Part shown: positions 1 through 64,000 of the stretch, one piece after another
Layout of the letters: every line of letters starts with the position of its first letter
Numbering within the stretch: position 1 is the stretch's first letter
Virus record (IMG/VR): IMGVR_UViG_3300045988_005753
Strand: one strand, 5' to 3'
Length of the DNA stretch: 64,000 nucleotides
DNA from: a virus
Lineage: Duplodnaviria; Heunggongvirae; Uroviricota; Caudoviricetes
Program-made: the position numbers and the translations under genes
The notes under the pieces: generated by a model
The model's input: the letters and a program-made list of their open reading frames with translations, nothing else
What the model was told of the DNA's origin: nothing
Databases searched by the model: none

Positions 1-731
1 TCCAAGCACTTTCAGAAGAAAGCAAAGAAAGACTTCAAAAGAGAATTAATGATACCTACGCAACCTTTACAGGTTTTGTAGCTGAAGCTCGTAATATCTC
101 TGAAGAAGCTGTAAAGAATACTGAGGCGAATGTTTATTCTGCTCAGGAAGCTCTTGAACTTGGTTTAATTAACTCAATCATGTCTCAAGATGATTTCTTA
201 AATTACTTACAAGGTTCTGAAGAGGCTCCTGTAAGTTTAAACGTTAACAATTCAGGTGAAGAAATGACTGAACAAGAAAAGCAAGAACTAGAAGCTTTGC
301 GTCTTCAGGTTGCTCAAATGAAAGCTAAAGAACAGGAAGCTGCTTTGTCAGATTTGACTAATAAGATTTCTGCTTCTGCTGAAGCTTTTGGATTTGATGC
401 AAAAGAAGCTGCAACGACTATTTTAGGTGCTGGTCTTGATAACCCTCTAAGTGTTCTGTTTATGAATGCTATGGAAGGTGCTAACCAGAAACTTAATGAA
501 ACTATCGCGTCCCATGCTTCTGCAATGGAAGAAAAAGAATCAGAAATTACCAAGCTGAAAGAAACTGCTGGTGCTGTTCTTGAACATTCTAACGCTATGG
601 AAGAAGTGGGTAATGACGGCGAAGCTGATTTGGTTGAAGAAGAAAAAGAACCAGCTAAGAATGCTTCCGAAGACACCGCTGAACAACGCAAACTGGCTCT
701 CCAGAATGCTCTAAAATCTCTTATCAAATAA
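1..731 (+). CDS. prohead protease (S49/SppA-like) C-terminal part fused to a scaffold-like tail; 5' end lies outside the window
   Basis: Frame 3 is open from base 3 into ORF 180..731; translation ...NVYSAQEALELGLINSI... resembles the C-terminal motif of S49 peptidases, followed by a Glu/Lys/Ala-rich region typical of scaffolding proteins. Confidence 0.45.
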   Translation, partial: QALSEESKERLQKRINDTYATFTGFVAEARNISEEAVKNTEANVYSAQEALELGLINSIMSQDDFLNYLQGSEEAPVSLNVNNSGEEMTEQEKQELEALRLQVAQMKAKEQEAALSDLTNKISASAEAFGFDAKEAATTILGAGLDNPLSVLFMNAMEGANQKLNETIASHASAMEEKESEITKLKETAGAVLEHSNAMEEVGNDGEADLVEEEKEPAKNASEDTAEQRKLALQNALKSLIK

Positions 732-742
732 GGAACACAATA

Positions 743-1120
743 ATGGCATATCAAGGTTTTACTAAGTTAGGTAACAGAGAACCTCTGAATGATATCATTC
801 TTTGGGAACAGGTTACACCAACAGGCCACTCTCGTAAAGAGTATACCCCACAGGCATCTACAGAGTATCGTGTAGGTGAAGTTCTGAAAGCAAACGGTAC
901 TAAGGTACAAGCTGGAGAAGAATCTCAAGCAGACTCTGTATGTATCGTTAATTTCTACGCAGACCTGCAACTGTCTTACCACGGTCAGTTGAAAGTTGTT
1001 GGTATTTACCGCGACGCAGAGCTAAAAGACCTGCTAACTCTTGAATCAAGCGTTGATGCTACTGAAGTCAAGAAAGCTCTGGCTGCTAAAGGTATTGATT
1101 TCGTACCAACTGGCCTGTAA
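743..1120 (+). CDS. head decoration-like protein (positional call)
   Basis: 125 aa ORF tightly packed between the protease/scaffold and the major capsid gene, matching a lambda D-before-E gene order. Confidence 0.35.
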   Translation: MAYQGFTKLGNREPLNDIILWEQVTPTGHSRKEYTPQASTEYRVGEVLKANGTKVQAGEESQADSVCIVNFYADLQLSYHGQLKVVGIYRDAELKDLLTLESSVDATEVKKALAAKGIDFVPTGL

Positions 1121-1153
1121 TAACAATAATAAGACATTCTGGAGAATTTTACA

Positions 1154-2260
1154 ATGTTGACTAATTCTGAAAAAAGCAGATTTTTCCTTGCTGACCTGAC
1201 TGGTGAAGTCCAGTCTATCCCAAATACTTATGGGTATATTTCCAACTTAGGTCTGTTCCGTTCAGCACCAATCACCCAAACTACTTTCCTTATGGACTTG
1301 ACTGATTGGGATGTTAGCTTGCTTGATGCGGTAGACCGTGATAGCCGTAAAGCAGAGACTAGCGCACCTGAGCGTGTTCGTCAAATCAGCTTCCCAATGA
1401 TGTACTTCAAAGAAGTTGAAAGCATTACTCCTGATGAAATTCAGGGTGTACGTCAGCCAGGCACTGCAAACGAACTGACTACTGAAGCTGTAGTACGTGC
1501 TAAGAAGCTGATGAAGATTCGTACCAAGTTCGATATTACTCGTGAGTTCCTGTTTATGCAAGCTCTGAAGGGTAAAGTTGTTGATGCTCGTGGTACTCTG
1601 TATGCTGACCTGTACAAGCAGTTCGACGTTGAGAAGAAGACTGTTTACTTCGACCTTGACAACCCTAATGCTGACATCGACGCTTCTATTGAAGAACTGC
1701 GTATGCACATGGAAGACGAAGCTAAGACTGGCACTGTAATCAACGGTGAAGAAATTCACGTAGTTGTTGACCGCTTATTCTTCAGCAAACTGGTTAAACA
1801 CCCTAAGATTCGTGACGCTTATCTTGCACAGCAGACTCCGCTGGCTTGGCAACAGATTACTGGTTCTCTGAGAACTGGTGGTACTGACGGCGTTCAGGCT
1901 CACATGAACACTTTCTACTACGGTGGTGTTAAGTTTGTCCAGTACAACGGTAAGTTCAAAGACAAGCGTGGTAAGGTTCACACTCTGGTGAGCATTGATA
2001 GTGTAGCAGCAACTGTTGGTGTAGGTCATGCTTTCCCTAACGTTTCTATGCTGGGTGAAGCTAACAACATCTTCGAAGTGGCATATGGTCCATGCCCTAA
2101 GATGGGTTATGCAAATACACTTGGTCAGGAACTGTACGTATTCGAATACGAAAAAGACCGTGACGAAGGTATTGACTTTGAAGCTCACTCTTACATGCTG
2201 CCATACTGCACACGTCCTCAGTTGCTGGTAGACGTTCGTTCTGACGCTAAACCAGACTAA
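1154..2260 (+). CDS. major capsid protein
   Basis: 368 aa ORF directly after the protease/scaffold and decoration-like genes; size and position typical of a major capsid protein. Confidence 0.55.
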   Translation: MLTNSEKSRFFLADLTGEVQSIPNTYGYISNLGLFRSAPITQTTFLMDLTDWDVSLLDAVDRDSRKAETSAPERVRQISFPMMYFKEVESITPDEIQGVRQPGTANELTTEAVVRAKKLMKIRTKFDITREFLFMQALKGKVVDARGTLYADLYKQFDVEKKTVYFDLDNPNADIDASIEELRMHMEDEAKTGTVINGEEIHVVVDRLFFSKLVKHPKIRDAYLAQQTPLAWQQITGSLRTGGTDGVQAHMNTFYYGGVKFVQYNGKFKDKRGKVHTLVSIDSVAATVGVGHAFPNVSMLGEANNIFEVAYGPCPKMGYANTLGQELYVFEYEKDRDEGIDFEAHSYMLPYCTRPQLLVDVRSDAKPD

Positions 2261-2281
2261 TATTCTTAAGGAGGGTTATGA

Positions 2282-2731
2282 ATGTGCTATACAGGCGACC
2301 CAGCCAATAACCCTCTTGATAGAGTAAGAATCCTCTGCACAGACACCAATAATGATGAAATTCTTATTGAGCAGTCTGTGCTAGAGTGGTTCTATCTAGA
2401 ATCTGGAAAGGATGAAAAGAAAGCAGCCATCAAAGCTCTTAAATATTTACTCTTTCAAGTAGCCAAGATGGGAGATGAGAAGGTTGGTGGTGTTTATTTA
2501 CGTAACTCTTCCAGATTCAAATCTCTGAAAGCTGTTTATGACGACCTTGTTAAAAGCTCTGTTTCAGGACTACCCTATGCAGGTGGTATTAATCAGTGCG
2601 ACATTGATATGCGTCGTCAAAATCCTTGCTCTGTCAAGAAATACACAGAATATGGTGATGCTGCCAGATACGAAGGCAGAGATTACTGCAACCGTGTTAA
2701 TGGCGTATTTATTATCGAGCGAGATGAATAA
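2282..2731 (+). CDS. hypothetical head-tail joining protein
   Basis: 149 aa ORF in the tightly packed late operon between capsid and tail genes. Confidence 0.4.
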   Translation: MCYTGDPANNPLDRVRILCTDTNNDEILIEQSVLEWFYLESGKDEKKAAIKALKYLLFQVAKMGDEKVGGVYLRNSSRFKSLKAVYDDLVKSSVSGLPYAGGINQCDIDMRRQNPCSVKKYTEYGDAARYEGRDYCNRVNGVFIIERDE

Positions 2732-3213
2732 TGGTTAAAAGGGTTATTCACCCCGCTAGAGCAAAATTAGTCGGGGCTATGAAGAACTTGCAAACGGCTA
2801 ATGCTCAAGTTGGGTATTTTCAAGAACAAGGTCAACATAGCTCTGGTTTTTCTTATCCTGCTTTAATGTATTTACAAGAAGTTATTGGGGTTCCTTCAGC
2901 TTCTGGTAAAGTATATCGTAGGTTGTTTGAAATCACTATGATGCTAAACAAACAGACCTTGTTAGAGCAGACTAAGAAGAATCTATATAAGCAACTTAGC
3001 AGTCTCAACACAGACCCTTCAAATACCTTAGAAGCATTTGCAAAGAATGCTCAAAAGGCAATTAAAAGAGGTTTTGGTAATTCTGCTATCCTCCCTCCTA
3101 ACGCACCTTCCACAGTCAAGAAAAAAGGCTTTAATGCACCTCTTGTTGAGACAGGTGACTTAAGAGATAACCTTGCTTATAAAATTTCTACTAAGAAGGG
3201 TATTAAGAAATGA
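2731..3213 (+). CDS. hypothetical head completion / head-tail joining protein
   Basis: 160 aa ORF; its start overlaps the upstream stop (ATGA-type coupling). Confidence 0.4.
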   Translation: MVKRVIHPARAKLVGAMKNLQTANAQVGYFQEQGQHSSGFSYPALMYLQEVIGVPSASGKVYRRLFEITMMLNKQTLLEQTKKNLYKQLSSLNTDPSNTLEAFAKNAQKAIKRGFGNSAILPPNAPSTVKKKGFNAPLVETGDLRDNLAYKISTKKGIKK

Positions 3214-3611
3214 GACTCTTAAACAGACACAGCTTTGTAGTAAAGCGTAAAGTCTCTGAAGACGGTTATTACAATGATGATGGTGATTGGGTAGCTTCAC
3301 AAGATATTGTAGAGGTTAACTGTAAAGGTAATATCCAGCCATATATCAAAGGTTCTGTAAAGAATGGTACACAGATTGCTTTACCGGAAGGTATCAGGCT
3401 TACCGATACAAGAATCCTGTATACTACATATAAACTTAGAACTTCAGATGATGTAGAGTGGAATGAGTCTGACATTGTTATGATTGATGGTCATGAGTAT
3501 GAAGTATTTATGACTATGGATTGGTCACAGCAATTAGCCCATACGTCCCATTATGAATATATCATTATTAGAAGGGATAAAATGAATGCAGTTAGAAACA
3601 GCAGAACTTGA
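3210..3611 (+). CDS. hypothetical head-tail joining protein
   Basis: 133 aa ORF, 4-nt overlap with the upstream gene. Confidence 0.4.
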   Translation: MRLLNRHSFVVKRKVSEDGYYNDDGDWVASQDIVEVNCKGNIQPYIKGSVKNGTQIALPEGIRLTDTRILYTTYKLRTSDDVEWNESDIVMIDGHEYEVFMTMDWSQQLAHTSHYEYIIIRRDKMNAVRNSRT

Positions 3612-4185
3612 AAAAGGTCTAGTTAGAACCTTAGTGGATGTTATTGGTCACAGACTAGCTCGTGATAAAAATAATAGACCAAACGTAATTAGAGCTTACC
3701 CTTCTGATAACTCAAATGACAAAGGTTTAAAACCTGACCAGCCATTTATTACCGTATATTGTCAAGATGCTGCAACACCTTATGGTTGGGTTCTTGATAA
3801 GTTTGTTGAGGATGATGTAGTTTGCTACAGAATTGCTTTTCAGATTCCTGTACTAATTACGGTGAATGGTAAAGGTGCTCACAGCATCATGCTTGAGCTT
3901 AAACAACGATTAGAGATGAGTTCAGTCAGAGATTTAATTCTTGAAGAGACAGGAGCTACAGTTCTAGACACTGGAGCTATTCCAAATGACTACACTTATC
4001 TTAATACAGATTTCGAAAATTCTGCACCTCTTGTTGTAACTCTTGTAAAAAATTCGGTCCTGAAAGATGAACGTGGAAGTATTATCGAACGTGTTATTGT
4101 GGATGGTGAATTAGTTTACGAAGAAGGACAAGAGCCACCAGAATATACTATCCATCTAGATGTAGACTCCAAAGGGGTAAAATAA
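3586..4185 (+). CDS. hypothetical tail completion protein
   Basis: 199 aa ORF immediately upstream of the sheath gene. Confidence 0.4.
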   Translation: MQLETAELEKGLVRTLVDVIGHRLARDKNNRPNVIRAYPSDNSNDKGLKPDQPFITVYCQDAATPYGWVLDKFVEDDVVCYRIAFQIPVLITVNGKGAHSIMLELKQRLEMSSVRDLILEETGATVLDTGAIPNDYTYLNTDFENSAPLVVTLVKNSVLKDERGSIIERVIVDGELVYEEGQEPPEYTIHLDVDSKGVK

Positions 4186-5538
4186 ATGTGGAATCCAATT
4201 GTTAATGTAGATATTACATTGAACACCGCAGGAACTACAAGAGAAGGTTTTGGGCTGCCACTATTTTTAGCTTCAACAGATAATTTTGAAGAAAGAGTGC
4301 GTGGTTACACTTCCTTAACTGAAGTTGCTGAAGATTTCGATGAGAACTCTGCTGCATATAAAGCTGCTAAACAACTTTGGAGTCAGACTCCTAAAGTAAC
4401 TCAGCTTTATATTGGTAGACGTGCTATGCAGTATACTGTATCAATTCCTGATGAAGTTTCTGAAAGCACAGATTATTCTCTAACTGTAGCTGTTAGTGGT
4501 GGAGTTTCTCAGCCATTCCAGTACACTGCACAGTCAGAAGATACTGCTGAGAAAGTACTACAGCAGTTTAAAACACAGATTGAAGCAGAGCCTTCTGTTA
4601 AAGACCTTGTTACAGTTAATGTAACTGGTTCTGGCGGTTCAGCAACAATGGTAATTACCAAAGCTGGTGATAATGACTTCGTGAAGGTGACTTCTACAGC
4701 ACAAACAGTATCAATTGCAAGTACTACTGCTGACACAGCATCGACTGCTCTGGCAGCTATTGAAGCTTATTCAACTGACTGGTATTTCATTGCAGCAGAA
4801 GACAGAACTCAACAGTTTGTCTTAGCAATGGCTTCTGAGATTCAAGCTCGCAAGAAGATTTTCTTTACAGCTAACTCCGATGTAACAGCCCTACAAGGCA
4901 CAGAATTAGCTAGTGCAAACGATGTTCCAGCACAGCTTGCTAAGAGTCAGTACACTCGTACCGTTTGCTTGTGGCATCACACAGCAGCAGAAGACTATCC
5001 AGAAATGGCATACATCGCTTATGGTGCTCCGTATGATGCAGGTTCAATTGCTTGGGGTAATGCACAGTTAACTGGTGTAGCTGCTTCTCTACAGCCATCT
5101 AATCAGAGACCTCTGACAAGTATTCAGAAGTCAGCTTTAGATGCACGTCACTGTAACTTTATTGACCTTGATGGTGGTGTTCCAGTGGTTCGTAGAGGGA
5201 TTACTTCTGGTGGGGAATGGATTGATATCATCCGTGGTGTTGACTGGTTAGAATCAGACCTGAAAACTTCTCTGAGAGACTTGCTAATTAACCAGAAGGG
5301 TGGTAAGATTACTTATGATGATACTGGTATTACCCGTATTCGTCAAGTCATTGAAACCTCTCTGCAAAGAGCAGTCAACAGAAACTTCCTGTCATCTTAC
5401 ACAGTTAATGTTCCTAAAGCCTCTCAAGTTGCTTTGGCAGACAAGAAAGCTCGTATCCTGAAAGACGTTACCTTCTCAGGTATCTTAGCAGGGGCTATCT
5501 TGGATGTTGACTTGAAAGGTACAGTGGCTTACGAATAA
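4186..5538 (+). CDS. tail sheath protein
   Basis: 450 aa ORF followed by a tube-sized ORF, two chaperone ORFs and the tape measure gene, the canonical contractile-tail order. Confidence 0.55.
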   Translation: MWNPIVNVDITLNTAGTTREGFGLPLFLASTDNFEERVRGYTSLTEVAEDFDENSAAYKAAKQLWSQTPKVTQLYIGRRAMQYTVSIPDEVSESTDYSLTVAVSGGVSQPFQYTAQSEDTAEKVLQQFKTQIEAEPSVKDLVTVNVTGSGGSATMVITKAGDNDFVKVTSTAQTVSIASTTADTASTALAAIEAYSTDWYFIAAEDRTQQFVLAMASEIQARKKIFFTANSDVTALQGTELASANDVPAQLAKSQYTRTVCLWHHTAAEDYPEMAYIAYGAPYDAGSIAWGNAQLTGVAASLQPSNQRPLTSIQKSALDARHCNFIDLDGGVPVVRRGITSGGEWIDIIRGVDWLESDLKTSLRDLLINQKGGKITYDDTGITRIRQVIETSLQRAVNRNFLSSYTVNVPKASQVALADKKARILKDVTFSGILAGAILDVDLKGTVAYE

Positions 5539-5553
5539 TAGAGGTAAATTGGA

Positions 5554-6000
5554 ATGACTATGTATCAGCAATATTCCCCTAAAGACGTTGTGTGTAGCTG
5601 GAATGGTATTGCCATTGAAGGCTTTGCCCCAGACTCATTCTTACGTCTACAGAGAACATCACCACTTGTGACACCAGTTGTAGGTGCAGGTGGTCAAGTT
5701 GCTCTGACAAGAAATGCAGACAAGACAGGTACTATTGAGATTGAGCTAATGCAGACTTCTCTCTCTAACCAGATGCTTTCTGCAATTCAAGCTAAACAAG
5801 ACAATATGGAACTTGAAGAAGATATCTCTTCTAACTTCGTAATCTACGACCCATCAGGCTCTGTTCTGGCAACTGGTATTAATGCTTGGTTGCAGGAATT
5901 ACCGCAGATTGAACTTGGTCGTGACCAGAACTCTAAAACTTGGATTTTTGGTTGTGAGAAGCTAGACTACACTTCTACAATTCCAGCGTCAAGTGTTTAA
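5554..6000 (+). CDS. tail tube protein
   Basis: 148 aa ORF between the sheath gene and a strong terminator; position and size. Confidence 0.5.
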   Translation: MTMYQQYSPKDVVCSWNGIAIEGFAPDSFLRLQRTSPLVTPVVGAGGQVALTRNADKTGTIEIELMQTSLSNQMLSAIQAKQDNMELEEDISSNFVIYDPSGSVLATGINAWLQELPQIELGRDQNSKTWIFGCEKLDYTSTIPASSV

Positions 6001-6012
6001 TAAATCCTATAA

Positions 6013-6044
6013 GGGGGAGACTTTAAAAGGTCTTCCCCTTTTTT
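6013..6044 (+). terminator. rho-independent terminator after the sheath/tube genes
   Basis: GGGGGAGAC (6013-6021) pairs with GTCTTCCCC (6030-6038) with one G-U wobble, 8-nt loop, then a run of six T. Confidence 0.6.
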
Positions 6045-6073
6045 GTTTCTTTTAAAAGTATTAAGGAATCACA

Positions 6074-6472
6074 ATGAAAACAGAATCTAGAGTAATTAAT
6101 GGTAAGAAAGTAAATATTGTTCTGCTTGGGGCAAGAGATGGTATTAAGATGTCTATGAAGTTGGGTAAAATTGTTGTTCCAACCTTTGCACAGATGCTGT
6201 CAAGTCTGACTGATAAAGACAAGAAAGAAGCTCCAATGGTTCCATTTAAAGAACTTGTTGAAGCTTGTTTTGACAGAATTGAAGAAATTAACCTTGAAGA
6301 AATAGCTACATTACTATTTCAAGGGGCAACTGTCGATGACTTCCCACTTAATATTGATACGTACTTCCAAGCAAACTACGGTGAGTTTATTGATTACTTA
6401 GCATTTGCGCTGGAGGCAAACTTCGGAAGTTTTTTCGAAGCAAGCATTTTCAAAAGCCTAACTTCTCAGTAA
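6074..6472 (+). CDS. tail assembly chaperone (upstream ORF)
   Basis: 132 aa ORF immediately upstream of the tape measure gene; contains an in-frame slippery heptamer near its 3' end. Confidence 0.5.
   Translation: MKTESRVINGKKVNIVLLGARDGIKMSMKLGKIVVPTFAQMLSSLTDKDKKEAPMVPFKELVEACFDRIEEINLEEIATLLFQGATVDDFPLNIDTYFQANYGEFIDYLAFALEANFGSFFEASIFKSLTSQ
6430..6436 (+). other. candidate -1 programmed ribosomal frameshift site T_TTT_TTC
   Basis: X_XXY_YYZ heptamer in the zero frame of 6074..6472 (codons TTT at 6431 and TTC at 6434); the -1 frame is open from 6358 through ORF 6475..6714. Confidence 0.4.
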
Positions 6473-6474
6473 AC

Positions 6475-6713
6475 ATGGGTAACACTCTACAGACACCACT
6501 AACTGATGCTGCTGTAGAGGCAACCTATGAAGAAGCAGACGAGATGAAATTTGTGCTTGCTATTTATGGTATGGAAGGGTGTAAAGAAACACTTGACCAA
6601 CTCTTTGCTATGACATTCTCTGATTTATTATCATTGAGACAATTTCTTGAGATTCAGAGGTCGTATAAAGAGGAAATTGCTTACAACGAACTTAGAAGAG
6701 CAGGAAAAATGTA

Positions 6714-6714
<1 letters not shown>
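6475..6714 (+). CDS. tail assembly chaperone extension, probably expressed as a frameshift fusion
   Basis: 79 aa ORF in the -1 frame relative to 6074..6472; its TAA overlaps the ATG of the tape measure gene. Confidence 0.4.
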
Positions 6715-12098
<5,384 letters not shown>

Positions 12099-12099
<1 letters not shown>

Positions 12100-13568
12100 T
12101 GGCAGGATTAACTACAACAGGATTACAAACTCTAAGATATCAGGAAATTTTTGATAATATCAAATCAAGACTTCTTAGAGATATTTCACCAAACCTTGAC
12201 GTTTCTGAAGATAGCCAATTAGGTCTCTTCCTAGCTTCAATTGCAAGGTCTTTAGCAGATACACATGAGATTCTATCAGAAATCTATGACGGCGGGACAA
12301 TTGACAAGGCTGAAGGATTTAACCTTGATGATATTACAGCTTTGAATGCTGTATACAGATATGTTGCTCAGGCAACAAGGGGTCAGGTTGAGTTCACTGG
12401 AACAACTGGTGCTACCATCTCTTCAACAACAAGATTGAGAAGTACTGCTGGAAATATCTTTTATCCAGTTAACAATATTACCCTCACCCCATCATATTGT
12501 GTTGAAGCTGTTCTTGAAGTTAACTCTTTACGAACTGATGCAGATTATGTTATTATTATTGATAACGTTATTTTCTCATATAAACCAACCTCATCAGACA
12601 CAATCACCACACTACTAACTAAATTAGCAGAGGTTATTAATGGTGGTATTGTAGCAAAAGCAGAAGTTATCAATGATGGAGCCTCATTAAGAATCTATAA
12701 AGACGAGGGTGATATCATTGCAAGAACAAACCCTATGGTTGTTACTGCGACAACGTTTCTGACCTTTACAAAGATTACAACTATCTCAGATGTAGTGGCT
12801 GAAGAGGTTGGTGCTATTCCTGCTTTAGCTGGGACTCTTATTGAGATTGAGACAACTGTTGATGGTCTTGACAGCATCTATAACAGGTATGACTTAACAA
12901 CTGGTAGAAACGAAGAAACTGACACAGAACTTAGACAGAGATATTTAGAATCCTTAGCAGTTACTGGTGTAGGGACTTTGGATGCAATTGTAGCTGCTGT
13001 TAAAAGGGTTCAAGGTGTCTCAGATGCTTCAGGTGTTGAAAATGATACTGAAGAGACGAACTCAGAAGGTCTTCCACCAAAATCTTTTAAGATTGTCGTA
13101 GTCGGTGGTCAAAATGATAATGTTGCTCAAGCAATCTGGGATACAAAACCTGCTGGTATTAGAGCTTACGGCTCAATTTTTGGTACAGCCCATGATTTAG
13201 GTGGCTTAGCACATAATATTTACTTTAGCAGACCAACACCAAAATACGCATTTGTTAAAGTATCTTACTCATTATATGACGAAGAAAGCTTGACAATCCC
13301 TGAAGAGGATATCAGAGACAGTATTGTACAAGGTATTAATGCCTACGGAAGAACTCTTAAGGTTGGTAATGACGTTATCCCTAACAGAATCTACGGATAT
13401 ATCTATGATGTAATTAAAGGTATTGAGATTAATGAGGTGAAAGTAGCATTATCAAACAGCCAATCAGTTCCACCTAGTGACGGACAATATACTACAGCAA
13501 GAATTACTGTTGACGGTGACCAATATACTGTTTGGGAAAGTAGCCAGTATACCATCACTAAGGAGTAA
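12099..13568 (+). CDS. baseplate J-like protein
   Basis: 489 aa ORF following a gpW-sized gene and preceding fibre genes. Confidence 0.45.
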
Positions 13569-13570
13569 TA

Positions 13571-14425
13571 ATGTTTGAAAAGATTGATAGTGTTTATTAT
13601 AAAACACTTGATGAAAGGACTGTAACACAGTTTAAAGATAAATTTATCTATACAAGTATCTTGAAAGCAATCACTGATGAGCTACAAACATTAGAGGATG
13701 TTTGCTGGCAGATGCACACAGAGAGAAATATCAGGACGTCAGTAGGCCAACAACTTGATAATATTGGCTCACTGATTAAAGTTCCTAGACCTTTAGGTGC
13801 AGATGATGAAACATATAGAGCTATGCTTTATATCCAAATCTTCCTAAGACGTTCTGACACTACTCCAACATTCTTGCAAAAAGCAATTATGACATTGTAT
13901 GGTGCAACTTTCTCTCAGATTTTTGAGCATATTACTCCTAAGACTGGTGGTATCGTTATCCGTATTAACACCAGAAAAAGCGTTCTAGATGCTGCATATA
14001 CGCTGTCAAAGATTTCTGCAACAACTACTGGCTCCGCTGTTATCTTAAGAGATGTTACTTTAAATGGGACTGCTTGGACACCTGTAGAGGTTGCTGATTC
14101 ATCACTTGCTATTGTTGATGATAAAGAGAACTGGTTTGTAACTGATGCTAACAGAGGTCTTGTCACAAATAATACTGGTGGCTCTCTGGAGTCCAACTTA
14201 GTAGGTAGCCTTGCAGATGCTGGTGTTATTGATGGTTACTTTAAGGTTGACAGAGCAGCAAACTCACAGAGTGATGATTATATGACTGTAGATAGGTCCA
14301 ATAATAGTGGCTATTTCATCGTTGGTAAAGAAGCTATTGCAGATGGTGCATATGGAATCATGGCTGAGGTTGCACAAATTGTCAAAGGCAGAAAAGATAA
14401 ATCACAACAAGAAGGAAATTCTTAA
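13571..14425 (+). CDS. baseplate / tail fibre attachment protein
   Basis: 284 aa ORF after the J-like gene. Confidence 0.35.
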
Positions 14426-14727
14426 TGGCAGTTTTAAATTGGTCTACAAATGAAGTAGATACTGATGGTAATCAGTTAAAAGTTTTACCACCACCGGAAG
14501 TTCAAGAGACAGGTCTTTTAAAGGGTGAGCCTATGGGTAGACAGTGGTTCAACTATATTATCAACTACCTGCTGAATAAAGTAAATGGCACTGTTGGTGA
14601 AGTTCGTTCATATGCAACTGAGCAACCAGATTTAGTAGCTAATGGCTGGAATCTCATTAAGTCTGAGACAGGGACTGCATCAACAAGTACAAGAAACCTT
14701 TACACATATGAATATGTAGGAGCTTAA
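14425..14727 (+). CDS. hypothetical tail protein
   Basis: 100 aa ORF, start overlaps upstream stop. Confidence 0.35.
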
Positions 14728-14729
14728 TA

Positions 14730-15905
14730 ATGGCAGTAGGTGAAATTCAAATTAGTGCCTTGCCACAAGCGGCCTTACCAATTGATTTGAGTGATATCTT
14801 CCATCTTAAGCAAGGTGTTGAGGATAAAAGATGTACGCTTGAACAGTTGTTAGCACCTCACGCATCTTTGAGGAATAACCCTCATGGTGTAACGAAATCG
14901 CAAGTAGGTCTTGATAATGTTATTAACTCTCTTCAATTAGTTGCAGCTAATAACTTGTCAGACATTGTAAATGTTGCTGAGGCAAGAGCAAATCTACAAA
15001 TTATGTCGTCAGAGGAAGTGAATAACTTAATTCAGCAACATATTGACGACAAAAGTAACCCACATAACACAACGAAAGCACAGGTCGGTTTAAGTAATGT
15101 TCAGAACTGGACAACATCTAATCTGTACAATGAAGATGCTGATAAGTACGCTACCGCGAAAGCAGTTAATAATTTATACAAAGCTATCCAAGCATCATAT
15201 CCAGTGGGGACTATTCATCTGTCTGTTAACTCTGCTAACCCATCCACTTACTTGCTTTGTGGAGGTACTTGGGAGTTAGTTTCTAAAGGTAGAGCACTAG
15301 TTGGTTATGATACAGATTCCAGACCTGTTGGTTCAACGTTTGGTTCTCAGACTGTAGCATTAACAAATAATAATTTACCAGCACATACTCACTCTATCTA
15401 TCTAACAGGTGGTGGTCATACACACTCTGCAAGTGTATCTATCTCTAGTTTTGATTATGGTTCAAAAAGTACATCAACTTTTGATTACGGTACAAAAACG
15501 ACTAATAGTGCTGGTGCTCACACTCACACGTTTAGTGGCACAACAAGTAATGCTGGTAACCACAACCATAGAGTTCCTATGAGGGGTAATGATAGGGGTG
15601 GCACAAACGCTATTACTGCATCTGCTGATGCTGGTGTTGGTAATGCTATGTATACTGATTTAGCTGGTGCTCACACCCATAGCTTCTCAGGTACAACTGC
15701 ATCATCTGGTGCTCATAGCCATACTGTCGCAATTGGTGCTCACAGCCACACTGTTAATATTGGTTCGCACAGTCATACAGGCACTGTTACTGTTTCTAGC
15801 TCTGAGCATACACACTCAGGGACATCTGGTTCTGTTGGTGGTGGTCAAGCTTTCAGTGTTGAGCAGCCATCTTTTGTAGTGTATGTGTGGCAGAGAACAG
15901 CTTAA
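14730..15905 (+). CDS. tail fibre protein with His-X-His boxes
   Basis: N-terminal duplicated motif NPHGVTKSQVGLDNV / NPHNTTKAQVGLSNV (phage tail-fibre repeat type); C-terminal HTHS, NHNH and GAHSHTV repeats; ends ...WQRTA like the next gene. Confidence 0.6.
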   Translation: MAVGEIQISALPQAALPIDLSDIFHLKQGVEDKRCTLEQLLAPHASLRNNPHGVTKSQVGLDNVINSLQLVAANNLSDIVNVAEARANLQIMSSEEVNNLIQQHIDDKSNPHNTTKAQVGLSNVQNWTTSNLYNEDADKYATAKAVNNLYKAIQASYPVGTIHLSVNSANPSTYLLCGGTWELVSKGRALVGYDTDSRPVGSTFGSQTVALTNNNLPAHTHSIYLTGGGHTHSASVSISSFDYGSKSTSTFDYGTKTTNSAGAHTHTFSGTTSNAGNHNHRVPMRGNDRGGTNAITASADAGVGNAMYTDLAGAHTHSFSGTTASSGAHSHTVAIGAHSHTVNIGSHSHTGTVTVSSSEHTHSGTSGSVGGGQAFSVEQPSFVVYVWQRTA

Positions 15906-15915
15906 TTTCTTTACA

Positions 15916-15935
15916 GGGGCTTTATAGCCCCTTTT
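15916..15935 (+). terminator. rho-independent terminator between the two fibre genes
   Basis: GGGGCT (15916-15921), loop TTAT, AGCCCC (15926-15931), then TTTT. Confidence 0.5.
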
Positions 15936-15951
15936 AAGAGGAAAATTCATA

Positions 15952-18501
15952 ATGGCAGATTACAAATTGAGTCAATTAAACTCAATCGACACAATTCGTT
16001 CAGAAGACCTATTGCACATCAGAGTTAAGAAAAGACCTGAAATGTTGGGTGATGAAGACCGCAGAATGACCTATCAAGACTTCTTAGCTTCCTTCAAACT
16101 AGAAAGGTTTGTTCAGATTGCTGGAAGTAATATGACTGGGGATTTAGGTATTGTCAAGTTACTTTATGGTGGTAAGGCAGTATTTGACCCTACAGGTTCT
16201 TCTGAAATTACTATTGGGGATGTTTTAAAGACTTTTAAACTTAATGCAAATGGTCTTAAACTAACTATTGCAGATGCTTCAAGGTCAGCAACTGTTTATC
16301 ATACTCTGAATAAGCCAAGTCCTAATGAGCTTGGTATGAGAACTAATGAAGAGAATGACGCAAGATATGCAAGACTTGCTATCACAAACACATTCTCTGG
16401 AACTCAAAATATTCAAGGTGATGCTAACTTACTTCGCCTTAGAAACCAAAATGCAAATAATGCACAATACATCGAAGGTGTAAACCTAGATGGTTCGGCT
16501 AGATGGTGGGTTGGTATTGGTAGTAATGGCTCTGATGAAGTAAAGCTGTACAATAACAAATACAACTCAGCCTTGACTGTTGCAAGTAATGTCTCTGTTA
16601 ATAAGTCTTTAGCAATCACTGGTCAAGTTCAACCTTCAGATTTCTCTAACTTAGATGCTAGATACTTCACTCAGACAGTTGCTAATCAGAGATTTGCACA
16701 GTTAGCTGCTAATAATAATTTCACGGGCACTAACACGTTTAGTAGAAATCTAACCATCATTAGTGACAGTGCTGCTTTAAGGTTGAAAAATGCAACAGCT
16801 AGCTCACTATTCATTCATGGTGTTGACTCTCAGAACACTAACAGGTGGTATGTAGGGAACGGGGATAACACAGCCTCTGTGCTGCTACACAACTATGTAC
16901 ACGGTTCAAATATCAGGCTTGATAATGGCTATATCTCAGTCAACCAGAACTTCAGAATCACTGGTCAAGTTCAACCTTCGGATTGGACTAATATTGACTC
17001 TAGATATATTCCGGCAGCAACATTAAGTACGATTGCAAGAACTAATGCACAAAATACTTTTAATGGTGTACAGAAAGTTGTTACGGATAATGAAGCCCTA
17101 ATTGTGAAAAACTCTACTCAGAACAGACCATTGTATATCCGTGGTGTGGACACTGCTAATGTGTCAAGGTGGTGGGTAGGTGTTGGTAGGGCAGATAATA
17201 ATGATGTAACCCTAAATAACAGTTATTCTGGAACCCAATTGGTTCTCGGGAATACAACATCATACATTAACAAAACATTGACTATTGCTGGACAAGTTCA
17301 ACCTTCAGATTTCTCTAACTTAGATGCTAGATACTTTACGCAAAGTGCTAGTGATAGTAGATACCTAAGAATCAGAAGCACTAGCTTCAATGTGGGAAAC
17401 ACTGATAAGTGGGCTAAAATTGCCACTGTTGTGATGCCACAATCAGCATCCACTGCTGTTATTGAGGTATTTGGTGGGTCAGGTTTTAATATTAATACAC
17501 CAAACCAAGCAGGTAAATGTGAAATTGTTCTGCGAACTTCAAATAACAATCCAAAGGGCTTAAATGTTGTTGCTTGGAGAACATCAGAGAACACCATTAT
17601 CAGGGATATTGGTTATGTGAATACTTCTGGAGACACCTATGATATTTACTATCTTGCTGGTACGCATCAAAACAGCACAACGACAAGGGTTCAGTCTTCT
17701 AGTAATGCAAGTGTACAGTTGTTTGAAGTCCCACAGACATTTGATGATGCTCCACAAGGTATTGTGAAGGGTACAATTGCAAAATACTACACAAGTTTGC
17801 AAAAACCAACCCCTTCAGATATTGGTGCATACACTAAAGCAGAGACTGACCAGAAAATTGCAGAAGCAATTAGTGACTCTACAGACCTGAATAAAATCTA
17901 TCCAGTAGGTATTGTAACGTGGTTTAACAGTAATGTTAACCCTAATACAGCACTTCCTGGTCTAACTTGGACGTACCTGAACAATGGTGTTGGTAGAACT
18001 ATTAGAATTGCAGCAGCAAACGGTTCAGATGTTGCTACAACTGGTGGTTCAGACTCTGTAACGTTATCTGTTGGTAACTTACCTTCACATACACACAGTT
18101 TCTCTGCTACCACTTCATCATTTGATTATGGTACTAAGACTTCTAGCACAACTGGTAACCATAACCACAACAGAGGTACTATGGAGATTACTGGTTCATT
18201 TGGTTACTTCAGGAGTGACACTAGCAGCTTCTACACAGCAAGTGGTGCATTCCACCTCGGTAGTCAGGCAGGTTCTAAAGGGTTTACTGGTAATAACTTT
18301 ACTAATGGTATCCCTGTCAACTTCAACGCATCAAGAAACTGGTCTGGTGTAACAAATACAACAGGTAACCATAGCCACACTGTAGGTATTGGTGCTCACA
18401 GTCACACTGTTAGTGGTAACACAGGTGGTACTGGTTCTGGTTCAGCATTTAGTGTTACTAACCAGTTCTATAAGCTAATGGCTTGGGTAAGAACTGCTTA
18501 A
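15952..18501 (+). CDS. long tail fibre protein
   Basis: 849 aa; three internal ~110 aa repeats each containing ITGQVQPSD(F/W)(S/T)N(L/I)D(A/S)RY; C-terminal His-box module GNHNHN, GNHSHTVGIGAHSHTV ending ...WVRTA. Confidence 0.6.
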   Translation: MADYKLSQLNSIDTIRSEDLLHIRVKKRPEMLGDEDRRMTYQDFLASFKLERFVQIAGSNMTGDLGIVKLLYGGKAVFDPTGSSEITIGDVLKTFKLNANGLKLTIADASRSATVYHTLNKPSPNELGMRTNEENDARYARLAITNTFSGTQNIQGDANLLRLRNQNANNAQYIEGVNLDGSARWWVGIGSNGSDEVKLYNNKYNSALTVASNVSVNKSLAITGQVQPSDFSNLDARYFTQTVANQRFAQLAANNNFTGTNTFSRNLTIISDSAALRLKNATASSLFIHGVDSQNTNRWYVGNGDNTASVLLHNYVHGSNIRLDNGYISVNQNFRITGQVQPSDWTNIDSRYIPAATLSTIARTNAQNTFNGVQKVVTDNEALIVKNSTQNRPLYIRGVDTANVSRWWVGVGRADNNDVTLNNSYSGTQLVLGNTTSYINKTLTIAGQVQPSDFSNLDARYFTQSASDSRYLRIRSTSFNVGNTDKWAKIATVVMPQSASTAVIEVFGGSGFNINTPNQAGKCEIVLRTSNNNPKGLNVVAWRTSENTIIRDIGYVNTSGDTYDIYYLAGTHQNSTTTRVQSSSNASVQLFEVPQTFDDAPQGIVKGTIAKYYTSLQKPTPSDIGAYTKAETDQKIAEAISDSTDLNKIYPVGIVTWFNSNVNPNTALPGLTWTYLNNGVGRTIRIAAANGSDVATTGGSDSVTLSVGNLPSHTHSFSATTSSFDYGTKTSSTTGNHNHNRGTMEITGSFGYFRSDTSSFYTASGAFHLGSQAGSKGFTGNNFTNGIPVNFNASRNWSGVTNTTGNHSHTVGIGAHSHTVSGNTGGTGSGSAFSVTNQFYKLMAWVRTA

Positions 18502-18508
18502 TCCCTTG

Positions 18509-18537
18509 TTGACTGATTGTTAAGATGGTGTTAATAT
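18509..18537 (+). promoter_or_regulatory. sigma70-like promoter TTGACT-N17-TAATAT with a 9-bp inverted repeat around the start site
   Basis: TTGACT 18509-18514, 17-nt spacer, TAATAT 18532-18537; AAGATGGTG (18522-18530) is the reverse complement of CACCATCTT (18554-18562). Confidence 0.45.
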
Positions 18538-18580
18538 TCTTTATGGGTATTCTCACCATCTTGGCTGATGAGGTGATTAA

Positions 18581-18775
18581 ATGCCTACAATCCTAGCAAT
18601 TCTTCTAAAAAATCTAGGTAGCTTCTTCTGGAAACTCATTTTATCCCTTCTGAGTGAATACATGATTGAGAAAGTGTTCTTTAAGCTTGCAAGATACCTT
18701 GCGAGTAAAACAGACACACCTATTGATGATGAGTTCGTAGATAACTTAGAAAAAGCTTTTAAGGGGGAGAAATAA
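18581..18775 (+). CDS. hypothetical small protein
   Basis: 64 aa ORF with GAGG 6 nt upstream of the ATG; hydrophobic N-terminal half. Confidence 0.4.
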   Translation: MPTILAILLKNLGSFFWKLILSLLSEYMIEKVFFKLARYLASKTDTPIDDEFVDNLEKAFKGEK

Positions 18776-19147
18776 ATGAAGTGGCTAGAGGAAGCTTTTA
18801 AAAATAATATTGGTGCAATTGTAGTTGGTATTTTTAGTGTTATCGGGATGTATACCACTATGCAAGTTTCAAGTGGTAAGCAAGAAGTGTCTGTCACAAC
18901 AAAGTTACAGCAGCTAGATAATTATTCCAAAAGTAACTATTCAGCTATTCGTGATTTACAGTCTGACATGAGACTAATTCAGCTAGGGATGGAGAACCAG
19001 AAAGTCCAGTTAGAGAATGTTAAGGGTGAGAATGCGAAACTTACCAAAACTCTTGATAAATTCTCTGACAGTGTGAACAATCTGGCCCAATCAGTATCAG
19101 CCTTGCAAGCTATTACTGAAAAGAACACAAAGAATACTGAAAAATAA
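18776..19147 (+). CDS. hypothetical membrane-anchored coiled-coil protein
   Basis: 123 aa; one N-terminal hydrophobic helix (IGAIVVGIFSVIGMY) then heptad-like region; overlapping stop/start with the upstream ORF. Confidence 0.4.
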   Translation: MKWLEEAFKNNIGAIVVGIFSVIGMYTTMQVSSGKQEVSVTTKLQQLDNYSKSNYSAIRDLQSDMRLIQLGMENQKVQLENVKGENAKLTKTLDKFSDSVNNLAQSVSALQAITEKNTKNTEK

Positions 19148-19155
19148 AATTTTAA

Positions 19156-19181
19156 GGCTCCCGTAAAAAGGAGCCTTTTTT
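19156..19181. terminator. bidirectional rho-independent terminator between convergent gene blocks
   Basis: GGCTCC (19156-19161) pairs with GGAGCC (19170-19175); A-run upstream and T-run downstream; sits between a + strand stop at 19147 and a - strand stop at 19185. Confidence 0.6.
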
Positions 19182-19184
19182 GTT

Positions 19185-20084
19185 TTATTTACCTACTGAC
19201 AAAGGTGCTTCAATCTTCCCTGCATGTTGGTAGTTGTTAATACCACCAATAAAATCACTTGCAGTAAGATGTTTCAGGTCACTTAAAGTATTAAGTGGTA
19301 GACCAATCTCAAAAGTTGGTGCATGGAACTCTTCATTGTTCATCAGTTCATAAACCTGCTTCATATGGTTCTGATAAATCTGAGTATCTCCAAAGACACC
19401 TATCAAGTACCGTGGAGTGTATCCAGTCATCTTGCAAAGAACTTCTAAGATGAAGCCATAAGACGCAATGTTAAATGGAAGTCCTAAAAAGGTGTCTACA
19501 GAACGCTGATACCATTGCAAATCCACTTCACCTTCATTAGTGATATAAATCTGAAACAGAACATGACAAGGTGCTAAAGCCATTGAGTTTGCTGCAATAT
19601 CTGCTGCATTCCAAGCATTAACAAGCATGTAACGGTCTGTGATATCACCCTTCATCTTCGTTACTAAGGTCTCTAGTTGGTCTACAACACAACCATTATG
19701 ACCTTCGAAGTTTCTCCACTGGACCCCATAGATTCTCCCACCTGCATCTTCTAACCAATCTTGTTCAGAAGAATAATTAGAACTTAACCAGCGTTTAAAA
19801 TCATCTGACCAGATAGTCCAGCGTTCCCCATCATTTTCACCCCAAGTACGGTAACGGAGTTCACCAAGTTTATTCTCACCATTCAGGAACCATAAAGCTT
19901 CCCCAATAACTTGCCGTGTAAACACCTGTTTAGATGTTAAGAGTGGGAAACCAGTGCGCATATCAAAACGAAATTTTGGTGGAGCAAATGCAGAGATAAC
20001 ATCTCCAGTTCGTGTAGTACGCAGTTCACCAACGGATAAAACATGGTTCAGGATATTTTTGTAACTTGTATCTGCTTGTGACAT
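19185..20084 (-). CDS. thyA: thymidylate synthase
   Basis: 299 aa; contains the catalytic LAPCH motif with flanking QFY-type and RSxD-type context characteristic of ThyA. Confidence 0.85.
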   Translation of the reverse strand: MSQADTSYKNILNHVLSVGELRTTRTGDVISAFAPPKFRFDMRTGFPLLTSKQVFTRQVIGEALWFLNGENKLGELRYRTWGENDGERWTIWSDDFKRWLSSNYSSEQDWLEDAGGRIYGVQWRNFEGHNGCVVDQLETLVTKMKGDITDRYMLVNAWNAADIAANSMALAPCHVLFQIYITNEGEVDLQWYQRSVDTFLGLPFNIASYGFILEVLCKMTGYTPRYLIGVFGDTQIYQNHMKQVYELMNNEEFHAPTFEIGLPLNTLSDLKHLTASDFIGGINNYQHAGKIEAPLSVGK

Positions 20085-20085
20085 A

Positions 20086-20532
20086 TCAAAAGTGCCCTTT
20101 TACTTGTGGAACATAAATTTCAAAGGTGGCTTTACCATCCTCTGATGGTTTTGACTGTACCTTTGTAAATACACGGTTATCATACAGCTTCTCAAAGAAG
20201 TTTTCAAAAGGTAAATACACAGTGGCCTCTTCAGTAACTTTATGGAAAACTGTATGGAAAACTACACCATCAAGATTCTGGTAAAGCTCTTTGATGAAGT
20301 GGTCTTTCACAATCTGACTGCTAGTTGTTTCCAGCTTAATGTTCGAGATTGCTGAACCTACAGCCATATAGCCCATGACACGTTTCTTCTCAGTATGCTT
20401 AATCTTACCATCTTTGTAAGCCATAATGAGATTGGAGAGAATCTTCACACCATAATACTTTTCAAGGTGAGTGGGTACGCCATAAAAACCTAATGCGAAG
20501 TTTTCAGAGTGGATAATGTTTTCACGTTTCAT
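20086..20532 (-). CDS. hypothetical protein
   Basis: 148 aa ORF packed between thyA and the HTH gene. Confidence 0.45.
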   Translation of the reverse strand: MKRENIIHSENFALGFYGVPTHLEKYYGVKILSNLIMAYKDGKIKHTEKKRVMGYMAVGSAISNIKLETTSSQIVKDHFIKELYQNLDGVVFHTVFHKVTEEATVYLPFENFFEKLYDNRVFTKVQSKPSEDGKATFEIYVPQVKGHF

Positions 20533-20533
20533 A

Positions 20534-20833
20534 TTAATCTGCCAACCTTAAATTAAAATTAACACCAAATTTTTCACATACTCCCAACATATACTCAAGG
20601 GAGACATTACCAGTGAGATGAATTATGTTGGATACACGAGCCTGAGAGATACCACAAATTTTAGCAACTTGCTCTTGAGAAAGACCTCTGGATTTAATCT
20701 CTCTCTTAAAACGATGTGCAACGAAATCTCTCATTTCGTCTACATCCATTGGACAAATATAACTCTCCATTTCAGCCTCTCTATCAGCCTCCCAATCATC
20801 TTGTGGGGCATAAGGGTCAAAAACCTCATTCAT
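20534..20833 (-). CDS. helix-turn-helix (XRE-type) DNA-binding protein
   Basis: LSQEQVAKICGISQARVSNI is a canonical HTH motif; the track start at 20863 is a TTG, while the internal ATG at 20833 overlaps the upstream stop, so the shorter start is preferred. Confidence 0.5.
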   Translation of the reverse strand: MNEVFDPYAPQDDWEADREAEMESYICPMDVDEMRDFVAHRFKREIKSRGLSQEQVAKICGISQARVSNIIHLTGNVSLEYMLGVCEKFGVNFNLRLAD

Positions 20834-21038
20834 CTTTCTTCTTCCGTTTGCGTGAAGTATCAATCAACGAATCTATGTTTGTAGCCCTAACCTTTTCACG
20901 TTCATCATTAAGATAATCATCAAGAGCCTTTTCAATCTGTGAATCATCTTGACAGATAACTGTAAAGACTGTAAAGCCGTCTGTATCGTCAATTATCTTA
21001 CCATAACCGCTTCTGGGATGTAACTTTTTAAGAGCCAT
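20826..21038 (-). CDS. hypothetical small protein with basic C-terminus
   Basis: 70 aa ORF, 8-nt overlap with the downstream HTH gene. Confidence 0.4.
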   Translation of the reverse strand: MALKKLHPRSGYGKIIDDTDGFTVFTVICQDDSQIEKALDDYLNDEREKVRATNIDSLIDTSRKRKKKDE

Positions 21039-21039
21039 A

Positions 21040-21423
21040 TTAGATACCTGTGCAGCTTCTGTTTTCTAAGAAATACTCAACACCATACATAGCTTTTTGC
21101 ATCAAATCTTCTTTAAACTGGATACGATGGTTGAGCATAGCCTGTACATCAATATCATCATGGTGCTTCTCTTTAATATTTGCAGATTGCAGGAAATACT
21201 CTGCAAGAACGCGATATTGATAGTCAGTCACCTTGTCAGTCATCTCTGTCAAAGATTCTTCAGAGATTGGTTTAAGTAGCTCACCATTAGCTAGAGCAAC
21301 ACCTTTTACAATCTGGCAAGTATCTTCTGGAACACCTGACAAGTCCACATTTGGGAGTTCTGTTGCATTGACTGGTAAATTCATTGCCATAACCATTGCA
21401 GCAGCTAATAAAATCTTTTTCAT
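21040..21423 (-). CDS. secreted/periplasmic protein with N-terminal signal peptide
   Basis: MKKILLAAAMVMAMNLPVNA has the n-, h- and AxA-like cleavage features of a Sec signal peptide; GAGG 5 nt upstream of the ATG. Confidence 0.5.
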   Translation of the reverse strand: MKKILLAAAMVMAMNLPVNATELPNVDLSGVPEDTCQIVKGVALANGELLKPISEESLTEMTDKVTDYQYRVLAEYFLQSANIKEKHHDDIDVQAMLNHRIQFKEDLMQKAMYGVEYFLENRSCTGI

Positions 21424-21467
21424 AATGACCTCAAAGTTATATTAAATTTTGTATTACATTGAGTATA

Positions 21468-21496
21468 AAAATAAGCTATAACACCTGACTTGTCAA
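21468..21496 (-). promoter_or_regulatory. candidate sigma70-like promoter TTGACA-N17-TATTTT (read on the - strand)
   Basis: Reverse complement of 21491-21496 is TTGACA; a TATTTT hexamer follows after a 17-nt spacer; lies about 45 nt upstream of the 21423 start. Confidence 0.3.
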
Positions 21497-21530
21497 CAGA
21501 TTTTATAGCTTATTTGGCAGATTTTTTATA

Positions 21531-21641
21531 AGGCTACTGCCATCCTTCCATACATTACCTAACCAAGCCGAACATCACACAACCAGACCGAGCCGCACCC
21601 CGCCTTATTAAAAGACCCTGTTTAAAGACCTTTTAAAAAGG
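21531..21641 (-). repeat. intergenic module copy 1: GT-rich tract (CA-rich on + strand) plus conserved ~39-nt AT-rich core
   Basis: + strand 21531-21602 has almost no G or T runs (GCCGCACC motif); core CCTTATTAAAAGACCCTGTTTAAAGACCTTTTAAAAAGG at 21603-21641 is nearly identical to 22878-22915. Confidence 0.5.
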
Positions 21642-21657
21642 AGCCTCCAAAGAGGCT
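21635..21657 (-). terminator. rho-independent terminator after gene 21669..22109
   Basis: AGCCTC (21642-21647) and GAGGCT (21652-21657) form a stem; on the - strand it is followed by CC then TTTTT. Confidence 0.45.
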
Positions 21658-21668
21658 ACCTAGTCAAC

Positions 21669-22109
21669 TTAGAAAGGTTTTCTACGTTGCTTGTTAATGT
21701 TAGCTTTCATAGCAGCTAAATGGTTTTGCTGTTCAATTAGTCGTGAACGTTCTTGATGGCTAAGTGCCATAGTGTTCACATTCTCAATTGCTTGAGTGGC
21801 TTGCTTTAAAGCTCGACCAATCTTACCAGACATTTTACGTTTTGCAATAGTTGCTTGATGTTTAGGCTCAACCACACGATAACCAACACCCATTGAAGCA
21901 ACCAGATAAATCTTCTCTTCTTTAAGAAGCTTTTCAATAAACTTCTCAAGTCGGTTTAGACGTGTAAGTGCATAAGCCTTCATTTCATCTTCGTACTTAA
22001 CAATGTCACCTTGATAAGTTGGCTTCACAATACCTAAGAAGGTATCCATCTCAGAGTGTGATACAGTGTCACCGTAACTAAACTTTGCTGCTAATGCTTT
22101 TGTATTCAT
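21669..22109 (-). CDS. hypothetical protein
   Basis: 146 aa ORF, basic C-terminus. Confidence 0.45.
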   Translation of the reverse strand: MNTKALAAKFSYGDTVSHSEMDTFLGIVKPTYQGDIVKYEDEMKAYALTRLNRLEKFIEKLLKEEKIYLVASMGVGYRVVEPKHQATIAKRKMSGKIGRALKQATQAIENVNTMALSHQERSRLIEQQNHLAAMKANINKQRRKPF

Positions 22110-22111
22110 AA

Positions 22112-22717
<606 letters not shown>

Positions 22718-22790
22718 TTAGTTGATTGTTAAGTTGTTTGTAAAGAACCCTCAATAGAAGACTCTTTAGAAACTTGGTAGATTTTTAACG

Positions 22791-23121
22791 TGGCTACTAC
22801 CATCCACCCATACCATACCATACCAAACCTGACCAAATCTTGCCGCACCCAACCTGACCTCGCCTAACCTTACCACACCTCATTAAAAGACCCTTTTAAA
22901 GACCTTTTAAAAAGGTAAGTCTCATTTTAATGTAGCTGAGACTAACTACCCATACCTTACCGCACCGGACCTTACCGGACCGCACATCGCCGCACCAAAC
23001 CAAACATCACATTACCTGACCTCACCGCGCCTTACCATACCTCACTTAAAAACCCTCTTAGAAAGACTCTTAAGTGATGCTGGTGAGTACCCGTTGGTTT
23101 ATGCTGCTCAGTATACTCACC
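22791..23121 (-). repeat. intergenic module copies 2 and 3: two tandem units of hairpin + AT-rich core + GT-rich tract
   Basis: Hairpins GGTGAGTA/TACTCACC (23082-23121) and AGTCTCA/TGAGACT (22918-22943); core at 22878-22915 and a degenerate core at 23046-23072; CA-rich tracts 22791-22877 and 22945-23046 with GCCGCACC and TACCATACC repeats. Confidence 0.5.
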
Positions 23122-23133
23122 AAATTTTCTATG

Positions 23134-23322
23134 TCAACAACTTTCTAATAAAGTTTTATGAAGATTTTGCTTAACAACTCGCCTCACATGCCTATGTTCT
23201 TTCTTAATAAAGAGTGACCTCTTCTTGATAGAGCGCCTATTCTTGTAAGTATTACTAGGATACTTATCATGAACCGGACAACAACTACCCGGATTTGTAA
23301 ACTTGATAATCTCTCTTTTCAC
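23134..23322 (-). CDS. hypothetical small basic protein
   Basis: 62 aa ORF whose start overlaps the ligase stop. Confidence 0.35.
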   Translation of the reverse strand: MKREIIKFTNPGSCCPVHDKYPSNTYKNRRSIKKRSLFIKKEHRHVRRVVKQNLHKTLLESC

Positions 23323-24422
23323 TATTCATAATCCCTAATAACGAGACCAACAGGGAACTGTAAAGACCCCTTACGAGTCATCTTCTGGAACTGAACCGTT
23401 AAAGGCTTCCCGATAAACTCTTCAGGATGCTCAGCAAGATACTGTTTCTTCTCATGAGTAGTCTTCCATGAGACATCTACAAAGACGTTAGGAAGAGTCT
23501 CTACAACGAACTTGCCATGACCACGTTTATCGGTCTTGACACCAGTCACTTTAAACTCTTCAGTGTGCATCTTCTTGTGCTTAATCAAGAAATATGAACG
23601 GTGACAACACTCATAGAAGGAGTCTTCAGAGATTGAACGGTACATTGCACCTTCAAACTTAGCTTCAACCCACTTATCATGGGCTTCGTCAAACTCTTCC
23701 CAAGAATTTACACGGATAGTCTGTACAGGAACAACTCTACAGGTATCCCCAAGCTCAACAATGGGTGAGTTATCGATAACTTCACGACGCTCAGGCCAAG
23801 ATTTTGAATTGTCACAGATATCATACCAGTAGAATTTAAGAAGGTGACGGTCTGGATTGTCAGCATTCTTAATCATAGACACAATATCTTCTAAGTCCCA
23901 ACCATGAGCATAAATCTCGCCATCAAAGTCTTCAACTTGCGGGTGTAATTTAAGCAACAAAAGCAAATCTGGGATTAGTTCTGCTGGAACGTTGTAAACA
24001 GTATTCTCACGAGAATAAGCCGTGAAACTAACTGTATCAGCATCTCTTGAAATTCTACAACGGACACCATCAAGCTTTGGTTGAGCATCAGCAGGGAACT
24101 TCAGATACTTTGCATGACTAACCTTTGCAGCGTCATGAGCAAGCTGTACACCTACCTTCTCAGTATTCTGTGCAGACTCTTTTGTGTAAGCATAACCCTT
24201 GCGGTCAACTTGCTTTTTATACTTAGCAGCAACTTCAAAGAGAGCTTGCTGTTCAGCGTTACGCTCATTCTTTTTACCGATGTTTTTAGGTTCTGCTGTA
24301 TACTCTTCAAACATCATCTTGCCATTTTCTTTACCGTAGGTTGTAATAACTTTGTCACCTACAGCAACACATGACCAAACGTTGAAGGAACCATCTTTAT
24401 TTTGTTTGTACAGAATTGTCAT
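23322..24422 (-). CDS. ATP-dependent DNA ligase
   Basis: 366 aa; KLDGVRC matches ligase motif I (KxDG adenylation lysine). Confidence 0.75.
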   Translation of the reverse strand: MTILYKQNKDGSFNVWSCVAVGDKVITTYGKENGKMMFEEYTAEPKNIGKKNERNAEQQALFEVAAKYKKQVDRKGYAYTKESAQNTEKVGVQLAHDAAKVSHAKYLKFPADAQPKLDGVRCRISRDADTVSFTAYSRENTVYNVPAELIPDLLLLLKLHPQVEDFDGEIYAHGWDLEDIVSMIKNADNPDRHLLKFYWYDICDNSKSWPERREVIDNSPIVELGDTCRVVPVQTIRVNSWEEFDEAHDKWVEAKFEGAMYRSISEDSFYECCHRSYFLIKHKKMHTEEFKVTGVKTDKRGHGKFVVETLPNVFVDVSWKTTHEKKQYLAEHPEEFIGKPLTVQFQKMTRKGSLQFPVGLVIRDYE

Positions 24423-24427
24423 TCAAA

Positions 24428-24952
24428 TTACCTTAGCATGTGTGATTTTACTGGAATAAAGATACCAAATTGTGAGACTGCTAAACCAGATAGTGACATA
24501 CACTGTTCAGGTAAGTACACAAAAACCCCTGTGTAGAAGTCTATAAAAGAACCATCATCTTGTTTGCAGGCTAGTTTTCCATAACCATAGTTGTACAACT
24601 TTAATGAACCATCATCATACTTTAAGTAGTTCTTGAACTGAACATTAAAAGCATATTCAGAGAACCTTGTGTACAGGTCATAAAGCAATCCAATACTGTC
24701 GTCGACTATTGCTACACCAAACTTTTTACAAATATCTACATAGTTTTTGTATAATTTATTATGATTTTCAGGTGTTGCAAAGTTTGTATACCAATGTTCT
24801 AAGATAGATAACTTAATTGGCTGATTTTTAGAATATTCTAATACCTTCATGTCATACCAAGATTTCCTAAGTCTGACATCATCTAGCCTTAAATTTTGAG
24901 ACACTTCGCGGAAGTTTTTGATGATTATATTTCTGCGCCTATTGTCAATCAT
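24428..24952 (-). CDS. hypothetical protein
   Basis: Track ORF 24428..24985 trimmed to the ATG at 24952, which abuts the upstream stop at 24955. Confidence 0.4.
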   Translation of the reverse strand: MIDNRRRNIIIKNFREVSQNLRLDDVRLRKSWYDMKVLEYSKNQPIKLSILEHWYTNFATPENHNKLYKNYVDICKKFGVAIVDDSIGLLYDLYTRFSEYAFNVQFKNYLKYDDGSLKLYNYGYGKLACKQDDGSFIDFYTGVFVYLPEQCMSLSGLAVSQFGIFIPVKSHMLR

Positions 24953-24954
24953 AA

Positions 24955-25146
24955 TCAATCCTCTGAGTGATACCAAGTGTTGCAAGCATTACATGCGTAA
25001 AGCTCTAAGTCATTTTTATCTGGTTTATGAAAACAGTTCGCTCCGCAGTGACAACGAAATGGTTTTCCACCAACTGTCAGAATGAAGGATTGAACCTTTC
25101 CATCAGGAGTTCGTACAGCATTTTTATGCTTGTCTTCTTTATTCAT
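24955..25146 (-). CDS. small Cys-rich (zinc-ribbon-like) protein
   Basis: 63 aa with CHC...C and CNAC cysteine pairs. Confidence 0.4.
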   Translation of the reverse strand: MNKEDKHKNAVRTPDGKVQSFILTVGGKPFRCHCGANCFHKPDKNDLELYACNACNTWYHSED

Positions 25147-25302
25147 TTGTGCTATTGCCTTTGTCAGATTTCATATAGGACATGTTACTACGCCTTTTAA
25201 TAAAATGTACAACGCATTTTGGTGTATCCTTTGCGTCTTTGATGTGCAATCTCTCGAAACTGTGCACTGTGAAGGTTGCATCTGTCATTGTTTGCTTAGG
25301 TT

Positions 25303-25509
25303 TCATTTTCTCTTACCACCAATCTCTACGTCGATAACTTGAACATCGCCAGCAACATCAAACTTATGAATGATGCTTTCAACAGTGTAAGTCCAACCAT
25401 CAATGCGAACCAACTCACCTTCTCGTGGGACGATTGGATTACGTTGAGCTACGGTTGTAGTGGAGTGAACAACATCATAACGATAGATATAGTTTACTAA
25501 TACTTCCAT
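25303..25509 (-). CDS. hypothetical protein
   Basis: Track ORF 25303..25608 overlaps the lipoprotein gene; the internal ATG at 25509 has GAGG 8 nt upstream and starts just after the lipoprotein stop. Confidence 0.35.
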   Translation of the reverse strand: MEVLVNYIYRYDVVHSTTTVAQRNPIVPREGELVRIDGWTYTVESIIHKFDVAGDVQVIDVEIGGKRK

Positions 25510-25519
25510 CGTGAAAACC

Positions 25520-25777
25520 TCACTCAATAACCGTGGTATGTGATTGACTATTTTTGCCATAGTTATAAGATGTTGTTGTTTGAGAGTTTGGACATCTGAC
25601 AACAACAATATCTCTGCTTATAGCATCACCATTGAGTTTGTAGATTTTGCAGTCTTGCATCTCTGGAGGGAGGCTGTAAGAATCATCTTTGATTTCATAA
25701 GATGGGTTGCAGCCAGCCAGAAAAATTACTCCAAGTGCAACCATTGCTTTCACACAACCCTTAACCTTATTGTTCAC
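25520..25777 (-). CDS. predicted lipoprotein
   Basis: 85 aa; MNNKVKGCVKAMVALGVIFLAGC has a basic n-region, hydrophobic core and an L-A-G-C lipobox. Confidence 0.5.
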   Translation of the reverse strand: MNNKVKGCVKAMVALGVIFLAGCNPSYEIKDDSYSLPPEMQDCKIYKLNGDAISRDIVVVRCPNSQTTTSYNYGKNSQSHTTVIE

Positions 25778-25909
25778 GATAGTCTACCTCTCTGTATGTT
25801 TTTAAATAGTGAGTGATGAGTTCTGGTAATTCACTACGTTTAACGTTTGAACGAAGAAGTGTCCAGTCAAAACCTTTACCAACCCTTCCCCAGAGACTGT
25901 ACATTTTCT

Positions 25910-26143
25910 TCATAGCAACTCCAGAATATCAATACGTTCGCCTTTGAGTACTCCAGTACGGTCTTTTGCAATCTTACCATCAACGATAAGGATGTGTGTA
26001 GACCTTAAAGCGTCGTTGTTAAAGGTTTTTACGAACTTGCTAGGCATGACTACAATGGACATCTCCTGAATTAACTCTGGAGTGTAGCAGTTATCATGAA
26101 GTTGCTGAATAACGTCTGCAAGTGTCATTTTTGATGTCTCCAA
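25910..26143 (-). CDS. hypothetical protein
   Basis: 77 aa ORF in the early leftward operon. Confidence 0.4.
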   Translation of the reverse strand: METSKMTLADVIQQLHDNCYTPELIQEMSIVVMPSKFVKTFNNDALRSTHILIVDGKIAKDRTGVLKGERIDILELL

Positions 26144-26340
26144 TATTCAATATCTACAAGTTCTTGTGCAATACTTTTAAGGTTACTTTTAAGGAAAACT
26201 TTCTCACCACCAGACATGGAAGTGTTATCAATGAGTCTATTCATTCTCTCAAACAACTTCTGCTTACGGTTCTTGATAGTTTCCTTTGATGCACCTTTCA
26301 TCATTGCTGCATGGGTTCTTCCACGGTGGCTCATAATCAC
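26125..26340 (-). CDS. hypothetical basic protein
   Basis: 71 aa ORF immediately downstream of the polymerase gene. Confidence 0.4.
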   Translation of the reverse strand: MIMSHRGRTHAAMMKGASKETIKNRKQKLFERMNRLIDNTSMSGGEKVFLKSNLKSIAQELVDIEYWRHQK

Positions 26341-26395
26341 TCCTATATAAGATATTGTATATGGTACTCTTCCATGAGCACCTTGTCAATACTAA

Positions 26396-29095
26396 TCAGT
26401 GAACCTCAAGCCAGCTTTTACCAACCTTACCAGTACCTGTAACAAGTGTTTCTTTCTTAAGACCTAAGTTTTTAGAAGCTTGTCCATAATACCAGTCAGT
26501 AACTGCTTTCACTTCTGCCGTCATACTTTCTGGACATTCCCAGCTTGTTTCATCGTGATATGCGCAGAGTAAACGAGCACCAATAGCTGGTTGACGACCA
26601 TTTAACTTCATCAAACCTTCGTCAATCATACGACGACAAGCAAGGTTAATTGCCTCATTTTGAATCTGAGCCTCTGAACCCATCAAAAGGTAGTTCAACA
26701 GTTTGTGTGGAGATTTACACCACAACCAAGCTCCAGCAACCTTTACAAAACCCCCTTTAGAGATTGCAGCAGTCTTACCAAACACCTCTTCAAGTGCCTT
26801 TTTAGTTGCTTTGTAGTCAGCTTCCAAGTCATCTAGCAGCTTCTTAATTTTAGGCAAACGGATAAAGTAAGTCTGTTTAGTCAGCGCACCTTCCTGAGTA
26901 GTTGCAGCCTTAATCGTCTTAGCAAACTTCTCATCACCTGCACCGAACAGCAGTGCATAGATACCATTCTTAGCTTTCTTACGACCCTTACTAATCTCAT
27001 GAAGAAGGTTCTCATCCTGAGTAGCACGACAAGTCAAGATGTCCTGCTCATCATTCAAGCTAAAGTAAATACTATTCAGTGTATGCGCATCAGTCCCTGA
27101 ATAGACAACGTACAGGTCATTCTCAGAGTCATAACGAAGGTACTTATCAATCTCTGGGTTGAGGTACTCATCAAAGTGTTTGCAGTAATAGCGTCCATCT
27201 TCTTGACGAATAAACTCAATCTCTTCTTTACCTTGCGTTACCGCTTTGGTGAAGTCTTTATCACCCATAAAGTTACAAAGCAGAACTAACTGGGCCGAGT
27301 TCATATCTACAGAGACAACGTTAGTACCTTCCTCACAAATCCACACTGCCCTCATTGGTTCCCCATAGACAGCAGCACCAGACGGTACGTTTACAATACC
27401 ATATTGTGTCATACGTCCAGTTGAAGTACCAAACACCATTGCACCAGCACTAAGTCGACCATCAGGACGAATCTGGTTCAACCAACCTTTTTCATCATCC
27501 TTTGAGTTCTCAATAGTTCTGCGTCTGTGCATCAAAGTATAGTACTTAGCAATCTTCTGTCCAAGCTCACCTTCAATCGTATCATAAGATGATTCAGTAA
27601 GTTTTGGTGAAGTACGGATTAAGCAAGGCTCAAGCAAATCTGTGTACTTCTTCACAGACCAGTTATGCTCAATGTACTGGACACCTTCATGCTCAACATA
27701 GCTCAAACCACACCGCTCAACCATTTCCTGCCACTTAGGATGCTTTGTAATCATCTTTTTATTGTCTTTGAAACGACAAACTTTGACAGGGCGACCATCT
27801 GAGTCTTTCTTGTAATTCCAATCATCTGGAATCCAGCCAACTGATTTCAAGTAGTCTTTAACAACTGCTACCTGAGTCATGCGAGAAACTTCGAACTCAA
27901 TTGGTGTATATGGTGCATCAATCAAACCTGTGTAGCGACTTGACTCAAGTTCAAAGTGGTTAACAACATGACTGTTATAGTACTTCACAGTTTTGACTGT
28001 TTTTACTGGCTTCCAGTCTTTGCATTTCTTACCAATCTTTGCGTTCAACTCATTGCAAATTGCACGAGCATCCTTCATTGCTACAAAACCTTCCTTGTAC
28101 TCTTCACCAGTTACAGAGTTGGTTGGCGTATAGCAATTTCTCTTTTCAATGTTAAAAATCTTTGTAGTTGGCTTACCAAATGGCTTGATTTCGTATGTCT
28201 GCATCTCACCGTTACGTACCTGCTGACGATACTTTGTTTTAGGGTACTTGGTAATTCTCTTCAGTCCATCTGCATGACCAAATGTTTCAACATACTCATT
28301 CCAAGCTTTTGCAAACTCTTCTCCAGTGACTTTACCTTTGGTCTTAATAGTTGGAGGTAGATGTGGTTCAACCTCTGAGGCAAGCTCATTAGTCAACTTG
28401 TCAAGCTCCTTTACATGGAACTCCATAAGCTCCTTATCAGCTTTCCAACCATTGATAGCTTGTTGACTCATCCAGAAAGATGTTTCTTTAGCTCGCATGT
28501 AGGTTTCATAAGTGTCTATGCCACACTTCTTAAGCTTGAGATACTCATTATCAAGTGCCCGTTTAGTTTTGGCGTTAATACGAATATCTTCTACAACACG
28601 AGTGAAGATTTCTGCATTCCAAACACCCCAATGCTCAATCTCTGGCTTACGAACACCAACACGAGCACCCCATGCAGCCAAGCCATGAGCACCTTTATAA
28701 CCCTTTGGAGTTGGTCTATCCATCCACTGAACACGAGACTGGATAAGAGAATCCTGAAAGAAATTACTCCACGGCTTACACTTTGGATTATCAAAGTTCC
28801 ATAAATCAGGGGCAATGTGATTGAAAACCCACCAGTCATAACCGAGACCATTATGGATGCAAAGACGTTTTGCCTTTAACGCAAACTCAATACCTTCACG
28901 TAAGCCACCCTTAATGTACTTGGTATACTTGTGACCGAGGATAGGCTCGTCTGTAAATACCCATACAGGCGGCTCTTCATCGTCAGATTTATAGTCTGCG
29001 AAAGCCATTACGTGAACTTTAGTGAACTCAAGGAGTAAACCATCAGTTTCTGTATCACCAACTAAATGTAAGTTTTTAAAATCTACGTTTTCCAT
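26396..29095 (-). CDS. DNA polymerase, family A, with 3'-5' proofreading exonuclease domain
   Basis: LVGDTETDGL matches the Exo I motif (Klenow FDTETDSL); KAKNGIYALLFGAGD and YHDE resemble motifs B and C. The track start at 29125 lacks an RBS, whereas the ATG at 29095 has GAGGGAG upstream. Confidence 0.8.
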   Translation of the reverse strand: MENVDFKNLHLVGDTETDGLLLEFTKVHVMAFADYKSDDEEPPVWVFTDEPILGHKYTKYIKGGLREGIEFALKAKRLCIHNGLGYDWWVFNHIAPDLWNFDNPKCKPWSNFFQDSLIQSRVQWMDRPTPKGYKGAHGLAAWGARVGVRKPEIEHWGVWNAEIFTRVVEDIRINAKTKRALDNEYLKLKKCGIDTYETYMRAKETSFWMSQQAINGWKADKELMEFHVKELDKLTNELASEVEPHLPPTIKTKGKVTGEEFAKAWNEYVETFGHADGLKRITKYPKTKYRQQVRNGEMQTYEIKPFGKPTTKIFNIEKRNCYTPTNSVTGEEYKEGFVAMKDARAICNELNAKIGKKCKDWKPVKTVKTVKYYNSHVVNHFELESSRYTGLIDAPYTPIEFEVSRMTQVAVVKDYLKSVGWIPDDWNYKKDSDGRPVKVCRFKDNKKMITKHPKWQEMVERCGLSYVEHEGVQYIEHNWSVKKYTDLLEPCLIRTSPKLTESSYDTIEGELGQKIAKYYTLMHRRRTIENSKDDEKGWLNQIRPDGRLSAGAMVFGTSTGRMTQYGIVNVPSGAAVYGEPMRAVWICEEGTNVVSVDMNSAQLVLLCNFMGDKDFTKAVTQGKEEIEFIRQEDGRYYCKHFDEYLNPEIDKYLRYDSENDLYVVYSGTDAHTLNSIYFSLNDEQDILTCRATQDENLLHEISKGRKKAKNGIYALLFGAGDEKFAKTIKAATTQEGALTKQTYFIRLPKIKKLLDDLEADYKATKKALEEVFGKTAAISKGGFVKVAGAWLWCKSPHKLLNYLLMGSEAQIQNEAINLACRRMIDEGLMKLNGRQPAIGARLLCAYHDETSWECPESMTAEVKAVTDWYYGQASKNLGLKKETLVTGTGKVGKSWLEVH

Positions 29096-29290
29096 TTTTA
29101 CTCCCTCTAAAATCATTAACCCCATACATTACTGCAAAAAATTATAAAAAGCAAGTTGACAATACACTTGACAAGGTGTTAATCTTTGCGAAGTGGGTTT
29201 TTACTTAAAAGGTTACTTAACAGTTTAACTATACAGATACTTTAGAACTCTTAAAAGATTATTTAATAGCTTTTAAAAAGCTTTAAAGTA

Positions 29291-29309
29291 TAACGTATAG
29301 AATACGTTA
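29291..29309. promoter_or_regulatory. perfect inverted repeat in the divergent control region (candidate operator)
   Basis: TAACGTAT-AGA-ATACGTTA, 8-bp arms with a 3-nt spacer, about 45 nt upstream of the 29353 start. Confidence 0.35.
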
Positions 29310-29352
29310 AGATAAAAGATTAAAACTTAATAGTTACTTAAAAGAGGCTTAC

Positions 29353-29775
29353 ATGCAGAAAATGTTTGTTCACCCAGACATAGCTGACTTTGTTAGAGCT
29401 TTGCAGAAGTTGGAAGAACTTGACATTGCTGCTCAACGGGAATATGCTCACCATCACAGGGGAATGGTAGATATACAACATGAAATAGAGTTGTCTGAAA
29501 ACTATGAAGATGACTTAAAATGCTCTGTATTTGAGCATATGAAAGATGTTGCTACAGCGAGACGTAAAGCTAAAGACACAGTTGCTTTACTAGATTCTCT
29601 TAAAAAGAGGTTGCAAAGTGGTACAGACCTGTGTAATCTAGCGTCACTGATTAACGATGTTGAAACTTCTTGGGATAGGCACTATTATCCACGTTCTGAA
29701 AAGACACTTGACTTTTCTTCATCAGAAAACTTAAAATGTTCTAGAAAGAAACTTAACCAACTGAGAGAGAAATAA
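29353..29775 (+). CDS. hypothetical protein
   Basis: 140 aa; AGAGG 6 nt upstream of the ATG; first gene of the rightward block. Confidence 0.45.
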   Translation: MQKMFVHPDIADFVRALQKLEELDIAAQREYAHHHRGMVDIQHEIELSENYEDDLKCSVFEHMKDVATARRKAKDTVALLDSLKKRLQSGTDLCNLASLINDVETSWDRHYYPRSEKTLDFSSSENLKCSRKKLNQLREK

Positions 29776-29776
29776 T

Positions 29777-30577
29777 ATGAATATCGATGTAGAAAAGATG
29801 CTTGAAGAAAAAGGTATTGACGAAGCATTTTTAATCAATGCCGTAGAAAGCATGGCTATGATTCTTCGTGGGAACAACTACACAGAACAGTTTATGCCTG
29901 CAAGCTACAACTTGCCTGAAGACAAGTCTGATAACGGTGCTTTTGCAGAACAGGTCAACATGATGCTTTGCGACAAAACACTTGCTTTAGCATCTATCGT
30001 TGTAGGTGTTGATGCTCTTGCAGAGTTCATTTTTTATGAGATGCAGAAAAATGACTATATTGCCATGACCACTGAAGAAAAAGACTTGCTACTACTCGCA
30101 GGTAATGATGAGCTAATTGACCTGTTAATTTCATCAACCAGTGCTGTTATGGCTGCTCTTGAGAAGCGAATGGAAGAGAAGTTGTCACGATATGAAAAAC
30201 TTGATTGGGGTGTAGAAGAACTAAACCCACGAATCAAGGAGATTATCCAGCAAACTAAAGAGTCTTTGGAAGAAGCTGTTGAGAATGACTCTGTAGCTGA
30301 TATAGAACCGCTTCAGGTGAAAGTTGCACTAATGATTCCAGCTATCTCTACGATGATGAATATCGTTGCACTAATCCAACTTTCACAGATGATGGGTGTG
30401 AGTATTGAGTTCATTGAAGAGATGACTGGTGGCGTCAGTATGCAAGCAATCAATGATGTTTTGGTGAACATTGGTGCTTCCATCATTGAAGAGAAACTAC
30501 GCATCAACTTCGGTGATGATTTTGTGAAGCAACTCTCAGCTATGGCTGAAAAAGAGTCTGCTGAGCAACTACACTAA
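29777..30577 (+). CDS. hypothetical acidic protein
   Basis: 266 aa ORF, start adjacent to the upstream stop. Confidence 0.45.
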   Translation: MNIDVEKMLEEKGIDEAFLINAVESMAMILRGNNYTEQFMPASYNLPEDKSDNGAFAEQVNMMLCDKTLALASIVVGVDALAEFIFYEMQKNDYIAMTTEEKDLLLLAGNDELIDLLISSTSAVMAALEKRMEEKLSRYEKLDWGVEELNPRIKEIIQQTKESLEEAVENDSVADIEPLQVKVALMIPAISTMMNIVALIQLSQMMGVSIEFIEEMTGGVSMQAINDVLVNIGASIIEEKLRINFGDDFVKQLSAMAEKESAEQLH

Positions 30578-30595
30578 GTCTTTATAAATCTTACA

Positions 30596-30619
30596 AGCCT
30601 CCTTAGTTGGGGGCTTTTT
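30596..30619 (+). terminator. rho-independent terminator
   Basis: AGCCTCC (30596-30602) pairs with GGGGGCT (30609-30615) with one G-U wobble; then TTTT. Confidence 0.5.
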
Positions 30620-30638
30620 AGTAATTAATGGAGATAAA

Positions 30639-31382
30639 ATGAGTAATATTATCGCATTTACTGGAAAGGCACGTTCTGGAAAAGACACCTCATGTTCTAT
30701 TGTGAAGAACATCTTAGAGGATGAGTATGGCTACAATGTTGAAGTAATGGCCTTTGCAGACAACCTTAAACTATCTGCATCAAAGATATTTGACTTGACT
30801 TGGAATGACCTGTACGGTGAAACTAAAGAGACTCCACAGGTTTTTGACTTATCATATCCTGAACTGATGTTTAAAGTTACGGAAGCTATGGAGTTCACCT
30901 TCAGGGATGAACGTTACCATATGGACTTCAAGCTTATGTCAGAGTTAACCGGACGATTAATCATGGAGCTTAAGAAGGTTGCTAAACCAACTCTATTGAC
31001 ACGTCTGGGGTTTAGCAAAAAGTATAAATTCTCATCAAGACAAATTCAACAGATTTGGGGTACTGAAGTTGTCCGTAAAGTAATGGGCGACAAGTTCTGG
31101 TCTAAAGACCTTGAAAAAAGAATGGTTAGATTCCATGAAATGTGCTCACTTAGAAATCAATATGGTTTTGTCTTAATCAGTGATTTAAGATTTGACTCTG
31201 AAGCTGAATGGCTGAGTAGATTTGCACACCAAACTATTGAAGTAAAAAGAGACAATGTGGACAAAGTTTCATCACATGTTTCAGAAAATGGGATTTCTAC
31301 AAAATATGAGCGTGACATTATTCATAATAATGGTACTCTTGCAGACCTTGAGAACAAGCTAAGAGCCATCATTAAAGTTTAA
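30639..31382 (+). CDS. P-loop NTPase, possibly deoxynucleoside monophosphate kinase
   Basis: N-terminal FTGKARSGKDT Walker A motif; 247 aa; lies in the nucleotide-metabolism/replication block. Confidence 0.4.
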   Translation: MSNIIAFTGKARSGKDTSCSIVKNILEDEYGYNVEVMAFADNLKLSASKIFDLTWNDLYGETKETPQVFDLSYPELMFKVTEAMEFTFRDERYHMDFKLMSELTGRLIMELKKVAKPTLLTRLGFSKKYKFSSRQIQQIWGTEVVRKVMGDKFWSKDLEKRMVRFHEMCSLRNQYGFVLISDLRFDSEAEWLSRFAHQTIEVKRDNVDKVSSHVSENGISTKYERDIIHNNGTLADLENKLRAIIKV

Positions 31383-31390
31383 AAGAGAGA

Positions 31391-31591
31391 ATGAAGATGA
31401 GAGTAAAAGACAATTTTAAAGTTATTGACCACCGTTTAGTGGAACTCTCATCTCTTTCCAATGAGGTAATGATTGAACGTCTTAAGAGAGTTGAATCACG
31501 AAGGAAAGAGATTGCAGATGAAATTCATGAACTGGACAAGATTGAAAATGGATTGAAGGCAGAACTACAACGAAGAGGTGCTAATGTCTAA
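31391..31591 (+). CDS. hypothetical small coiled-coil protein
   Basis: 66 aa ORF overlapping the primase-helicase start. Confidence 0.4.
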   Translation: MKMRVKDNFKVIDHRLVELSSLSNEVMIERLKRVESRRKEIADEIHELDKIENGLKAELQRRGANV

Positions 31592-33569
31592 AGGTCGTAA
31601 ATTGAAAGAGGCTGGTCAGTTTGTTGGTCATTGCGCATGTCCACGTTGTGGTTCATCAGATGCTGGTTCAATCTATCATCATGACGATGATTCTTATTCA
31701 ATGACTTGCTTTAGTTGTAACAAAGGTTTCCCAGAGTGGGATTTTGATAAAGGACAAATCGTGAGCACTTATTCTACTGGTTCAGACAATAAAAACCGTA
31801 CTTTCCGTGGAATGGATTTAGACGATGTAAAAGAAAACCTAGAAGCAATGGACTTGAAAGATAGGAAGATTCCTGCAAAAGTCCTTGAACGCTTAGGTAT
31901 CAAGGTTGACATTGACAGTGACGGTGAAATTGATGCGCACTTCTATCCAACTTACAAACGTAATGAAGATGGTAAGCTAGCACATGTTGGCTACCGTGTT
32001 CGTCACCGTTACCCAGAAGACCATCCAAAAGAGCACCTACGTGGTAAGCTAAAAGACTTTTCTGGTGGTGTTGGAGACATTAAAGGTGAACTGGCAATGT
32101 TCGGTTCATGGATTGCTCCAGAAGGTGGTAACCGTCTATTCATCTGGGAAGGTGAGATGGAATGTGCGACAGCAATCTACATGACTTCTTTGGCGATTAA
32201 AGATAAGTCTCGTCGTAAGAATTACTGTCACGTATCTGTTCCGTCAGGTGCAAACATTAAGTCTATCAAAGACAACTATCAGTACATCACATCATTTGAT
32301 GAGATTTACTTGTGCTTTGATAACGATGAAGCAGGTGCTAAAGCTACCAAAGAGGCTGCTGGTATCCTACCTATTGAGAAGGTTCGTTTATTCCAGTATC
32401 CAGAAGGTGTAAAAGACCTTAACGAATGGTGGACAAAGTTCTATAAAGAGAAAGACACAGTTCTTGAAGGGTTTAAGCAGCGTATCTACAATGCGCCCCG
32501 TTACTGCCCTGCTGGTATCAAGAACTTCGCAGATGGTTTTGAGGCAATGAAGAATCGTGGTCAGATTCCATTGATTCCTTTCCCAGAATCTTTCGGAGAT
32601 TTGAACAGGCTGACTTATGGCGGTTACGGTTTAGGTGAGATTACAACTCTGGCAGCACCATCTTCAGTGGGTAAATCTGCATACACTCGTGAAATGATTT
32701 ATACTGCTTGGAAAGATACCGATTACAATATTGGTGTAATTCCTGTAGAAGATACCTATGAAGAGTTGATGGAGATGCTTTGTGCAATCCACCTGAGCAA
32801 GCAGATTTCTGAGATTCCTTATGACGAACGTGATTGGGATGAATTGAAGGAAGCACATGCAGAACTGTCTAAAGGTCGTCGTATCCACATCGTAGACCAT
32901 CAAGGGGCAATTGACCAAGATAACCTGCTGGAATTTGTTGATTATCTTGTTAACAGTTTAGACTGTAAGATTATTATTCTTGACCCTATTACGTTGGCTC
33001 TGTCACGTTCAGATACGGATGAAGAGGAAGTTTTGTCTGAGCTATTGCGCCGTTGCAAACGCTACCAGTATGCACAGGTGAACGTCTGTCACGTTCGTAA
33101 GAGCGCAGGTGGTCAGAAAGCCAACTCTGAAGGTGGAGATATCTCTGAAGAGGATATTAAAGGCTCTGGTGCGTATTTCCAGATTTCTATGAACAACATT
33201 CTGTTAATGCGTAACAAGGTTGACCCAGACCCTGTTAAGAAAAACTTGACAAAAATCAAGTTAACTAAATGTCGTCGTCATGGTAAGTCAACTGGTATTG
33301 CTGGTCATACTTGGTACAATCCAGATACAGGACGTCTCATCAAAGCATCTGGTTGTGGAGTTGACATTGATGGCGCAGCAGAGAATATTCGCCAACAGTT
33401 TGGTATTGGTGAAGCTGAAGACCATTACGATGACTCTTTGCCACATTATGAGGATGAAGTGTTTGACCGTGAGACTGGTGAAGTCTATACTGAAGAGCAG
33501 CGTCAAAGCTCAACGATTCCACCTGTATTAAGTGAGGATGCAGATGACTGCCCGTTCGAAACTGAGTGA
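31578..33569 (+). CDS. DNA primase-helicase (zinc-ribbon / primase / DnaB-like helicase fusion)
   Basis: N-terminal CACPRCGS...CFSCNKGF zinc ribbon; C-terminal Walker A-like APSSVGKSAY and an acidic C-terminus; 663 aa. Confidence 0.75.
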   Translation: MLMSKGRKLKEAGQFVGHCACPRCGSSDAGSIYHHDDDSYSMTCFSCNKGFPEWDFDKGQIVSTYSTGSDNKNRTFRGMDLDDVKENLEAMDLKDRKIPAKVLERLGIKVDIDSDGEIDAHFYPTYKRNEDGKLAHVGYRVRHRYPEDHPKEHLRGKLKDFSGGVGDIKGELAMFGSWIAPEGGNRLFIWEGEMECATAIYMTSLAIKDKSRRKNYCHVSVPSGANIKSIKDNYQYITSFDEIYLCFDNDEAGAKATKEAAGILPIEKVRLFQYPEGVKDLNEWWTKFYKEKDTVLEGFKQRIYNAPRYCPAGIKNFADGFEAMKNRGQIPLIPFPESFGDLNRLTYGGYGLGEITTLAAPSSVGKSAYTREMIYTAWKDTDYNIGVIPVEDTYEELMEMLCAIHLSKQISEIPYDERDWDELKEAHAELSKGRRIHIVDHQGAIDQDNLLEFVDYLVNSLDCKIIILDPITLALSRSDTDEEEVLSELLRRCKRYQYAQVNVCHVRKSAGGQKANSEGGDISEEDIKGSGAYFQISMNNILLMRNKVDPDPVKKNLTKIKLTKCRRHGKSTGIAGHTWYNPDTGRLIKASGCGVDIDGAAENIRQQFGIGEAEDHYDDSLPHYEDEVFDRETGEVYTEEQRQSSTIPPVLSEDADDCPFETE

Positions 33570-33825
33570 TAGCTATAAAAGAGAGGGGTTCACACCCTTC
33601 TTTGAAGAAAAAAGTTTAAATAAATTTCAGGAAGAGTGTTTGACAAAGGTTGATAGGTTCTATAGAATGCTCTACATGAAATGTGATGGAGGTGTTGAGG
33701 TAGAAGAAAAGTTCCATCACAGTATTATCACAGTCACTATTACTATACCTGAACATAATATTGGTTGGCTGTTTATAATGAAAGAAAATGTGTTTGAATA
33801 TCAAGTATATCGGAGAATATCATGA
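33544..33825 (+). CDS. hypothetical protein
   Basis: The track ORF starts at a GTG at 33532; the ATG at 33544 has GAGG 6 nt upstream; its TGA overlaps the next small ORF's ATG. Confidence 0.3.
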   Translation: MTARSKLSDSYKREGFTPFFEEKSLNKFQEECLTKVDRFYRMLYMKCDGGVEVEEKFHHSIITVTITIPEHNIGWLFIMKENVFEYQVYRRIS

Positions 33826-33971
33826 AACACTCTAAAGCATTTGAAAAAGTTTTTGGGGATTCCTTAAAAGCCACTGCTGGAAAACCAGCAAAATACTATG
33901 AAGAAAAACGTGTAAGAACTGGAAAAACTGCACGTAAAGCAGCTTCTAAAGATAAGCACAACTTCCAGTAA
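33822..33971 (+). CDS. small basic protein (49 aa), below the ORF-track size cut-off
   Basis: ATG at 33822 with GGAG 6 nt upstream; translates to MKHSKAFEKVFGDSLKATAGKPAKYYEEKRVRTGKTARKAASKDKHNFQ. Confidence 0.3.
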   Translation: MKHSKAFEKVFGDSLKATAGKPAKYYEEKRVRTGKTARKAASKDKHNFQ

Positions 33972-33978
33972 TTAGTAT

Positions 33979-34007
33979 TTGACAATAGAGTATCAACAAA
34001 TTAGAAT
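33979..34007 (+). promoter_or_regulatory. sigma70-like promoter TTGACA-N17-TAGAAT
   Basis: TTGACA 33979-33984, 17-nt spacer, TAGAAT 34002-34007; 36 nt upstream of the 34044 start. Confidence 0.5.
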
Positions 34008-34043
34008 TGGTACTCTTCATAAATTGAGATAGAGGTTTAAATA

Positions 34044-34901
34044 ATGTCTAAAGTTGTTAAAATGAAAGCTCCGGTAGAGAAGTACAACGGTACTGAACGT
34101 CAAACTCTGCGTTACCTTCTGAAAGATGTCTGGTTTTATTACCTGAACACTTCACCACGTCCGGGAAAAGGTAAGTCTATTGATAAGAAATTTCCAGGCA
34201 AAGATTGTAACTACAGCGTATCAATTCTGGCAGAAGACGGTAACAAACTGTTTAAAGAGTTTACTAAGTCTAAGAAAAATCCAGAAGGCTGGGATAAAGT
34301 CACTACTGAAGCAGTTGATGCAGATGACTTCGAAGAGAAGTTTGGTTGCAAACCACCATTTGAAGCAGATACTTACTACATCTTGAAAGTAAGTCGTGCA
34401 GCAGCTTATAAAGATGGTGCTGTGTGGACAGCTAAACAGTCATTCCCTGTAATGCTGATTGAAGAAGTAAATGGTAAGCGTGTAGCTGTTAAGCAGCCGA
34501 TGAAGAAAATCAAAGCTCAAGCATCTGATAAACATGAAGATGACAAGAACTATGATGTAATTCATCCAGATATTGCAGTTGGTAACGGTTCTTTTGGTAG
34601 TGTGATTCTTTCTACTCACTTCTACACTTTTGAGAACAATGTCTTGACAAAGCCTATTCAGGAACAGTTTATCATTGATACTCTTGTACCTTACACTGGT
34701 GGTAACGGTGCTAATGGTGAGCCTGAACTGGATGAAGATGAATTGGCTATGCTTGGTCTTGATGGTGTTGAAGATAACGGTGAAATCACTGAAGAAGACG
34801 CAACAGACCATAAATCTTCGAATGATTCTGATGATGGTGACGATGAAGACTTGCCAGACCCAGATGACGAAGAAGATGAAGACTTCGATACAGAAGACTA
34901 A
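34044..34901 (+). CDS. putative single-stranded DNA-binding protein
   Basis: 285 aa with a highly acidic C-terminal tail (DDGDDEDLPDPDDEEDEDFDTED), sited in the replication block; no motif-level confirmation. Confidence 0.4.
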   Translation: MSKVVKMKAPVEKYNGTERQTLRYLLKDVWFYYLNTSPRPGKGKSIDKKFPGKDCNYSVSILAEDGNKLFKEFTKSKKNPEGWDKVTTEAVDADDFEEKFGCKPPFEADTYYILKVSRAAAYKDGAVWTAKQSFPVMLIEEVNGKRVAVKQPMKKIKAQASDKHEDDKNYDVIHPDIAVGNGSFGSVILSTHFYTFENNVLTKPIQEQFIIDTLVPYTGGNGANGEPELDEDELAMLGLDGVEDNGEITEEDATDHKSSNDSDDGDDEDLPDPDDEEDEDFDTED

Positions 34902-34919
34902 TCTCTAAAAAGTTACTTT

Positions 34920-34948
34920 AAAGCCCTGTACTTAGTATGGGGCTTTTT
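34920..34948 (+). terminator. rho-independent terminator
   Basis: AAAGCCC (34920-34926) pairs with GGGCTTT (34940-34946); T-run follows. Confidence 0.5.
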
Positions 34949-34964
34949 CATATGGAGAGCCATA

Positions 34965-36005
34965 ATGGAGAAGTACACATTAACAAAACTTCCAGATTCA
35001 GTTACACATGTCTTTATTGACTCTGACAGCATTGCCTATAAAGGTGCTTGTGTAGTTGAGAAAGCAAAGTATAAATACGTTAATAAACTCACAGCAGAAG
35101 AATCTGAACCATTTGATAATGCGAAAGATGCTGCAAGATGGTTAGCAGACCAGAGAATCCTTGTGGAAGAGCTTGGCCTGACATTTGATGAAGATGAATG
35201 GGAAAGACAAACTTGGAAAGAAGCTAAGAGTGAAAAAGAAGCTATCATGGCTACTCAACAGGTTCTTCAGGAATGGCTTAAGGTTGTTGGTAAAGAAAGA
35301 ACTTGGGTGGGTTATTTAACAGAGAAAGGTGTGCATAAACATAAAGACATTAAAGGTCTTGAGCACCAATATCAAGGTAACCGTAAAGATGCTGTCACAC
35401 CAACACACTTAGTCGCTTGTCGTGAATACCTTTTATCCAGACCAGAGTTCAAGCTCTTAAAGGGAGGCTTCGAAGCCGATTCAATCGTAATTGCTAAAGC
35501 TGAAAAGATGGGTAAGAAGGCTGCTCTTATGAGTATTGACAAAGACCTTCGACAAGCTGAAGGAACTTATTGTATTGATATGACTTATGAAAAATCACCA
35601 CTAATCTTTATTGCTGATAATAATGTTGGTGATATCTGGGATTGTCCTATCAAATCAAAACCAAAAGCTGCAAAAACAGTTGGTGTAGGTTTTAAATTTT
35701 TGTGTTATCAGGCTGTTGCTGGAGATAATGCAGACAACTACTTTGGCCTTAAAGGTGCTGGCAAAGTAGCTGTGATGAATGCTTTAGATGGTAAAGAGAC
35801 CTATAAAGAGTGCCTTGACGCTATCTATGAACTCTATGCTAAAAAAGAGTCTTACACCTATGTGTCATGGGATGGACAGACTGTTACCAAAACACCATTA
35901 GAGTTAATGGAGCAACATTTCTGGATAGCATATCAAGAGAGAAATCCAAAAGATAATTTCTCTTTTAAGAAATATAATTGGGAGCCGTGTATGAATGAAG
36001 ATTAA
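34965..36005 (+). CDS. 5'-3' exonuclease / flap endonuclease (RNase H-like)
   Basis: N-terminal VFIDSDSIAYKG resembles the FEN/5'-exo motif; AVAGDNADNYFGLKGAGKVAV resembles the helix-3-turn-helix motif GDxSDNIPGVxGIGxKTA. Confidence 0.6.
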   Translation: MEKYTLTKLPDSVTHVFIDSDSIAYKGACVVEKAKYKYVNKLTAEESEPFDNAKDAARWLADQRILVEELGLTFDEDEWERQTWKEAKSEKEAIMATQQVLQEWLKVVGKERTWVGYLTEKGVHKHKDIKGLEHQYQGNRKDAVTPTHLVACREYLLSRPEFKLLKGGFEADSIVIAKAEKMGKKAALMSIDKDLRQAEGTYCIDMTYEKSPLIFIADNNVGDIWDCPIKSKPKAAKTVGVGFKFLCYQAVAGDNADNYFGLKGAGKVAVMNALDGKETYKECLDAIYELYAKKESYTYVSWDGQTVTKTPLELMEQHFWIAYQERNPKDNFSFKKYNWEPCMNED

Positions 36006-36492
36006 AGGATTTGGCAATTGTCCCACCTACGGTCATTGGGTATCTTTGTGTGGGGAAGTTGACCCCACTAAACATTTTGGCTTTGTCTATTTAGTATACT
36101 GTAAGAAAACCGGACAATACTATATCGGAAAGAAACAGCTTAATAGTGTGACCAAAAGAAAAGTTGCTGGTAAGACTCGGAAGAAGGTAGTCACTAAGGA
36201 AAGTGATTGGATGACTTATGAGACTTCTTCTGAGTATATTAAAAAAGATATTGAAAGCTTTGGAAAAGAATCTTTTGACTTTTACATTATTCAAACCTAC
36301 TACACAAAAGGTGGCCTAGTCTATGGTGAAGCAAACCTTCAACATAAATTCGATGTAATGACAAAAAGGATTGACTCGAAGCTCAGACTCTTCTACAATG
36401 CCAATATTGCAGCAATTAAGTTTATTACTAAAGAAACTTATGAAGATGCTGAAAAAAGAATCCATAAGGTAATGAAAGCAAATTGTGCTTGA
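35995..36492 (+). mobile_element. putative free-standing GIY-YIG endonuclease
   Basis: 165 aa ORF with GFVYLVYCKKTGQYYIGKK, a GIY...YIG-like pair about 10 residues apart. Confidence 0.35.
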
Positions 36493-36498
36493 TAACTA

Positions 36499-36762
36499 TT
36501 GAGAGAGAATAAAATGTTTAACAAAAGTAAAGCTGTGAGTCATGTAGCAAAAGTTGACAGCAAGATTGAAGAACTTGAGCGCATTCTTGCAAATGCCAGA
36601 GAGTCGATAATTAAAGAGGTTGAAGCTGTTGAATCTCAAATGCAGCACCTAATGCTTAAACGTCAAGAGCTACGTGAGCATCTGGAATATATTGAAACAC
36701 GAGAGCTAAAGGTTAACAGATATTTTAAGGAGTCCAAATGTTTAACTCAAGAGAATCAGTAA
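36499..36762 (+). CDS. hypothetical coiled-coil protein
   Basis: 87 aa ORF. Confidence 0.4.
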   Translation: MRENKMFNKSKAVSHVAKVDSKIEELERILANARESIIKEVEAVESQMQHLMLKRQELREHLEYIETRELKVNRYFKESKCLTQENQ

Positions 36763-37493
36763 AAAACTGGAATCTTCGTTGTGGAAACACTCAAAAGCAA
36801 CCTTACAGTGATGAGTATTGGGAATCTTTGAAATCTCAATCTCTGTGTATGCTTGAAGAAGCAAAAGAGCTTGTAAAAGCAATTGAAGAGAAAGACCCCA
36901 TTGAGACACTGGATGCTCAGGCAGATTTGCAATATGTTCTTGACGGTTTGATTTACCTGTCACAACATGACCATAACGGTGCTATGAAAGCTGTTTGCCA
37001 TAATAATGACCTGAAGTACACAGACGACTATGAAGAAGCTTTAAAGCGTCTTGCAGATATTGAGAAGCGTACTGGTCAAGAGTGTATCATCAGAATGTCA
37101 GTAGTTGATGGTAAAGAGTGGTATGCGATTGTTCGTGCAGCCGATGGGAAGATTATGAAGCAATCAAATCTCCCTAAAGTTCAGCTTGGTGAATACATTG
37201 TAGAACTTGAAAGCCAAGAACTTTTTGTGGTAGTATCTGACACATGCGTTATCTGCAAAGGTATTGTATGTAGCTTAAAGGATTTGGGTGTAGATGGTTT
37301 TGTAGAAGTTAATCCAATTACCTCTAAAGCAGATAAAGATTTCTGTAAAGAGAATGGACTATGGATTGCAGATATTGTCTACTATGATGGTGAGCAGTTC
37401 CATGTAACCTCATACCCGAAACTGAATTATGATGCTAATAACCTGAAGTGCTGGTTAAAAGGGGTTGGTTATAATGGATTCACAGAACATTAA
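36738..37493 (+). CDS. hypothetical protein with possible MazG-like NTP pyrophosphohydrolase N-terminal domain
   Basis: EEAKELVKAIEEKD...ETLDAQADLQYVL resembles the EExxE/D helix motifs of all-alpha NTP pyrophosphatases. Confidence 0.3.
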   Translation: MFNSRESVKNWNLRCGNTQKQPYSDEYWESLKSQSLCMLEEAKELVKAIEEKDPIETLDAQADLQYVLDGLIYLSQHDHNGAMKAVCHNNDLKYTDDYEEALKRLADIEKRTGQECIIRMSVVDGKEWYAIVRAADGKIMKQSNLPKVQLGEYIVELESQELFVVVSDTCVICKGIVCSLKDLGVDGFVEVNPITSKADKDFCKENGLWIADIVYYDGEQFHVTSYPKLNYDANNLKCWLKGVGYNGFTEH

Positions 37494-37797
37494 TAAAGAA
37501 GGTGTGGCTCAGAAGAGCCACTTCTCAAACTACAATATCTCTATGACGGTGTTTATGAATGACCCGTTACTTGAGAAGTATGGTGAGACTCCAGATACAC
37601 TTCTGGATAATGAACAAGTTTTAAAAGCAGTCCTGTACAAATACGGGATTGATATTGAGAAAGAGTATTCTTTTGAAATCTGTCAACACAGGAATACTTT
37701 TGGTAAAGTTGTAATGGCTCCACTCTTCATGGGTGTAGAAAGAACTGACTATGGTTGGTTATATCTAAAAAGAAACTTGGAGAAATACCGTGTCTAA
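37465..37797 (+). CDS. hypothetical protein
   Basis: 110 aa ORF. Confidence 0.4.
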   Translation: MVIMDSQNINKEGVAQKSHFSNYNISMTVFMNDPLLEKYGETPDTLLDNEQVLKAVLYKYGIDIEKEYSFEICQHRNTFGKVVMAPLFMGVERTDYGWLYLKRNLEKYRV

Positions 37798-38122
37798 AGC
37801 AAAAAAGTTATCTTATGATGACATTATCTCAGGTGCTAAATTAGGTGTTGATAGTATCGGACAAGATGTTAAGCACGGAGACACAGTTATGTACTGTGAT
37901 GACCGAAGAGGCAGAAGTGCAATCTTGTTTGGAAGAGTTGTTTGCAAGATGCGAGGCAATTACGTTGTTGAAGACATGAATGTGGATGTCACAAAACAGC
38001 TTGAAATAATTATGAATAGTGATATATCATGGTTCGTCAATTGTATGCACACTTCGTCAGTCACAAAGGTAAGTGATAAGTTTTACGATATGTGGCAGAA
38101 TGAGCAAATTTTCAAGATTTAA
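37790..38122 (+). CDS. hypothetical protein
   Basis: 110 aa ORF. Confidence 0.4.
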   Translation: MSKAKKLSYDDIISGAKLGVDSIGQDVKHGDTVMYCDDRRGRSAILFGRVVCKMRGNYVVEDMNVDVTKQLEIIMNSDISWFVNCMHTSSVTKVSDKFYDMWQNEQIFKI

Positions 38123-38127
38123 ACTAG

Positions 38128-38150
38128 GAGCCTCTTCGGAGGCTCTTCTC
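38128..38150 (+). terminator. terminator-like hairpin
   Basis: Perfect 7-bp stem GAGCCTC/GAGGCTC with a TTCG loop, then TTCTC. Confidence 0.45.
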
Positions 38151-38167
38151 ATCTGTAGGATTCAAAA

Positions 38168-40402
38168 ATGATTAAGACAATTAAAAAATCAAACGGTACA
38201 GTGGTAAGTTTTGACCCAGAAAGACTGAATAAGTGGGCATCATGGGCAGATAAGCGTGGAATCATCTGGTCAGAAGTCACTATGGAAGCCATGAAACGTG
38301 TCTATGAAGGTTGCACCACAAAAGAGATGCACCAAGCCATGATTGATGTTTGTGTTGATAAACAAACTCAAGAGTACTCAGACATGGCTGGACGGCTACT
38401 TCTGGGGATTATCTACAAAGAAGCCTTTGGAGGCTTTACTAAGGTTCCTACGCTGGTTACCTTCGTTAAAAATATGGAGAGAGCAGGACTTTGGGAGAAA
38501 ATGGACTATTCTCAGGAAGAGCTTGAATATCTGCAAGGGTATATTGTGCACTCAAAAGATATCTCTTACGGCTATGCAGTGTTGAAACAGTTCAGAGACA
38601 AATATGGTATCCGTGATATTAAAACAGGAAGACTTTTTGAGTCACCACAGTTTATGTTTATGGGTATGGCTATGAAAGCCTTTGAGAAGCAACCAAAACA
38701 CCGTAGACTGCAAGATGTGATTAAGCTGTACACTTACTTATCTGACCTGAAGATTAACGCTCCTACGCCTTATCTGAATGGCTTAAGAGCTACTAAATCA
38801 GGTTATGCGTCATGCTGTTTGATTAAGGCGAATGATACTGCTGAATCTCTAGGTATTGCTGCAAAGGTTGCCTATGACATGACCACAAAGCAAGCTGGTA
38901 TTGGTATGCTGATGGAGACTCGCACTATTGGTGATGGTATCCGTCAAAACACTATTGAGCACATGGGTAAACTGCCTTATTACAAGCTTGTACGTTCATC
39001 TGTAGAGGCAAATAAACAGAAGAGTCGTGGTGGTTCAGCTAACAACTTCTACACCGCTCTAGACCCGCAGATTGAAGATTTACTACGTTTGAAGCACCCT
39101 ACAACGGTTCCTTCTAAACGTATTAATGAGATGGACTACTCATTTGGTACAAATGATTATTTCTGGCAGTGTGTTCAATATGATACAGATTGGTTGCTAT
39201 TCTCTTACAAGGATGCACCAAAACTTTATGATATGTTCTACACCGCATCTGCTGATGAGTTTGCTATGGCAGTTGGTCACGCAGTACATTCTGGTGTTAA
39301 ACATAGACGAGTAAAGGCTCGTGAAATTGCTAAACTGTTTATCCAGCAGCGTTATGCAACAGGTCGTGTGTACCCATTCTTCACAAATAATGCAAACACA
39401 CATACACCATTTAAAGAGCCTTTGAAGATGTCAAATCTTTGCATGGAAATTGTGTTGCCAGTGTACGGCTTTGAGAAAGAGACAGACCTTTACAGAGATG
39501 ATGCTGTGAAAGAGGATGGTGAGGTAGCTCTTTGCTTCCTAGCTAGTTTGGTTGCAGGGAGAATTTCAGAAGATGAATACGCTGACGTTGCTTATTATGC
39601 TCTTGCAATGGTTGACTCCGTTATTGACCTTATGGATTATCCGTATCCATCGATGCGCAACCATGTTCAGAAGCGTCGTTCTGTTGGTATTGGCCTTACA
39701 AATGTGGCTCATTACCTTGCGAAAAACTACGTGAACTACTCTTCAAGAGCAGGTAAAACGAAGCTTCATGAGCTTGCTGAAATGCACTCTTACTACTTAC
39801 ACGAAGCTTCTTTAAGACTTGCTAAAGAGCGTGGTGTACCTGAATACATGAAGTTCACTAAGTATCCTGAAGGATGGGTTCCTCCGAAGACAGCTAACAA
39901 GAAGATTGATGAGAAGCATGATGCAAAACTAAGATATGATTGGGAAGACTTAGCACAACGTATCAAAGAAAATGGTGGCATCCGAAACTCTGTACTTGAG
40001 GCTTATATGCCTAATGAGAGTTCTTCACTGGCAACTAACACGACAAATGGCTTGTACCCAATTCGTGACTTTATTTTAACTAAAAAGTCTGCAACTGGTA
40101 ACGTACTGTTTATTGTTCCAGATTATGAAGAGTTAAAGTATGTCTATGAAATTGCTTGGGCTATTGACACCTTTGACCTGATTGATTGTTATGCAATTGT
40201 TCAAAAGTTCACTGGTCAAGCTATCTCTTCAGACTTCTATGTTGACTATGCAAAGTCTAAGAAGGTATCATTGGCTCAAGCTTTAAAATACATGATTTAC
40301 GCTAACTCGGTAGGTATGAAAACCATGTACTACCTTAACAGTCGCATCGGTGTAGGTAAGTCTGCACTGCAAGATGCCTATTGCGAGGGTTGTGGTGTTT
40401 AG
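38168..40402 (+). CDS. nrdA: ribonucleoside-diphosphate reductase, large subunit (class Ia)
   Basis: 744 aa with an N-terminal ATP-cone-like segment (MIKTIKKSNGTVVSFDPERLNKW); followed by a small-subunit gene and a redoxin. Confidence 0.8.
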   Translation: MIKTIKKSNGTVVSFDPERLNKWASWADKRGIIWSEVTMEAMKRVYEGCTTKEMHQAMIDVCVDKQTQEYSDMAGRLLLGIIYKEAFGGFTKVPTLVTFVKNMERAGLWEKMDYSQEELEYLQGYIVHSKDISYGYAVLKQFRDKYGIRDIKTGRLFESPQFMFMGMAMKAFEKQPKHRRLQDVIKLYTYLSDLKINAPTPYLNGLRATKSGYASCCLIKANDTAESLGIAAKVAYDMTTKQAGIGMLMETRTIGDGIRQNTIEHMGKLPYYKLVRSSVEANKQKSRGGSANNFYTALDPQIEDLLRLKHPTTVPSKRINEMDYSFGTNDYFWQCVQYDTDWLLFSYKDAPKLYDMFYTASADEFAMAVGHAVHSGVKHRRVKAREIAKLFIQQRYATGRVYPFFTNNANTHTPFKEPLKMSNLCMEIVLPVYGFEKETDLYRDDAVKEDGEVALCFLASLVAGRISEDEYADVAYYALAMVDSVIDLMDYPYPSMRNHVQKRRSVGIGLTNVAHYLAKNYVNYSSRAGKTKLHELAEMHSYYLHEASLRLAKERGVPEYMKFTKYPEGWVPPKTANKKIDEKHDAKLRYDWEDLAQRIKENGGIRNSVLEAYMPNESSSLATNTTNGLYPIRDFILTKKSATGNVLFIVPDYEELKYVYEIAWAIDTFDLIDCYAIVQKFTGQAISSDFYVDYAKSKKVSLAQALKYMIYANSVGMKTMYYLNSRIGVGKSALQDAYCEGCGV

Positions 40403-40457
40403 TTTTAATAACTATGAGGGTCGTAAAAGACCCTCTAAAATTAACTTTGGAGAGACT

Positions 40458-40715
40458 ATGAAAGATTTAATAGCAAACCATGAATGGACTATATACTTGC
40501 TCCACAAACCTCGGAAAACGTTGTACTACGTGAGTAGCACAGACATGATGATAAAACAAAATGATGACTCATGGGTCGATGGTGTCTCTTACATCTCTAC
40601 AGCAGATGGTAAAATCTATGCAAGACCTTATGACATGTTTAATAAAGAAAATTGGGAAGTTTTAGACAGAAAACAAGCCTTAGAGATGATAAAGAAAGGA
40701 GAAATCACATTATGA
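40458..40715 (+). CDS. hypothetical protein between nrdA and nrdB
   Basis: Track ORF 40374..40715 trimmed to the ATG at 40458 (GGAGA 5 nt upstream); its TGA overlaps the nrdB ATG. Confidence 0.4.
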   Translation: MKDLIANHEWTIYLLHKPRKTLYYVSSTDMMIKQNDDSWVDGVSYISTADGKIYARPYDMFNKENWEVLDRKQALEMIKKGEITL

Positions 40716-41785
40716 TTAACCAACACCCAATCTTTTTAGGTGGTGAGAGAAAGACATTTGACTCACTTAACAAGCACTACCCAAAAATCTTTGAGCTATA
40801 TAAACAACAAAAAGCTCAAGACTGGTCAGAAGATGAGTTCCCTTTTGAACAATCACGTCTTGATTTTGAGAGTGTACCAGCATCAATGTCAGGTGTAATG
40901 CTTGAGATTCTTAAGTGGCAGTGGGAAGCAGATACCCAAGTTGCTAAGAGTTTAGCGTTTGCTTTTGCACCATTCATCTCTGATGACATTTATGCAACTG
41001 CAATTATGAAGCAGTCTGAGATTGAAAACCTACACGCTCTGACTTACTCGGAGATTGTAAGGCAATGTATTAAAAATCCTGAAACAATCTTAGATGAGAT
41101 TAACCAGAACATTGCTGTACAAGACCGATTAAAAACTGTGAATCATGTTCTTGAAGAATTACTGGATGAAGGTATAAACTATCGACTGAGTTATGTCCGC
41201 GACTCACTTCTGGACAAAGACCCTTTACACTTCCATAAAGTGATTCTGAAAGGTCTATTTGCAGTGACTGCACTGGAAGGTATTTCTTTTATGGCATCCT
41301 TTGCATGTACTTTTGCACTTGATGCTCAAGATAAATTTCAGGGTATTGCTCAAGCTGTCCAGAAAATTATGCTTGACGAAATCCTTCACACTAAAATTGA
41401 TATTGAAGTTTTAAAAGAAACTTTAAGAGATGATGAGTGGCAAAAAGCTTTTCAACAAATTCTACCAGAGATTAAAGTAATCTTAGATGAAGTAGTTGAA
41501 AGTGAAGAGAAATGGTCGTATTATATCTTCTCCGAAGGACGTGCTGTAGTTGGTTTAAATACAAAACTTCTTCATGAGTGGGTTTACTATAACGCTGCCC
41601 CACTGTATGATATGTTTGGCATTCCCAGAGATTTTGTAGCTCCTAAAGAACCACCTTTGAAGTATATGATTAAGAAGATGGAAATTGATAAAGAGCAGAA
41701 TGCTAATCAGGAGCAACAGAACGGTGCGTATTTATTGAATACTGTTGTAGACGATTTGAATAGTGGATTTTTAGAGGTTCCTTAA
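40712..41785 (+). CDS. nrdB: ribonucleoside-diphosphate reductase, small subunit
   Basis: The track ORF starts at 40652 inside the upstream gene; the ATG at 40712 (MINQHPIFLGG...) has AAGGAG upstream; size fits the di-iron subunit. Confidence 0.75.
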   Translation: MINQHPIFLGGERKTFDSLNKHYPKIFELYKQQKAQDWSEDEFPFEQSRLDFESVPASMSGVMLEILKWQWEADTQVAKSLAFAFAPFISDDIYATAIMKQSEIENLHALTYSEIVRQCIKNPETILDEINQNIAVQDRLKTVNHVLEELLDEGINYRLSYVRDSLLDKDPLHFHKVILKGLFAVTALEGISFMASFACTFALDAQDKFQGIAQAVQKIMLDEILHTKIDIEVLKETLRDDEWQKAFQQILPEIKVILDEVVESEEKWSYYIFSEGRAVVGLNTKLLHEWVYYNAAPLYDMFGIPRDFVAPKEPPLKYMIKKMEIDKEQNANQEQQNGAYLLNTVVDDLNSGFLEVP

Positions 41786-42027
41786 TGACTTATGTAATTT
41801 ACTCCAAAACTGGATGCCCTCAGTGTGAGACTGCAAAGAATTTTGCGAAAGCTCGTGGTATTGACCATGTTGTGAGAATGTTAGGGCAGGATTATGAACT
41901 GTCAGACCTGATGGATATTGCACAGATGCCAGTTCGTCAGATGCCATTCATCATGAAAACTGACGGTCAAAACTTAAAACCTGTTGGAACGCTACAGAAT
42001 TTTATGGCAGAGGTGAATAATGCTTAA
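41785..42027 (+). CDS. glutaredoxin/NrdH-like redoxin
   Basis: 80 aa with a CPQC active-site motif near the N-terminus; translationally coupled to nrdB. Confidence 0.6.
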   Translation: MTYVIYSKTGCPQCETAKNFAKARGIDHVVRMLGQDYELSDLMDIAQMPVRQMPFIMKTDGQNLKPVGTLQNFMAEVNNA

Positions 42028-42226
42028 ACGCCTTTGGGAAGGTTTGGTTGTTGATGCACCAGCTATTGTGATTGGTATGCTTGTTGTTAACCTATTTACT
42101 GATTTTGAACAAGGTTCGTTGTTCGGAGCCATGTTACTATGGGTTATCTTTGAAATATTAGAGATACAGTTAGGCATCACTGAAAAACTAAGAGAACTCT
42201 TTTCGAAGTTTTCTAAAAAGATTTAA
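42020..42226 (+). CDS. small hydrophobic membrane protein
   Basis: 68 aa with two hydrophobic segments. Confidence 0.4.
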   Translation: MLKRLWEGLVVDAPAIVIGMLVVNLFTDFEQGSLFGAMLLWVIFEILEIQLGITEKLRELFSKFSKKI

Positions 42227-42233
42227 AATGAAA

Positions 42234-42255
42234 GGGTCTCTTCGGAGACCTTTTT
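42234..42255 (+). terminator. rho-independent terminator
   Basis: GGGTCTC, loop TTCG, GAGACC, then TTTTT. Confidence 0.55.
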
Positions 42256-42274
42256 AGCATGTAAAGGGGCAATA

Positions 42275-44419
42275 ATGAACAAAGTACAAATTATTAAAAA
42301 GAATGGCTCACTTGAAGAACCGGATATCAAAAAAGTTTTAGCAGCAGTCACAAAGTCAGCTAATAGGGTTGGATATAAAGAACTTCCACCAGATGTTACC
42401 CAAGCTCTTGAGTCAGCATTTATGAGGATTCTGGTAAAGTCCACTAAGCAGAATAATTTACTCATCTCGGTAAATGATATTCACAGTATTGTCGAGGGTG
42501 CTTTGGCAGAAGTCAATCACGAGATTTATGAGTCTTACTCAACATATAGAAATTACCGTAAAGAGGTTGCTCAAAATTGGGATGAGCTTTACCAAAAGAC
42601 TAAGGACACACTCTTCTTAGGTGACCGTGAAAATGCTAACTTTGACAGCAGTTTAATCTCCACAAAAGGCTCAATTATTCGTGGTTATCTGACTAAAGAA
42701 ATCTTTAAGCAGTACCATTTAACACCAGAGGAACTTGAAGCCATTGAAAAAGGGTTTATCTACATCCATGACTTAAGAGACCTAATTTTTGGTGGGATTA
42801 ACTGTTGCCTGTTCGACATTGGTAAAGTACTGAAAGGTGGCTTTGAAATGTCTGGCATCGAATACTGTGAACCGAAGTCTGTACTGTCAGCCTTACAAGT
42901 TATCGGTGATGTAGTTCTTTCAGCAACTGCACAGCAATTTGGTGGCTTTACTTTAGCAGAGATTGATAAGGTACTTGTACCGTATGCTAAGAAGTCTCTA
43001 CGTTATCATGCTGAGAAAGCAGAATCTTATGGTATTCCTAAAGAACATTACCATAATTATGTCATGGAGCAGCTACAGATTGAATTAACTCAAGGTTTCC
43101 AGTCACTTGAAATGAAACTAAACACTGTACCTTGTAGTCGTGGAGATTTTGCATTCACAACTTTAACATTTGGGTTACTTGACCCAGACATGTCTAATGA
43201 AGACAACCGATTACAATACATGATTGCAAGTACTCTCCTAGATGTTCGTATGAATGGACAAGGTAAGAGCAAGAAGCCTGTTGTATTTCCTAAACTGGTT
43301 TATATTTATGACCAGAAGAGACATGATGAAAATATCTGTCAAGGTCACCTGTACAGTAAAGCTATTGAGTGTTGCTCTAAAGCAATGTATCCAGACTTCT
43401 TAAGTGTATCTGGTCATGGTGCTGTAGCAGAGGCTTTTGAGCGTTCTGGCAAGGTAATTTCACCGATGGGTTGCAGAGCCTTCTTATCTCCATATCTTAA
43501 TGAGGATGGGGAAGAGTTCTATATTGGTCGTGCTAACATTGGTGCTGTATCTTTGAACTTACCGATGATTTACCAGTATTCTAAAGAGAATGGTTTAGAT
43601 TTCTGGAAAGAGCTTGATAAGTACCTAGAGATGATTCGCAGCTTCCACAAGAAACGCTACGAAATGATTGCTAATATGCCAGCAAGTTCTAACCCTCTTG
43701 CATTCACACAAGGTGGTCTGTACAAAGGAACTAAGAAACCTACTGACAAGGTTGGTTGGGATATTGTGAAGTCCTTCACAGCTTCTTTTGGTGTTACTGC
43801 GCTTGATGAGCTATCTGTTCTTGCTGAAGGTAAACGACTTCATGAAGTTGGAAGCTGTAGTTTTGCATACGATGTTCTGGCATACATCAACATGAAAACT
43901 GAAGAGTTTAAAAATGAAGATGGCTTCTTATATGCCGTCTATGGTACTCCAGCAGAATCACTTTGCGGAACTCAGCTAAAACAGTTCAGAGATATGTTTG
44001 GCGTTATCAAAGGTGTTTCTGATAAGGAATACTTTACAAACAGTTTCCATATGAATGTTGCAGCAGACATCTCACCATTTGAGAAGCAGGACTTAGAAGA
44101 GCCATTCTTCCATATCTGTAGAGGTGGGAGAATCCAGTATGTCAGGGTAGCTAACCCAGAAAACTTAACAGCACTTAAAAGTTGTATTACAAGAGGGATG
44201 TTGAAAGGTTTCTATCAGGGGCTTAACTTTGACTTAGCAATCTGTGAACATTGTGGTAACAGACCAAAGGCTGATGTTGAAGAATGTGAGGTTTGCCATT
44301 CACATGATATCTCTGTGATTAACAGGGTGTGTGGGTATCTTGGATGGACTAAGATTAAAGGTGAATCCCGAATGAACGATGCAAAAATCGCTGAGATTCG
44401 TGATAGAGTCTCTATGTAA
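42275..44419 (+). CDS. nrdD: anaerobic ribonucleoside-triphosphate reductase (class III)
   Basis: 714 aa; C-terminal RVCGYLG matches the glycyl-radical motif; the activase gene nrdG lies downstream. Confidence 0.8.
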   Translation: MNKVQIIKKNGSLEEPDIKKVLAAVTKSANRVGYKELPPDVTQALESAFMRILVKSTKQNNLLISVNDIHSIVEGALAEVNHEIYESYSTYRNYRKEVAQNWDELYQKTKDTLFLGDRENANFDSSLISTKGSIIRGYLTKEIFKQYHLTPEELEAIEKGFIYIHDLRDLIFGGINCCLFDIGKVLKGGFEMSGIEYCEPKSVLSALQVIGDVVLSATAQQFGGFTLAEIDKVLVPYAKKSLRYHAEKAESYGIPKEHYHNYVMEQLQIELTQGFQSLEMKLNTVPCSRGDFAFTTLTFGLLDPDMSNEDNRLQYMIASTLLDVRMNGQGKSKKPVVFPKLVYIYDQKRHDENICQGHLYSKAIECCSKAMYPDFLSVSGHGAVAEAFERSGKVISPMGCRAFLSPYLNEDGEEFYIGRANIGAVSLNLPMIYQYSKENGLDFWKELDKYLEMIRSFHKKRYEMIANMPASSNPLAFTQGGLYKGTKKPTDKVGWDIVKSFTASFGVTALDELSVLAEGKRLHEVGSCSFAYDVLAYINMKTEEFKNEDGFLYAVYGTPAESLCGTQLKQFRDMFGVIKGVSDKEYFTNSFHMNVAADISPFEKQDLEEPFFHICRGGRIQYVRVANPENLTALKSCITRGMLKGFYQGLNFDLAICEHCGNRPKADVEECEVCHSHDISVINRVCGYLGWTKIKGESRMNDAKIAEIRDRVSM

Positions 44420-44428
44420 AACTTGACA

Positions 44429-44467
44429 AGGTGATGTGGGTCTTGATAGGCTTACATCACCTTTTTT
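44429..44467 (+). terminator. rho-independent terminator after nrdD
   Basis: AGGTGATGT (44429-44437) pairs with ACATCACCT (44454-44462); a run of six T follows. Confidence 0.5.
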
Positions 44468-44573
44468 ATTGGATGTTAGATATGGCAGAGAGTATTATTG
44501 GGTTGTTCATAGGTTCTGTCTTACTAGGGTTCTTTTTAGGACTCTCTTATTGTGAATTGAAAGGTAAGTTAAA

Positions 44574-44774
44574 ATGTTTAAGATATCAAAAGCGTTGATA
44601 TACATACTCCATATTCTAGTCTTCTTCTTTGGGGTTAGTGTTATGGTATGGGGTTTTTCAGACCCACAATGGAGTTTCTCATATCACGGTCAGATGGATT
44701 TATGGTCATGCTTCAAACCATTTTTAGGGTTAGTCATAGCATTCAGTGCATTACCAACTAAGGTGAAATTATGA
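44574..44774 (+). CDS. small membrane protein
   Basis: 66 aa, hydrophobic N-terminal half. Confidence 0.4.
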   Translation: MFKISKALIYILHILVFFFGVSVMVWGFSDPQWSFSYHGQMDLWSCFKPFLGLVIAFSALPTKVKL

Positions 44775-45166
44775 TTAAGTTGAGCCAAAAACAGTTAGAG
44801 TGGATTAAAGATTATGCCTCAGAGTGTGGCTCTTGTGAAAAGAATCACGTAAGATACTCAACATTCCACACGGTCTTCACATTGTATATCGGCGACAATG
44901 TTCTAAGTGATTCTGTAGAAGATGGTGTAGCATTGCCTAATGAATTGCTTGACAAATTAGCTGTAGTCTCTGGAACTTGGTCTGAAGAAGACGGTCATGA
45001 ATTATCTAACGATGTTGTCTTCTACACTCTTGAAAACATTATGAATCCAGAGTACATTATACTAATGACTTGTGCACAAGATTGTGTGCCATTACAAAAC
45101 TTCATTAAAGAACACTGCGAAGAATTTATTACTAAACAGGTTCCTTGTCAGGTGGTGTTTGAATGA
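44771..45166 (+). CDS. hypothetical Cys-containing protein
   Basis: 131 aa ORF with ATGA overlap to the upstream gene. Confidence 0.45.
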   Translation: MIKLSQKQLEWIKDYASECGSCEKNHVRYSTFHTVFTLYIGDNVLSDSVEDGVALPNELLDKLAVVSGTWSEEDGHELSNDVVFYTLENIMNPEYIILMTCAQDCVPLQNFIKEHCEEFITKQVPCQVVFE

Positions 45167-45462
45167 GTAAAACAATTCGAAGAAAAGGTTTAAAGAACGT
45201 TCATGGACTCTATGAGTGGAGAAATGAGGTACGTAACAGAGAAAATGCTTCAGATGTCTACTTCCATTCTGATATGATGTCCAGAAAAGGTGGCTCTTAC
45301 GACTTCACAAGCCAGCCTTGTAGAGAGATTAAGAAGGCCACTAAACGTCTTACAAGAACACAAATAAGGCAGCTTTCTAAGACATCCTTCTTAGATGAAG
45401 ATTTTGATATTGATAGCAAGTCTCCAAAGAAAGCCGCTAAGAACACTTATATGTATTGGTGA
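45163..45462 (+). CDS. hypothetical basic protein
   Basis: 99 aa ORF with ATGA overlap. Confidence 0.4.
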   Translation: MSKTIRRKGLKNVHGLYEWRNEVRNRENASDVYFHSDMMSRKGGSYDFTSQPCREIKKATKRLTRTQIRQLSKTSFLDEDFDIDSKSPKKAAKNTYMYW

Positions 45463-45471
45463 GGTAACTAG

Positions 45472-45957
45472 ATGAATTACATGGAGATTCGACCATTTGA
45501 CACAGCTAATGGTGAAGGGGTTCGTGTAAGCCTCTTCGTAGCTGGTTGTAAGCATCACTGTGAAGGTTGCTTTAATAAGGAATCTTGGAAGTTTAATGCT
45601 GGTAAAGAGTTCACTTATGCAAACCTTTATGGCATCATTAAGTTAATGGATGATAATGCCATCAGTGGGCTGTCAATACTTGGTGGAGAACCTCTGGATG
45701 ATAGAAACATTCAAGAGGTTACCAACATATGCAAACGTATTAAAACCATTTACCCAGAAAAATCTATCTGGCTCTGGACAGGTTTTCAGTTACATGAAAA
45801 AATTCACCTTGATGTGATGAAATATGTTGACGTGGTGATTGATGGTAAGTATGATTCATCTAAACCAACAGTTAAACCATATCGTGGTTCTGATAACCAA
45901 AACCTCTGGAGAAAAGAGTACGGATGGCAAGGTGATTGTCAGTGGAGAGCAGAGTGA
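45472..45957 (+). CDS. nrdG: anaerobic ribonucleotide reductase activating protein (radical SAM)
   Basis: 161 aa; CKHHCEGC is the CxxxCxxC radical-SAM cluster motif in the context typical of NrdG. Confidence 0.75.
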   Translation: MNYMEIRPFDTANGEGVRVSLFVAGCKHHCEGCFNKESWKFNAGKEFTYANLYGIIKLMDDNAISGLSILGGEPLDDRNIQEVTNICKRIKTIYPEKSIWLWTGFQLHEKIHLDVMKYVDVVIDGKYDSSKPTVKPYRGSDNQNLWRKEYGWQGDCQWRAE

Positions 45958-46053
45958 TTATTCTGGCAAATGGACTAAGGTATAACTCCAATTGGTATCA
46001 CTGAAGAAGAACTTCATAAATTATGTATTAAACTTTAATGAGAGAGACTAAAA

Positions 46054-46320
46054 ATGGGAATTTTAGGTAATATGAAAGCTGGATTCTTGAAGGCACTGGC
46101 AAAAGCAGCAGCAATTGTTTCTATGACTGGAAAGCAGGTCGGTGTAGATGCTTCAGCGGTTGCACAGGTTCTTACAAGCCAAATTGAACAGCAGCCTTAC
46201 ATCTACGTAGGACGTGGTAAAGGTGGTAAGAAACAAGCCCACCGCCAATCTGGTGCAGCAGCTATTAAACGAGCAGCTAAGAAAGCTCGTAACCGTAAAC
46301 GTAATAAGAAGGCTAAATAA
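46054..46320 (+). CDS. hypothetical protein with Lys/Arg-rich C-terminus
   Basis: 88 aa ORF. Confidence 0.4.
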   Translation: MGILGNMKAGFLKALAKAAAIVSMTGKQVGVDASAVAQVLTSQIEQQPYIYVGRGKGGKKQAHRQSGAAAIKRAAKKARNRKRNKKAK

Positions 46321-46322
46321 TC

Positions 46323-46643
46323 ATGAGCAAAGTTTATAACACTCGTAAATTACAGATTTTCTTACTGTGCCAGTTTATGGCTAGAGAGCATAACTCCTAC
46401 TATTGTGGTACAGGATTCATTAGTGATAATGATGGCTCATATCTCCCATTCAAAGAGGCTGTAAAACTCTTCAATGAAGAGAAAAGCTCTGAGAAAGATA
46501 TTGAAAAGGTTAAATTAACCTATAGTAAGAAAGATAAGAAGATTATCTGCCTAGATAACTTTGTGAAAGTTACCAAAGAAACTAAAGAATTAATGGAAGA
46601 AAGTGAAATTCCATTCACAAGAATCTTGAAAGTAGCTCAGTAA
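46323..46643 (+). CDS. hypothetical protein
   Basis: 106 aa ORF. Confidence 0.4.
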   Translation: MSKVYNTRKLQIFLLCQFMAREHNSYYCGTGFISDNDGSYLPFKEAVKLFNEEKSSEKDIEKVKLTYSKKDKKIICLDNFVKVTKETKELMEESEIPFTRILKVAQ

Positions 46644-46656
46644 GCAGATACTATAA

Positions 46657-46680
46657 GGGAACTGTAAAGGTTCCCTTTTT
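46657..46680 (+). terminator. rho-independent terminator
   Basis: GGGAAC (46657-46662) pairs with GTTCCC (46670-46675); then TTTTT. Confidence 0.55.
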
Positions 46681-46694
46681 ATTTTGGAGATAAT

Positions 46695-47210
46695 ATGTAT
46701 CTGTCAAACCTGAAACGTTCTGCTGCAATGTCAGTGTTAAGACTCAGTTTTGATGAGCGTCAAGAGTTTATAGACTCCCACAAATATGACCCTTCAAATT
46801 CTAATCACATGGTTCTTTGGAATCGTGAGAGTACTCGTGAAAGAGCATTATTTCGATATTACCCACACTACACCATAGACAACCTATATGAATGCTTTGT
46901 TGTGAAGAACACCATTACAGTACTCAATAAACTTTGCAGATACACAGGCAGTCAATCCTTCACATTAGGCCACCACAAACCTGTTACAAAAGGTGGTGAA
47001 CATCACTGTGCAAACTGGTTTATTCAGACTAAAGCTGATAACCAGAAGCAAGGAGATAGCCTTTTAAGTGCCCCTAAGATGACCTATGAAGAGCAAGAGA
47101 GATATATCAAAAATAATATGCCAAATGTGCTTGACAACAACTATACAGATTTGGCAATATCTCTCCTGTTGAAGTTCGAGATAGTTTATAGGGCAACTTA
47201 TAATGGCTAA
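46695..47210 (+). mobile_element. putative free-standing HNH endonuclease
   Basis: GHHKPVTKGGEHHCANWFIQTKADNQKQGD follows the HNH pattern His-His...GG...N...N-x-K. Confidence 0.4.
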
Positions 47211-47481
47211 AGAAAAGTGGGAGATTTTACCATTAGTCAGTGAAGGAGGCAATGGTTGTGAAATGTACATGATACGTGGTCATGTTCCAGAGCCAATCGC
47301 ACTTGAGATGGTAAACAACTTTACAGATGGTTCTTACAAAGACTTAGGCGAACCAACTGTCAAGCAACAATGGGTTAAACCTGTACCAGACAGCACAGGT
47401 AACTGTAGTGTACTTTATCACGTTGTAGACCCTGCAAAATGCAAATCTGCAATGGCAGTAACAAACGTAACTTTTGATTGA
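47203..47481 (+). CDS. hypothetical protein
   Basis: 92 aa ORF. Confidence 0.4.
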   Translation: MAKEKWEILPLVSEGGNGCEMYMIRGHVPEPIALEMVNNFTDGSYKDLGEPTVKQQWVKPVPDSTGNCSVLYHVVDPAKCKSAMAVTNVTFD

Positions 47482-48374
47482 GAGAGAAAACTATGAAAAC
47501 ATCTATACGTGTTACAGTTCATTCACCAACTAAAGGAACTCATGAAGAGGAGTTTAACATCATCCAATTTCCTTCTGGTGAGATTGGTGGACACTTTTCG
47601 CCAGAGTTTGTTGATTTTACTGCTTATGCAGCATCATCCATCAACAATGTGATTATGATTGTAAAAGGTTATGATAAAGACACATTGTTTGCTGTGGCAC
47701 TTGCTAAAGAAGCAATTGATGATTTAGTACCTCATAAGTTTGCTATGAAGACCATTATCTTTTACTATTTGCCAAATGCACGTTATGACCGTCACATGTT
47801 TAAAGGTGATGCAGCAGCTTTGAAAGTGTTTGCACAACAGGTTAATGCAATGGGTTTTGATGCAGTCTGTGCAGTTGACCCTCACAGCTATGTACCAGAT
47901 AACCTGTTTAACTGCTTCCAGAGTATTCCTCAAAAGGAAATTGCAGTCCACTATGCAAATGACCCACTGGTTGATTACTTAGTAGCCCCAGATGCAGGTG
48001 CTGCTAAGAAGATTGCAGAGACTGCTAAAGAGGTGGATAAACCATACATCACAATGTCTAAAGTGCGTAACCTTAAGACTGGTGAAATTACTGGTATGCG
48101 AATCCTTGATGATGTTGATTTGACAGATAAAACCGTCATGATTCTGGATGATATTTGTGATGGGGGCCGAACCTTCATAGAAGCAGCTAAACATCTTCGT
48201 GAAGCAGGTGCAAAACGTGTGGAACTCTATGTAACACATGGTATCTTCTCTAAAGATGTTGAAAACCTTCTTGACAACGGCATTGACCACATCTACACTA
48301 CAAACTCTTTAGGGGAAGCTAAAGACCGTGGTTTAACACATTATGGTCAAGTTACCGTAGCAAACCTTGATTAA
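47478..48374 (+). CDS. ribose-phosphate pyrophosphokinase family protein (Prs-like; possibly an ADP-ribose pyrophosphokinase)
   Basis: 298 aa; VMILDDICDGGRT matches the PRPP-binding motif; N-terminus diverges from housekeeping Prs. Confidence 0.65.
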   Translation: MREKTMKTSIRVTVHSPTKGTHEEEFNIIQFPSGEIGGHFSPEFVDFTAYAASSINNVIMIVKGYDKDTLFAVALAKEAIDDLVPHKFAMKTIIFYYLPNARYDRHMFKGDAAALKVFAQQVNAMGFDAVCAVDPHSYVPDNLFNCFQSIPQKEIAVHYANDPLVDYLVAPDAGAAKKIAETAKEVDKPYITMSKVRNLKTGEITGMRILDDVDLTDKTVMILDDICDGGRTFIEAAKHLREAGAKRVELYVTHGIFSKDVENLLDNGIDHIYTTNSLGEAKDRGLTHYGQVTVANLD

Positions 48375-48383
48375 AACTTTATA

Positions 48384-48404
48384 GGGGCTTTTAAGCCCCA
48401 TTTT
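48384..48404 (+). terminator. weak terminator/attenuator hairpin between the Prs-like and Nampt-like genes
   Basis: GGGGC/GCCCC stem followed by ATTTT. Confidence 0.3.
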
Positions 48405-48419
48405 GAGAGAGATTAAAAG

Positions 48420-50201
48420 ATGACTAAATCACTTTATGCAGTACCAGCAGGTTTAAACGCAGATGCTTACAAATCTGGTCACATCTACCAGTATCCTAGT
48501 GCAACAGAGTACTTGATGTTCAACCTGACACCACGTAGCGATAAATGGTTTAACAGCCCATTAGCAATTGATGGTGTAGTTGCTTTTGGTATTCAACGTT
48601 TTGTTAAAGATTACCTGATAGACCACTGGAACGCCACCTTCTTCGAACGTGACAAAAAAGAAGCAATTGACGAAATCTTAGAAGTCATGAATGGTGTTCT
48701 GGGTAAAGATGCTATTGGTCGAGAACATTGGGAAGCACTCCACGACTTAGGTTATCTACCAGTTGAAGTCTACGCTGTAGAAGAAGGAACAGTTGTCCCT
48801 ATGCGTGTACCAATGATTGTCTTCCAGAATACTGTTTCAGGTTTCCATTGGGTAGCGGGGTATCTGGAAGATGCTTTTTCTGCTGAGATTTGGAAGGCTT
48901 GTACCATTGCAACTATTGCATTGCACTACAAACGTATCTGTAAGAAGTGGTCTGACCTTACTTGTGACAACGACTTACATTTGCCTTATCAGTGCCATGA
49001 CTTTGCTATGCGTGGTATGTCCGGCTTTACTGATGACGCATTTAACGCTGTAGGCCACTTAACCAGCTTTAAAGGAACCGATAGCTTCCCTGCTGTATAC
49101 ACGGCTAAACGCATCTATGGACAGTCCTACCCAATTTCTGATATTGGCAGTTCTGTACCAGCCACTGAACACTCTGTAATGTGTGCAAACATTGCTTGGG
49201 AAGGTGGTAACGAGTTAATTGAAGAAGAAAGACGCTTTAAAGGTGAGTTACAAACCTTCCGTCGTTTCTTAACAGAAACTTACCCAACGGGTATTGCAAG
49301 TGTTGTTTCAGATACTTATAACTTCTGGAGAACTGTATCAGTCATATTACCAGAACTCCGTAAAGAGATTATGGAACGTAATGGCAAACTGGTAATTCGT
49401 CCTGATTCTGGAGACCCTGTACATATTGTCACAGGTTATAAAGCAATCCACTTAGAGTGTGCTAAAAAGGCTTATTACGAACACCTAAGCAAGCTGGAAG
49501 CCAGTGACACAATGTTGAATGCTGTTCTGAACATGAAGCTTGAGGATATTAACTATGGTATTGCTGGATGGCTACTGTCAGAAGGCTACGAAATGGTTGT
49601 TGACAGAGAAGACTTTGAAGTTGCTGACACAGTGATGTTGAAAAACGCTTATATGGTTGGTTCTGCAAACGTTGTAACACGTCCTGTAGCAGAGATTGAT
49701 GGGGCTATTAAGACCCTGTATAACATCTTTGGAGGGACTATCAACTCTAAAGGCTTTAAGGTACTTGATGAGCACATTGGACTCATCTATGGTGACTCTA
49801 TCACGTTGGAACGTGCAAACGAAATCCTGAAGCGTTTGTATGAAATGGGTTTTGCAAGCTCTAACGTAGTGTTTGGTGTAGGTTCTTACACTTACCAGTA
49901 CATGACTCGTGACACCTTTGCATTTGCTGTCAAAGCAACTCTTGCAAGCATTGGTGGTAAAGAGATTATGCTTGCAAAAGACCCTAAAACAGATAGTGGT
50001 GTTAAGAAGTCTGCTTTTGGTGGTGTAGCACCTATGTGGGATGGTGATAATCTGAAAGCTGTAGATGGTTATGGATTCCAGAGCTTTGAAGATGTACTTG
50101 AACATCCAGCTTGTGCTTTACGTTTAGTCTTTAGCGAATCTGAGCAGTTTGGCTACACAACTCTTGGAGATATTCGAAATAATATTGACAAGCAGCTTTA
50201 A
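48420..50201 (+). CDS. nicotinamide phosphoribosyltransferase family protein (Nampt/NadV-like)
   Basis: 593 aa; N-terminal ...ADAYKSGHIYQYP... and ...HDFAMRGMSG... resemble conserved Nampt motifs (DSYK...YP; DFGxRG). Confidence 0.7.
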   Translation: MTKSLYAVPAGLNADAYKSGHIYQYPSATEYLMFNLTPRSDKWFNSPLAIDGVVAFGIQRFVKDYLIDHWNATFFERDKKEAIDEILEVMNGVLGKDAIGREHWEALHDLGYLPVEVYAVEEGTVVPMRVPMIVFQNTVSGFHWVAGYLEDAFSAEIWKACTIATIALHYKRICKKWSDLTCDNDLHLPYQCHDFAMRGMSGFTDDAFNAVGHLTSFKGTDSFPAVYTAKRIYGQSYPISDIGSSVPATEHSVMCANIAWEGGNELIEEERRFKGELQTFRRFLTETYPTGIASVVSDTYNFWRTVSVILPELRKEIMERNGKLVIRPDSGDPVHIVTGYKAIHLECAKKAYYEHLSKLEASDTMLNAVLNMKLEDINYGIAGWLLSEGYEMVVDREDFEVADTVMLKNAYMVGSANVVTRPVAEIDGAIKTLYNIFGGTINSKGFKVLDEHIGLIYGDSITLERANEILKRLYEMGFASSNVVFGVGSYTYQYMTRDTFAFAVKATLASIGGKEIMLAKDPKTDSGVKKSAFGGVAPMWDGDNLKAVDGYGFQSFEDVLEHPACALRLVFSESEQFGYTTLGDIRNNIDKQL

Positions 50202-50215
50202 AAGTATATGATAAG

Positions 50216-50238
50216 AGGCTCCTACGGGAGCCTTTTTT
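50216..50238 (+). terminator. rho-independent terminator
   Basis: AGGCTCC, loop TACG, GGAGCCT, then TTTTTT. Confidence 0.6.
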
Positions 50239-50255
50239 AATTTCTGGAGAAGATT

Positions 50256-50591
50256 ATGAAAATCAAAGAGATGAACATCAACATTGTCTTAGAAGAACGT
50301 TGGGAGAACATCAAGAAGCCTGAAAATGGTCATAAGTTCCTCAACAAAATCTTAGTAGCAGCTAAAGAAGAACTGACTGGCAAGGTTGCAGCAGCAATCA
50401 CAATAAAAGTTTGTGTAAAAGGTCTTCCAGACAATCACCAATTTGCACTTGACGTGTTTAAAGAAAACTTCTACAATCCAAACAAACAGATGCTTGAAAG
50501 TAACTTTGCAGTATCTACAAGTATCGTCCATGACAGAAGCTTTATCCTTTACAAAAATATGAGAGGTGAGTCATGCAAGCATATTGGGTAG
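50256..50591 (+). CDS. hypothetical protein
   Basis: 111 aa; GGAGA 5 nt upstream of the ATG. Confidence 0.4.
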   Translation: MKIKEMNINIVLEERWENIKKPENGHKFLNKILVAAKEELTGKVAAAITIKVCVKGLPDNHQFALDVFKENFYNPNKQMLESNFAVSTSIVHDRSFILYKNMRGESCKHIG

Positions 50592-50749
50592 AAATTTTAC
50601 TGTCACTTGGTAGTGTAGCAGTACTTGTTTACCTTCTTTGTAAGTACTTTGCAGAACACAAGAAGTGTGACTACTGTAACGGAGAAGGGTATACAAGAGC
50701 AGGTTGTTGCCCTATGTGTGGTGGTTCTGGTAAAATGTTTAATAAGTAA
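50573..50749 (+). CDS. small membrane-anchored protein with two CxxCxGxG zinc-finger motifs (58 aa, below the track cut-off)
   Basis: ATG at 50573 behind AGGTGA; N-terminal hydrophobic helix, then CDYCNGEG and CPMCGGSG, the DnaJ-type Cys-rich repeat pattern. Confidence 0.35.
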   Translation: MQAYWVEILLSLGSVAVLVYLLCKYFAEHKKCDYCNGEGYTRAGCCPMCGGSGKMFNK

Positions 50750-50777
50750 TTTAACAGTAAACTAAGAGGAAAGTATT

Positions 50778-53144
50778 ATGCGCATGGTAAATGACCACGC
50801 AGAAGTGATTAAGAGTTCAACTTCTTTAGAGACGTCTCAAGCACAGATTACAATGACACCTGAGATGTTCAGCCTTTTGAGTTCTGGTGTATACACCTTT
50901 AAAGAAAGGGCAGTGATTCGTGAACTGTCATGTAACGCAGTAGATGCTCAGAAAGAAGCTGGAAAAGAGAACATTCCATTCCATGTGCATTTACCTACTC
51001 GTTTTGAGCCTTACTTCGAAGTTCGTGATTTTGGAACTGGATTGACTCATGATAAAGTTATGAGTTTGTACCTAAACTATGGAGCTTCTACGAAGAATGA
51101 CTCTAATGACTACATTGGTGCAATGGGTATCGGCTCAAAGTCACCATTTTCAATTGCTCAGTCATTCACAGTATCTAGCTATGTTGACGGTGTTGTTAAT
51201 AAGTACTCTGTTTATCTTGAGAATGGTATCCCTCAAGTAACTAAGCTGACAACTAACCCAACAAAAGAACCTAATGGTTTAGCTGTACGTGTGGCAGTTG
51301 CTGACCACCGTATCTCAAAGTTCTTTGAAGAAGCTGGGAATGTGTACTCATACTTCACTGTAAAACCAGAAAGTAATATTGAGTACGACGATGTATTAGC
51401 AGATATGAACGTCATTGCCCGTGAAGAAGGTGTTTATGATGCCATGATTCATAAGCAAAGCTGGCGTTCTAGTGGTAACAGGACAGAGTTTAATGTGGTG
51501 ATGGGTAACATTGCCTACCCTGTTAATATGGAAGCATTACTTGGTGATGATTTCTTCAAAGTATTGCCAGAATTTTTCCGTAGGAGCGTAGACCTTGTAA
51601 ACATCTACATGCCTATTGGTTCAGTTGCTATTGCAGCTTCTCGTGAAGCATTGCAGATGAATGACACGACAAAAAATGTTATCATTGAGGCTACTAAAAA
51701 GATAACTGAAGCAATTACAAAGGATGTTATCAAGAAAGTTAATAGCCAACCTACACTCATGGATGCTGCACAGGCTTATGCTGAGTTACGTTTGAACTCA
51801 CGAGAGATGTTTAATGCTGTGTGTCCAAAGCTAGAGTGGGGAGGTGTTAAGCTTGATTCTCTGGAAGAAGAATTACTAAACATTCGTCGTGGAATTATCT
51901 ACGCAGAAGACGGCTCAGTCATTTACGAACGTGACGGTAAAGGCAATATCAAGGTTGATAGGAACGGGAACAATATCCCTAAAGTAGATTATCTTTATGA
52001 CCCAGTTGCTTATGTCAAGTTCAACTCTTTAGAGAGTAAGATTCGTGCAACATCGCTTTCCTACACTCAAGAGGCAAGTATGTTCAATATCTTTGGCGCA
52101 ATGCGTAAAAGTCAAATTGAACAGTTTTTGTTTGTTATAAATGACCGTCGAAATAAAAATGGTACTGAGAAGACTGTAGGACGCAACCAAATCTTGCGTG
52201 GTGCATGTCGAGACTATGCCAGTGAGTCAAGTCTGTTTCACAGATACAATGGTATTGTCTTTGTATTCTCTACAGAGAAAGAGCTAGACGACTTAATCAA
52301 TCTGCACAAACTTGATAAAAGCTTGTTAAAGATTGTGAAGATGTCTGATAAGGAACATCATTATCAGCGTAAAGAAGCTGTAAGAGGCGTTGTAAAACTT
52401 TGGAAAGCTGTTCCAGCAGAAGGTGTAGCTTCCTATAAAGAGGTTTCAGAGGACTTAGATACGATTGAAGAGCCTCAGCTTTATATTAAGGCAGTAGGCG
52501 ACACAGTTGATGGCGAATGTTTTTGCTCATCTCCAGAAGATGTAGCTAAGTCAGTTGCCAATGTCATTGGAAAGAAAGTATATGTTTTCCGAAAAGCAAA
52601 TTGGAAAAAGATACCAGAAGACTGGATTGAAGTAGATGAGAAGCTCTTGAATGACAGCTTAACTGATGTTCACTGGATTAACCATAACAGGTATATGACA
52701 CGTATCTATATGAATGGTGTCCTTGACCTTACAAGCAGTTGGATTATTGCCAGAAACTTTACGTTCAATAACAGGAAGATTTCTCGTGGCTATTGTTATT
52801 CGCGGGATACAAACAAAACTATCTTCTTAGAAGGTAATGAAGATGCTGTAGAGGCAATGTTTGGTAAAATCCAATACGTTGCTGCACCATTTGCATACAC
52901 TTACATTATTAGTGTGTTGCAAGATTTGAAAAGGTGTCTTGATAATGATACAAAGCTTTACAAGAAAATTAAGAAAGCTGGTGACCGCATGGTCATTAAG
53001 GTGACAAACTACCTTTCAAAAAGAAAACAAGAAAACTTCTTGCTTTCTCATTTAGATTGGAATAAAGTGTCACCTATTGAAGTGAGTAAGTTCTTAGGCT
53101 TTGATGTGAAGTGTGTTCCAGAAGGGACTACAATTTACGATTAA
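50778..53144 (+). CDS. GHKL-family ATPase, rIIA-like
   Basis: 788 aa; RELSCNAVDA (N box, ExxxNAxDA), DFGTGL (G1 box) and GAMGIGSKS (G2 box) define a Bergerat-fold ATPase; a 369 aa partner gene follows. Confidence 0.5.
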   Translation: MRMVNDHAEVIKSSTSLETSQAQITMTPEMFSLLSSGVYTFKERAVIRELSCNAVDAQKEAGKENIPFHVHLPTRFEPYFEVRDFGTGLTHDKVMSLYLNYGASTKNDSNDYIGAMGIGSKSPFSIAQSFTVSSYVDGVVNKYSVYLENGIPQVTKLTTNPTKEPNGLAVRVAVADHRISKFFEEAGNVYSYFTVKPESNIEYDDVLADMNVIAREEGVYDAMIHKQSWRSSGNRTEFNVVMGNIAYPVNMEALLGDDFFKVLPEFFRRSVDLVNIYMPIGSVAIAASREALQMNDTTKNVIIEATKKITEAITKDVIKKVNSQPTLMDAAQAYAELRLNSREMFNAVCPKLEWGGVKLDSLEEELLNIRRGIIYAEDGSVIYERDGKGNIKVDRNGNNIPKVDYLYDPVAYVKFNSLESKIRATSLSYTQEASMFNIFGAMRKSQIEQFLFVINDRRNKNGTEKTVGRNQILRGACRDYASESSLFHRYNGIVFVFSTEKELDDLINLHKLDKSLLKIVKMSDKEHHYQRKEAVRGVVKLWKAVPAEGVASYKEVSEDLDTIEEPQLYIKAVGDTVDGECFCSSPEDVAKSVANVIGKKVYVFRKANWKKIPEDWIEVDEKLLNDSLTDVHWINHNRYMTRIYMNGVLDLTSSWIIARNFTFNNRKISRGYCYSRDTNKTIFLEGNEDAVEAMFGKIQYVAAPFAYTYIISVLQDLKRCLDNDTKLYKKIKKAGDRMVIKVTNYLSKRKQENFLLSHLDWNKVSPIEVSKFLGFDVKCVPEGTTIYD

Positions 53145-53149
53145 AGTGT

Positions 53150-53179
53150 TTGACAAGGGGCTTTGAAGCCCCTTAGAAT
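53150..53179 (+). promoter_or_regulatory. sigma70-like promoter TTGACA-N18-TAGAAT with a GC hairpin in the spacer
   Basis: TTGACA 53150-53155; TAGAAT 53174-53179; GGGGCTT/AAGCCCC inverted repeat inside the spacer. Confidence 0.4.
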
Positions 53180-53223
53180 ATCCTCACAAAATGATTTATT
53201 AACTAACAAGAGAGAGTAATAAG

Positions 53224-54333
53224 ATGACTACTAAAACTAAAGCACAGATTGACGCAGAAATTTACAAACTGGTTAAAGAAGGTAAGCTGACTAAAACAGC
53301 TATTGCACAGAAATTTAATACTTCAACCCGTTCAGTCGGTCGTGCTGTAGAGCGTCATGAAGCAACCTTAAAAGGTAAGAAAAAGGTTGCTTCTACACCA
53401 GCTACGAAGACTTTGAAGCAAGTTGCTAAGACCTTTAAGAAGAAAGCTGACAAACCAGTTGAAAAGGTAGTTAAAGATGCTGTACAGAAAGCTCCAGTAA
53501 ATAAACTGCACGAAGCTATGCAGAAAGATGACAAGATTGAGTACATGATTACTGGTGATTCTGTAATTATGACTTATGGTTCAGAATCTGAAATTGTTGA
53601 GTCTACTCATCCGAACTATCAAGAGATTGTAGTTCATGTTGTGAAAGGTGAGTTCAAGAAAGCATTTGAACTGATGAACATTCGTAAGTCTATCGAAAAC
53701 TTCACTCAGGGTGCTATCACAATCAAAGGTGACAAGCTATTCTACGGTGCTGTTGAGATGCGTTCTACTCTGGTTGACCGTATTCTTCACATGATGAAAA
53801 CTGGTGATAAAGGTTTTGAACGACTTGTAATGTTCTTCGAAAAACTGATGGAAAACCCATCTAAAGATTCTGTAGAACAACTTTGGGGATTTGTATCTCA
53901 CCTTGATGTTGAAATTGATGAAGAAGGCTACATCATTGGTTGGAAGAAAGTCTCTACTCGTGAAGGCAAGCTGGTTGACTCTCACACCTACAAAGTACCT
54001 AATGATTTGGGTAACATTGTAGAGATGCCACGTTGGATGGTTGATAATAACCGTAACGTAACTTGCTCTCAAGGTCTTCATGTTGGTGCTTGGGATTACG
54101 TTCGTTGCTTCTCAGGTGATACCATCCTGAAGGTTCGTGTCCATCCACGAGATGTTGTATCTGTTCCAACTGATTACAACGATATGAAGATGCGTTCCTC
54201 TCGTTATGAAGTTGCAGCAATCGTTGATAATCAACGTAAAGTACTGAAAGCATGGGATGGTAAGACTGAAGCTTTGCATGTCATCGTTGGCACTGCTGGT
54301 GAACTCATCTCTCAACGTAAACGTGAAATCTAA
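53224..54333 (+). CDS. hypothetical protein, rIIB-like by position
   Basis: 369 aa gene directly after the GHKL ATPase. Confidence 0.3.
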   Translation: MTTKTKAQIDAEIYKLVKEGKLTKTAIAQKFNTSTRSVGRAVERHEATLKGKKKVASTPATKTLKQVAKTFKKKADKPVEKVVKDAVQKAPVNKLHEAMQKDDKIEYMITGDSVIMTYGSESEIVESTHPNYQEIVVHVVKGEFKKAFELMNIRKSIENFTQGAITIKGDKLFYGAVEMRSTLVDRILHMMKTGDKGFERLVMFFEKLMENPSKDSVEQLWGFVSHLDVEIDEEGYIIGWKKVSTREGKLVDSHTYKVPNDLGNIVEMPRWMVDNNRNVTCSQGLHVGAWDYVRCFSGDTILKVRVHPRDVVSVPTDYNDMKMRSSRYEVAAIVDNQRKVLKAWDGKTEALHVIVGTAGELISQRKREI

Positions 54334-54349
54334 TAAGTAATTTCTTAAA

Positions 54350-54372
54350 AGGCTGCTTCGGCGGCCTTTTTT
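54350..54372 (+). terminator. rho-independent terminator
   Basis: AGGCTGC, loop TTCG, GCGGCCT (one G-U wobble), then TTTTTT. Confidence 0.6.
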
Positions 54373-54374
54373 AT

Positions 54375-54402
54375 TTGTATTTTGTGCAGAGTGCTGTATA
54401 AT
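54375..54402 (+). promoter_or_regulatory. promoter candidate with consensus -10 TATAAT and weak -35
   Basis: TATAAT at 54397-54402; best -35 is TTGTAT at 54375-54380 with a 16-nt spacer. Confidence 0.35.
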
Positions 54403-54433
54403 TGTTGTCACGATAAACTAAACAGGAGAACCA

Positions 54434-54982
54434 ATGAAGAAATTGATTCTAGGCTTGTGCTTAATGTTTACAGCACACTTATCTTATGCAGTTGACTGCC
54501 CAGAGCTAACAATTAGCCAAAAAGTAAACATGTTAAAAGCTTACCAGTATGGTGAGAATAATATGGGGAAAGGCTGGGGTATTACTCTAGCAGCTATAGC
54601 CTTACAAGAGTCAGAGTTAGGTCTGAAGGTAGAGAATAAAAAGACCCACGACTATGGTATTTTCCAGAATCACTTGAAGACTGTTGTAAAGCGTAACAAA
54701 ATTAGTCCTAATGTGGCTAAAAAGAAACTCTTAAAAGACTTTGACTATGCAGCAAAAGAGACACATAAAGAGCTTGAGTTTTGGACTAAGGTGCATGGTC
54801 ACCCAAAGTCAAAGAAGACTTTACAAAAAGTTTTAGCATCATATAATGCTGGGTATTCGTACAAAATCCCTAAAGCTAAGAAATACTCTCAAGATGTCTA
54901 TAACAATATGAAAGTTATCGCTCAATGTGAATTTGCAACAAACATTTCTAAGGTAAATCATGAAAAAATTAAGAAAGTCTGA
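54434..54982 (+). CDS. secreted lytic transglycosylase (SLT-domain) protein
   Basis: Signal peptide MKKLILGLCLMFTAHLSYA; IALQESEL (catalytic Glu-Ser), DYGIFQ and ASYNAGYS resemble the ES / GLMQ / AYNxG motifs of SLT domains. Confidence 0.5.
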   Translation: MKKLILGLCLMFTAHLSYAVDCPELTISQKVNMLKAYQYGENNMGKGWGITLAAIALQESELGLKVENKKTHDYGIFQNHLKTVVKRNKISPNVAKKKLLKDFDYAAKETHKELEFWTKVHGHPKSKKTLQKVLASYNAGYSYKIPKAKKYSQDVYNNMKVIAQCEFATNISKVNHEKIKKV

Positions 54983-55655
54983 TGAAGTCCTGTGCCATGC
55001 TTATGACTTGCATCCTCATGAGTTAGGTCTTGATTCCTGTGTATGGACTCCAGAACAGTGCAGGGATTTTGAAGACACTGCAAGAGAAGTTGTATGTTCA
55101 CTTGAAGAGTTCCACACATCAGAACCAATTGTGAACGTTGTGGACAAAGAGACTGGACAGGCTATAGGTGTAAGGCGTGACAGTTTAGTCATAGTCAATA
55201 AAGACCTTGTAGAAAAAGGTAACCTCATCTTAGCAGATATTGATGGTGTTCTTACAAATTTTAATCACGAAGATTGCTCAACGGAATTGACTGATGGGTC
55301 ATTCTCACAGTACACTAATCTTCTTGACTCTGTAAGAGCAAAACCAACGTATGTTTTTAGTATTATTGATGCAATTGCTAATCATGCTGCCATTGGACTC
55401 TTGACAGCGAGAGGTGAATCTCAGAGAATACCTACTGAGATGTTTTTAAGGCATAACATAGAGCATGATTACATGCTTTTTATGCGTGGTTTTGGAACTA
55501 ACTCTATAAGTGCAGAAAGTTTAAAAGTGAGGATGATTCAGTCTTGCATTCTTCCTTATTTTAATATAGTATGCTTTATAGAAGATACAGAGAAGAATGT
55601 TCAGAAGGTAAACAGAATCCTTCCACACATTAAAACCATGTTAGTTAAACATTGA
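54960..55655 (+). CDS. HAD-superfamily phosphatase-like protein
   Basis: LILADIDGVL matches HAD motif I (DxDGV/T); 231 aa with a Cys-containing N-terminal extension. Confidence 0.35.
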   Translation: MKKLRKSDEVLCHAYDLHPHELGLDSCVWTPEQCRDFEDTAREVVCSLEEFHTSEPIVNVVDKETGQAIGVRRDSLVIVNKDLVEKGNLILADIDGVLTNFNHEDCSTELTDGSFSQYTNLLDSVRAKPTYVFSIIDAIANHAAIGLLTARGESQRIPTEMFLRHNIEHDYMLFMRGFGTNSISAESLKVRMIQSCILPYFNIVCFIEDTEKNVQKVNRILPHIKTMLVKH

Positions 55656-56131
55656 GAGAAAAACTTATGAACAATATCATTACGGTAGCACTGGACGATA
55701 CGGCAAACAAATCTGAAGTAGTTCGTAAAATGATTCAAGGTAACTTTGAAGGTAAAATTTTCCGTGCTGTTAATGTAAAAGCTGATGGCAGTATTCGTGA
55801 ATATCGTGCATTGTTGAATGTTAAAAAGCACGTAAAAGGTGCTGGTTCAACGACTGCACACAAAGAAAACCTGATGACTATCTATGATATGGGTAAGGCT
55901 TCAGAGTTAGGTGCTGAAGGTATCGTTAAAGAAGGTGCTCCGTATCGCTCTTTCAATCTGGAAACTACTCTTATGCTTTCCTTTACGAGTGGTTCTAAAA
56001 CAATCACTTATCTCTTTACTGATGCTGCAACGGTATCTGCTATTAAGGATAGCACTGTCAAAGCTGGCGTAGTTGCTGCTGCAAAAGCTTCTTCGATGGC
56101 TGCAAATATCCTTGCTAAAGTCCTCGGTTAA
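55652..56131 (+). CDS. hypothetical protein
   Basis: 159 aa ORF with ATGA overlap. Confidence 0.45.
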   Translation: MREKLMNNIITVALDDTANKSEVVRKMIQGNFEGKIFRAVNVKADGSIREYRALLNVKKHVKGAGSTTAHKENLMTIYDMGKASELGAEGIVKEGAPYRSFNLETTLMLSFTSGSKTITYLFTDAATVSAIKDSTVKAGVVAAAKASSMAANILAKVLG

Positions 56132-56142
56132 GGTTAAGATAC

Positions 56143-56164
56143 AGGCTCCTTCGGGAGCCTTTTT
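56143..56164 (+). terminator. rho-independent terminator
   Basis: AGGCTCC, loop TTCG, GGAGCCT, then TTTTT. Confidence 0.6.
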
Positions 56165-56183
56165 CATTTCAGGAGATTGTTAA

Positions 56184-56531
56184 ATGACATTTAAAGAGTT
56201 CTGTCAAGCTACTTTCATAATTGTTTTCTTAGTTGGGGCAGGTGTCTGGGGAGGATACTCTTACAGAGACTACCAAGTTGCTGAAGCTGAGTTAAGTAAT
56301 GAGAAACTAATAAGTGTTGCTAAAGATGCTTATCAGGAAGGTTTAGCCACACTCAGCACCAATTACAAAAATGATTTGAAAGATGTGCTTGCTAAGAATA
56401 AGCATACAAAAGAGGTACTAACATATGAAAAAACTAAGCCAGAGTTTTATAATGTTTGTGTTACTGATAATTATGTCAGGGTGTTCAACGAACAAAGTGA
56501 ACAGTACATTCAAAAACTCCCAAGTAAGTGA
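56184..56531 (+). CDS. i-spanin-like protein (Rz-like)
   Basis: 115 aa with one N-terminal transmembrane helix (FIIVFLVGAGVWGG) and a charged helical remainder; the 3' end overlaps a lipoprotein ORF in another frame. Confidence 0.4.
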   Translation: MTFKEFCQATFIIVFLVGAGVWGGYSYRDYQVAEAELSNEKLISVAKDAYQEGLATLSTNYKNDLKDVLAKNKHTKEVLTYEKTKPEFYNVCVTDNYVRVFNEQSEQYIQKLPSK

Positions 56532-56694
56532 GAGTGACAAGTACACTCAAGAGGAGTCAAGATTCACTGTCAAAGGTAATACCGGTAGTGATGTGGCAGC
56601 AGCCCTTGAGTTTTACCGTGATGGATTCTACCAGTGTACAATCAAAGCTAATAACCTTATTGATATGATTTTATTAGGAAACAAACAGCAATGA
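56425..56694 (+). CDS. o-spanin-like lipoprotein (Rz1-like), overlapping in the +1 frame
   Basis: MKKLSQSFIMFVLLIIMSGC: signal peptide with an M-S-G-C lipobox; the ORF starts inside 56184..56531 in a different frame. Confidence 0.4.
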   Translation: MKKLSQSFIMFVLLIIMSGCSTNKVNSTFKNSQVSESDKYTQEESRFTVKGNTGSDVAAALEFYRDGFYQCTIKANNLIDMILLGNKQQ

Positions 56695-56960
56695 CAGAGA
56701 ATGAAGATACTTTTTACGTAGAAGGTTACTTACTGTTACCACGACCAAAAGAAACTTATATGCGGGTTGATTTCTCACCAACCATTATGGATAACGTGAT
56801 GTGTCATATCTTTATGCAAGGTGTCACAGCACAGCTTAAGCACGTTGGTAAAGAGTGCAAAATAAAGGTTGACACTCATCCAGAAATCAAAGAGAATCAC
56901 TACACATGGTTCTTACCAGACTCTAAAGAAATCTTAGCAGTTCTTAAAACGAGGAAGTAA
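56691..56960 (+). CDS. hypothetical protein
   Basis: 89 aa ORF. Confidence 0.45.
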   Translation: MTENEDTFYVEGYLLLPRPKETYMRVDFSPTIMDNVMCHIFMQGVTAQLKHVGKECKIKVDTHPEIKENHYTWFLPDSKEILAVLKTRK

Positions 56961-56962
56961 CT

Positions 56963-57289
56963 ATGCAGATTAATGGAAGAGACTTTGTAGCCATTTACTA
57001 CGAGAAAGATAAAGAAGTTGGCGTAGCACAAGTATCTTATGGTAATGGTAAGTGGTTGTATGGGACAATCGCAGTAGTTGGAACAAGAAGTGATACAAAA
57101 ACTTTTAAAGATTGTGTTGACCTTCTTGAAGAATCCATCCACAATCATTGGTGTCTAATATGGATGACTGACAACGAAGTGATAGAACGCTTCAAAAAGA
57201 TTGGTATCAACATTGATAGTATTGAGCATGTTGATTTATATGAGCTAACTGAGAAGGTAAACTATGAAAGTAATACTAGCCAGAGATAA
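56963..57289 (+). CDS. hypothetical protein
   Basis: 108 aa ORF. Confidence 0.45.
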   Translation: MQINGRDFVAIYYEKDKEVGVAQVSYGNGKWLYGTIAVVGTRSDTKTFKDCVDLLEESIHNHWCLIWMTDNEVIERFKKIGINIDSIEHVDLYELTEKVNYESNTSQR

Positions 57290-57491
57290 AAAGACACGGA
57301 AACTTATCAGGTCAGCGGTGTTCATTGGACGAAATGAGGTCATCCCATTTACAGCAAATGATGTGATAGCTTACCGGAAGAACTTAGTATACACTGACTG
57401 TTTACGTGGCTTCATTTCTGAACCATTGGAAGACTTTAAAAGTCGTTGTGGTAAAGGTATCATCATTCAAGAGGCAATTATTCATGGCTGA
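57264..57491 (+). CDS. hypothetical protein
   Basis: 75 aa ORF. Confidence 0.4.
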   Translation: MKVILARDKKTRKLIRSAVFIGRNEVIPFTANDVIAYRKNLVYTDCLRGFISEPLEDFKSRCGKGIIIQEAIIHG

Positions 57492-57684
57492 CTTCTGCAA
57501 AGACTGTGCTATCGAAATGTTCGGACGTGATACAGGTGACTTAAAAGGTCTTATCACTGAAGATGACTTTAAAGCTGGCTATGCAATGCCAGTAATCTGT
57601 GAAGGTTGTGGGTGCATCTGGGTAGACCACGAAGGGCAGCGTGTAAAACCTTCAGAAGATAAAGAATCTTGGGAGAGATGTTAA
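57484..57684 (+). CDS. small zinc-ribbon-like protein
   Basis: Track ORF 57406..57684 trimmed to the ATG at 57484, which overlaps the upstream stop; CKDC...CEGCGC cysteine pairs. Confidence 0.4.
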   Translation: MADFCKDCAIEMFGRDTGDLKGLITEDDFKAGYAMPVICEGCGCIWVDHEGQRVKPSEDKESWERC

Positions 57685-58470
57685 ATGGGTATTGTAAAAA
57701 TCATCAATGGCGATATCTTTGCCGCATTTGATAAAGGTAAGTTTGACATTATTGGTCACGGTTGCAACTGTATGAATTTAATGGGTGCAGGTATCGCTGA
57801 CAAGATTTCTAAACTTTACCCAAAAGCATATGAGACAGATACAGAAATCTATCTATATGCAGGTGGCATAGGTCACAAACCCTGTGAAAATTTACTGGGT
57901 AATTTCTCTGTAGCACGTTTAAAACAAGGTCGTATAGCTAACCTTTACACTCAGCTTAAGACTGGTAAAGATGCCCGATACAGTGCTTTAGAGTCATCTT
58001 TGAAACAGCTTAACAGATACTGTGAAGTTAACCAGTTGAAGAAGGTTGGTCTACCTATGATTGGTGCAGGTATCGGTGGACTTGACCCTCAAGCTGTCAC
58101 AGTTATCATCAATCAGGTGATGAAGAGTGTAGATGTTTATCTGTATGTCTATGAAGGAGAGATGTACCACAAGTTACGCTCAGGTTGGAAGAACTACTGT
58201 GAACCAGAATACTTTGCAGGTGTAGCAGTGTTCACGGATAACGCAGTTACCCTCTTCAGACGAAGAAAAGCTAAGATACATCAAAGTAACCCTCCGGTTG
58301 AAAGGATGTCTCTAAGTAACGCTCTAGTTACCCACCTGTCGAAGAGCAATCACAGAATAGCTGTGACATTTGGTAGTGATGCAGATGCTTACATCTATGC
58401 AAGAACTGATGAGGATATCGAGGCAATTTTCTCATCACCGGAAGTTACCTTCTTAGACGCAAAGAACTAA
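57685..58470 (+). CDS. macro-domain protein (ADP-ribose binding/processing)
   Basis: DIIGHGCNCMNLMGAGIA and GLPMIGAGIGGLD resemble the two glycine-rich signature segments of macro domains (xNAANxxLxxGGGV and AFPxISTGxYG). Confidence 0.45.
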   Translation: MGIVKIINGDIFAAFDKGKFDIIGHGCNCMNLMGAGIADKISKLYPKAYETDTEIYLYAGGIGHKPCENLLGNFSVARLKQGRIANLYTQLKTGKDARYSALESSLKQLNRYCEVNQLKKVGLPMIGAGIGGLDPQAVTVIINQVMKSVDVYLYVYEGEMYHKLRSGWKNYCEPEYFAGVAVFTDNAVTLFRRRKAKIHQSNPPVERMSLSNALVTHLSKSNHRIAVTFGSDADAYIYARTDEDIEAIFSSPEVTFLDAKN

Positions 58471-58544
58471 GAAACTCTGTAGAATATTCACAATAGACTA
58501 AGCCTTTCTTATCTGGTAAATTTTTCAGGTAAGGGGGGCTTTTT

Positions 58545-58722
58545 CATTTCAGGATTGTGCAGGTAGAGTTCTGTATAGAAATCTGTAGAGAGTATTTTGA
58601 ACTCCAAAGAGAAAATTCATTTTCAAACTGTGCAGGTAATCTCCAAAGAGCTTTTTCATTTTCAAAACGTGCAGACCCCGCTCAGGTCGGGCAAGAAAAA
58701 TCATTTTAGAATTGTGCAGGTA
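58545..58722. repeat. cluster of four imperfect direct repeats, core CATTTTCAAACTGTGCAGGTA
   Basis: Copies start near 58545, 58618, 58657 and 58702; the middle two form a tandem ~39-bp unit that begins CTCCAAAGAG. Confidence 0.55.
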
Positions 58723-58746
58723 GGTTTTTATAGAGAGCCAGACCAA

Positions 58747-58777
58747 CCCCTCTCCCCCTCTTACTCCCCCTCTCCCC
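58747..58777. repeat. polypyrimidine tract; the complementary strand has four G-runs (G-quadruplex-capable)
   Basis: CCCCTCTCCCCCTCTTACTCCCCCTCTCCCC; complement GGGG-AGAG-GGGGG-AGTAAGAG-GGGGG-AGAG-GGGG. Confidence 0.5.
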
Positions 58778-58899
58778 AAAAGTCAAGAGAAAAATTTGTA
58801 GCGGATTGAAAAATAATTCTTGATTTGTGTTCTGTTTTGTGGTAGTCGTGTGCGCACGTTTCATTACAGTTTTTGCAAAAAATATTTTTAAAATTCCTA

Positions 58900-58928
58900 T
58901 TGACTCTTTGAGTATGGTTATCTAATAT
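58900..58928 (+). promoter_or_regulatory. sigma70-like promoter TTGACT-N17-TAATAT
   Basis: TTGACT 58900-58905, 17-nt spacer, TAATAT 58923-58928; same hexamers as the promoter at 18509; about 50 nt upstream of the first cassette ORF. Confidence 0.5.
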
Positions 58929-58978
58929 TTGCATCAGACGGGCAATCAAGCCCACTTCCTAAACTGGAGAATCTAAAA

Positions 58979-59185
58979 ATGCTGTACAGTCGCGAATTGA
59001 TGGTTACAACTAACATTAACACAAAGGCAAAACGTTTTTACATGCAAATCTGTGGCGTGTGGTCCAGAATATCAGAAGCTGACTATTGCAACTATGTAGA
59101 AACAGCTATAAACTCTAATTGCTACCTTACAAGAAACACTAAGAACTTTATAAGACAGTCAGCAATTTACTACTACGATAAATAA
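58979..59185 (+). CDS. hypothetical small early protein
   Basis: 68 aa; preceded by the conserved CCTAAACTGGAGAATCTAAAA ribosome-binding region. Confidence 0.45.
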   Translation: MLYSRELMVTTNINTKAKRFYMQICGVWSRISEADYCNYVETAINSNCYLTRNTKNFIRQSAIYYYDK

Positions 59186-59247
59186 AAAGTACTTTACAGG
59201 GGGCTTATAAGGCTGTACAGTAAGCCCCAGATAAAGAGCTTTACCAC
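59186..59247 (+). promoter_or_regulatory. family B intergenic cassette: TTTACA -35-like box, hairpin, conserved AGATAAAGAGCTTTACC
   Basis: GTACTTTACA after the stop; stem GGGGCTTA (59200-59207) / TAAGCCCC (59221-59228); TTTACA-N17-TACAGT geometry. Confidence 0.4.
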
Positions 59248-59275
59248 ATTAACCCTTAAACTAGGAGATTCTAAA

Positions 59276-59656
59276 ATGGCATATCGTGCACCTAAATTCA
59301 TCAACAAAGACAACTTTCGTAGCGTACTGGAGAAGTCACTTGATGAGAATTTTAAAGGTAACGTTATTGTTGTTCACTCGTTCAATTTCAAGTATGATAT
59401 TAACGGGAATAAAATCAACCATTACACGGCGACAATGCTAGATGGTACTCTTCCAAGTGAAAAAGCCATTTTGCATGCACTTGCGGGACGTGGTAAAAAC
59501 CTGATAAAATGCGATAAGAGACGTTATCAGGGTGGCGCATATGGTTATGATGATGCTGTTTATCATCTTGAAAATATGGGCTATCAAGTAGAAAAAGCTG
59601 GAGTGTCTCAAATAATTGGTAGTGATGGTTATGTAACAATCTTCAAAATTAAATAA
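59276..59656 (+). CDS. hypothetical small early protein
   Basis: 126 aa behind the conserved GGAG ribosome-binding region. Confidence 0.5.
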   Translation: MAYRAPKFINKDNFRSVLEKSLDENFKGNVIVVHSFNFKYDINGNKINHYTATMLDGTLPSEKAILHALAGRGKNLIKCDKRRYQGGAYGYDDAVYHLENMGYQVEKAGVSQIIGSDGYVTIFKIK

Positions 59657-59716
59657 AGTACTTTACAAGGGGCTTATAGTTCGATAGAGTAAGCCCCAGA
59701 TAAAGAGCTTTACCAC
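59657..59716 (+). promoter_or_regulatory. family B intergenic cassette
   Basis: Same flanks as 59186-59247; stem GGGGCTTA (59669-59676) / TAAGCCCC (59690-59697) with a different loop; TTTACA-N17-TAGAGT. Confidence 0.4.
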
Positions 59717-59741
59717 TAAATCCTAAACTGGAGATTCAAAA

Positions 59742-60038
59742 ATGAAACTATCAAATAAAGTCCGTGAAAATCTAAGCAAGTTACTTAATAAAATTGATTT
59801 CATTGAAACATCAAGGAATAGTCATGATGTTATGGAATGGTTACACGGAAAAATCAAAGGCCGTCGTGTAGTGATTTGCTTATGGAATAGTTGCAGGGAA
59901 TATAAAAAACCTGTATTGCAAGTCAATATCTATGATGATACTTTTAAAAGCCCTGTAAAGTCTAAAAGCGATTTATTAGAATCCTATGAGATAACTGTAA
60001 ATGGCAAAGTATCACGTAAAGAGGAAACACCATGCTAA
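59742..60038 (+). CDS. hypothetical small early protein
   Basis: 98 aa ORF. Confidence 0.5.
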   Translation: MKLSNKVRENLSKLLNKIDFIETSRNSHDVMEWLHGKIKGRRVVICLWNSCREYKKPVLQVNIYDDTFKSPVKSKSDLLESYEITVNGKVSRKEETPC

Positions 60039-60364
60039 TGACTGGTATCACTGCAATCATTGCCATTTTCGCGCTATATAAGGCATATAAAGCCTATAAT
60101 CTAGCAAATAAGGCAATCACACAGCAGGTTAGCAATAACCTTGTAGAGAGCTTTCTAGGGCGTTTAAGTGATGAGCAAATAAAGCGGCTAGAGATGAGCT
60201 TCAGATATAAAGCGAAAACCTATCAAATAAGTGACATCTTCAAAGATGATTTTCAGTTAGTTGATGATTATAATTCTCTGATAAATGCTTTAAATATCAG
60301 TGACTTAAAAGACTACTACGCTGTAATTGTTCAAGAATTGAGCAAACGAAAACAAAACTGTTGA
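60032..60364 (+). CDS. hypothetical small membrane protein
   Basis: 110 aa with an N-terminal hydrophobic helix (ITAIIAIFALY); overlaps the upstream ORF by 7 nt. Confidence 0.45.
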   Translation: MLMTGITAIIAIFALYKAYKAYNLANKAITQQVSNNLVESFLGRLSDEQIKRLEMSFRYKAKTYQISDIFKDDFQLVDDYNSLINALNISDLKDYYAVIVQELSKRKQNC

Positions 60365-60452
60365 CACTGGTTTTTAGATAGATTAAATTACACATCAACG
60401 GGGAGGGAATGACCTTCCCCACTAAATAAAGTCCTAAACTGGAGATTCTAAA
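60361..60452 (+). promoter_or_regulatory. family A cassette: promoter TTGACA-N17-TAAATT, 5'-UTR hairpin and conserved ribosome-binding region
   Basis: TTGACA 60361-60366, TAAATT 60384-60389; hairpin GGGGAGGG (60400-60407) / CCTTCCCC (60413-60420); then ACTAAATAAAGTCCTAAACTGGAGATTCTAAA before the ATG. Confidence 0.5.
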
Positions 60453-60725
60453 ATGTATACTACTAACAACGGTCGCACTTTAAATGTCACACTACGTCAC
60501 TATGTAGATGGTGTCATGCACTTTGAAGACTTACAAGCTGAACAACATATCTTAGATTGGCAAGTCGCAGGACTCCAAAAAACTGCTACGGGATACGGTA
60601 AAAAGATTCCAACCAGTTGGAAAGTACACTACGAAGGACGTTTGCGCAGAATTTATCAGGATGTGCAAAGCAATAGTGCATCGAGTTACATTATAGTAAA
60701 AGGTAAAAAACTGCATTTAGTGTAA
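60453..60725 (+). CDS. hypothetical small early protein
   Basis: 90 aa ORF. Confidence 0.5.
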   Translation: MYTTNNGRTLNVTLRHYVDGVMHFEDLQAEQHILDWQVAGLQKTATGYGKKIPTSWKVHYEGRLRRIYQDVQSNSASSYIIVKGKKLHLV

Positions 60726-60784
60726 AGTACTTTACAGGGGGTTATCAAGCTGATAAGATAACCCCAGATAAAGAGCTTTACCAC
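60726..60784 (+). promoter_or_regulatory. family B intergenic cassette with compensatory stem changes
   Basis: Stem GGGGTTATC (60738-60746) / GATAACCCC (60757-60765) preserves pairing with a different sequence from the other B copies; TTTACA-N17-TAAGAT. Confidence 0.4.
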
Positions 60785-60809
60785 TCAATCCTAAATTGGA
60801 GATTCTAAA

Positions 60810-61214
60810 ATGGCTATTAATAACCGTGAATTATCAATCTTAAAAGCACGTTTGACCGTCAACCGGATTAATGTTCTGACATCATCAGCGCCTGATGAGA
60901 CATTGCACAACATTATCGGAAAGATTCAAAGTGTTATCTTAGACGTTGAAAACGTAAAAAACTCATTGGCTGACGTTGCAGCAGGTATCACGCTAGACGG
61001 TGCGCAATATGAAATGATTGATATGTTAGGCAAATCAAAGGTTATGAATAAAGAGTTAGACCTAAAAATGTTTCGATTTGCCGTGAAAGTATGGCTATCT
61101 GTCGAGTATGATGCTAATTTTGCAATCGCTGATTTCTTCGCCACTTGGTTACAACGTAATTTGACAAATCACGATTTTCGTGGCATCTGCGATGCAATTT
61201 ATGCAGAACTCTAA
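60810..61214 (+). CDS. hypothetical small early protein
   Basis: 134 aa ORF. Confidence 0.5.
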   Translation: MAINNRELSILKARLTVNRINVLTSSAPDETLHNIIGKIQSVILDVENVKNSLADVAAGITLDGAQYEMIDMLGKSKVMNKELDLKMFRFAVKVWLSVEYDANFAIADFFATWLQRNLTNHDFRGICDAIYAEL

Positions 61215-61223
61215 AAAATTTTG

Positions 61224-61317
61224 TTGACACTGGTTTTTAGATAGATTAAATTACACATCAACGGGGAGGGAATGACCTTCCCCACTAAATAAAGTCCTTA
61301 AACTAGGAGATTCAAAA
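61224..61317 (+). promoter_or_regulatory. family A cassette, near-identical copy of 60361-60452
   Basis: TTGACA 61224-61229, TAAATT 61247-61252, hairpin 61263-61283, conserved ribosome-binding region. Confidence 0.5.
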
Positions 61318-61521
61318 ATGGCTATTATTAACGGTTTAACCATTGAAACTACACACATCAAAGATATCAAAGTTGGTGATATAGTCCTTTCCCACGGCGT
61401 AGAAAAAACTGTCACTGCAAAGGATATCAAAGAGGATTCTTTCATGGGTAGGACTCTCTTCGGTGATTCTTATTGCTTAGGTTATCTTGCAGTTTTAAAA
61501 GTTGTCAAAATTAACAAATAA
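61318..61521 (+). CDS. hypothetical small early protein
   Basis: 67 aa ORF. Confidence 0.45.
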   Translation: MAIINGLTIETTHIKDIKVGDIVLSHGVEKTVTAKDIKEDSFMGRTLFGDSYCLGYLAVLKVVKINK

Positions 61522-61580
61522 AGTACTTTACAAGGGGCTTATAAGTCTGTAAAGTAAGCCCCAGATAAAGAGCTTTACAC
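61522..61580 (+). promoter_or_regulatory. family B intergenic cassette
   Basis: Stem GGGGCTTA (61534-61541) / TAAGCCCC (61555-61562); TTTACA-N17-TAAAGT. Confidence 0.4.
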
Positions 61581-61605
61581 AATCCTTAAACTAGGAGATT
61601 CAAAA

Positions 61606-62148
61606 ATGAAATGCTATCACGGAACTACTCAAGAAAATTTCCTCAACCTGATTAATAACGGTGATAAACCATCAGGCGCATGGAATTGTTCGGATATGGA
61701 CGGCAATTTTTACGTGTATCCAGAAAATAAAATCTATGGCGACGATGAGGAAGAAATAGCATCAGAAGGTATCCAACAAGCTCTAGGAAATGCCACTATC
61801 ACCGCAGCTTTCCAGATGAAAACCCAAAATATTGTTATCTTAGAACTCGATATTCCAGAGGATGAGCTGAATGATGATTATTCTTGTGATAATATGTCGA
61901 GTGTAGCAAGTTTTACAGAGTACTTTGATGTAAATTGGATTAAAAAGGTCTATACAACAGAGTTTAACGCTATGTATTCACCTTTTTGTCTTCCTTCATT
62001 GGATAACCCAAATTTAAACTATCTTGATGAGTCTCTGGAGCTTCTTGCTAAAAGTGTTCAACAGTCGGACAGTATTCAGGTTTTTTGTGACATCATGGAT
62101 ACACTGACAGGGAACATTGCAGAAGAGGATTTAAAGAGCTTTTTCTAA
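61606..62148 (+). CDS. hypothetical acidic early protein
   Basis: 180 aa ORF. Confidence 0.5.
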   Translation: MKCYHGTTQENFLNLINNGDKPSGAWNCSDMDGNFYVYPENKIYGDDEEEIASEGIQQALGNATITAAFQMKTQNIVILELDIPEDELNDDYSCDNMSSVASFTEYFDVNWIKKVYTTEFNAMYSPFCLPSLDNPNLNYLDESLELLAKSVQQSDSIQVFCDIMDTLTGNIAEEDLKSFF

Positions 62149-62214
62149 AAACCTATGCAATCACCTTATAAACACTAATCAGCCCCTTGTAGGGGCTTTT
62201 AGGGGGCTTAAATC

Positions 62215-62448
62215 ATGCTTACAACCATTTACCTCATCCTTTCCATCTGTAATGGCCATTCATGTGACTTTAAGGGGCTTGAAGAGTTTACAGGAAGTAA
62301 AGAAAATGCTATTCAAGTTTGCCAGATAGCAAGACAAGACTATCCCGCCAGTGATGATATACAATGCTATTTTAAGACAGAAGATGACGAAGGAATCTAT
62401 TTCGACAGTGTTGACGGCCAATATGAAATTATCATTGAAAAAGACTAG
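62215..62448 (+). CDS. hypothetical small early protein
   Basis: 77 aa ORF with a hydrophobic N-terminus. Confidence 0.45.
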   Translation: MLTTIYLILSICNGHSCDFKGLEEFTGSKENAIQVCQIARQDYPASDDIQCYFKTEDDEGIYFDSVDGQYEIIIEKD

Positions 62449-62540
62449 ACAAGCCTGATAAAAGTCTGTAAATTGTCAATCAACGGGGAGGGAATGACCT
62501 TCCCCACTAAATAAAGTCCTTAAACTAGGAGATTCTAAAA
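62446..62540 (+). promoter_or_regulatory. family A cassette (promoter TAGACA-N17-TAAATT, 5'-UTR hairpin, conserved ribosome-binding region)
   Basis: TAGACA 62446-62451, TAAATT 62469-62474; hairpin GGGGAGGG (62485-62492) / CCTTCCCC (62498-62505). Confidence 0.45.
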
Positions 62541-62882
62541 ATGGCTTATGTAACCGTAATTACCGATAAAGAGGATTCATCTTGGTCAACTCAAGTAAGT
62601 GATAAGATGTCGCCTATGCAGTGCCTAAAATACTTTGAGCAGTGGAACAAAGGCGAGGATGTAAGCCCCTTTCAGGTAATGCAAATCATCCATACAGATA
62701 ACGAAGGGAATAAAACGACACTGAATAGTGAGTACTATGCAAGCCGTTTTGAAACGAGAAGTAAAACAATGAAGCTTTTACGTGAATCCGGCTATTCTCA
62801 CATTGCCGCGCTAATCTGGGATGACCTGCTAAAAAGTCAGCGTATCAGCTATGTAAAACCTGAAAAAATATTCATCAGTTAA
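62541..62882 (+). CDS. hypothetical small early protein
   Basis: 113 aa ORF. Confidence 0.5.
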   Translation: MAYVTVITDKEDSSWSTQVSDKMSPMQCLKYFEQWNKGEDVSPFQVMQIIHTDNEGNKTTLNSEYYASRFETRSKTMKLLRESGYSHIAALIWDDLLKSQRISYVKPEKIFIS

Positions 62883-63010
62883 TCAATAACTTATAAAAAA
62901 CTTTTAAAAAAGTGTTGACAATACCCCTTGACATTGGTAACTTTGTTCGAGGGGGTTTATCTAAAAGGATTCACTTAAAAGATTCTTTATAGATAAGCTT
63001 AAAAAATTGC

Positions 63011-63039
63011 TTGCAATCAGCTATCAAAAACTTTATAGT
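63011..63039 (+). promoter_or_regulatory. sigma70-like promoter TTGCAA-N17-TATAGT
   Basis: TTGCAA 63011-63016, 17-nt spacer, TATAGT 63034-63039; upstream of the conserved ribosome-binding region and the ATG at 63082. Confidence 0.45.
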
Positions 63040-63081
63040 TTATCTCAAGCAATAATGCTTTCCTAAACTGGAGATTCAAAA

Positions 63082-63612
63082 ATGAACAAGTTCAAAGCTA
63101 TCAACTACATTCGCTCAAATAGTGTCATGTCTAAGCCTGTTAAAGATACCTTTGAGTTCCGCTGTAATGGTGTACACTTTGCAACCATCACTAAATCAGA
63201 AAACGGGGCTTATTATGTACATCGTCGTAATGTTCCAACCGTTGTAGTCTCTCACTTTATGCAAGCCGTAGCGGAGTTATTACCGTTATTCTTAGAGATT
63301 TACTTAGATGAGTGTAAAAACGTTCGCAACCATGTTAAAAACCTTTTAAATGGTTATAAGATGGCTTATGAACGTTCTATCAAGAATCTTAACAAGTTCT
63401 ATAAAGCCCCTGAAAATACTGTATCAATAGCTTATGATGTAAGCGGTGAAATGGTCAACCTCTCTAATGTAGAACAAATTAGCCTTTATGATTTACGTCC
63501 TAGTGGCTACTCTAAGACTCTCGGTGAAGGTTTATCCTTCAATATCAAGAACTTAGAAAAAACTTTAAAAGATATTGAAAAAGATATTGACGAGACAATC
63601 AAAAGTCTGTAA
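63082..63612 (+). CDS. hypothetical early protein
   Basis: 176 aa ORF. Confidence 0.5.
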   Translation: MNKFKAINYIRSNSVMSKPVKDTFEFRCNGVHFATITKSENGAYYVHRRNVPTVVVSHFMQAVAELLPLFLEIYLDECKNVRNHVKNLLNGYKMAYERSIKNLNKFYKAPENTVSIAYDVSGEMVNLSNVEQISLYDLRPSGYSKTLGEGLSFNIKNLEKTLKDIEKDIDETIKSL

Positions 63613-63674
63613 ATTGTCAATCAACGGGGGATAACCTCCCCCACTAAACAAAATCCTAAACTGGAGTTATCAAG
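63587..63674 (+). promoter_or_regulatory. family A cassette variant with a covarying hairpin
   Basis: TTGACG 63587-63592, TAAATT 63610-63615; hairpin GGGGGA (63626-63631) / TCCCCC (63637-63642) keeps the stem with a changed loop. Confidence 0.45.
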
Positions 63675-63938
63675 ATGGAAAACGTAGAATTAACCACAAT
63701 TTTACAAATTGCAACCGACAAAGAAGATGTAGCATTATTCCACCGTATCGAAAGCGATTTGTTCAATGGTGAAATCATTAAAGAATCTTACGAAGTTGTC
63801 GGATTCAAAGATGGTAAAGCATTTGGCTTTTTTGACCTCGACAAAAGCAAAGCGGTTACAATGTACGATGTTCTATCTTGTGAAATTCTGACAAAATACA
63901 ACGAAAAAAGGCTTGCAACCTACGCCAATATGCAGTAA
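63675..63938 (+). CDS. hypothetical small early protein
   Basis: 87 aa ORF. Confidence 0.5.
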   Translation: MENVELTTILQIATDKEDVALFHRIESDLFNGEIIKESYEVVGFKDGKAFGFFDLDKSKAVTMYDVLSCEILTKYNEKRLATYANMQ

Positions 63939-64000
63939 ATTACTAATCAACGGGGAGGGAATGACCTTCCCCACTAAATAAAGTCCTAAACTGGAGATTC
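63913..64000 (+). promoter_or_regulatory. family A cassette running off the end of the window
   Basis: TTGCAA 63913-63918, TAAATT 63936-63941; hairpin GGGGAGGG (63952-63959) / CCTTCCCC (63965-63972); conserved ribosome-binding region reaches the window edge. Confidence 0.45.

Follow-up and report, generated by a model that had tools for sequence, protein, structure and literature searches.

A two-domain macrodomain protein of a Felixounavirus: a candidate counter-defence ADP-ribosyl hydrolase with a lineage-restricted C-terminal domain

Introduction

Macrodomains are very common in phages; about 41% of myoviruses carry one. Two physiological roles of the phage proteins were established only in 2025-2026, protection against DarT2 and recycling of ADP-ribose-1''-phosphate (ADPR-1''-P) for the NARP1 pathway. 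Two CHARACTERISED phage relatives are relevant here, T4/T2 Tk.4 and Adpp. A 2025 preprint identified tk.4 as the only T4 gene that the phage needs on DarTG2 hosts, and its product has been named AdfM; the knockout makes T4 sensitive to DarTG2, and the activity of Tk.4 on DNA was deduced from genetics, not from assays (bioRxiv 10.1101/2025.11.20.689424). For the AdfM of phage PhiKZ, a DarG-like enzyme of the Lys type, DNA de-ADP-ribosylation has been demonstrated. The bacterial macrodomain SCO6735 cleaves thymidine-linked ADP-ribose (dT-ADPr) on single-stranded DNA (ssDNA) and neutralises DarT; Gln85, which it carries at the catalytic-lysine position, is essential, and the Q85A variant is inactive (PMC9411070).

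Adpp of Vibrio phage Gary is a Poa1p-like macrodomain that converts ADPR-1''-P into ADP-ribose (ADPR) and counters aRES, the RES-domain defence of which ADPR-1''-P is the product; the ADPR formed lets NARP1 rebuild NAD+. About 15% of NARP1 phages encode such a protein between the two NARP1 genes, Adps and Namat, and an Adpp is defined as lying within two genes of NARP1 (bioRxiv 10.64898/2026.01.28.702374). In phage Bas63, g79 and g80 are Adps and Namat, and both are validated counter-defence genes.

Here we analyse a macrodomain gene in a 64,000-nucleotide stretch of viral DNA (the window) from a Felixounavirus. Felixounaviruses are widely used in therapy and biocontrol. They carry both NARP1 and an unlinked macro gene, and knowing which defence the latter defeats would help to predict host range. 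The case also has a bearing on a wider question, whether DNA repair and NAD+ salvage share a single macro scaffold. Such proteins are known as a family, with their fold and likely roles, and the gene is annotated as a matter of routine; new here are a lineage-restricted C-terminal domain, a dimorphic cassette, and the position of the protein between two characterised functions in a phage that carries NARP1. We tentatively favour the reading that it is an AdfM-like counter-defence ADP-ribosyl hydrolase, which would strip DarT2-type ADP-ribose from phage ssDNA and use its C-terminal domain as a binding or targeting module.

Results

The gene encodes a two-domain protein of a recognised phage family

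The window belongs to a Felix O1-like myophage with about 93% nucleotide identity to Bas63/JohannRWettstein and to about 200 other records. A preliminary description of this DNA had proposed an ORF for a 261-residue macro-domain protein with an extension of about 110 residues and, as its function, either reversal of ADP-ribosylation or degradation of ADPR-derived immune signals. The ORF and its ATG start are confirmed, and the extension measures 105 residues. The gene and its two parts are as follows.

57685..58470, + strand: two-domain macro protein, complete ORF (261 aa plus stop) with an ATG start; matches PHROG 335; orthologue of Bas63 bas63_0095, 'putative phosphatase'
57685..58152, + strand: macro domain (residues 1-156), from Pfam, profile alignment and Foldseek
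58153..58467, + strand: C-terminal domain (residues 157-261), with a predicted linker helix, six beta-strands and a terminal helix; relatives detectable in its own family only

PHROG 335 ('phosphatase') matches residues 1-260 with E=1.8e-112, and therefore the entire two-domain protein, not the macro part alone, is a recognised phage family. Orthologues stand in public records as 'putative phosphatase', 'O-acetyl-ADP-ribose deacetylase' or 'macro domain protein'. We found no study of, or experiment on, the Felixounavirus macro protein or any orthologue in the searchable literature. In the PhageMaP work on Bas63, g95 is neither flagged nor mentioned; DarTG lay outside its set of defence systems.

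The N-terminal domain is a macrodomain with glutamine at the catalytic-lysine position

Residues 25-141 match Pfam Macro (PF01661) with 32.7 bits and E=7.8e-8, above the gathering cut-off of 22. The protein has both glycine-rich signature segments: residues 21-38 read DIIGHGCNCMNLMGAGIA, and residues 122-134 read GLPMIGAGIGGLD. An AlphaFold2 model of the full protein, built from a 30-sequence alignment, has a pLDDT of 89.6 and a pTM of 0.88. When this model was compared with the PDB by Foldseek, the top matches were the macrodomains of TARG1, Poa1p and DarG (E about 1e-10 to 3e-9, target-normalised TM 0.76-0.87), and these matches span only the N-terminal ~155-178 residues. There were 239 PDB matches at E<=1e-3; the 50 listed are macrodomains and a few designed serine hydrolases of the OSH55 series. 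The predicted structure thus has the three-layer alpha/beta/alpha macro fold, and the model together with its matches to TARG1, Poa1p and DarG argues that the fold and the ADP-ribose loops are real, as the preliminary description had supposed from the sequence.

The closest structural neighbours are human TARG1/OARD1 (PDB 4J5S; E 3e-10, TM 0.84) and yeast Poa1p (PDB 6LFR; E 1.5e-9, TM 0.76; 6lfq also matched), although sequence identity to these two is only 22-25%. The family profile found TARG1 (9e-17), Mycobacterium tuberculosis DarG (2e-16), Poa1p (3e-14), SCO6735 (1e-13) and BT1257 (3e-12) among PDB sequences, and the macrodomain falls in the DarG/TARG1/Poa1p group.

Macrodomains hold ADP-ribose in a pocket with an adenine-contacting aspartate after strand 1 and two glycine-rich phosphate-binding loops. 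In an alignment of 30 homologues, which are 27-95% identical to the window protein, the corresponding segments are conserved (G9-D10, M33-G-A-G-I-A38 and P124-x-I-G-A-G-I-G-G132) and match those of TARG1. Invariant positions are H25, G26, N28, C29, M33, G36, A38, N86, L87, T89, Q90, P124, G127 and G129; Gln90 is present in 30/30 family members. Judged by its sequence, the pocket is intact, and the domain is predicted to bind ADP-ribose.

Profile alignment places Q90 on TARG1 K84, which corresponds to the catalytic Lys80 of DarG, and G131 on TARG1 D125. The catalytic dyad of TARG1 (Lys84, Asp125) is therefore absent from this alignment, as is the DarG lysine, with Gln90 at the equivalent position, and the protein is not a Lys enzyme of the TARG1 or DarG type. 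The alignment instead assigns it to the Gln type (SCO6735/BT1257, ALC1-like), with Q90 aligned like Q85 of SCO6735 and predicted to be essential. It shares with SCO6735 (PDB 5E3B) and BT1257 the glutamine in place of the catalytic lysine of TARG1 and DarG; unlike it, those are bacterial housekeeping or SOS-linked, single-domain proteins with a longer, Lys-rich mobile loop.

DarG (PDB 5M31/5M3E/5M3I) is a close structural neighbour, and its macro region was the sole match in the PADLOC and NCBIfam libraries, where the window protein outscores Tk.4. NCBIfam NF048014 (DarG) gave 48.1 bits over model positions 4-154 of 338, below its cut-off of 250 bits, and the PADLOC DarG model aligned over positions 18-146 of 329. 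The two-part logic, a hydrolase with a second domain, also recalls DarG and PhiKZ gp104 AdfM, but those proteins keep the catalytic lysine.

Three readings that start from the fold or from an RNA-repair role are less supported, and two of them can be weighed here. One is a protein or RNA de-ADP-ribosylase that acts against host ART toxins (for example CmdT-like) or a phage-encoded ART. With TARG1 as the top structural neighbour, with SCO6735 acting on protein substrates as well, and with some depositors annotating an O-acetyl-ADP-ribose deacetylase, this is conceivable. The TARG1 dyad is absent, however (K84 is Q90 and D125 is G131), and the Bas63 record has no annotated ART in 1-50000 and 53093-74090, and we regard it as quite unlikely. 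The other reading is degradation or sequestration of ADPR-derived immune signals, such as the cADPR isomers of Thoeris or His-ADPR. Macrodomains bind ADPR derivatives, and phage macrodomains have been predicted to target soluble signals, which are general arguments; the conserved hydrolytic residues speak against a sponge, we found no homologue with such an activity, and the known phage solutions use other folds (Tad proteins, RyR-domain proteins). Such a role is very improbable. Of the functions first suggested, then, that of an ADP-ribose hydrolase in the conflict between phage and host agrees with the fold, with the motifs and with the precedents of Tk.4/AdfM and Adpp, while nothing points to degradation of ADPR-derived signals, for example those of Thoeris.

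Loop architecture suggests the AdfM type

The best-scoring characterised phage homologue is T4 Tk.4 (35% identity, 82 bits, E=3e-24). Both proteins carry the motifs HGCNC, MG[AS]G[IV]A, NLYTQ and P.IGAGIG, neither has an insertion after the glutamine, and both are encoded outside NAD operons by virulent myophages of enterobacteria. They differ in that Tk.4, with 155 aa, has one domain only; the window protein adds the 105-aa C-terminal domain and sits in a separate Ounavirinae clade; its macro domain is basic (pI ~8.8), and the Tk.4 clade is acidic. We attach no weight to this charge difference, since PhiKZ AdfM is acidic, like the Tk.4 clade.

To place the protein between the two known types, we sampled 159 viral loci with homologous macro genes and scored them for architecture, motifs and distance to Adps and Namat homologues. 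The neighbour-joining tree is star-like, with the two-domain proteins forming their own clade, roughly equidistant from the Tk.4 clade and the macrodomains embedded in NARP1 operons. Group HMMs gave the window macro domain 113 bits (Tk.4 clade) and 115 bits (NARP1-embedded macrodomains). Overall sequence thus does not tell the two types apart.

The loop after the glutamine does differ. Macrodomains encoded within 1.5 kb of NARP1-like genes almost always have a 3-8-residue, often basic, insertion right after Gln, and frequently read Y-G/S-Q; the window protein reads Y-T-Q, as do Tk.4 and most macrodomains unlinked to NARP1. Spacing from this glutamine to the second glycine loop is 33 residues in the window protein and 34 in Tk.4, against 36-41 in 15/16 NARP1-embedded macrodomains. 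The insertion signature is an empirical criterion of our own, not a published one, and since the second locus sample started from insertion-type sequences and is biased by this, the association of the loop with NARP1 is suggestive and not rigorous. With that limit, loop architecture, the Y-T-Q motif and gene position are the features that discriminate, and they suggest the AdfM type.

One active site might also do both jobs, acting on DarT-modified DNA and on ADPR-1''-P (perhaps also O-acyl-ADPR), with the freed ADPR recycled by NARP1. Many macrodomains act on several 1''-linked substrates. The H25/N28/Q90 constellation is common to Tk.4, Adpp-type macrodomains and the window clade, the window protein is equidistant from both groups, and NARP1 is present in the same genome. 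Against this, both activities have been shown together in no member of the phage family, and the loop differences between subgroups suggest specialisation. We think such a dual role unlikely.

The macro gene closes a transcription unit separate from NARP1

The preliminary description had set the gene at the boundary of an array of small early genes, and the surrounding sequence agrees. The ATG of the macro gene abuts the TAA of a small upstream gene, and its stop is followed by a terminator-like hairpin:

58500..58541, + strand: terminator-like hairpin, 17 pairs and then a T-run, directly 3' of the macro-gene stop; closes the upstream transcription unit

Beyond it, the small-gene array begins, with repeated promoter/hairpin/RBS cassettes that start at ~58900-58982, one before each small gene. 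The abutting ATG and TAA, the hairpin and the cassettes thus make the macro gene the last cistron of a block that begins with rIIA/rIIB and includes the lysis genes, and it is expressed at the end of a transcription unit distinct from that of NARP1. Spanin and lysis genes lie upstream, and most other neighbours are small ORFs with no Pfam match; there is no darT among the named flanking genes.

The NAD-related gene pair lies farther upstream, and a HAD/PNKP-like gene lies between:

47478..48374, + strand: Adps, PRPS-like ADPR pyrophosphokinase, first NARP1 enzyme; 9.3 kb upstream of the macro gene
48420..50201, + strand: Namat, Nampt-like nicotinamide ADPR-transferase, second NARP1 enzyme; 7.5 kb upstream of the macro gene
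54960-55655: HAD/PNKP-like gene

The macro gene had been described as next to this pair, which is incorrect: from the end of Namat (50201) to the start of the macro gene (57685) there are 7,484 bp, which contain 12 ORFs as well as one or more terminator-like sites (56143-56160). NARP1 lies ~7.5-10 kb upstream in every examined carrier of the two-domain protein, and divergent relatives (32-36% identity) retain the long-range order NARP1, rIIA/B, lysin, HAD/PNKP-like gene, macro. Adps is a possible but unproven metabolic partner of the macro protein.

This arrangement raises the possibility of an unlinked Adpp, an ADPR-1''-P phosphatase whose substrate would be the product of NAD+ phosphorolysis by aRES and whose ADPR would be returned to NAD+ by the phage Adps and Namat. 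The macro domain is Poa1p-like both by profile (E=3e-14) and by Foldseek (6lfr, 6lfq), shares the H/N/Q constellation with Adpp, and scores 115 bits with the HMM of NARP1-embedded macrodomains. We recovered the order Adps-macro-Namat in the operons of Vibrio phages K460 and Ceto, whose macrodomains are 28-29% identical to the window protein, and the Adpp of Vibrio phage Gary has the activity and counters aRES. NARP1 is present in the window genome and in all divergent two-domain carriers examined, and the NARP1 genes of Bas63 are validated in counter-defence.

Several observations argue against this reading. Adpp lies between Adps and Namat and is defined as within two genes of NARP1, whereas the window gene is 7.5 kb and 12 ORFs away, beyond a terminator-like site and in another transcription unit. 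The protein has neither the basic insertion of 3-8 residues that follows Gln in most NARP1-embedded macrodomains nor their Y[G/S]Q motif, and those macrodomains for their part are without a C-terminal domain. Synteny shared among Ounavirinae can account for the co-occurrence with NARP1. Finally, a fast-evolving domain and the exchange of allelic cassettes, both described below, are left without a reason if the enzyme is a small-molecule phosphatase. An unlinked Adpp is the main rival reading, but we consider it doubtful.

The tie between the group HMMs, the star-like tree and the presence of NARP1 in all examined carriers, which is compatible with an Adpp role, count against the AdfM-like reading. 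So do the genetic rather than biochemical basis of the Tk.4 activity on DNA, the dissimilarity between the C-terminal domain and the DarT-binding domain of DarG, and the variable net charge of the former (below).

The HAD/PNKP-like gene, together with the similarity to Poa1p, brings in the third less supported reading, housekeeping clearance of ADPR-1''-P as a by-product of RNA repair, which is the role of Poa1p downstream of a Tpt1-like enzyme. PhageMaP noted a slight structural resemblance of Bas63 gp107 to Tpt1. There is no annotated RNA ligase in the Bas63 record at 1-50000 and 53093-74090, and allelic cassette exchange would be left unexplained; we hold this role to be most improbable. 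As for gp107 itself, its orthologue has no Pfam match and no PDB sequence match, and we rejected it as a Tpt1-like link to RNA repair or to an ART.

A lineage-restricted, fast-evolving C-terminal domain

The C-terminal domain had no match in Pfam, even at E<=10, matched only its own family in PHROGs, and in BFVD found only the orthologue from phage SUSP2. A word-indexed search with a profile of the domain yielded a single fragment. When 1.84 billion representative proteins were searched exhaustively with an HMM of the domain, 10 matched; apart from the artefacts named next, these are two-domain macro proteins or fragments of them. Four (P0034, P0035, P0037 and P0038) were rejected as repeat-inflated artefacts. 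Within this set of representative proteins, then, the domain is confined to fusions with this macro clade.

From 235 pairs of closely related alleles we obtained a dN/dS of 0.20 in the C-terminal domain versus 0.046 in the macro domain. The domain is therefore a genuine, selected one, under purifying selection, and its rate of evolution is roughly four times that of the macro domain. Net charge varies among the C-terminal domains (pI 4.6 to 9.8), which supports neither the idea of a conserved DNA mimic nor that of a conserved basic protein that binds DNA.

An analogy with the DarT-binding domain of DarG was rejected; the C-terminal domain resembles it in neither sequence nor fold, it is not homologous to it, and, unlike DarG, the protein has no darT partner gene among its named neighbours. 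The domain could nonetheless serve in a two-pronged orphan antitoxin that is independent of DarG, in which the macrodomain would erase DNA ADP-ribosylation and the C-terminal domain, PH-like at best, would bind and block the host ADP-ribosyltransferase (DarT2 or a RES/ART toxin). If so, the two 41%-identical alleles of the gene (see below) would be matched to different host toxin variants, and the freed ADPR might additionally feed the phage NARP1 pathway. We rate this version as improbable.

The locus is dimorphic and exchanged as a cassette

The macro gene is dimorphic, and in some backbones a 41%-identical allele takes its place as a cassette:

57685..58665, no strand assigned: cassette exchanged between Felixounavirus genomes, from the nucleotide-identity profile against allele-B genomes

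Identity to allele-B genomes is 96-98% at the nucleotide level, drops to 40-70% exactly at the ATG, and rises again at ~58665. In three Felixounavirus backbones (L036, L006 and L035) the macro protein is 41-42% identical to that of the window, and the product of the gene immediately upstream is 98-100% identical in all three. Comparable flanking proteins of L036 and L006 are 91-100% identical to those of the window; L035 has further differences at g93, g98, g99 and g107. Allele B (P0009 type, found for example in phages finno and BPS17L1; the window type is allele A) retains all catalytic motifs and occurs in 13 of ~257 Ounavirinae records, in phages of both E. coli and Salmonella. No intermediate allele, of 60% to 95% identity, was found among these ~257 records. 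Lineage-restricted, fast-evolving and part of a dimorphic, cassette-exchanged locus, the C-terminal extension is more informative than the preliminary description suggested.

A fast-evolving extra domain, dimorphism without intermediates and precise cassette replacement would be expected of a factor that faces variable host proteins, but fit poorly with a small-molecule phosphatase. Together with the macro fold, the likeness to SCO6735, to Tk.4 and to the DarG macro region, the loop spacing and the place of the gene outside the NARP1 operon, they underlie our tentative preference for an AdfM-like counter-defence hydrolase. As we envisage it, the N-terminal Gln-type macrodomain would bind ADP-ribose and hydrolyse a bond at C1'' of the distal ribose. 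Hydrolysis would be water-mediated and positioned by Gln90, Asn28 and His25, and would not use the Lys-Schiff-base chemistry of TARG1. The likeliest substrate would be ADP-ribose placed on thymidine of single-stranded phage DNA by host DarT2-type toxins, so that the protein would act as an orphan-antitoxin-like enzyme of the T4 Tk.4/AdfM kind and keep phage replication going. We infer that the C-terminal domain is a module that binds or targets either a host toxin or the substrate, and its diversification and the exchange of cassettes may reflect an arms race.

The private, fast-evolving domain and the dimorphic locus make up a tractable natural experiment on the acquisition of specificity modules by enzymatic counter-defence factors. 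Erwinia-infecting Ounavirinae encode a macro protein that is about as long; our C-domain HMM does not recognise its C-terminal extension, and it carries Gln in place of His25.

Macro proteins of other Ounavirinae and possible allele exchange

The macro proteins of Ounavirinae that infect Erwinia, found on contigs L037 and L038, are likewise about 260 aa long.
Macro ORF, L037: ~8486-9268
Macro ORF, L038: 10001-10783
Both have Gln in place of His25, otherwise invariant in the family (AQGCNC). Their C-terminal extension went undetected by our HMM of the C-terminal domain (residues 157-261 of the window protein), which suggests that the appended domain is replaced in a modular manner.

Two records bear the name of phage VpaE1. 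KM657822.1 (vB_EcoM-VpaE1) carries allele A, the macro gene type of the window, and LR699048.1 (VpaE1_ev035) carries allele B, being 95.7% identical to P0009. Should "ev" stand for a derivative that has evolved or recombined, the macro cassette may have been exchanged in laboratory co-culture.

Surroundings of the macro gene

Two ORFs 5′ of the macro gene lies g93 (57264-57491), a small variable gene. Among Felixounavirus backbones with allele B, it is 71% identical in L035 and absent or unrecognizable in L036 and L006, in contrast to its flanking genes, which are 93-100% identical. The ORF between g93 and the macro gene was called mechanically at 57406-57684 (GTG start, 92 aa), overlapping g93; the version in the reference phage Bas63 is shorter, 66 aa (57484-57684 in the window). 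The CxxC...CxxC pattern of its product (CKDC...CEGC) suggests a small zinc-ribbon protein. The stop codon of this ORF abuts the macro ATG, an arrangement which suggests that the two genes may be translationally coupled.

Beyond the macro terminator, the intergenic region 58544-58736 holds 4-5 copies of TCATTT(T/C)-N5-TGTGCAG(GTAG), spaced by ~40-45 bp (repeat families D6 and D10). The left portion of this region falls within the block in which genomes with allele A differ from those with allele B. There is no ORF on its + strand, and the Bas63 annotation places two tiny ORFs on the - strand of the equivalent region. Further downstream, in the small-gene array (58900-64000), intergenic cassettes recur in 4-7 copies (families D1-D5), on the following pattern.
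Part 1: TTGAC-type promoter-like box
Part 2: hairpin, GGGGAGGGAATGACCTTCCCC or GGGGCTTA...TAAGCCCC
Part 3: RBS/start with conserved CCTAAACTGGAGATTCTAAAATG

Other genes of the region

The orthologue of Bas63 gp107 (61606-62148) encodes 180 aa beginning MKCYHGT. The PhageMaP preprint describes a slight resemblance of gp107 to the NAD-binding domain of RNA 2′-phosphotransferase (Tpt1/KptA); nothing in Pfam or the PDB sequences backed this for the orthologue. Since its counterpart in the otherwise near-identical L035 is just 55% identical, this may be a further variable NAD/ADPR-related gene.

The ORF at 54960-55655 (231 aa) is labeled polynucleotide kinase in Bas63. Its product had no Pfam match at E<=0.01, and divergent orthologues gave matches, all weak or faint, to the phosphatase domain HAD_PNKP. 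The product is probably a HAD phosphatase, not a kinase.

Follow-up and report, generated by a model that had tools for sequence, protein, structure and literature searches.

What purpose does a gene-free gap of 508 bp serve, lying in a Felixounavirus (Felix O1-like) genome between a macro-domain gene on one side and the first small early ORF on the other? Felix O1 and related phages are classics of Salmonella and E. coli typing and biocontrol. The stretch of DNA analysed here, 64 kb long and referred to as the window, carries the gap at 58471-58978 (38% GC overall), with counterparts at 64064-64571 in phage Bas63 and at 81479-81947 in Pr103Blw. Flanking it are a macro-domain protein, which bears an extra, beta-rich C-terminal domain without a recognised match, and small ORFs assigned to PHROGs without a known function. 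The original prediction took the gap for either a replication origin or a binding-site array for a phage regulator, pointing to direct repeats, an AT-rich segment, a tract with G-runs and a palindrome. The array has proved to be genuine, selected and unique, which fits both proposals; the support drawn from the AT-rich segment, the G4 tract and the palindrome fails. On the best reading, the array sits inside a composite early control region, 3' of the terminator that closes the long rightward rIIA...macro operon and 5' of the promoters of the small-ORF block (Table 1). In the literature, we found no paper describing this array or a Felix O1 replication origin, and the element appears to be undescribed so far.

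Table 1. Features in and around the gap, with positions in the window.
Feature	Position	Strand	Remarks
Macro-domain gene	57685-58470		Pfam Macro
Intrinsic terminator of the macro-gene operon	58500-58546	+	17-bp hairpin with G-U pairs, and T-tract
Repeat R1	58544-58565	+	core TCATTTCAGGATTGTGCAGGTA
Repeat R2	58602-58638	+	box A (CTCCAAAGAG) and core TCATTTTCAAACTGTGCAGGTA
Repeat R3	58641-58677	+	box A (CTCCAAAGAG) and core TCATTTTCAAAACGTGCAGACC
Repeat R4	58686-58722	+	box A variant (GTCGGGCAAG) and core TCATTTTAGAATTGTGCAGGTA
Replaceable 55-nt spacer, allele A	58723-58777	.	contains C/T tract 58747-58777; 85% of sites variable
Candidate leftward promoter P_L	58758-58786	-	TTGACT-N17-TAAGAG; PWM 5.6, weak here; points into the array
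Conserved island AAAAGTCAAGAGAAAAATTTGTAG	58778-58801	.	identical in three genera except for G/C/T variation within GTCAAGAG
Inverted-repeat right arm (GAAAAATAATTCTTGATT) and weak promoter-like P2	58808-58848	+	TTGATT-N17-TAGTCG; PWM 1.8-6.5
Conserved box GTGCGCACGTTTCATTACAG	58850-58869	+	includes the palindrome of the original prediction
UP element of the early promoter, CAAAAAATATTTTTAAAATTCC	58876-58897	+	the AT-rich segment of the original prediction
Early sigma-70-type promoter P1	58900-58928	+	TTGACT-N17-TAATAT; PWM 7.9-10.4 (26 loci)
RBS (GGAG) and start codon (ATG)	58966-58981	+	belong to the ORF in the next row
First small early ORF	58979-59185		phrog_5293

The four imperfect direct repeats, two of them in tandem, that had been noticed in the gap are indeed there. 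Their core in the window reads TCATTT-N5-8-GTGCA(GGTA), and the pattern TCATTT-N5-8-GTGCA occurs four times in the 64 kb, at 58544, 58617, 58656 and 58701 and always on the plus strand, against 0.34 occurrences expected by chance and with none of 100 shuffles reaching four. Start-to-start spacing is 73, 39 and 45 bp, R2 and R3 being contiguous 39-bp units, and pairwise identity amounts to 13-20 of 22 positions for the cores and 19-28 of 40 for the units. A search of the core across the genome, as had been proposed, confined it to the gap, with no copy in the rest of the window and none in the other 27 kb of the Pr103Blw genome. The array has the repeat pattern expected of an iteron-type origin, for which three or more clustered direct repeats of an asymmetric site of about 17-22 bp, unique in the replicon, would be looked for. 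The sequence at the start of R1 was also said to recur after a terminator at 56160; a 16-mer, CTTTTTCATTTCAGGA, does recur at 56159-56174, where it forms the terminator tail and is followed by the RBS of the next gene, but the GTGCA half is absent there. As to a host or plasmid source, the gap had no match in E. coli genomes and only chance-level matches in plasmids.

Conservation of the array runs deep. At the same syntenic position, every Ounavirinae lineage examined carries three to seven head-to-tail copies with lineage-specific flanks, built on a universal bipartite core, TCAT(T/A)T-N6-7-GTGCA(G/T), and in every lineage the elements follow in the order terminator, array, variable segment and UP-element promoter. 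The gap is matched by 289 phage records. Among 23 Felixounavirus sequences, 26% of sites vary in the array as against 38% in the macro gene, and in Mooglevirus and Suspvirus the gap DNA is 73-78% identical and the macro protein 63-65%. Kolesnikvirus phages, with which the R4 unit remains alignable, keep the same core and the same synteny at a unit spacing of 37/37/39. Moreover, the core is found in the uncultivated lineages L040 (four copies), L039 (six) and L042 (six to seven), whose macro proteins are 33-45% identical and in which one to four genes separate the array from the macro gene; L076 and L079 likewise carry the array. Between Felixounavirus and L040 the spacing pattern is preserved (73-91 / 35-41 / 45). 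The core is absent from the other macro-gene loci, not Ounavirinae-like, that were retrieved in the same scan. Absence of the repeats from relatives would have spoken against a function; their presence throughout the Ounavirinae lineages examined clearly favours one, and the array is the most conserved non-coding feature examined in the Felix O1 group. Directly 5' of the core lies a 10-nt box A that is common within a lineage and unrelated between lineages, the pattern expected of a co-evolving protein-site pair.

That the gap holds no credible ORF was borne out. Its ORFs reach up to 76 aa, and none has a family match in Pfam or PHROG, a conserved frame or codon periodicity: variable sites are distributed 17/17/14 over the codon positions in the array and 71/55/162 in the macro gene, and reading frames differ between genera, the Kolesnikvirus spacing not being a multiple of three. 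Coding on either strand was therefore rejected. GenBank records nevertheless place small protein-coding genes on the minus strand (bas63_0096/0097, which is how the gap is annotated in Bas63, Pr103Blw_00144, CPT_Michonne131 and SB18 QHI00560), a reading that we find hardly credible. Stop-free frames of 52-130 codons do exist there, and one of 52 codons is, by inspection, open in both alleles of the replaceable spacer; yet the frames called differ from record to record, units spaced as in Mooglevirus (41) and Kolesnikvirus put the frame out of register, a 10-nt deletion breaks the 52-codon frame in VpaE1, Michonne has no start codon for it, an RBS is absent, and between genera the conserved islands show no change at any of the three codon positions. 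The ORFs annotated within the gap in several GenBank records look spurious. At the RNA level, an Rfam search of the gap returned chance-level matches only (E > 5), and no conserved fold was found on either strand, the consensus energy being about -21 kcal/mol for 300 nt and the two strands showing 0 and 4 compensatory pairs.

The remainder of the gap would, in our proposal, be ordinary or variable, consisting of a terminator, a 55-nt spacer, an inverted TTGAC pair with a possible P_L, and an UP element with P1. The terminator is a GC-containing hairpin (58500-58541) 3' of a stop codon, followed by TTTCATTTCA, and its T-tract runs into R1; in an alignment, its 3' arm and pairing are retained in Mooglevirus and Suspvirus despite changes in the 5' arm. 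At the opposite end, the TTGACT-N17-TAATAT promoter described after the AT-rich segment is present, with 17-bp spacing, an UP element in register and an RBS and ORF downstream, and is conserved in all lineages. The AT-rich segment itself had been read, beside iterons, as the element of a classic origin layout. It matches 14 of the 15 specified positions of nnAAAWWTWTTTTnnAAAAnnn, the UP-element consensus reportedly given by Estrem et al. in 1998, in register at -59..-38, and is conserved across genera. Being an in-register UP element of P1 some 150 bp from the array, it cannot carry the iteron-plus-AT-rich argument, which fails. Together, the UP element and P1 constitute an ordinary, strong-looking predicted early promoter.

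Further, the 8-bp palindrome GTGCGCAC is found at 58850-58857, but only at chance level, because the window contains 160 perfect 8-bp palindromes; conservation attaches to the surrounding box and not to palindromy, the distant locus L042 having GTGCGCCCGTTTCCTTTACAG. The conserved island, with its minus-strand TTGACT (58786->58781), makes up the inverted repeat's left arm. The C/T tract, described as 31 nt of pure pyrimidine whose complement has four G-runs, does have its four C-runs (4, 5, 5 and 4) but is interrupted by an A at 58763. On the minus strand, it presents four runs of at least three G with loops of 1-7 nt, the sole canonical predicted G4 motif in the window (0.07 expected); its arms form, by inspection, a near-mirror repeat, and by ordinary hairpin folding it scores 0 kcal/mol. 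In 13 of the 26 Felixounavirus-type loci scored, the tract gives way to an unrelated 55-nt allele B, and the motif is not conserved among relatives that keep the flanks. This allele A/B swap, located between R4 and the conserved island, makes the gap a mosaic joint, and at another locus (L071) the macro gene has been swapped out with the gap still Felixounavirus-like. The C-rich tract also coincides with two metagenomic contig ends; one of the IMG/VR contigs ending within the gap reads into a Nextera adapter and one is chimeric, and these ends look like assembly or sequencing breaks.

What, then, is the array for? Its retention at the same spot across the subfamily points to a protein docking site, and judged from its sequence the array is probably an iteron-like set of DNA-level binding sites. 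In the mechanism that we propose, a sequence-specific DNA-binding protein, most likely phage-encoded, would recognise cis-acting head-to-tail sites, each unit consisting of the universal bipartite core and a lineage-specific box A. Several copies of this protein on three to seven units would build one nucleoprotein complex per genome, and the complex might mark or control a phage replication origin, with activation by flanking transcription. This full statement, in which a binding array also marks or controls an origin, is offered tentatively, and a replication origin, the single most likely role of the array, is to be regarded as possible rather than probable. Two sets of neighbouring proteins were tried as binders and rejected: the C-terminal domain of the macro protein has no DNA-binding signature, and the array is not adjacent to the macro gene in distant lineages; the small proteins encoded between the two in those lineages are membrane-protein-like and not conserved.

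Several traits of the locus are origin-like, namely a single array in each genome, a copy number that varies, multiple motif families within the gap, adjacent GC-rich tracts and flanking promoters. Counted against an iteron origin are the unit spacing of 35-91 bp without helical phasing and the lack of a recognised initiator-like gene among those flanking the gap; it is possible that the initiator lies elsewhere in the genome, unrecognised as such. No AT-rich unwinding element was found beside the array, the sole AT-rich stretch being the 22-nt UP element that abuts the -35 hexamer. DnaA boxes (TTWTNCACA) number four in the window and none in the gap, and within the gap there are no Chi sites and no recognised IHF sites. 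By inspection, the half-site GTGCATAA/G of Kolesnikvirus and L039 is DnaA-box-like at 7-9 of 9 positions, and the Felixounavirus form at 6 of 9. GC skew drops slightly across the gap instead of rising and gives no origin-like signal there. The skew minimum lies at about 29.5 kb, and near it a divergent gap of 26% GC (29126-29352) beside the DNA polymerase gene constitutes a rival origin site.

Protein binding could equally serve transcription. A phage early or middle protein might form an insulator between the delayed-early operon and the immediate-early small-ORF block, or might modulate or shut off P_L, P2 and P1, a role that we consider conceivable, if rather doubtful. It would suit the constant order of elements in every lineage and the overlap of R1 with the terminator T-tract in Felixounavirus and Mooglevirus, an overlap that is however not kept in Kolesnikvirus or L040. 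In its 5' half, each core consists of an A/T-tract that by inspection resembles an UP subsite. The sites are, however, located 180-350 bp upstream of P1 without overlapping any promoter, and the motif is absent at the many similar early promoters elsewhere in the genome. Whichard et al. (2010), who explicitly call the timing of Felix O1 transcription unknown, list ORFs 13, 16, 20, 21 and 22 at 5 min and ORFs 2, 5, 9 and 12 at 10 min in their RT-PCR table (PMC3185647), and such 5-min and 10-min classes would fit a temporal boundary here if the ORF numbers of that table correspond to the genes on either side of the gap. The region also seems to be dispensable in the laboratory, which speaks against an origin and would suit a regulatory array: the PhageMaP study of Bas63 describes about 46-66 kb, a span that includes the gap, as uniformly nonessential, and does not say whether bas63_0096/0097 were among the genes scored.

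With a conserved TTGACT promoter-like site pointing leftward into the array, there is room for a role at the RNA level, one that appears unlikely. A non-coding RNA of about 250-330 nt would run leftward from P_L across R4 to R1 towards the hairpin, and its three to seven modules would act as a protein sponge or decoy, for example for a defence or RNA-binding factor. The -35 hexamer and 17-bp spacer of P_L are identical in all 26 loci scored, all repeats share a single orientation, and gene callers repeatedly put ORFs on the minus strand. In allele-B phages the -10 is TAGCCT (PWM 8.1, equal to P1), in L042 it is TAGTCT, and Kolesnikvirus has TTGACG-N18-TATACT (10.8); in the window and all allele-A phages it is, however, the poor TAAGAG. 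In L040, TTGAC abuts R4', such that the transcript would begin within the array, and on the minus strand the hairpin is, by inspection, short of four pairs and lacks a clear U-tract. Neither a conserved fold nor covariation nor an Rfam match supports such an RNA, and conservation of the inter-unit spacing argues for a DNA-level architecture rather than RNA modules. A precedent would be phage phiTE, which reportedly carries pseudo-ToxI repeats. ToxIN plasmids are common in the hosts, with 75 matching plasmid records (49 Escherichia, 12 Salmonella) for a ToxI query that was verified against plasmids, yet the array resembles ToxI no more than expected by chance, the observed score being reached in 115 of 500 shuffles, and ToxI mimicry was rejected.

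The repeats might also have no function of their own, as decayed duplicates of a terminator/promoter cassette retained as recombination linkers between mosaic modules. The allele swap and the macro replacement, which mark the gap as a mosaic joint, and the faint likeness of the units to the UP/-35 region of P1 would agree with such an origin; it is nonetheless highly unlikely, given that the core is invariant in lineages without other alignable non-coding DNA, that unit number, order and spacing are kept, and that conservation exceeds that of the flanking gene. By eye only, the repeats were also compared with sigma-70/MotA-type and sigma-54 promoters, the RfaH ops element and CRP, IHF, Fis, OmpR, PhoB and MarA boxes, and none holds across lineages; -10-like TAnnnT sequences seen by eye at R1, R2 and R4 are not conserved in other genera.

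Finally, a link with the genome terminus was considered because of a reported 608-bp DTR (PMC4837284) and the IMG/VR contigs that end in the gap. The annotated DTR of Pr103Blw occupies 1-581 and 87841-88421, some 5.9 kb to the right of the gap; the core motif is absent from it, and the gap was rejected as a terminal repeat or packaging site. It is very unlikely that the array acts together with the terminal repeat, whether as a DNA-entry pause site resembling the T5 injection stop or as a recognition site in packaging or concatemer processing. For cut-site recognition, the 5.9 kb between array and DTR in Felixounavirus is too great a distance. In Pr103Blw coordinates the gap ends about 6.5 kb, or 7% of the genome, from the right end, and it bounds a block of small sigma-70-driven early ORFs running towards that end. 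L076 and L079 have a TTAACA/TGTTAA cluster no more than about 45 nt past the array, and a 31-nt stretch of this cluster matches nt 7-37 of the Felixounavirus DTR at 84-87% identity; TGTTA repeats come right after the array in L039, L040 and L042. If the L076 cluster were a real terminus, however, the array would not lie at the inner edge of the early block, contradicting an injection stop. We know of no report of two-step DNA transfer for Felix O1-like myoviruses. That the array and the TGTTAA-type clusters, in the DTR and after the array in distant lineages, form a terminus-linked DNA-entry checkpoint at the inner edge of a first-transferred 6.5-kb block of small early genes driven by host RNA polymerase is most improbable; if true, a phage with a contractile tail would have a functional equivalent of the T5 injection stop signal. 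In T5 the repeat region takes up 1.2 kb of a 10-kb terminal repeat and contains paired DnaA boxes as well as large inverted repeats, and T5 untranslated repeat regions likewise outconserve neighbouring ORFs (bioRxiv 10.1101/866236). An injection stop of the T5 kind would be expected inside the long terminal repeat, with paired DnaA boxes and the inverted repeats IRD'/IRC'; the gap lies outside the DTR and has no DnaA boxes.

Whichever role applies, the array offers a way into the origin or the early control switch of Felix O1-type phages. Present once in each genome and delimited to the single base, it provides direct handles, as a pull-down or EMSA probe, a deletion target and a clonable fragment. 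In phage engineering, moreover, the gap should not be presumed to be a neutral insertion site.

Among known systems, ToxI and the pseudo-ToxI of phages resemble the array in having tandem units of about 36-45 nt in phage non-coding DNA. The ToxI copies are, however, near-identical and in tandem, whereas the array units are diverged and irregularly spaced, and neither a toxN-like gene nor a defined promoter-terminator frame was found at the gap. The T5 untranslated repeat regions, a candidate injection stop, are like the gap long gene-free segments with several repeat families that outconserve neighbouring small early ORFs, at the inner edge of an early block driven by the host RNA polymerase and about 7% from the end; they differ in that the Felixounavirus DTR is 0.6 kb long and 5.9 kb away and the gap lacks DnaA boxes. 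Multi-site transcription control regions of lytic phages, such as p4/p6 of phi29 with divergent early and late promoters on its two sides, share the clustering of multiple control sites in one intergenic region with back-to-back promoter-like elements, with the distinction that the array sites are direct rather than inverted and lie beside promoters rather than over them. The segment 58876-58928 follows the design of UP-dependent sigma-70 promoters such as rrnB P1 and the strong early promoters of T4 and T5, with an UP element in register with TTGACT-N17-TAATAT. Iteron-type origins include lambda ori with its four O-protein sites, P1 oriR and RK2 oriV. Compared with these, the array has no recognised adjacent cognate initiator gene, unwinding element, DnaA or IHF site, lies neither inside nor beside replication genes, and spaces its units 35-91 bp apart without helical phasing as against about 20-24 bp for classical iterons. 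Like them, it repeats an asymmetric site of about 20 bp several times head to tail, is present once per genome and has GC-rich and AT-rich segments and promoters nearby, and its copy number and sequence vary between lineages as would be expected under co-evolution with a cognate protein.

The gap, a gene-free stretch between the macro-domain gene and the first small early ORF of this Felixounavirus genome, carries four direct repeats, R1 to R4 (together the array), whose head-to-tail units are probably bound, as DNA, by a sequence-specific protein, and this is the statement that the evidence supports best. The repeats claimed in the original prediction are real: the bipartite core TCATTT-N5-8-GTGCA occurs four times in the 64 kb, always on the plus strand, where 0.34 copies are expected by chance. 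Successive copies are spaced 73, 39 and 45 nt apart, and R2 and R3 form contiguous 39-bp units with a common 10-nt box A upstream of the core. Since the pattern is also absent from the remaining 27 kb of the genome of a relative, Pr103Blw, the cluster is unique per genome. The 16-mer noticed earlier (CTTTTTCATTTCAGGA) does recur exactly at 56159, being common to the start of R1 and to a terminator tail with the ribosome-binding site before the gene at 56184; as the GTGCA half is missing, this site does not count as a fifth repeat. Another family of small motifs, (A/T)NTCTGTAGA, is present in the gap and also after the last repeat of the distant locus L040 (4655).

Positions in the window of the features discussed
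Feature	Position	Length	Remarks
Divergent gap beside the DNA polymerase gene	29126-29352	227 bp	26% GC
Site with the R1 16-mer	56143-56174		terminator tail and ribosome-binding site
Macro-domain protein gene	57685-58470	261 aa	Pfam Macro; left flank of the gap
Gap	58471-58978	508 bp	macro-domain gene left, small ORFs right
Second motif family	58476, 58582, 58795		TTTGTAG at 58795
Terminator hairpin	58500-58541	17 bp	recovered by scan
R1, R2, R3, R4	58544, 58617, 58656, 58701		+ strand
Annotated hypothetical ORFs	58549-58864		minus strand
Two-allele segment	58723-58777	55 nt	
C/T tract	58747-58777		
UP element	58876-58897		
Promoter P1, TTGACT-N17-TAATAT	58900-58928		+ strand; recovered by scan

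Matches to the region come from 233 phage records, almost all of Felixounavirus (Ounavirinae), with identities reaching 94%, and the window maps to positions 21,342 to 87,125 of Pr103Blw, the mapping reference, whose ends were set by PhageTerm. To the right of the gap, a row of small ORFs of unknown function begins. The macro protein on its left has two domains. In its model (pLDDT 86.5), the N-terminal macro fold is nearest to the macrodomains of TARG1 and DarG, whose activity is to reverse ADP-ribosylation, a hint that the protein may counter a defence by DarT-type toxins. The C-terminal domain (about residues 170-261) is beta-rich, matches nothing and has no recognisable DNA-binding fold.

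When the repeats were sought in relatives, the core was present in every Ounavirinae lineage examined. The gap matches 289 phage records, its DNA identity in Mooglevirus and Suspvirus is 73-78% whereas that of the adjacent macro protein is only 63-65%, and within Felixounavirus 26% of array sites vary versus 38% in the macro gene; set beside this conservation, an array without any function of its own is highly improbable. All Felixounavirus, Mooglevirus and Suspvirus loci have copies in the same order, spaced 73-77/39-41/45, mostly four in number; a few have lost one, or yield no more than three when the strict pattern is applied. Even the Erwinia Kolesnikvirus phages can be aligned over the repeat segment; they have four copies spaced 37/37/39. 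Distant relatives, found through two-domain macro proteins of only 33-45% identity, extend the core to three uncultivated lineages, with four copies in L040 (GCTTTTTCATTCTGAAACTGTGCAGG, spacing 91/35/45), six in L039 (TCATATTGAAAAAGTGCATAA/G) and six or seven in L042; here one to four genes separate the array from the macro gene, and the array has a terminator before it and a UP-element promoter after it, as in closer relatives. Loci L076 and L079, of an uncultivated lineage, hold five copies each, and no copies were found in the other, non-Ounavirinae-like macro-gene loci of the same scan. What all lineages share of the unit is TCAT(T/A)T-N6-7-GTGCA(G/T). Box A is common to the members of a lineage but bears no relation to that of other lineages (CTCCAAAGAG in Felixounavirus, including R2 and R3 here, Mooglevirus and Suspvirus; GGTCTGGCAAG in Kolesnikvirus; GGACTAACGAG in L040; GGCACGAGAC in L039; GTCACATCGTCAA in L042), the pattern that a site co-evolving with its binding partner would produce. 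The long/short/45 spacing, kept between Felixounavirus and L040, points to an architecture at the DNA level. At L071 (8001-9230), the macro protein is only 42% identical to that of the window and, apart from a lost R2, the downstream gap hardly differs from the Felixounavirus type, which reads as a macro gene exchanged while the non-coding module stayed. The record GU169904 ('Staphylococcus phage SA1') holds DNA 95% identical to this gap and seems mixed or mislabelled.

The proposed origin layout of iterons next to an AT-rich element does not hold, as the AT-rich stretch is the UP element of P1, a promoter that had been correctly foreseen. Its sequence (CAAAAAATATTTTTAAAATTCC) fits 14 of the 15 specified positions of the UP consensus, nnAAAWWTWTTTTnnAAAAnnn, reportedly from work by Estrem and colleagues in 1998. 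The register is exact (-59 to -38, relative to the -35 hexamer at 58900) and the arrangement is kept in every lineage examined, so the stretch belongs to the promoter and is no DNA unwinding element. Judged by sequence, it is part of an ordinary strong-looking early promoter. The C/T tract does have four C-runs, and no other canonical G4 motif occurs in the window (0.07 expected), but it is not pure as described, having an A at 58763; the palindrome GTGCGCAC is likewise present but unremarkable, the window having 160 perfect 8-bp palindromes. A box containing it, GTGCGCnCGTTTC, is kept even in L042.

Between R4 and AAAAGTCAA, the 55 nt come in two versions that are equally long but unrelated: the C/T tract (allele A) in this window, Mooglevirus and Suspvirus, and allele B (GGTGGGTGCAGGTGGGGATGTCGCC...) in half of the scored Felixounavirus-type loci (13 of 26), Bas63, Barry and VpaE1 among them, the last with a 10-nt deletion. 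From comparison of the window with L002, L004, L011-L022 and L038, the pair is a sharply bounded mosaic swap inside non-coding DNA; the G4/H-DNA tract is therefore dispensable or interchangeable. Two IMG/VR 3300045988 contigs (L005, L007) stop at the same base within the C tract (...CTCTTACTCC), one continuing into Nextera adapter, and a third (L010) becomes chimeric past R3; sequencing or assembly seems to fail at the tract. Downstream of the segment, the island AAAAGTCAAGAGAAAAATTTGTAG is nearly invariant across three genera and forms, with ...AATAATTCTTGA(C/T)T, an inverted pair of TTGAC hexamers. The minus-strand TTGACT with its 17-bp spacer is identical in all 26 loci scored, followed by a -10 of TAAGAG in allele A (5.6 by our own PWM), TAGCCT in allele B (8.1, equal to P1), TATACT in Kolesnikvirus (10.8) or TAGTCT in L042. 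In several lineages a promoter could plausibly point leftward at the array; in this window it looks weak.

The putative binding protein would assemble one complex per genome, at the junction where the long operon running rightward meets the early block of small ORFs. A transcription-boundary or regulator array at this junction is somewhat unlikely. Temporal control of transcription is stated as unknown in the Felix O1 genome paper (Whichard et al., 2010). A replication origin is the likeliest of the roles considered, if doubtful. There is one array per genome, its copy number varies, the flanks of its units are lineage-specific and co-evolving, promoters flank it, and several motif families and GC-rich tracts share a single gap. 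However, the gap has no unwinding element and no host-factor sites, DnaA boxes included, no initiator-like gene adjoins the array, the repeat spacing is unphased and no origin-like skew change occurs there. The cumulative GC-skew minimum lies elsewhere, with the divergent gap beside the DNA polymerase gene. Moreover, the PhageMaP study calls roughly 46-66 kb of Bas63, where the gap lies at 64064-64571, uniformly nonessential. The divergent gap, with TTACTTAAAAG three times, two TTGACA hexamers and AT-rich palindromes, is a candidate for an alternative origin or for divergent early promoters. Across the whole window, the DnaA-box consensus TTWTNCACA occurs 4 times, where 11.5 occurrences are expected (sd 3.4), as if it were avoided.

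A repeat-bearing RNA, transcribed leftward, is quite unlikely: an Rfam search of the gap gave chance-level hits only, and RNAalifold consensus folds on both strands were weak and without meaningful covariation. That the gap codes for protein is scarcely credible. ORFs of up to 76 aa do cross it, but with no Pfam or PHROG match, common frame or codon periodicity, in line with the earlier view that no ORF here is credible. Frame choice differs between GenBank records, unit spacings of 41 (Mooglevirus) and 37/37/39 (Kolesnikvirus) destroy any common frame, the VpaE1 deletion counts against coding, and variable sites by codon position are 71/55/162 in the macro gene versus 17/17/14 in the array (23 distinct Felixounavirus sequences). 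The minus-strand ORFs annotated here and at homologous positions (bas63_0096/0097, Pr103Blw_00144, CPT_Michonne131, SB18 QHI00560) look like gene-caller artefacts. A terminus-linked role is very unlikely, although the gap lies 7% from the right genome end and might be likened to the untranslated repeat regions of T5. The direct terminal repeat (DTR) is 608 bp in UAB_Phi87 by Bal31 digestion and sequencing (PMC4837284) and 581 bp in Pr103Blw by PhageTerm (PMC8303462); the gap is not this repeat, because it maps to 81479-81947 of Pr103Blw, outside the DTRs at 1-581 and 87841-88421. The window stops about 0.7 kb short of the position homologous to the Pr103Blw DTR. That DTR is packed with TGTTAA/TTAACA (9 per 300 nt versus about 0.5 expected), so a second repeat system that binds protein may exist at the genome ends. 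The third point behind a terminus-linked role is that in L076 (8600-9010) and L079 (8600-9000) no more than about 45 nt separate the array from a TTAACA/TGTTAA cluster downstream, which resembles the Felixounavirus DTR start, a 31-nt piece being 84-87% identical to its nt 7-37, so that array and DTR-like cluster are adjacent there and 5.9 kb apart in Felixounavirus. Short TGTTA(A/C)-type repeats lie directly downstream of the array in L040 (4690-4760), L039 (6085-6114) and L042 (4100-4135), and L040 has further repeat families (CCAGAAACGC four times, GTTACGAAGCTGGGGT three times) and a G-rich tract upstream.

The gap has no homology to E. coli genomes or plasmids, Chi sites number 0 in the whole window versus 0.8 expected, and the likeness of the array to ToxI antitoxin repeats is not above chance. 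The direct repeats listed in the Felix O1 genome paper are different ones (Whichard et al., 2010), and a literature search found no paper on this array or on a Felix O1 origin. As a probable protein-binding repeat array, it would belong to a known kind of element, newly described here, and stands out by its unusually deep conservation and clear experimental tractability.
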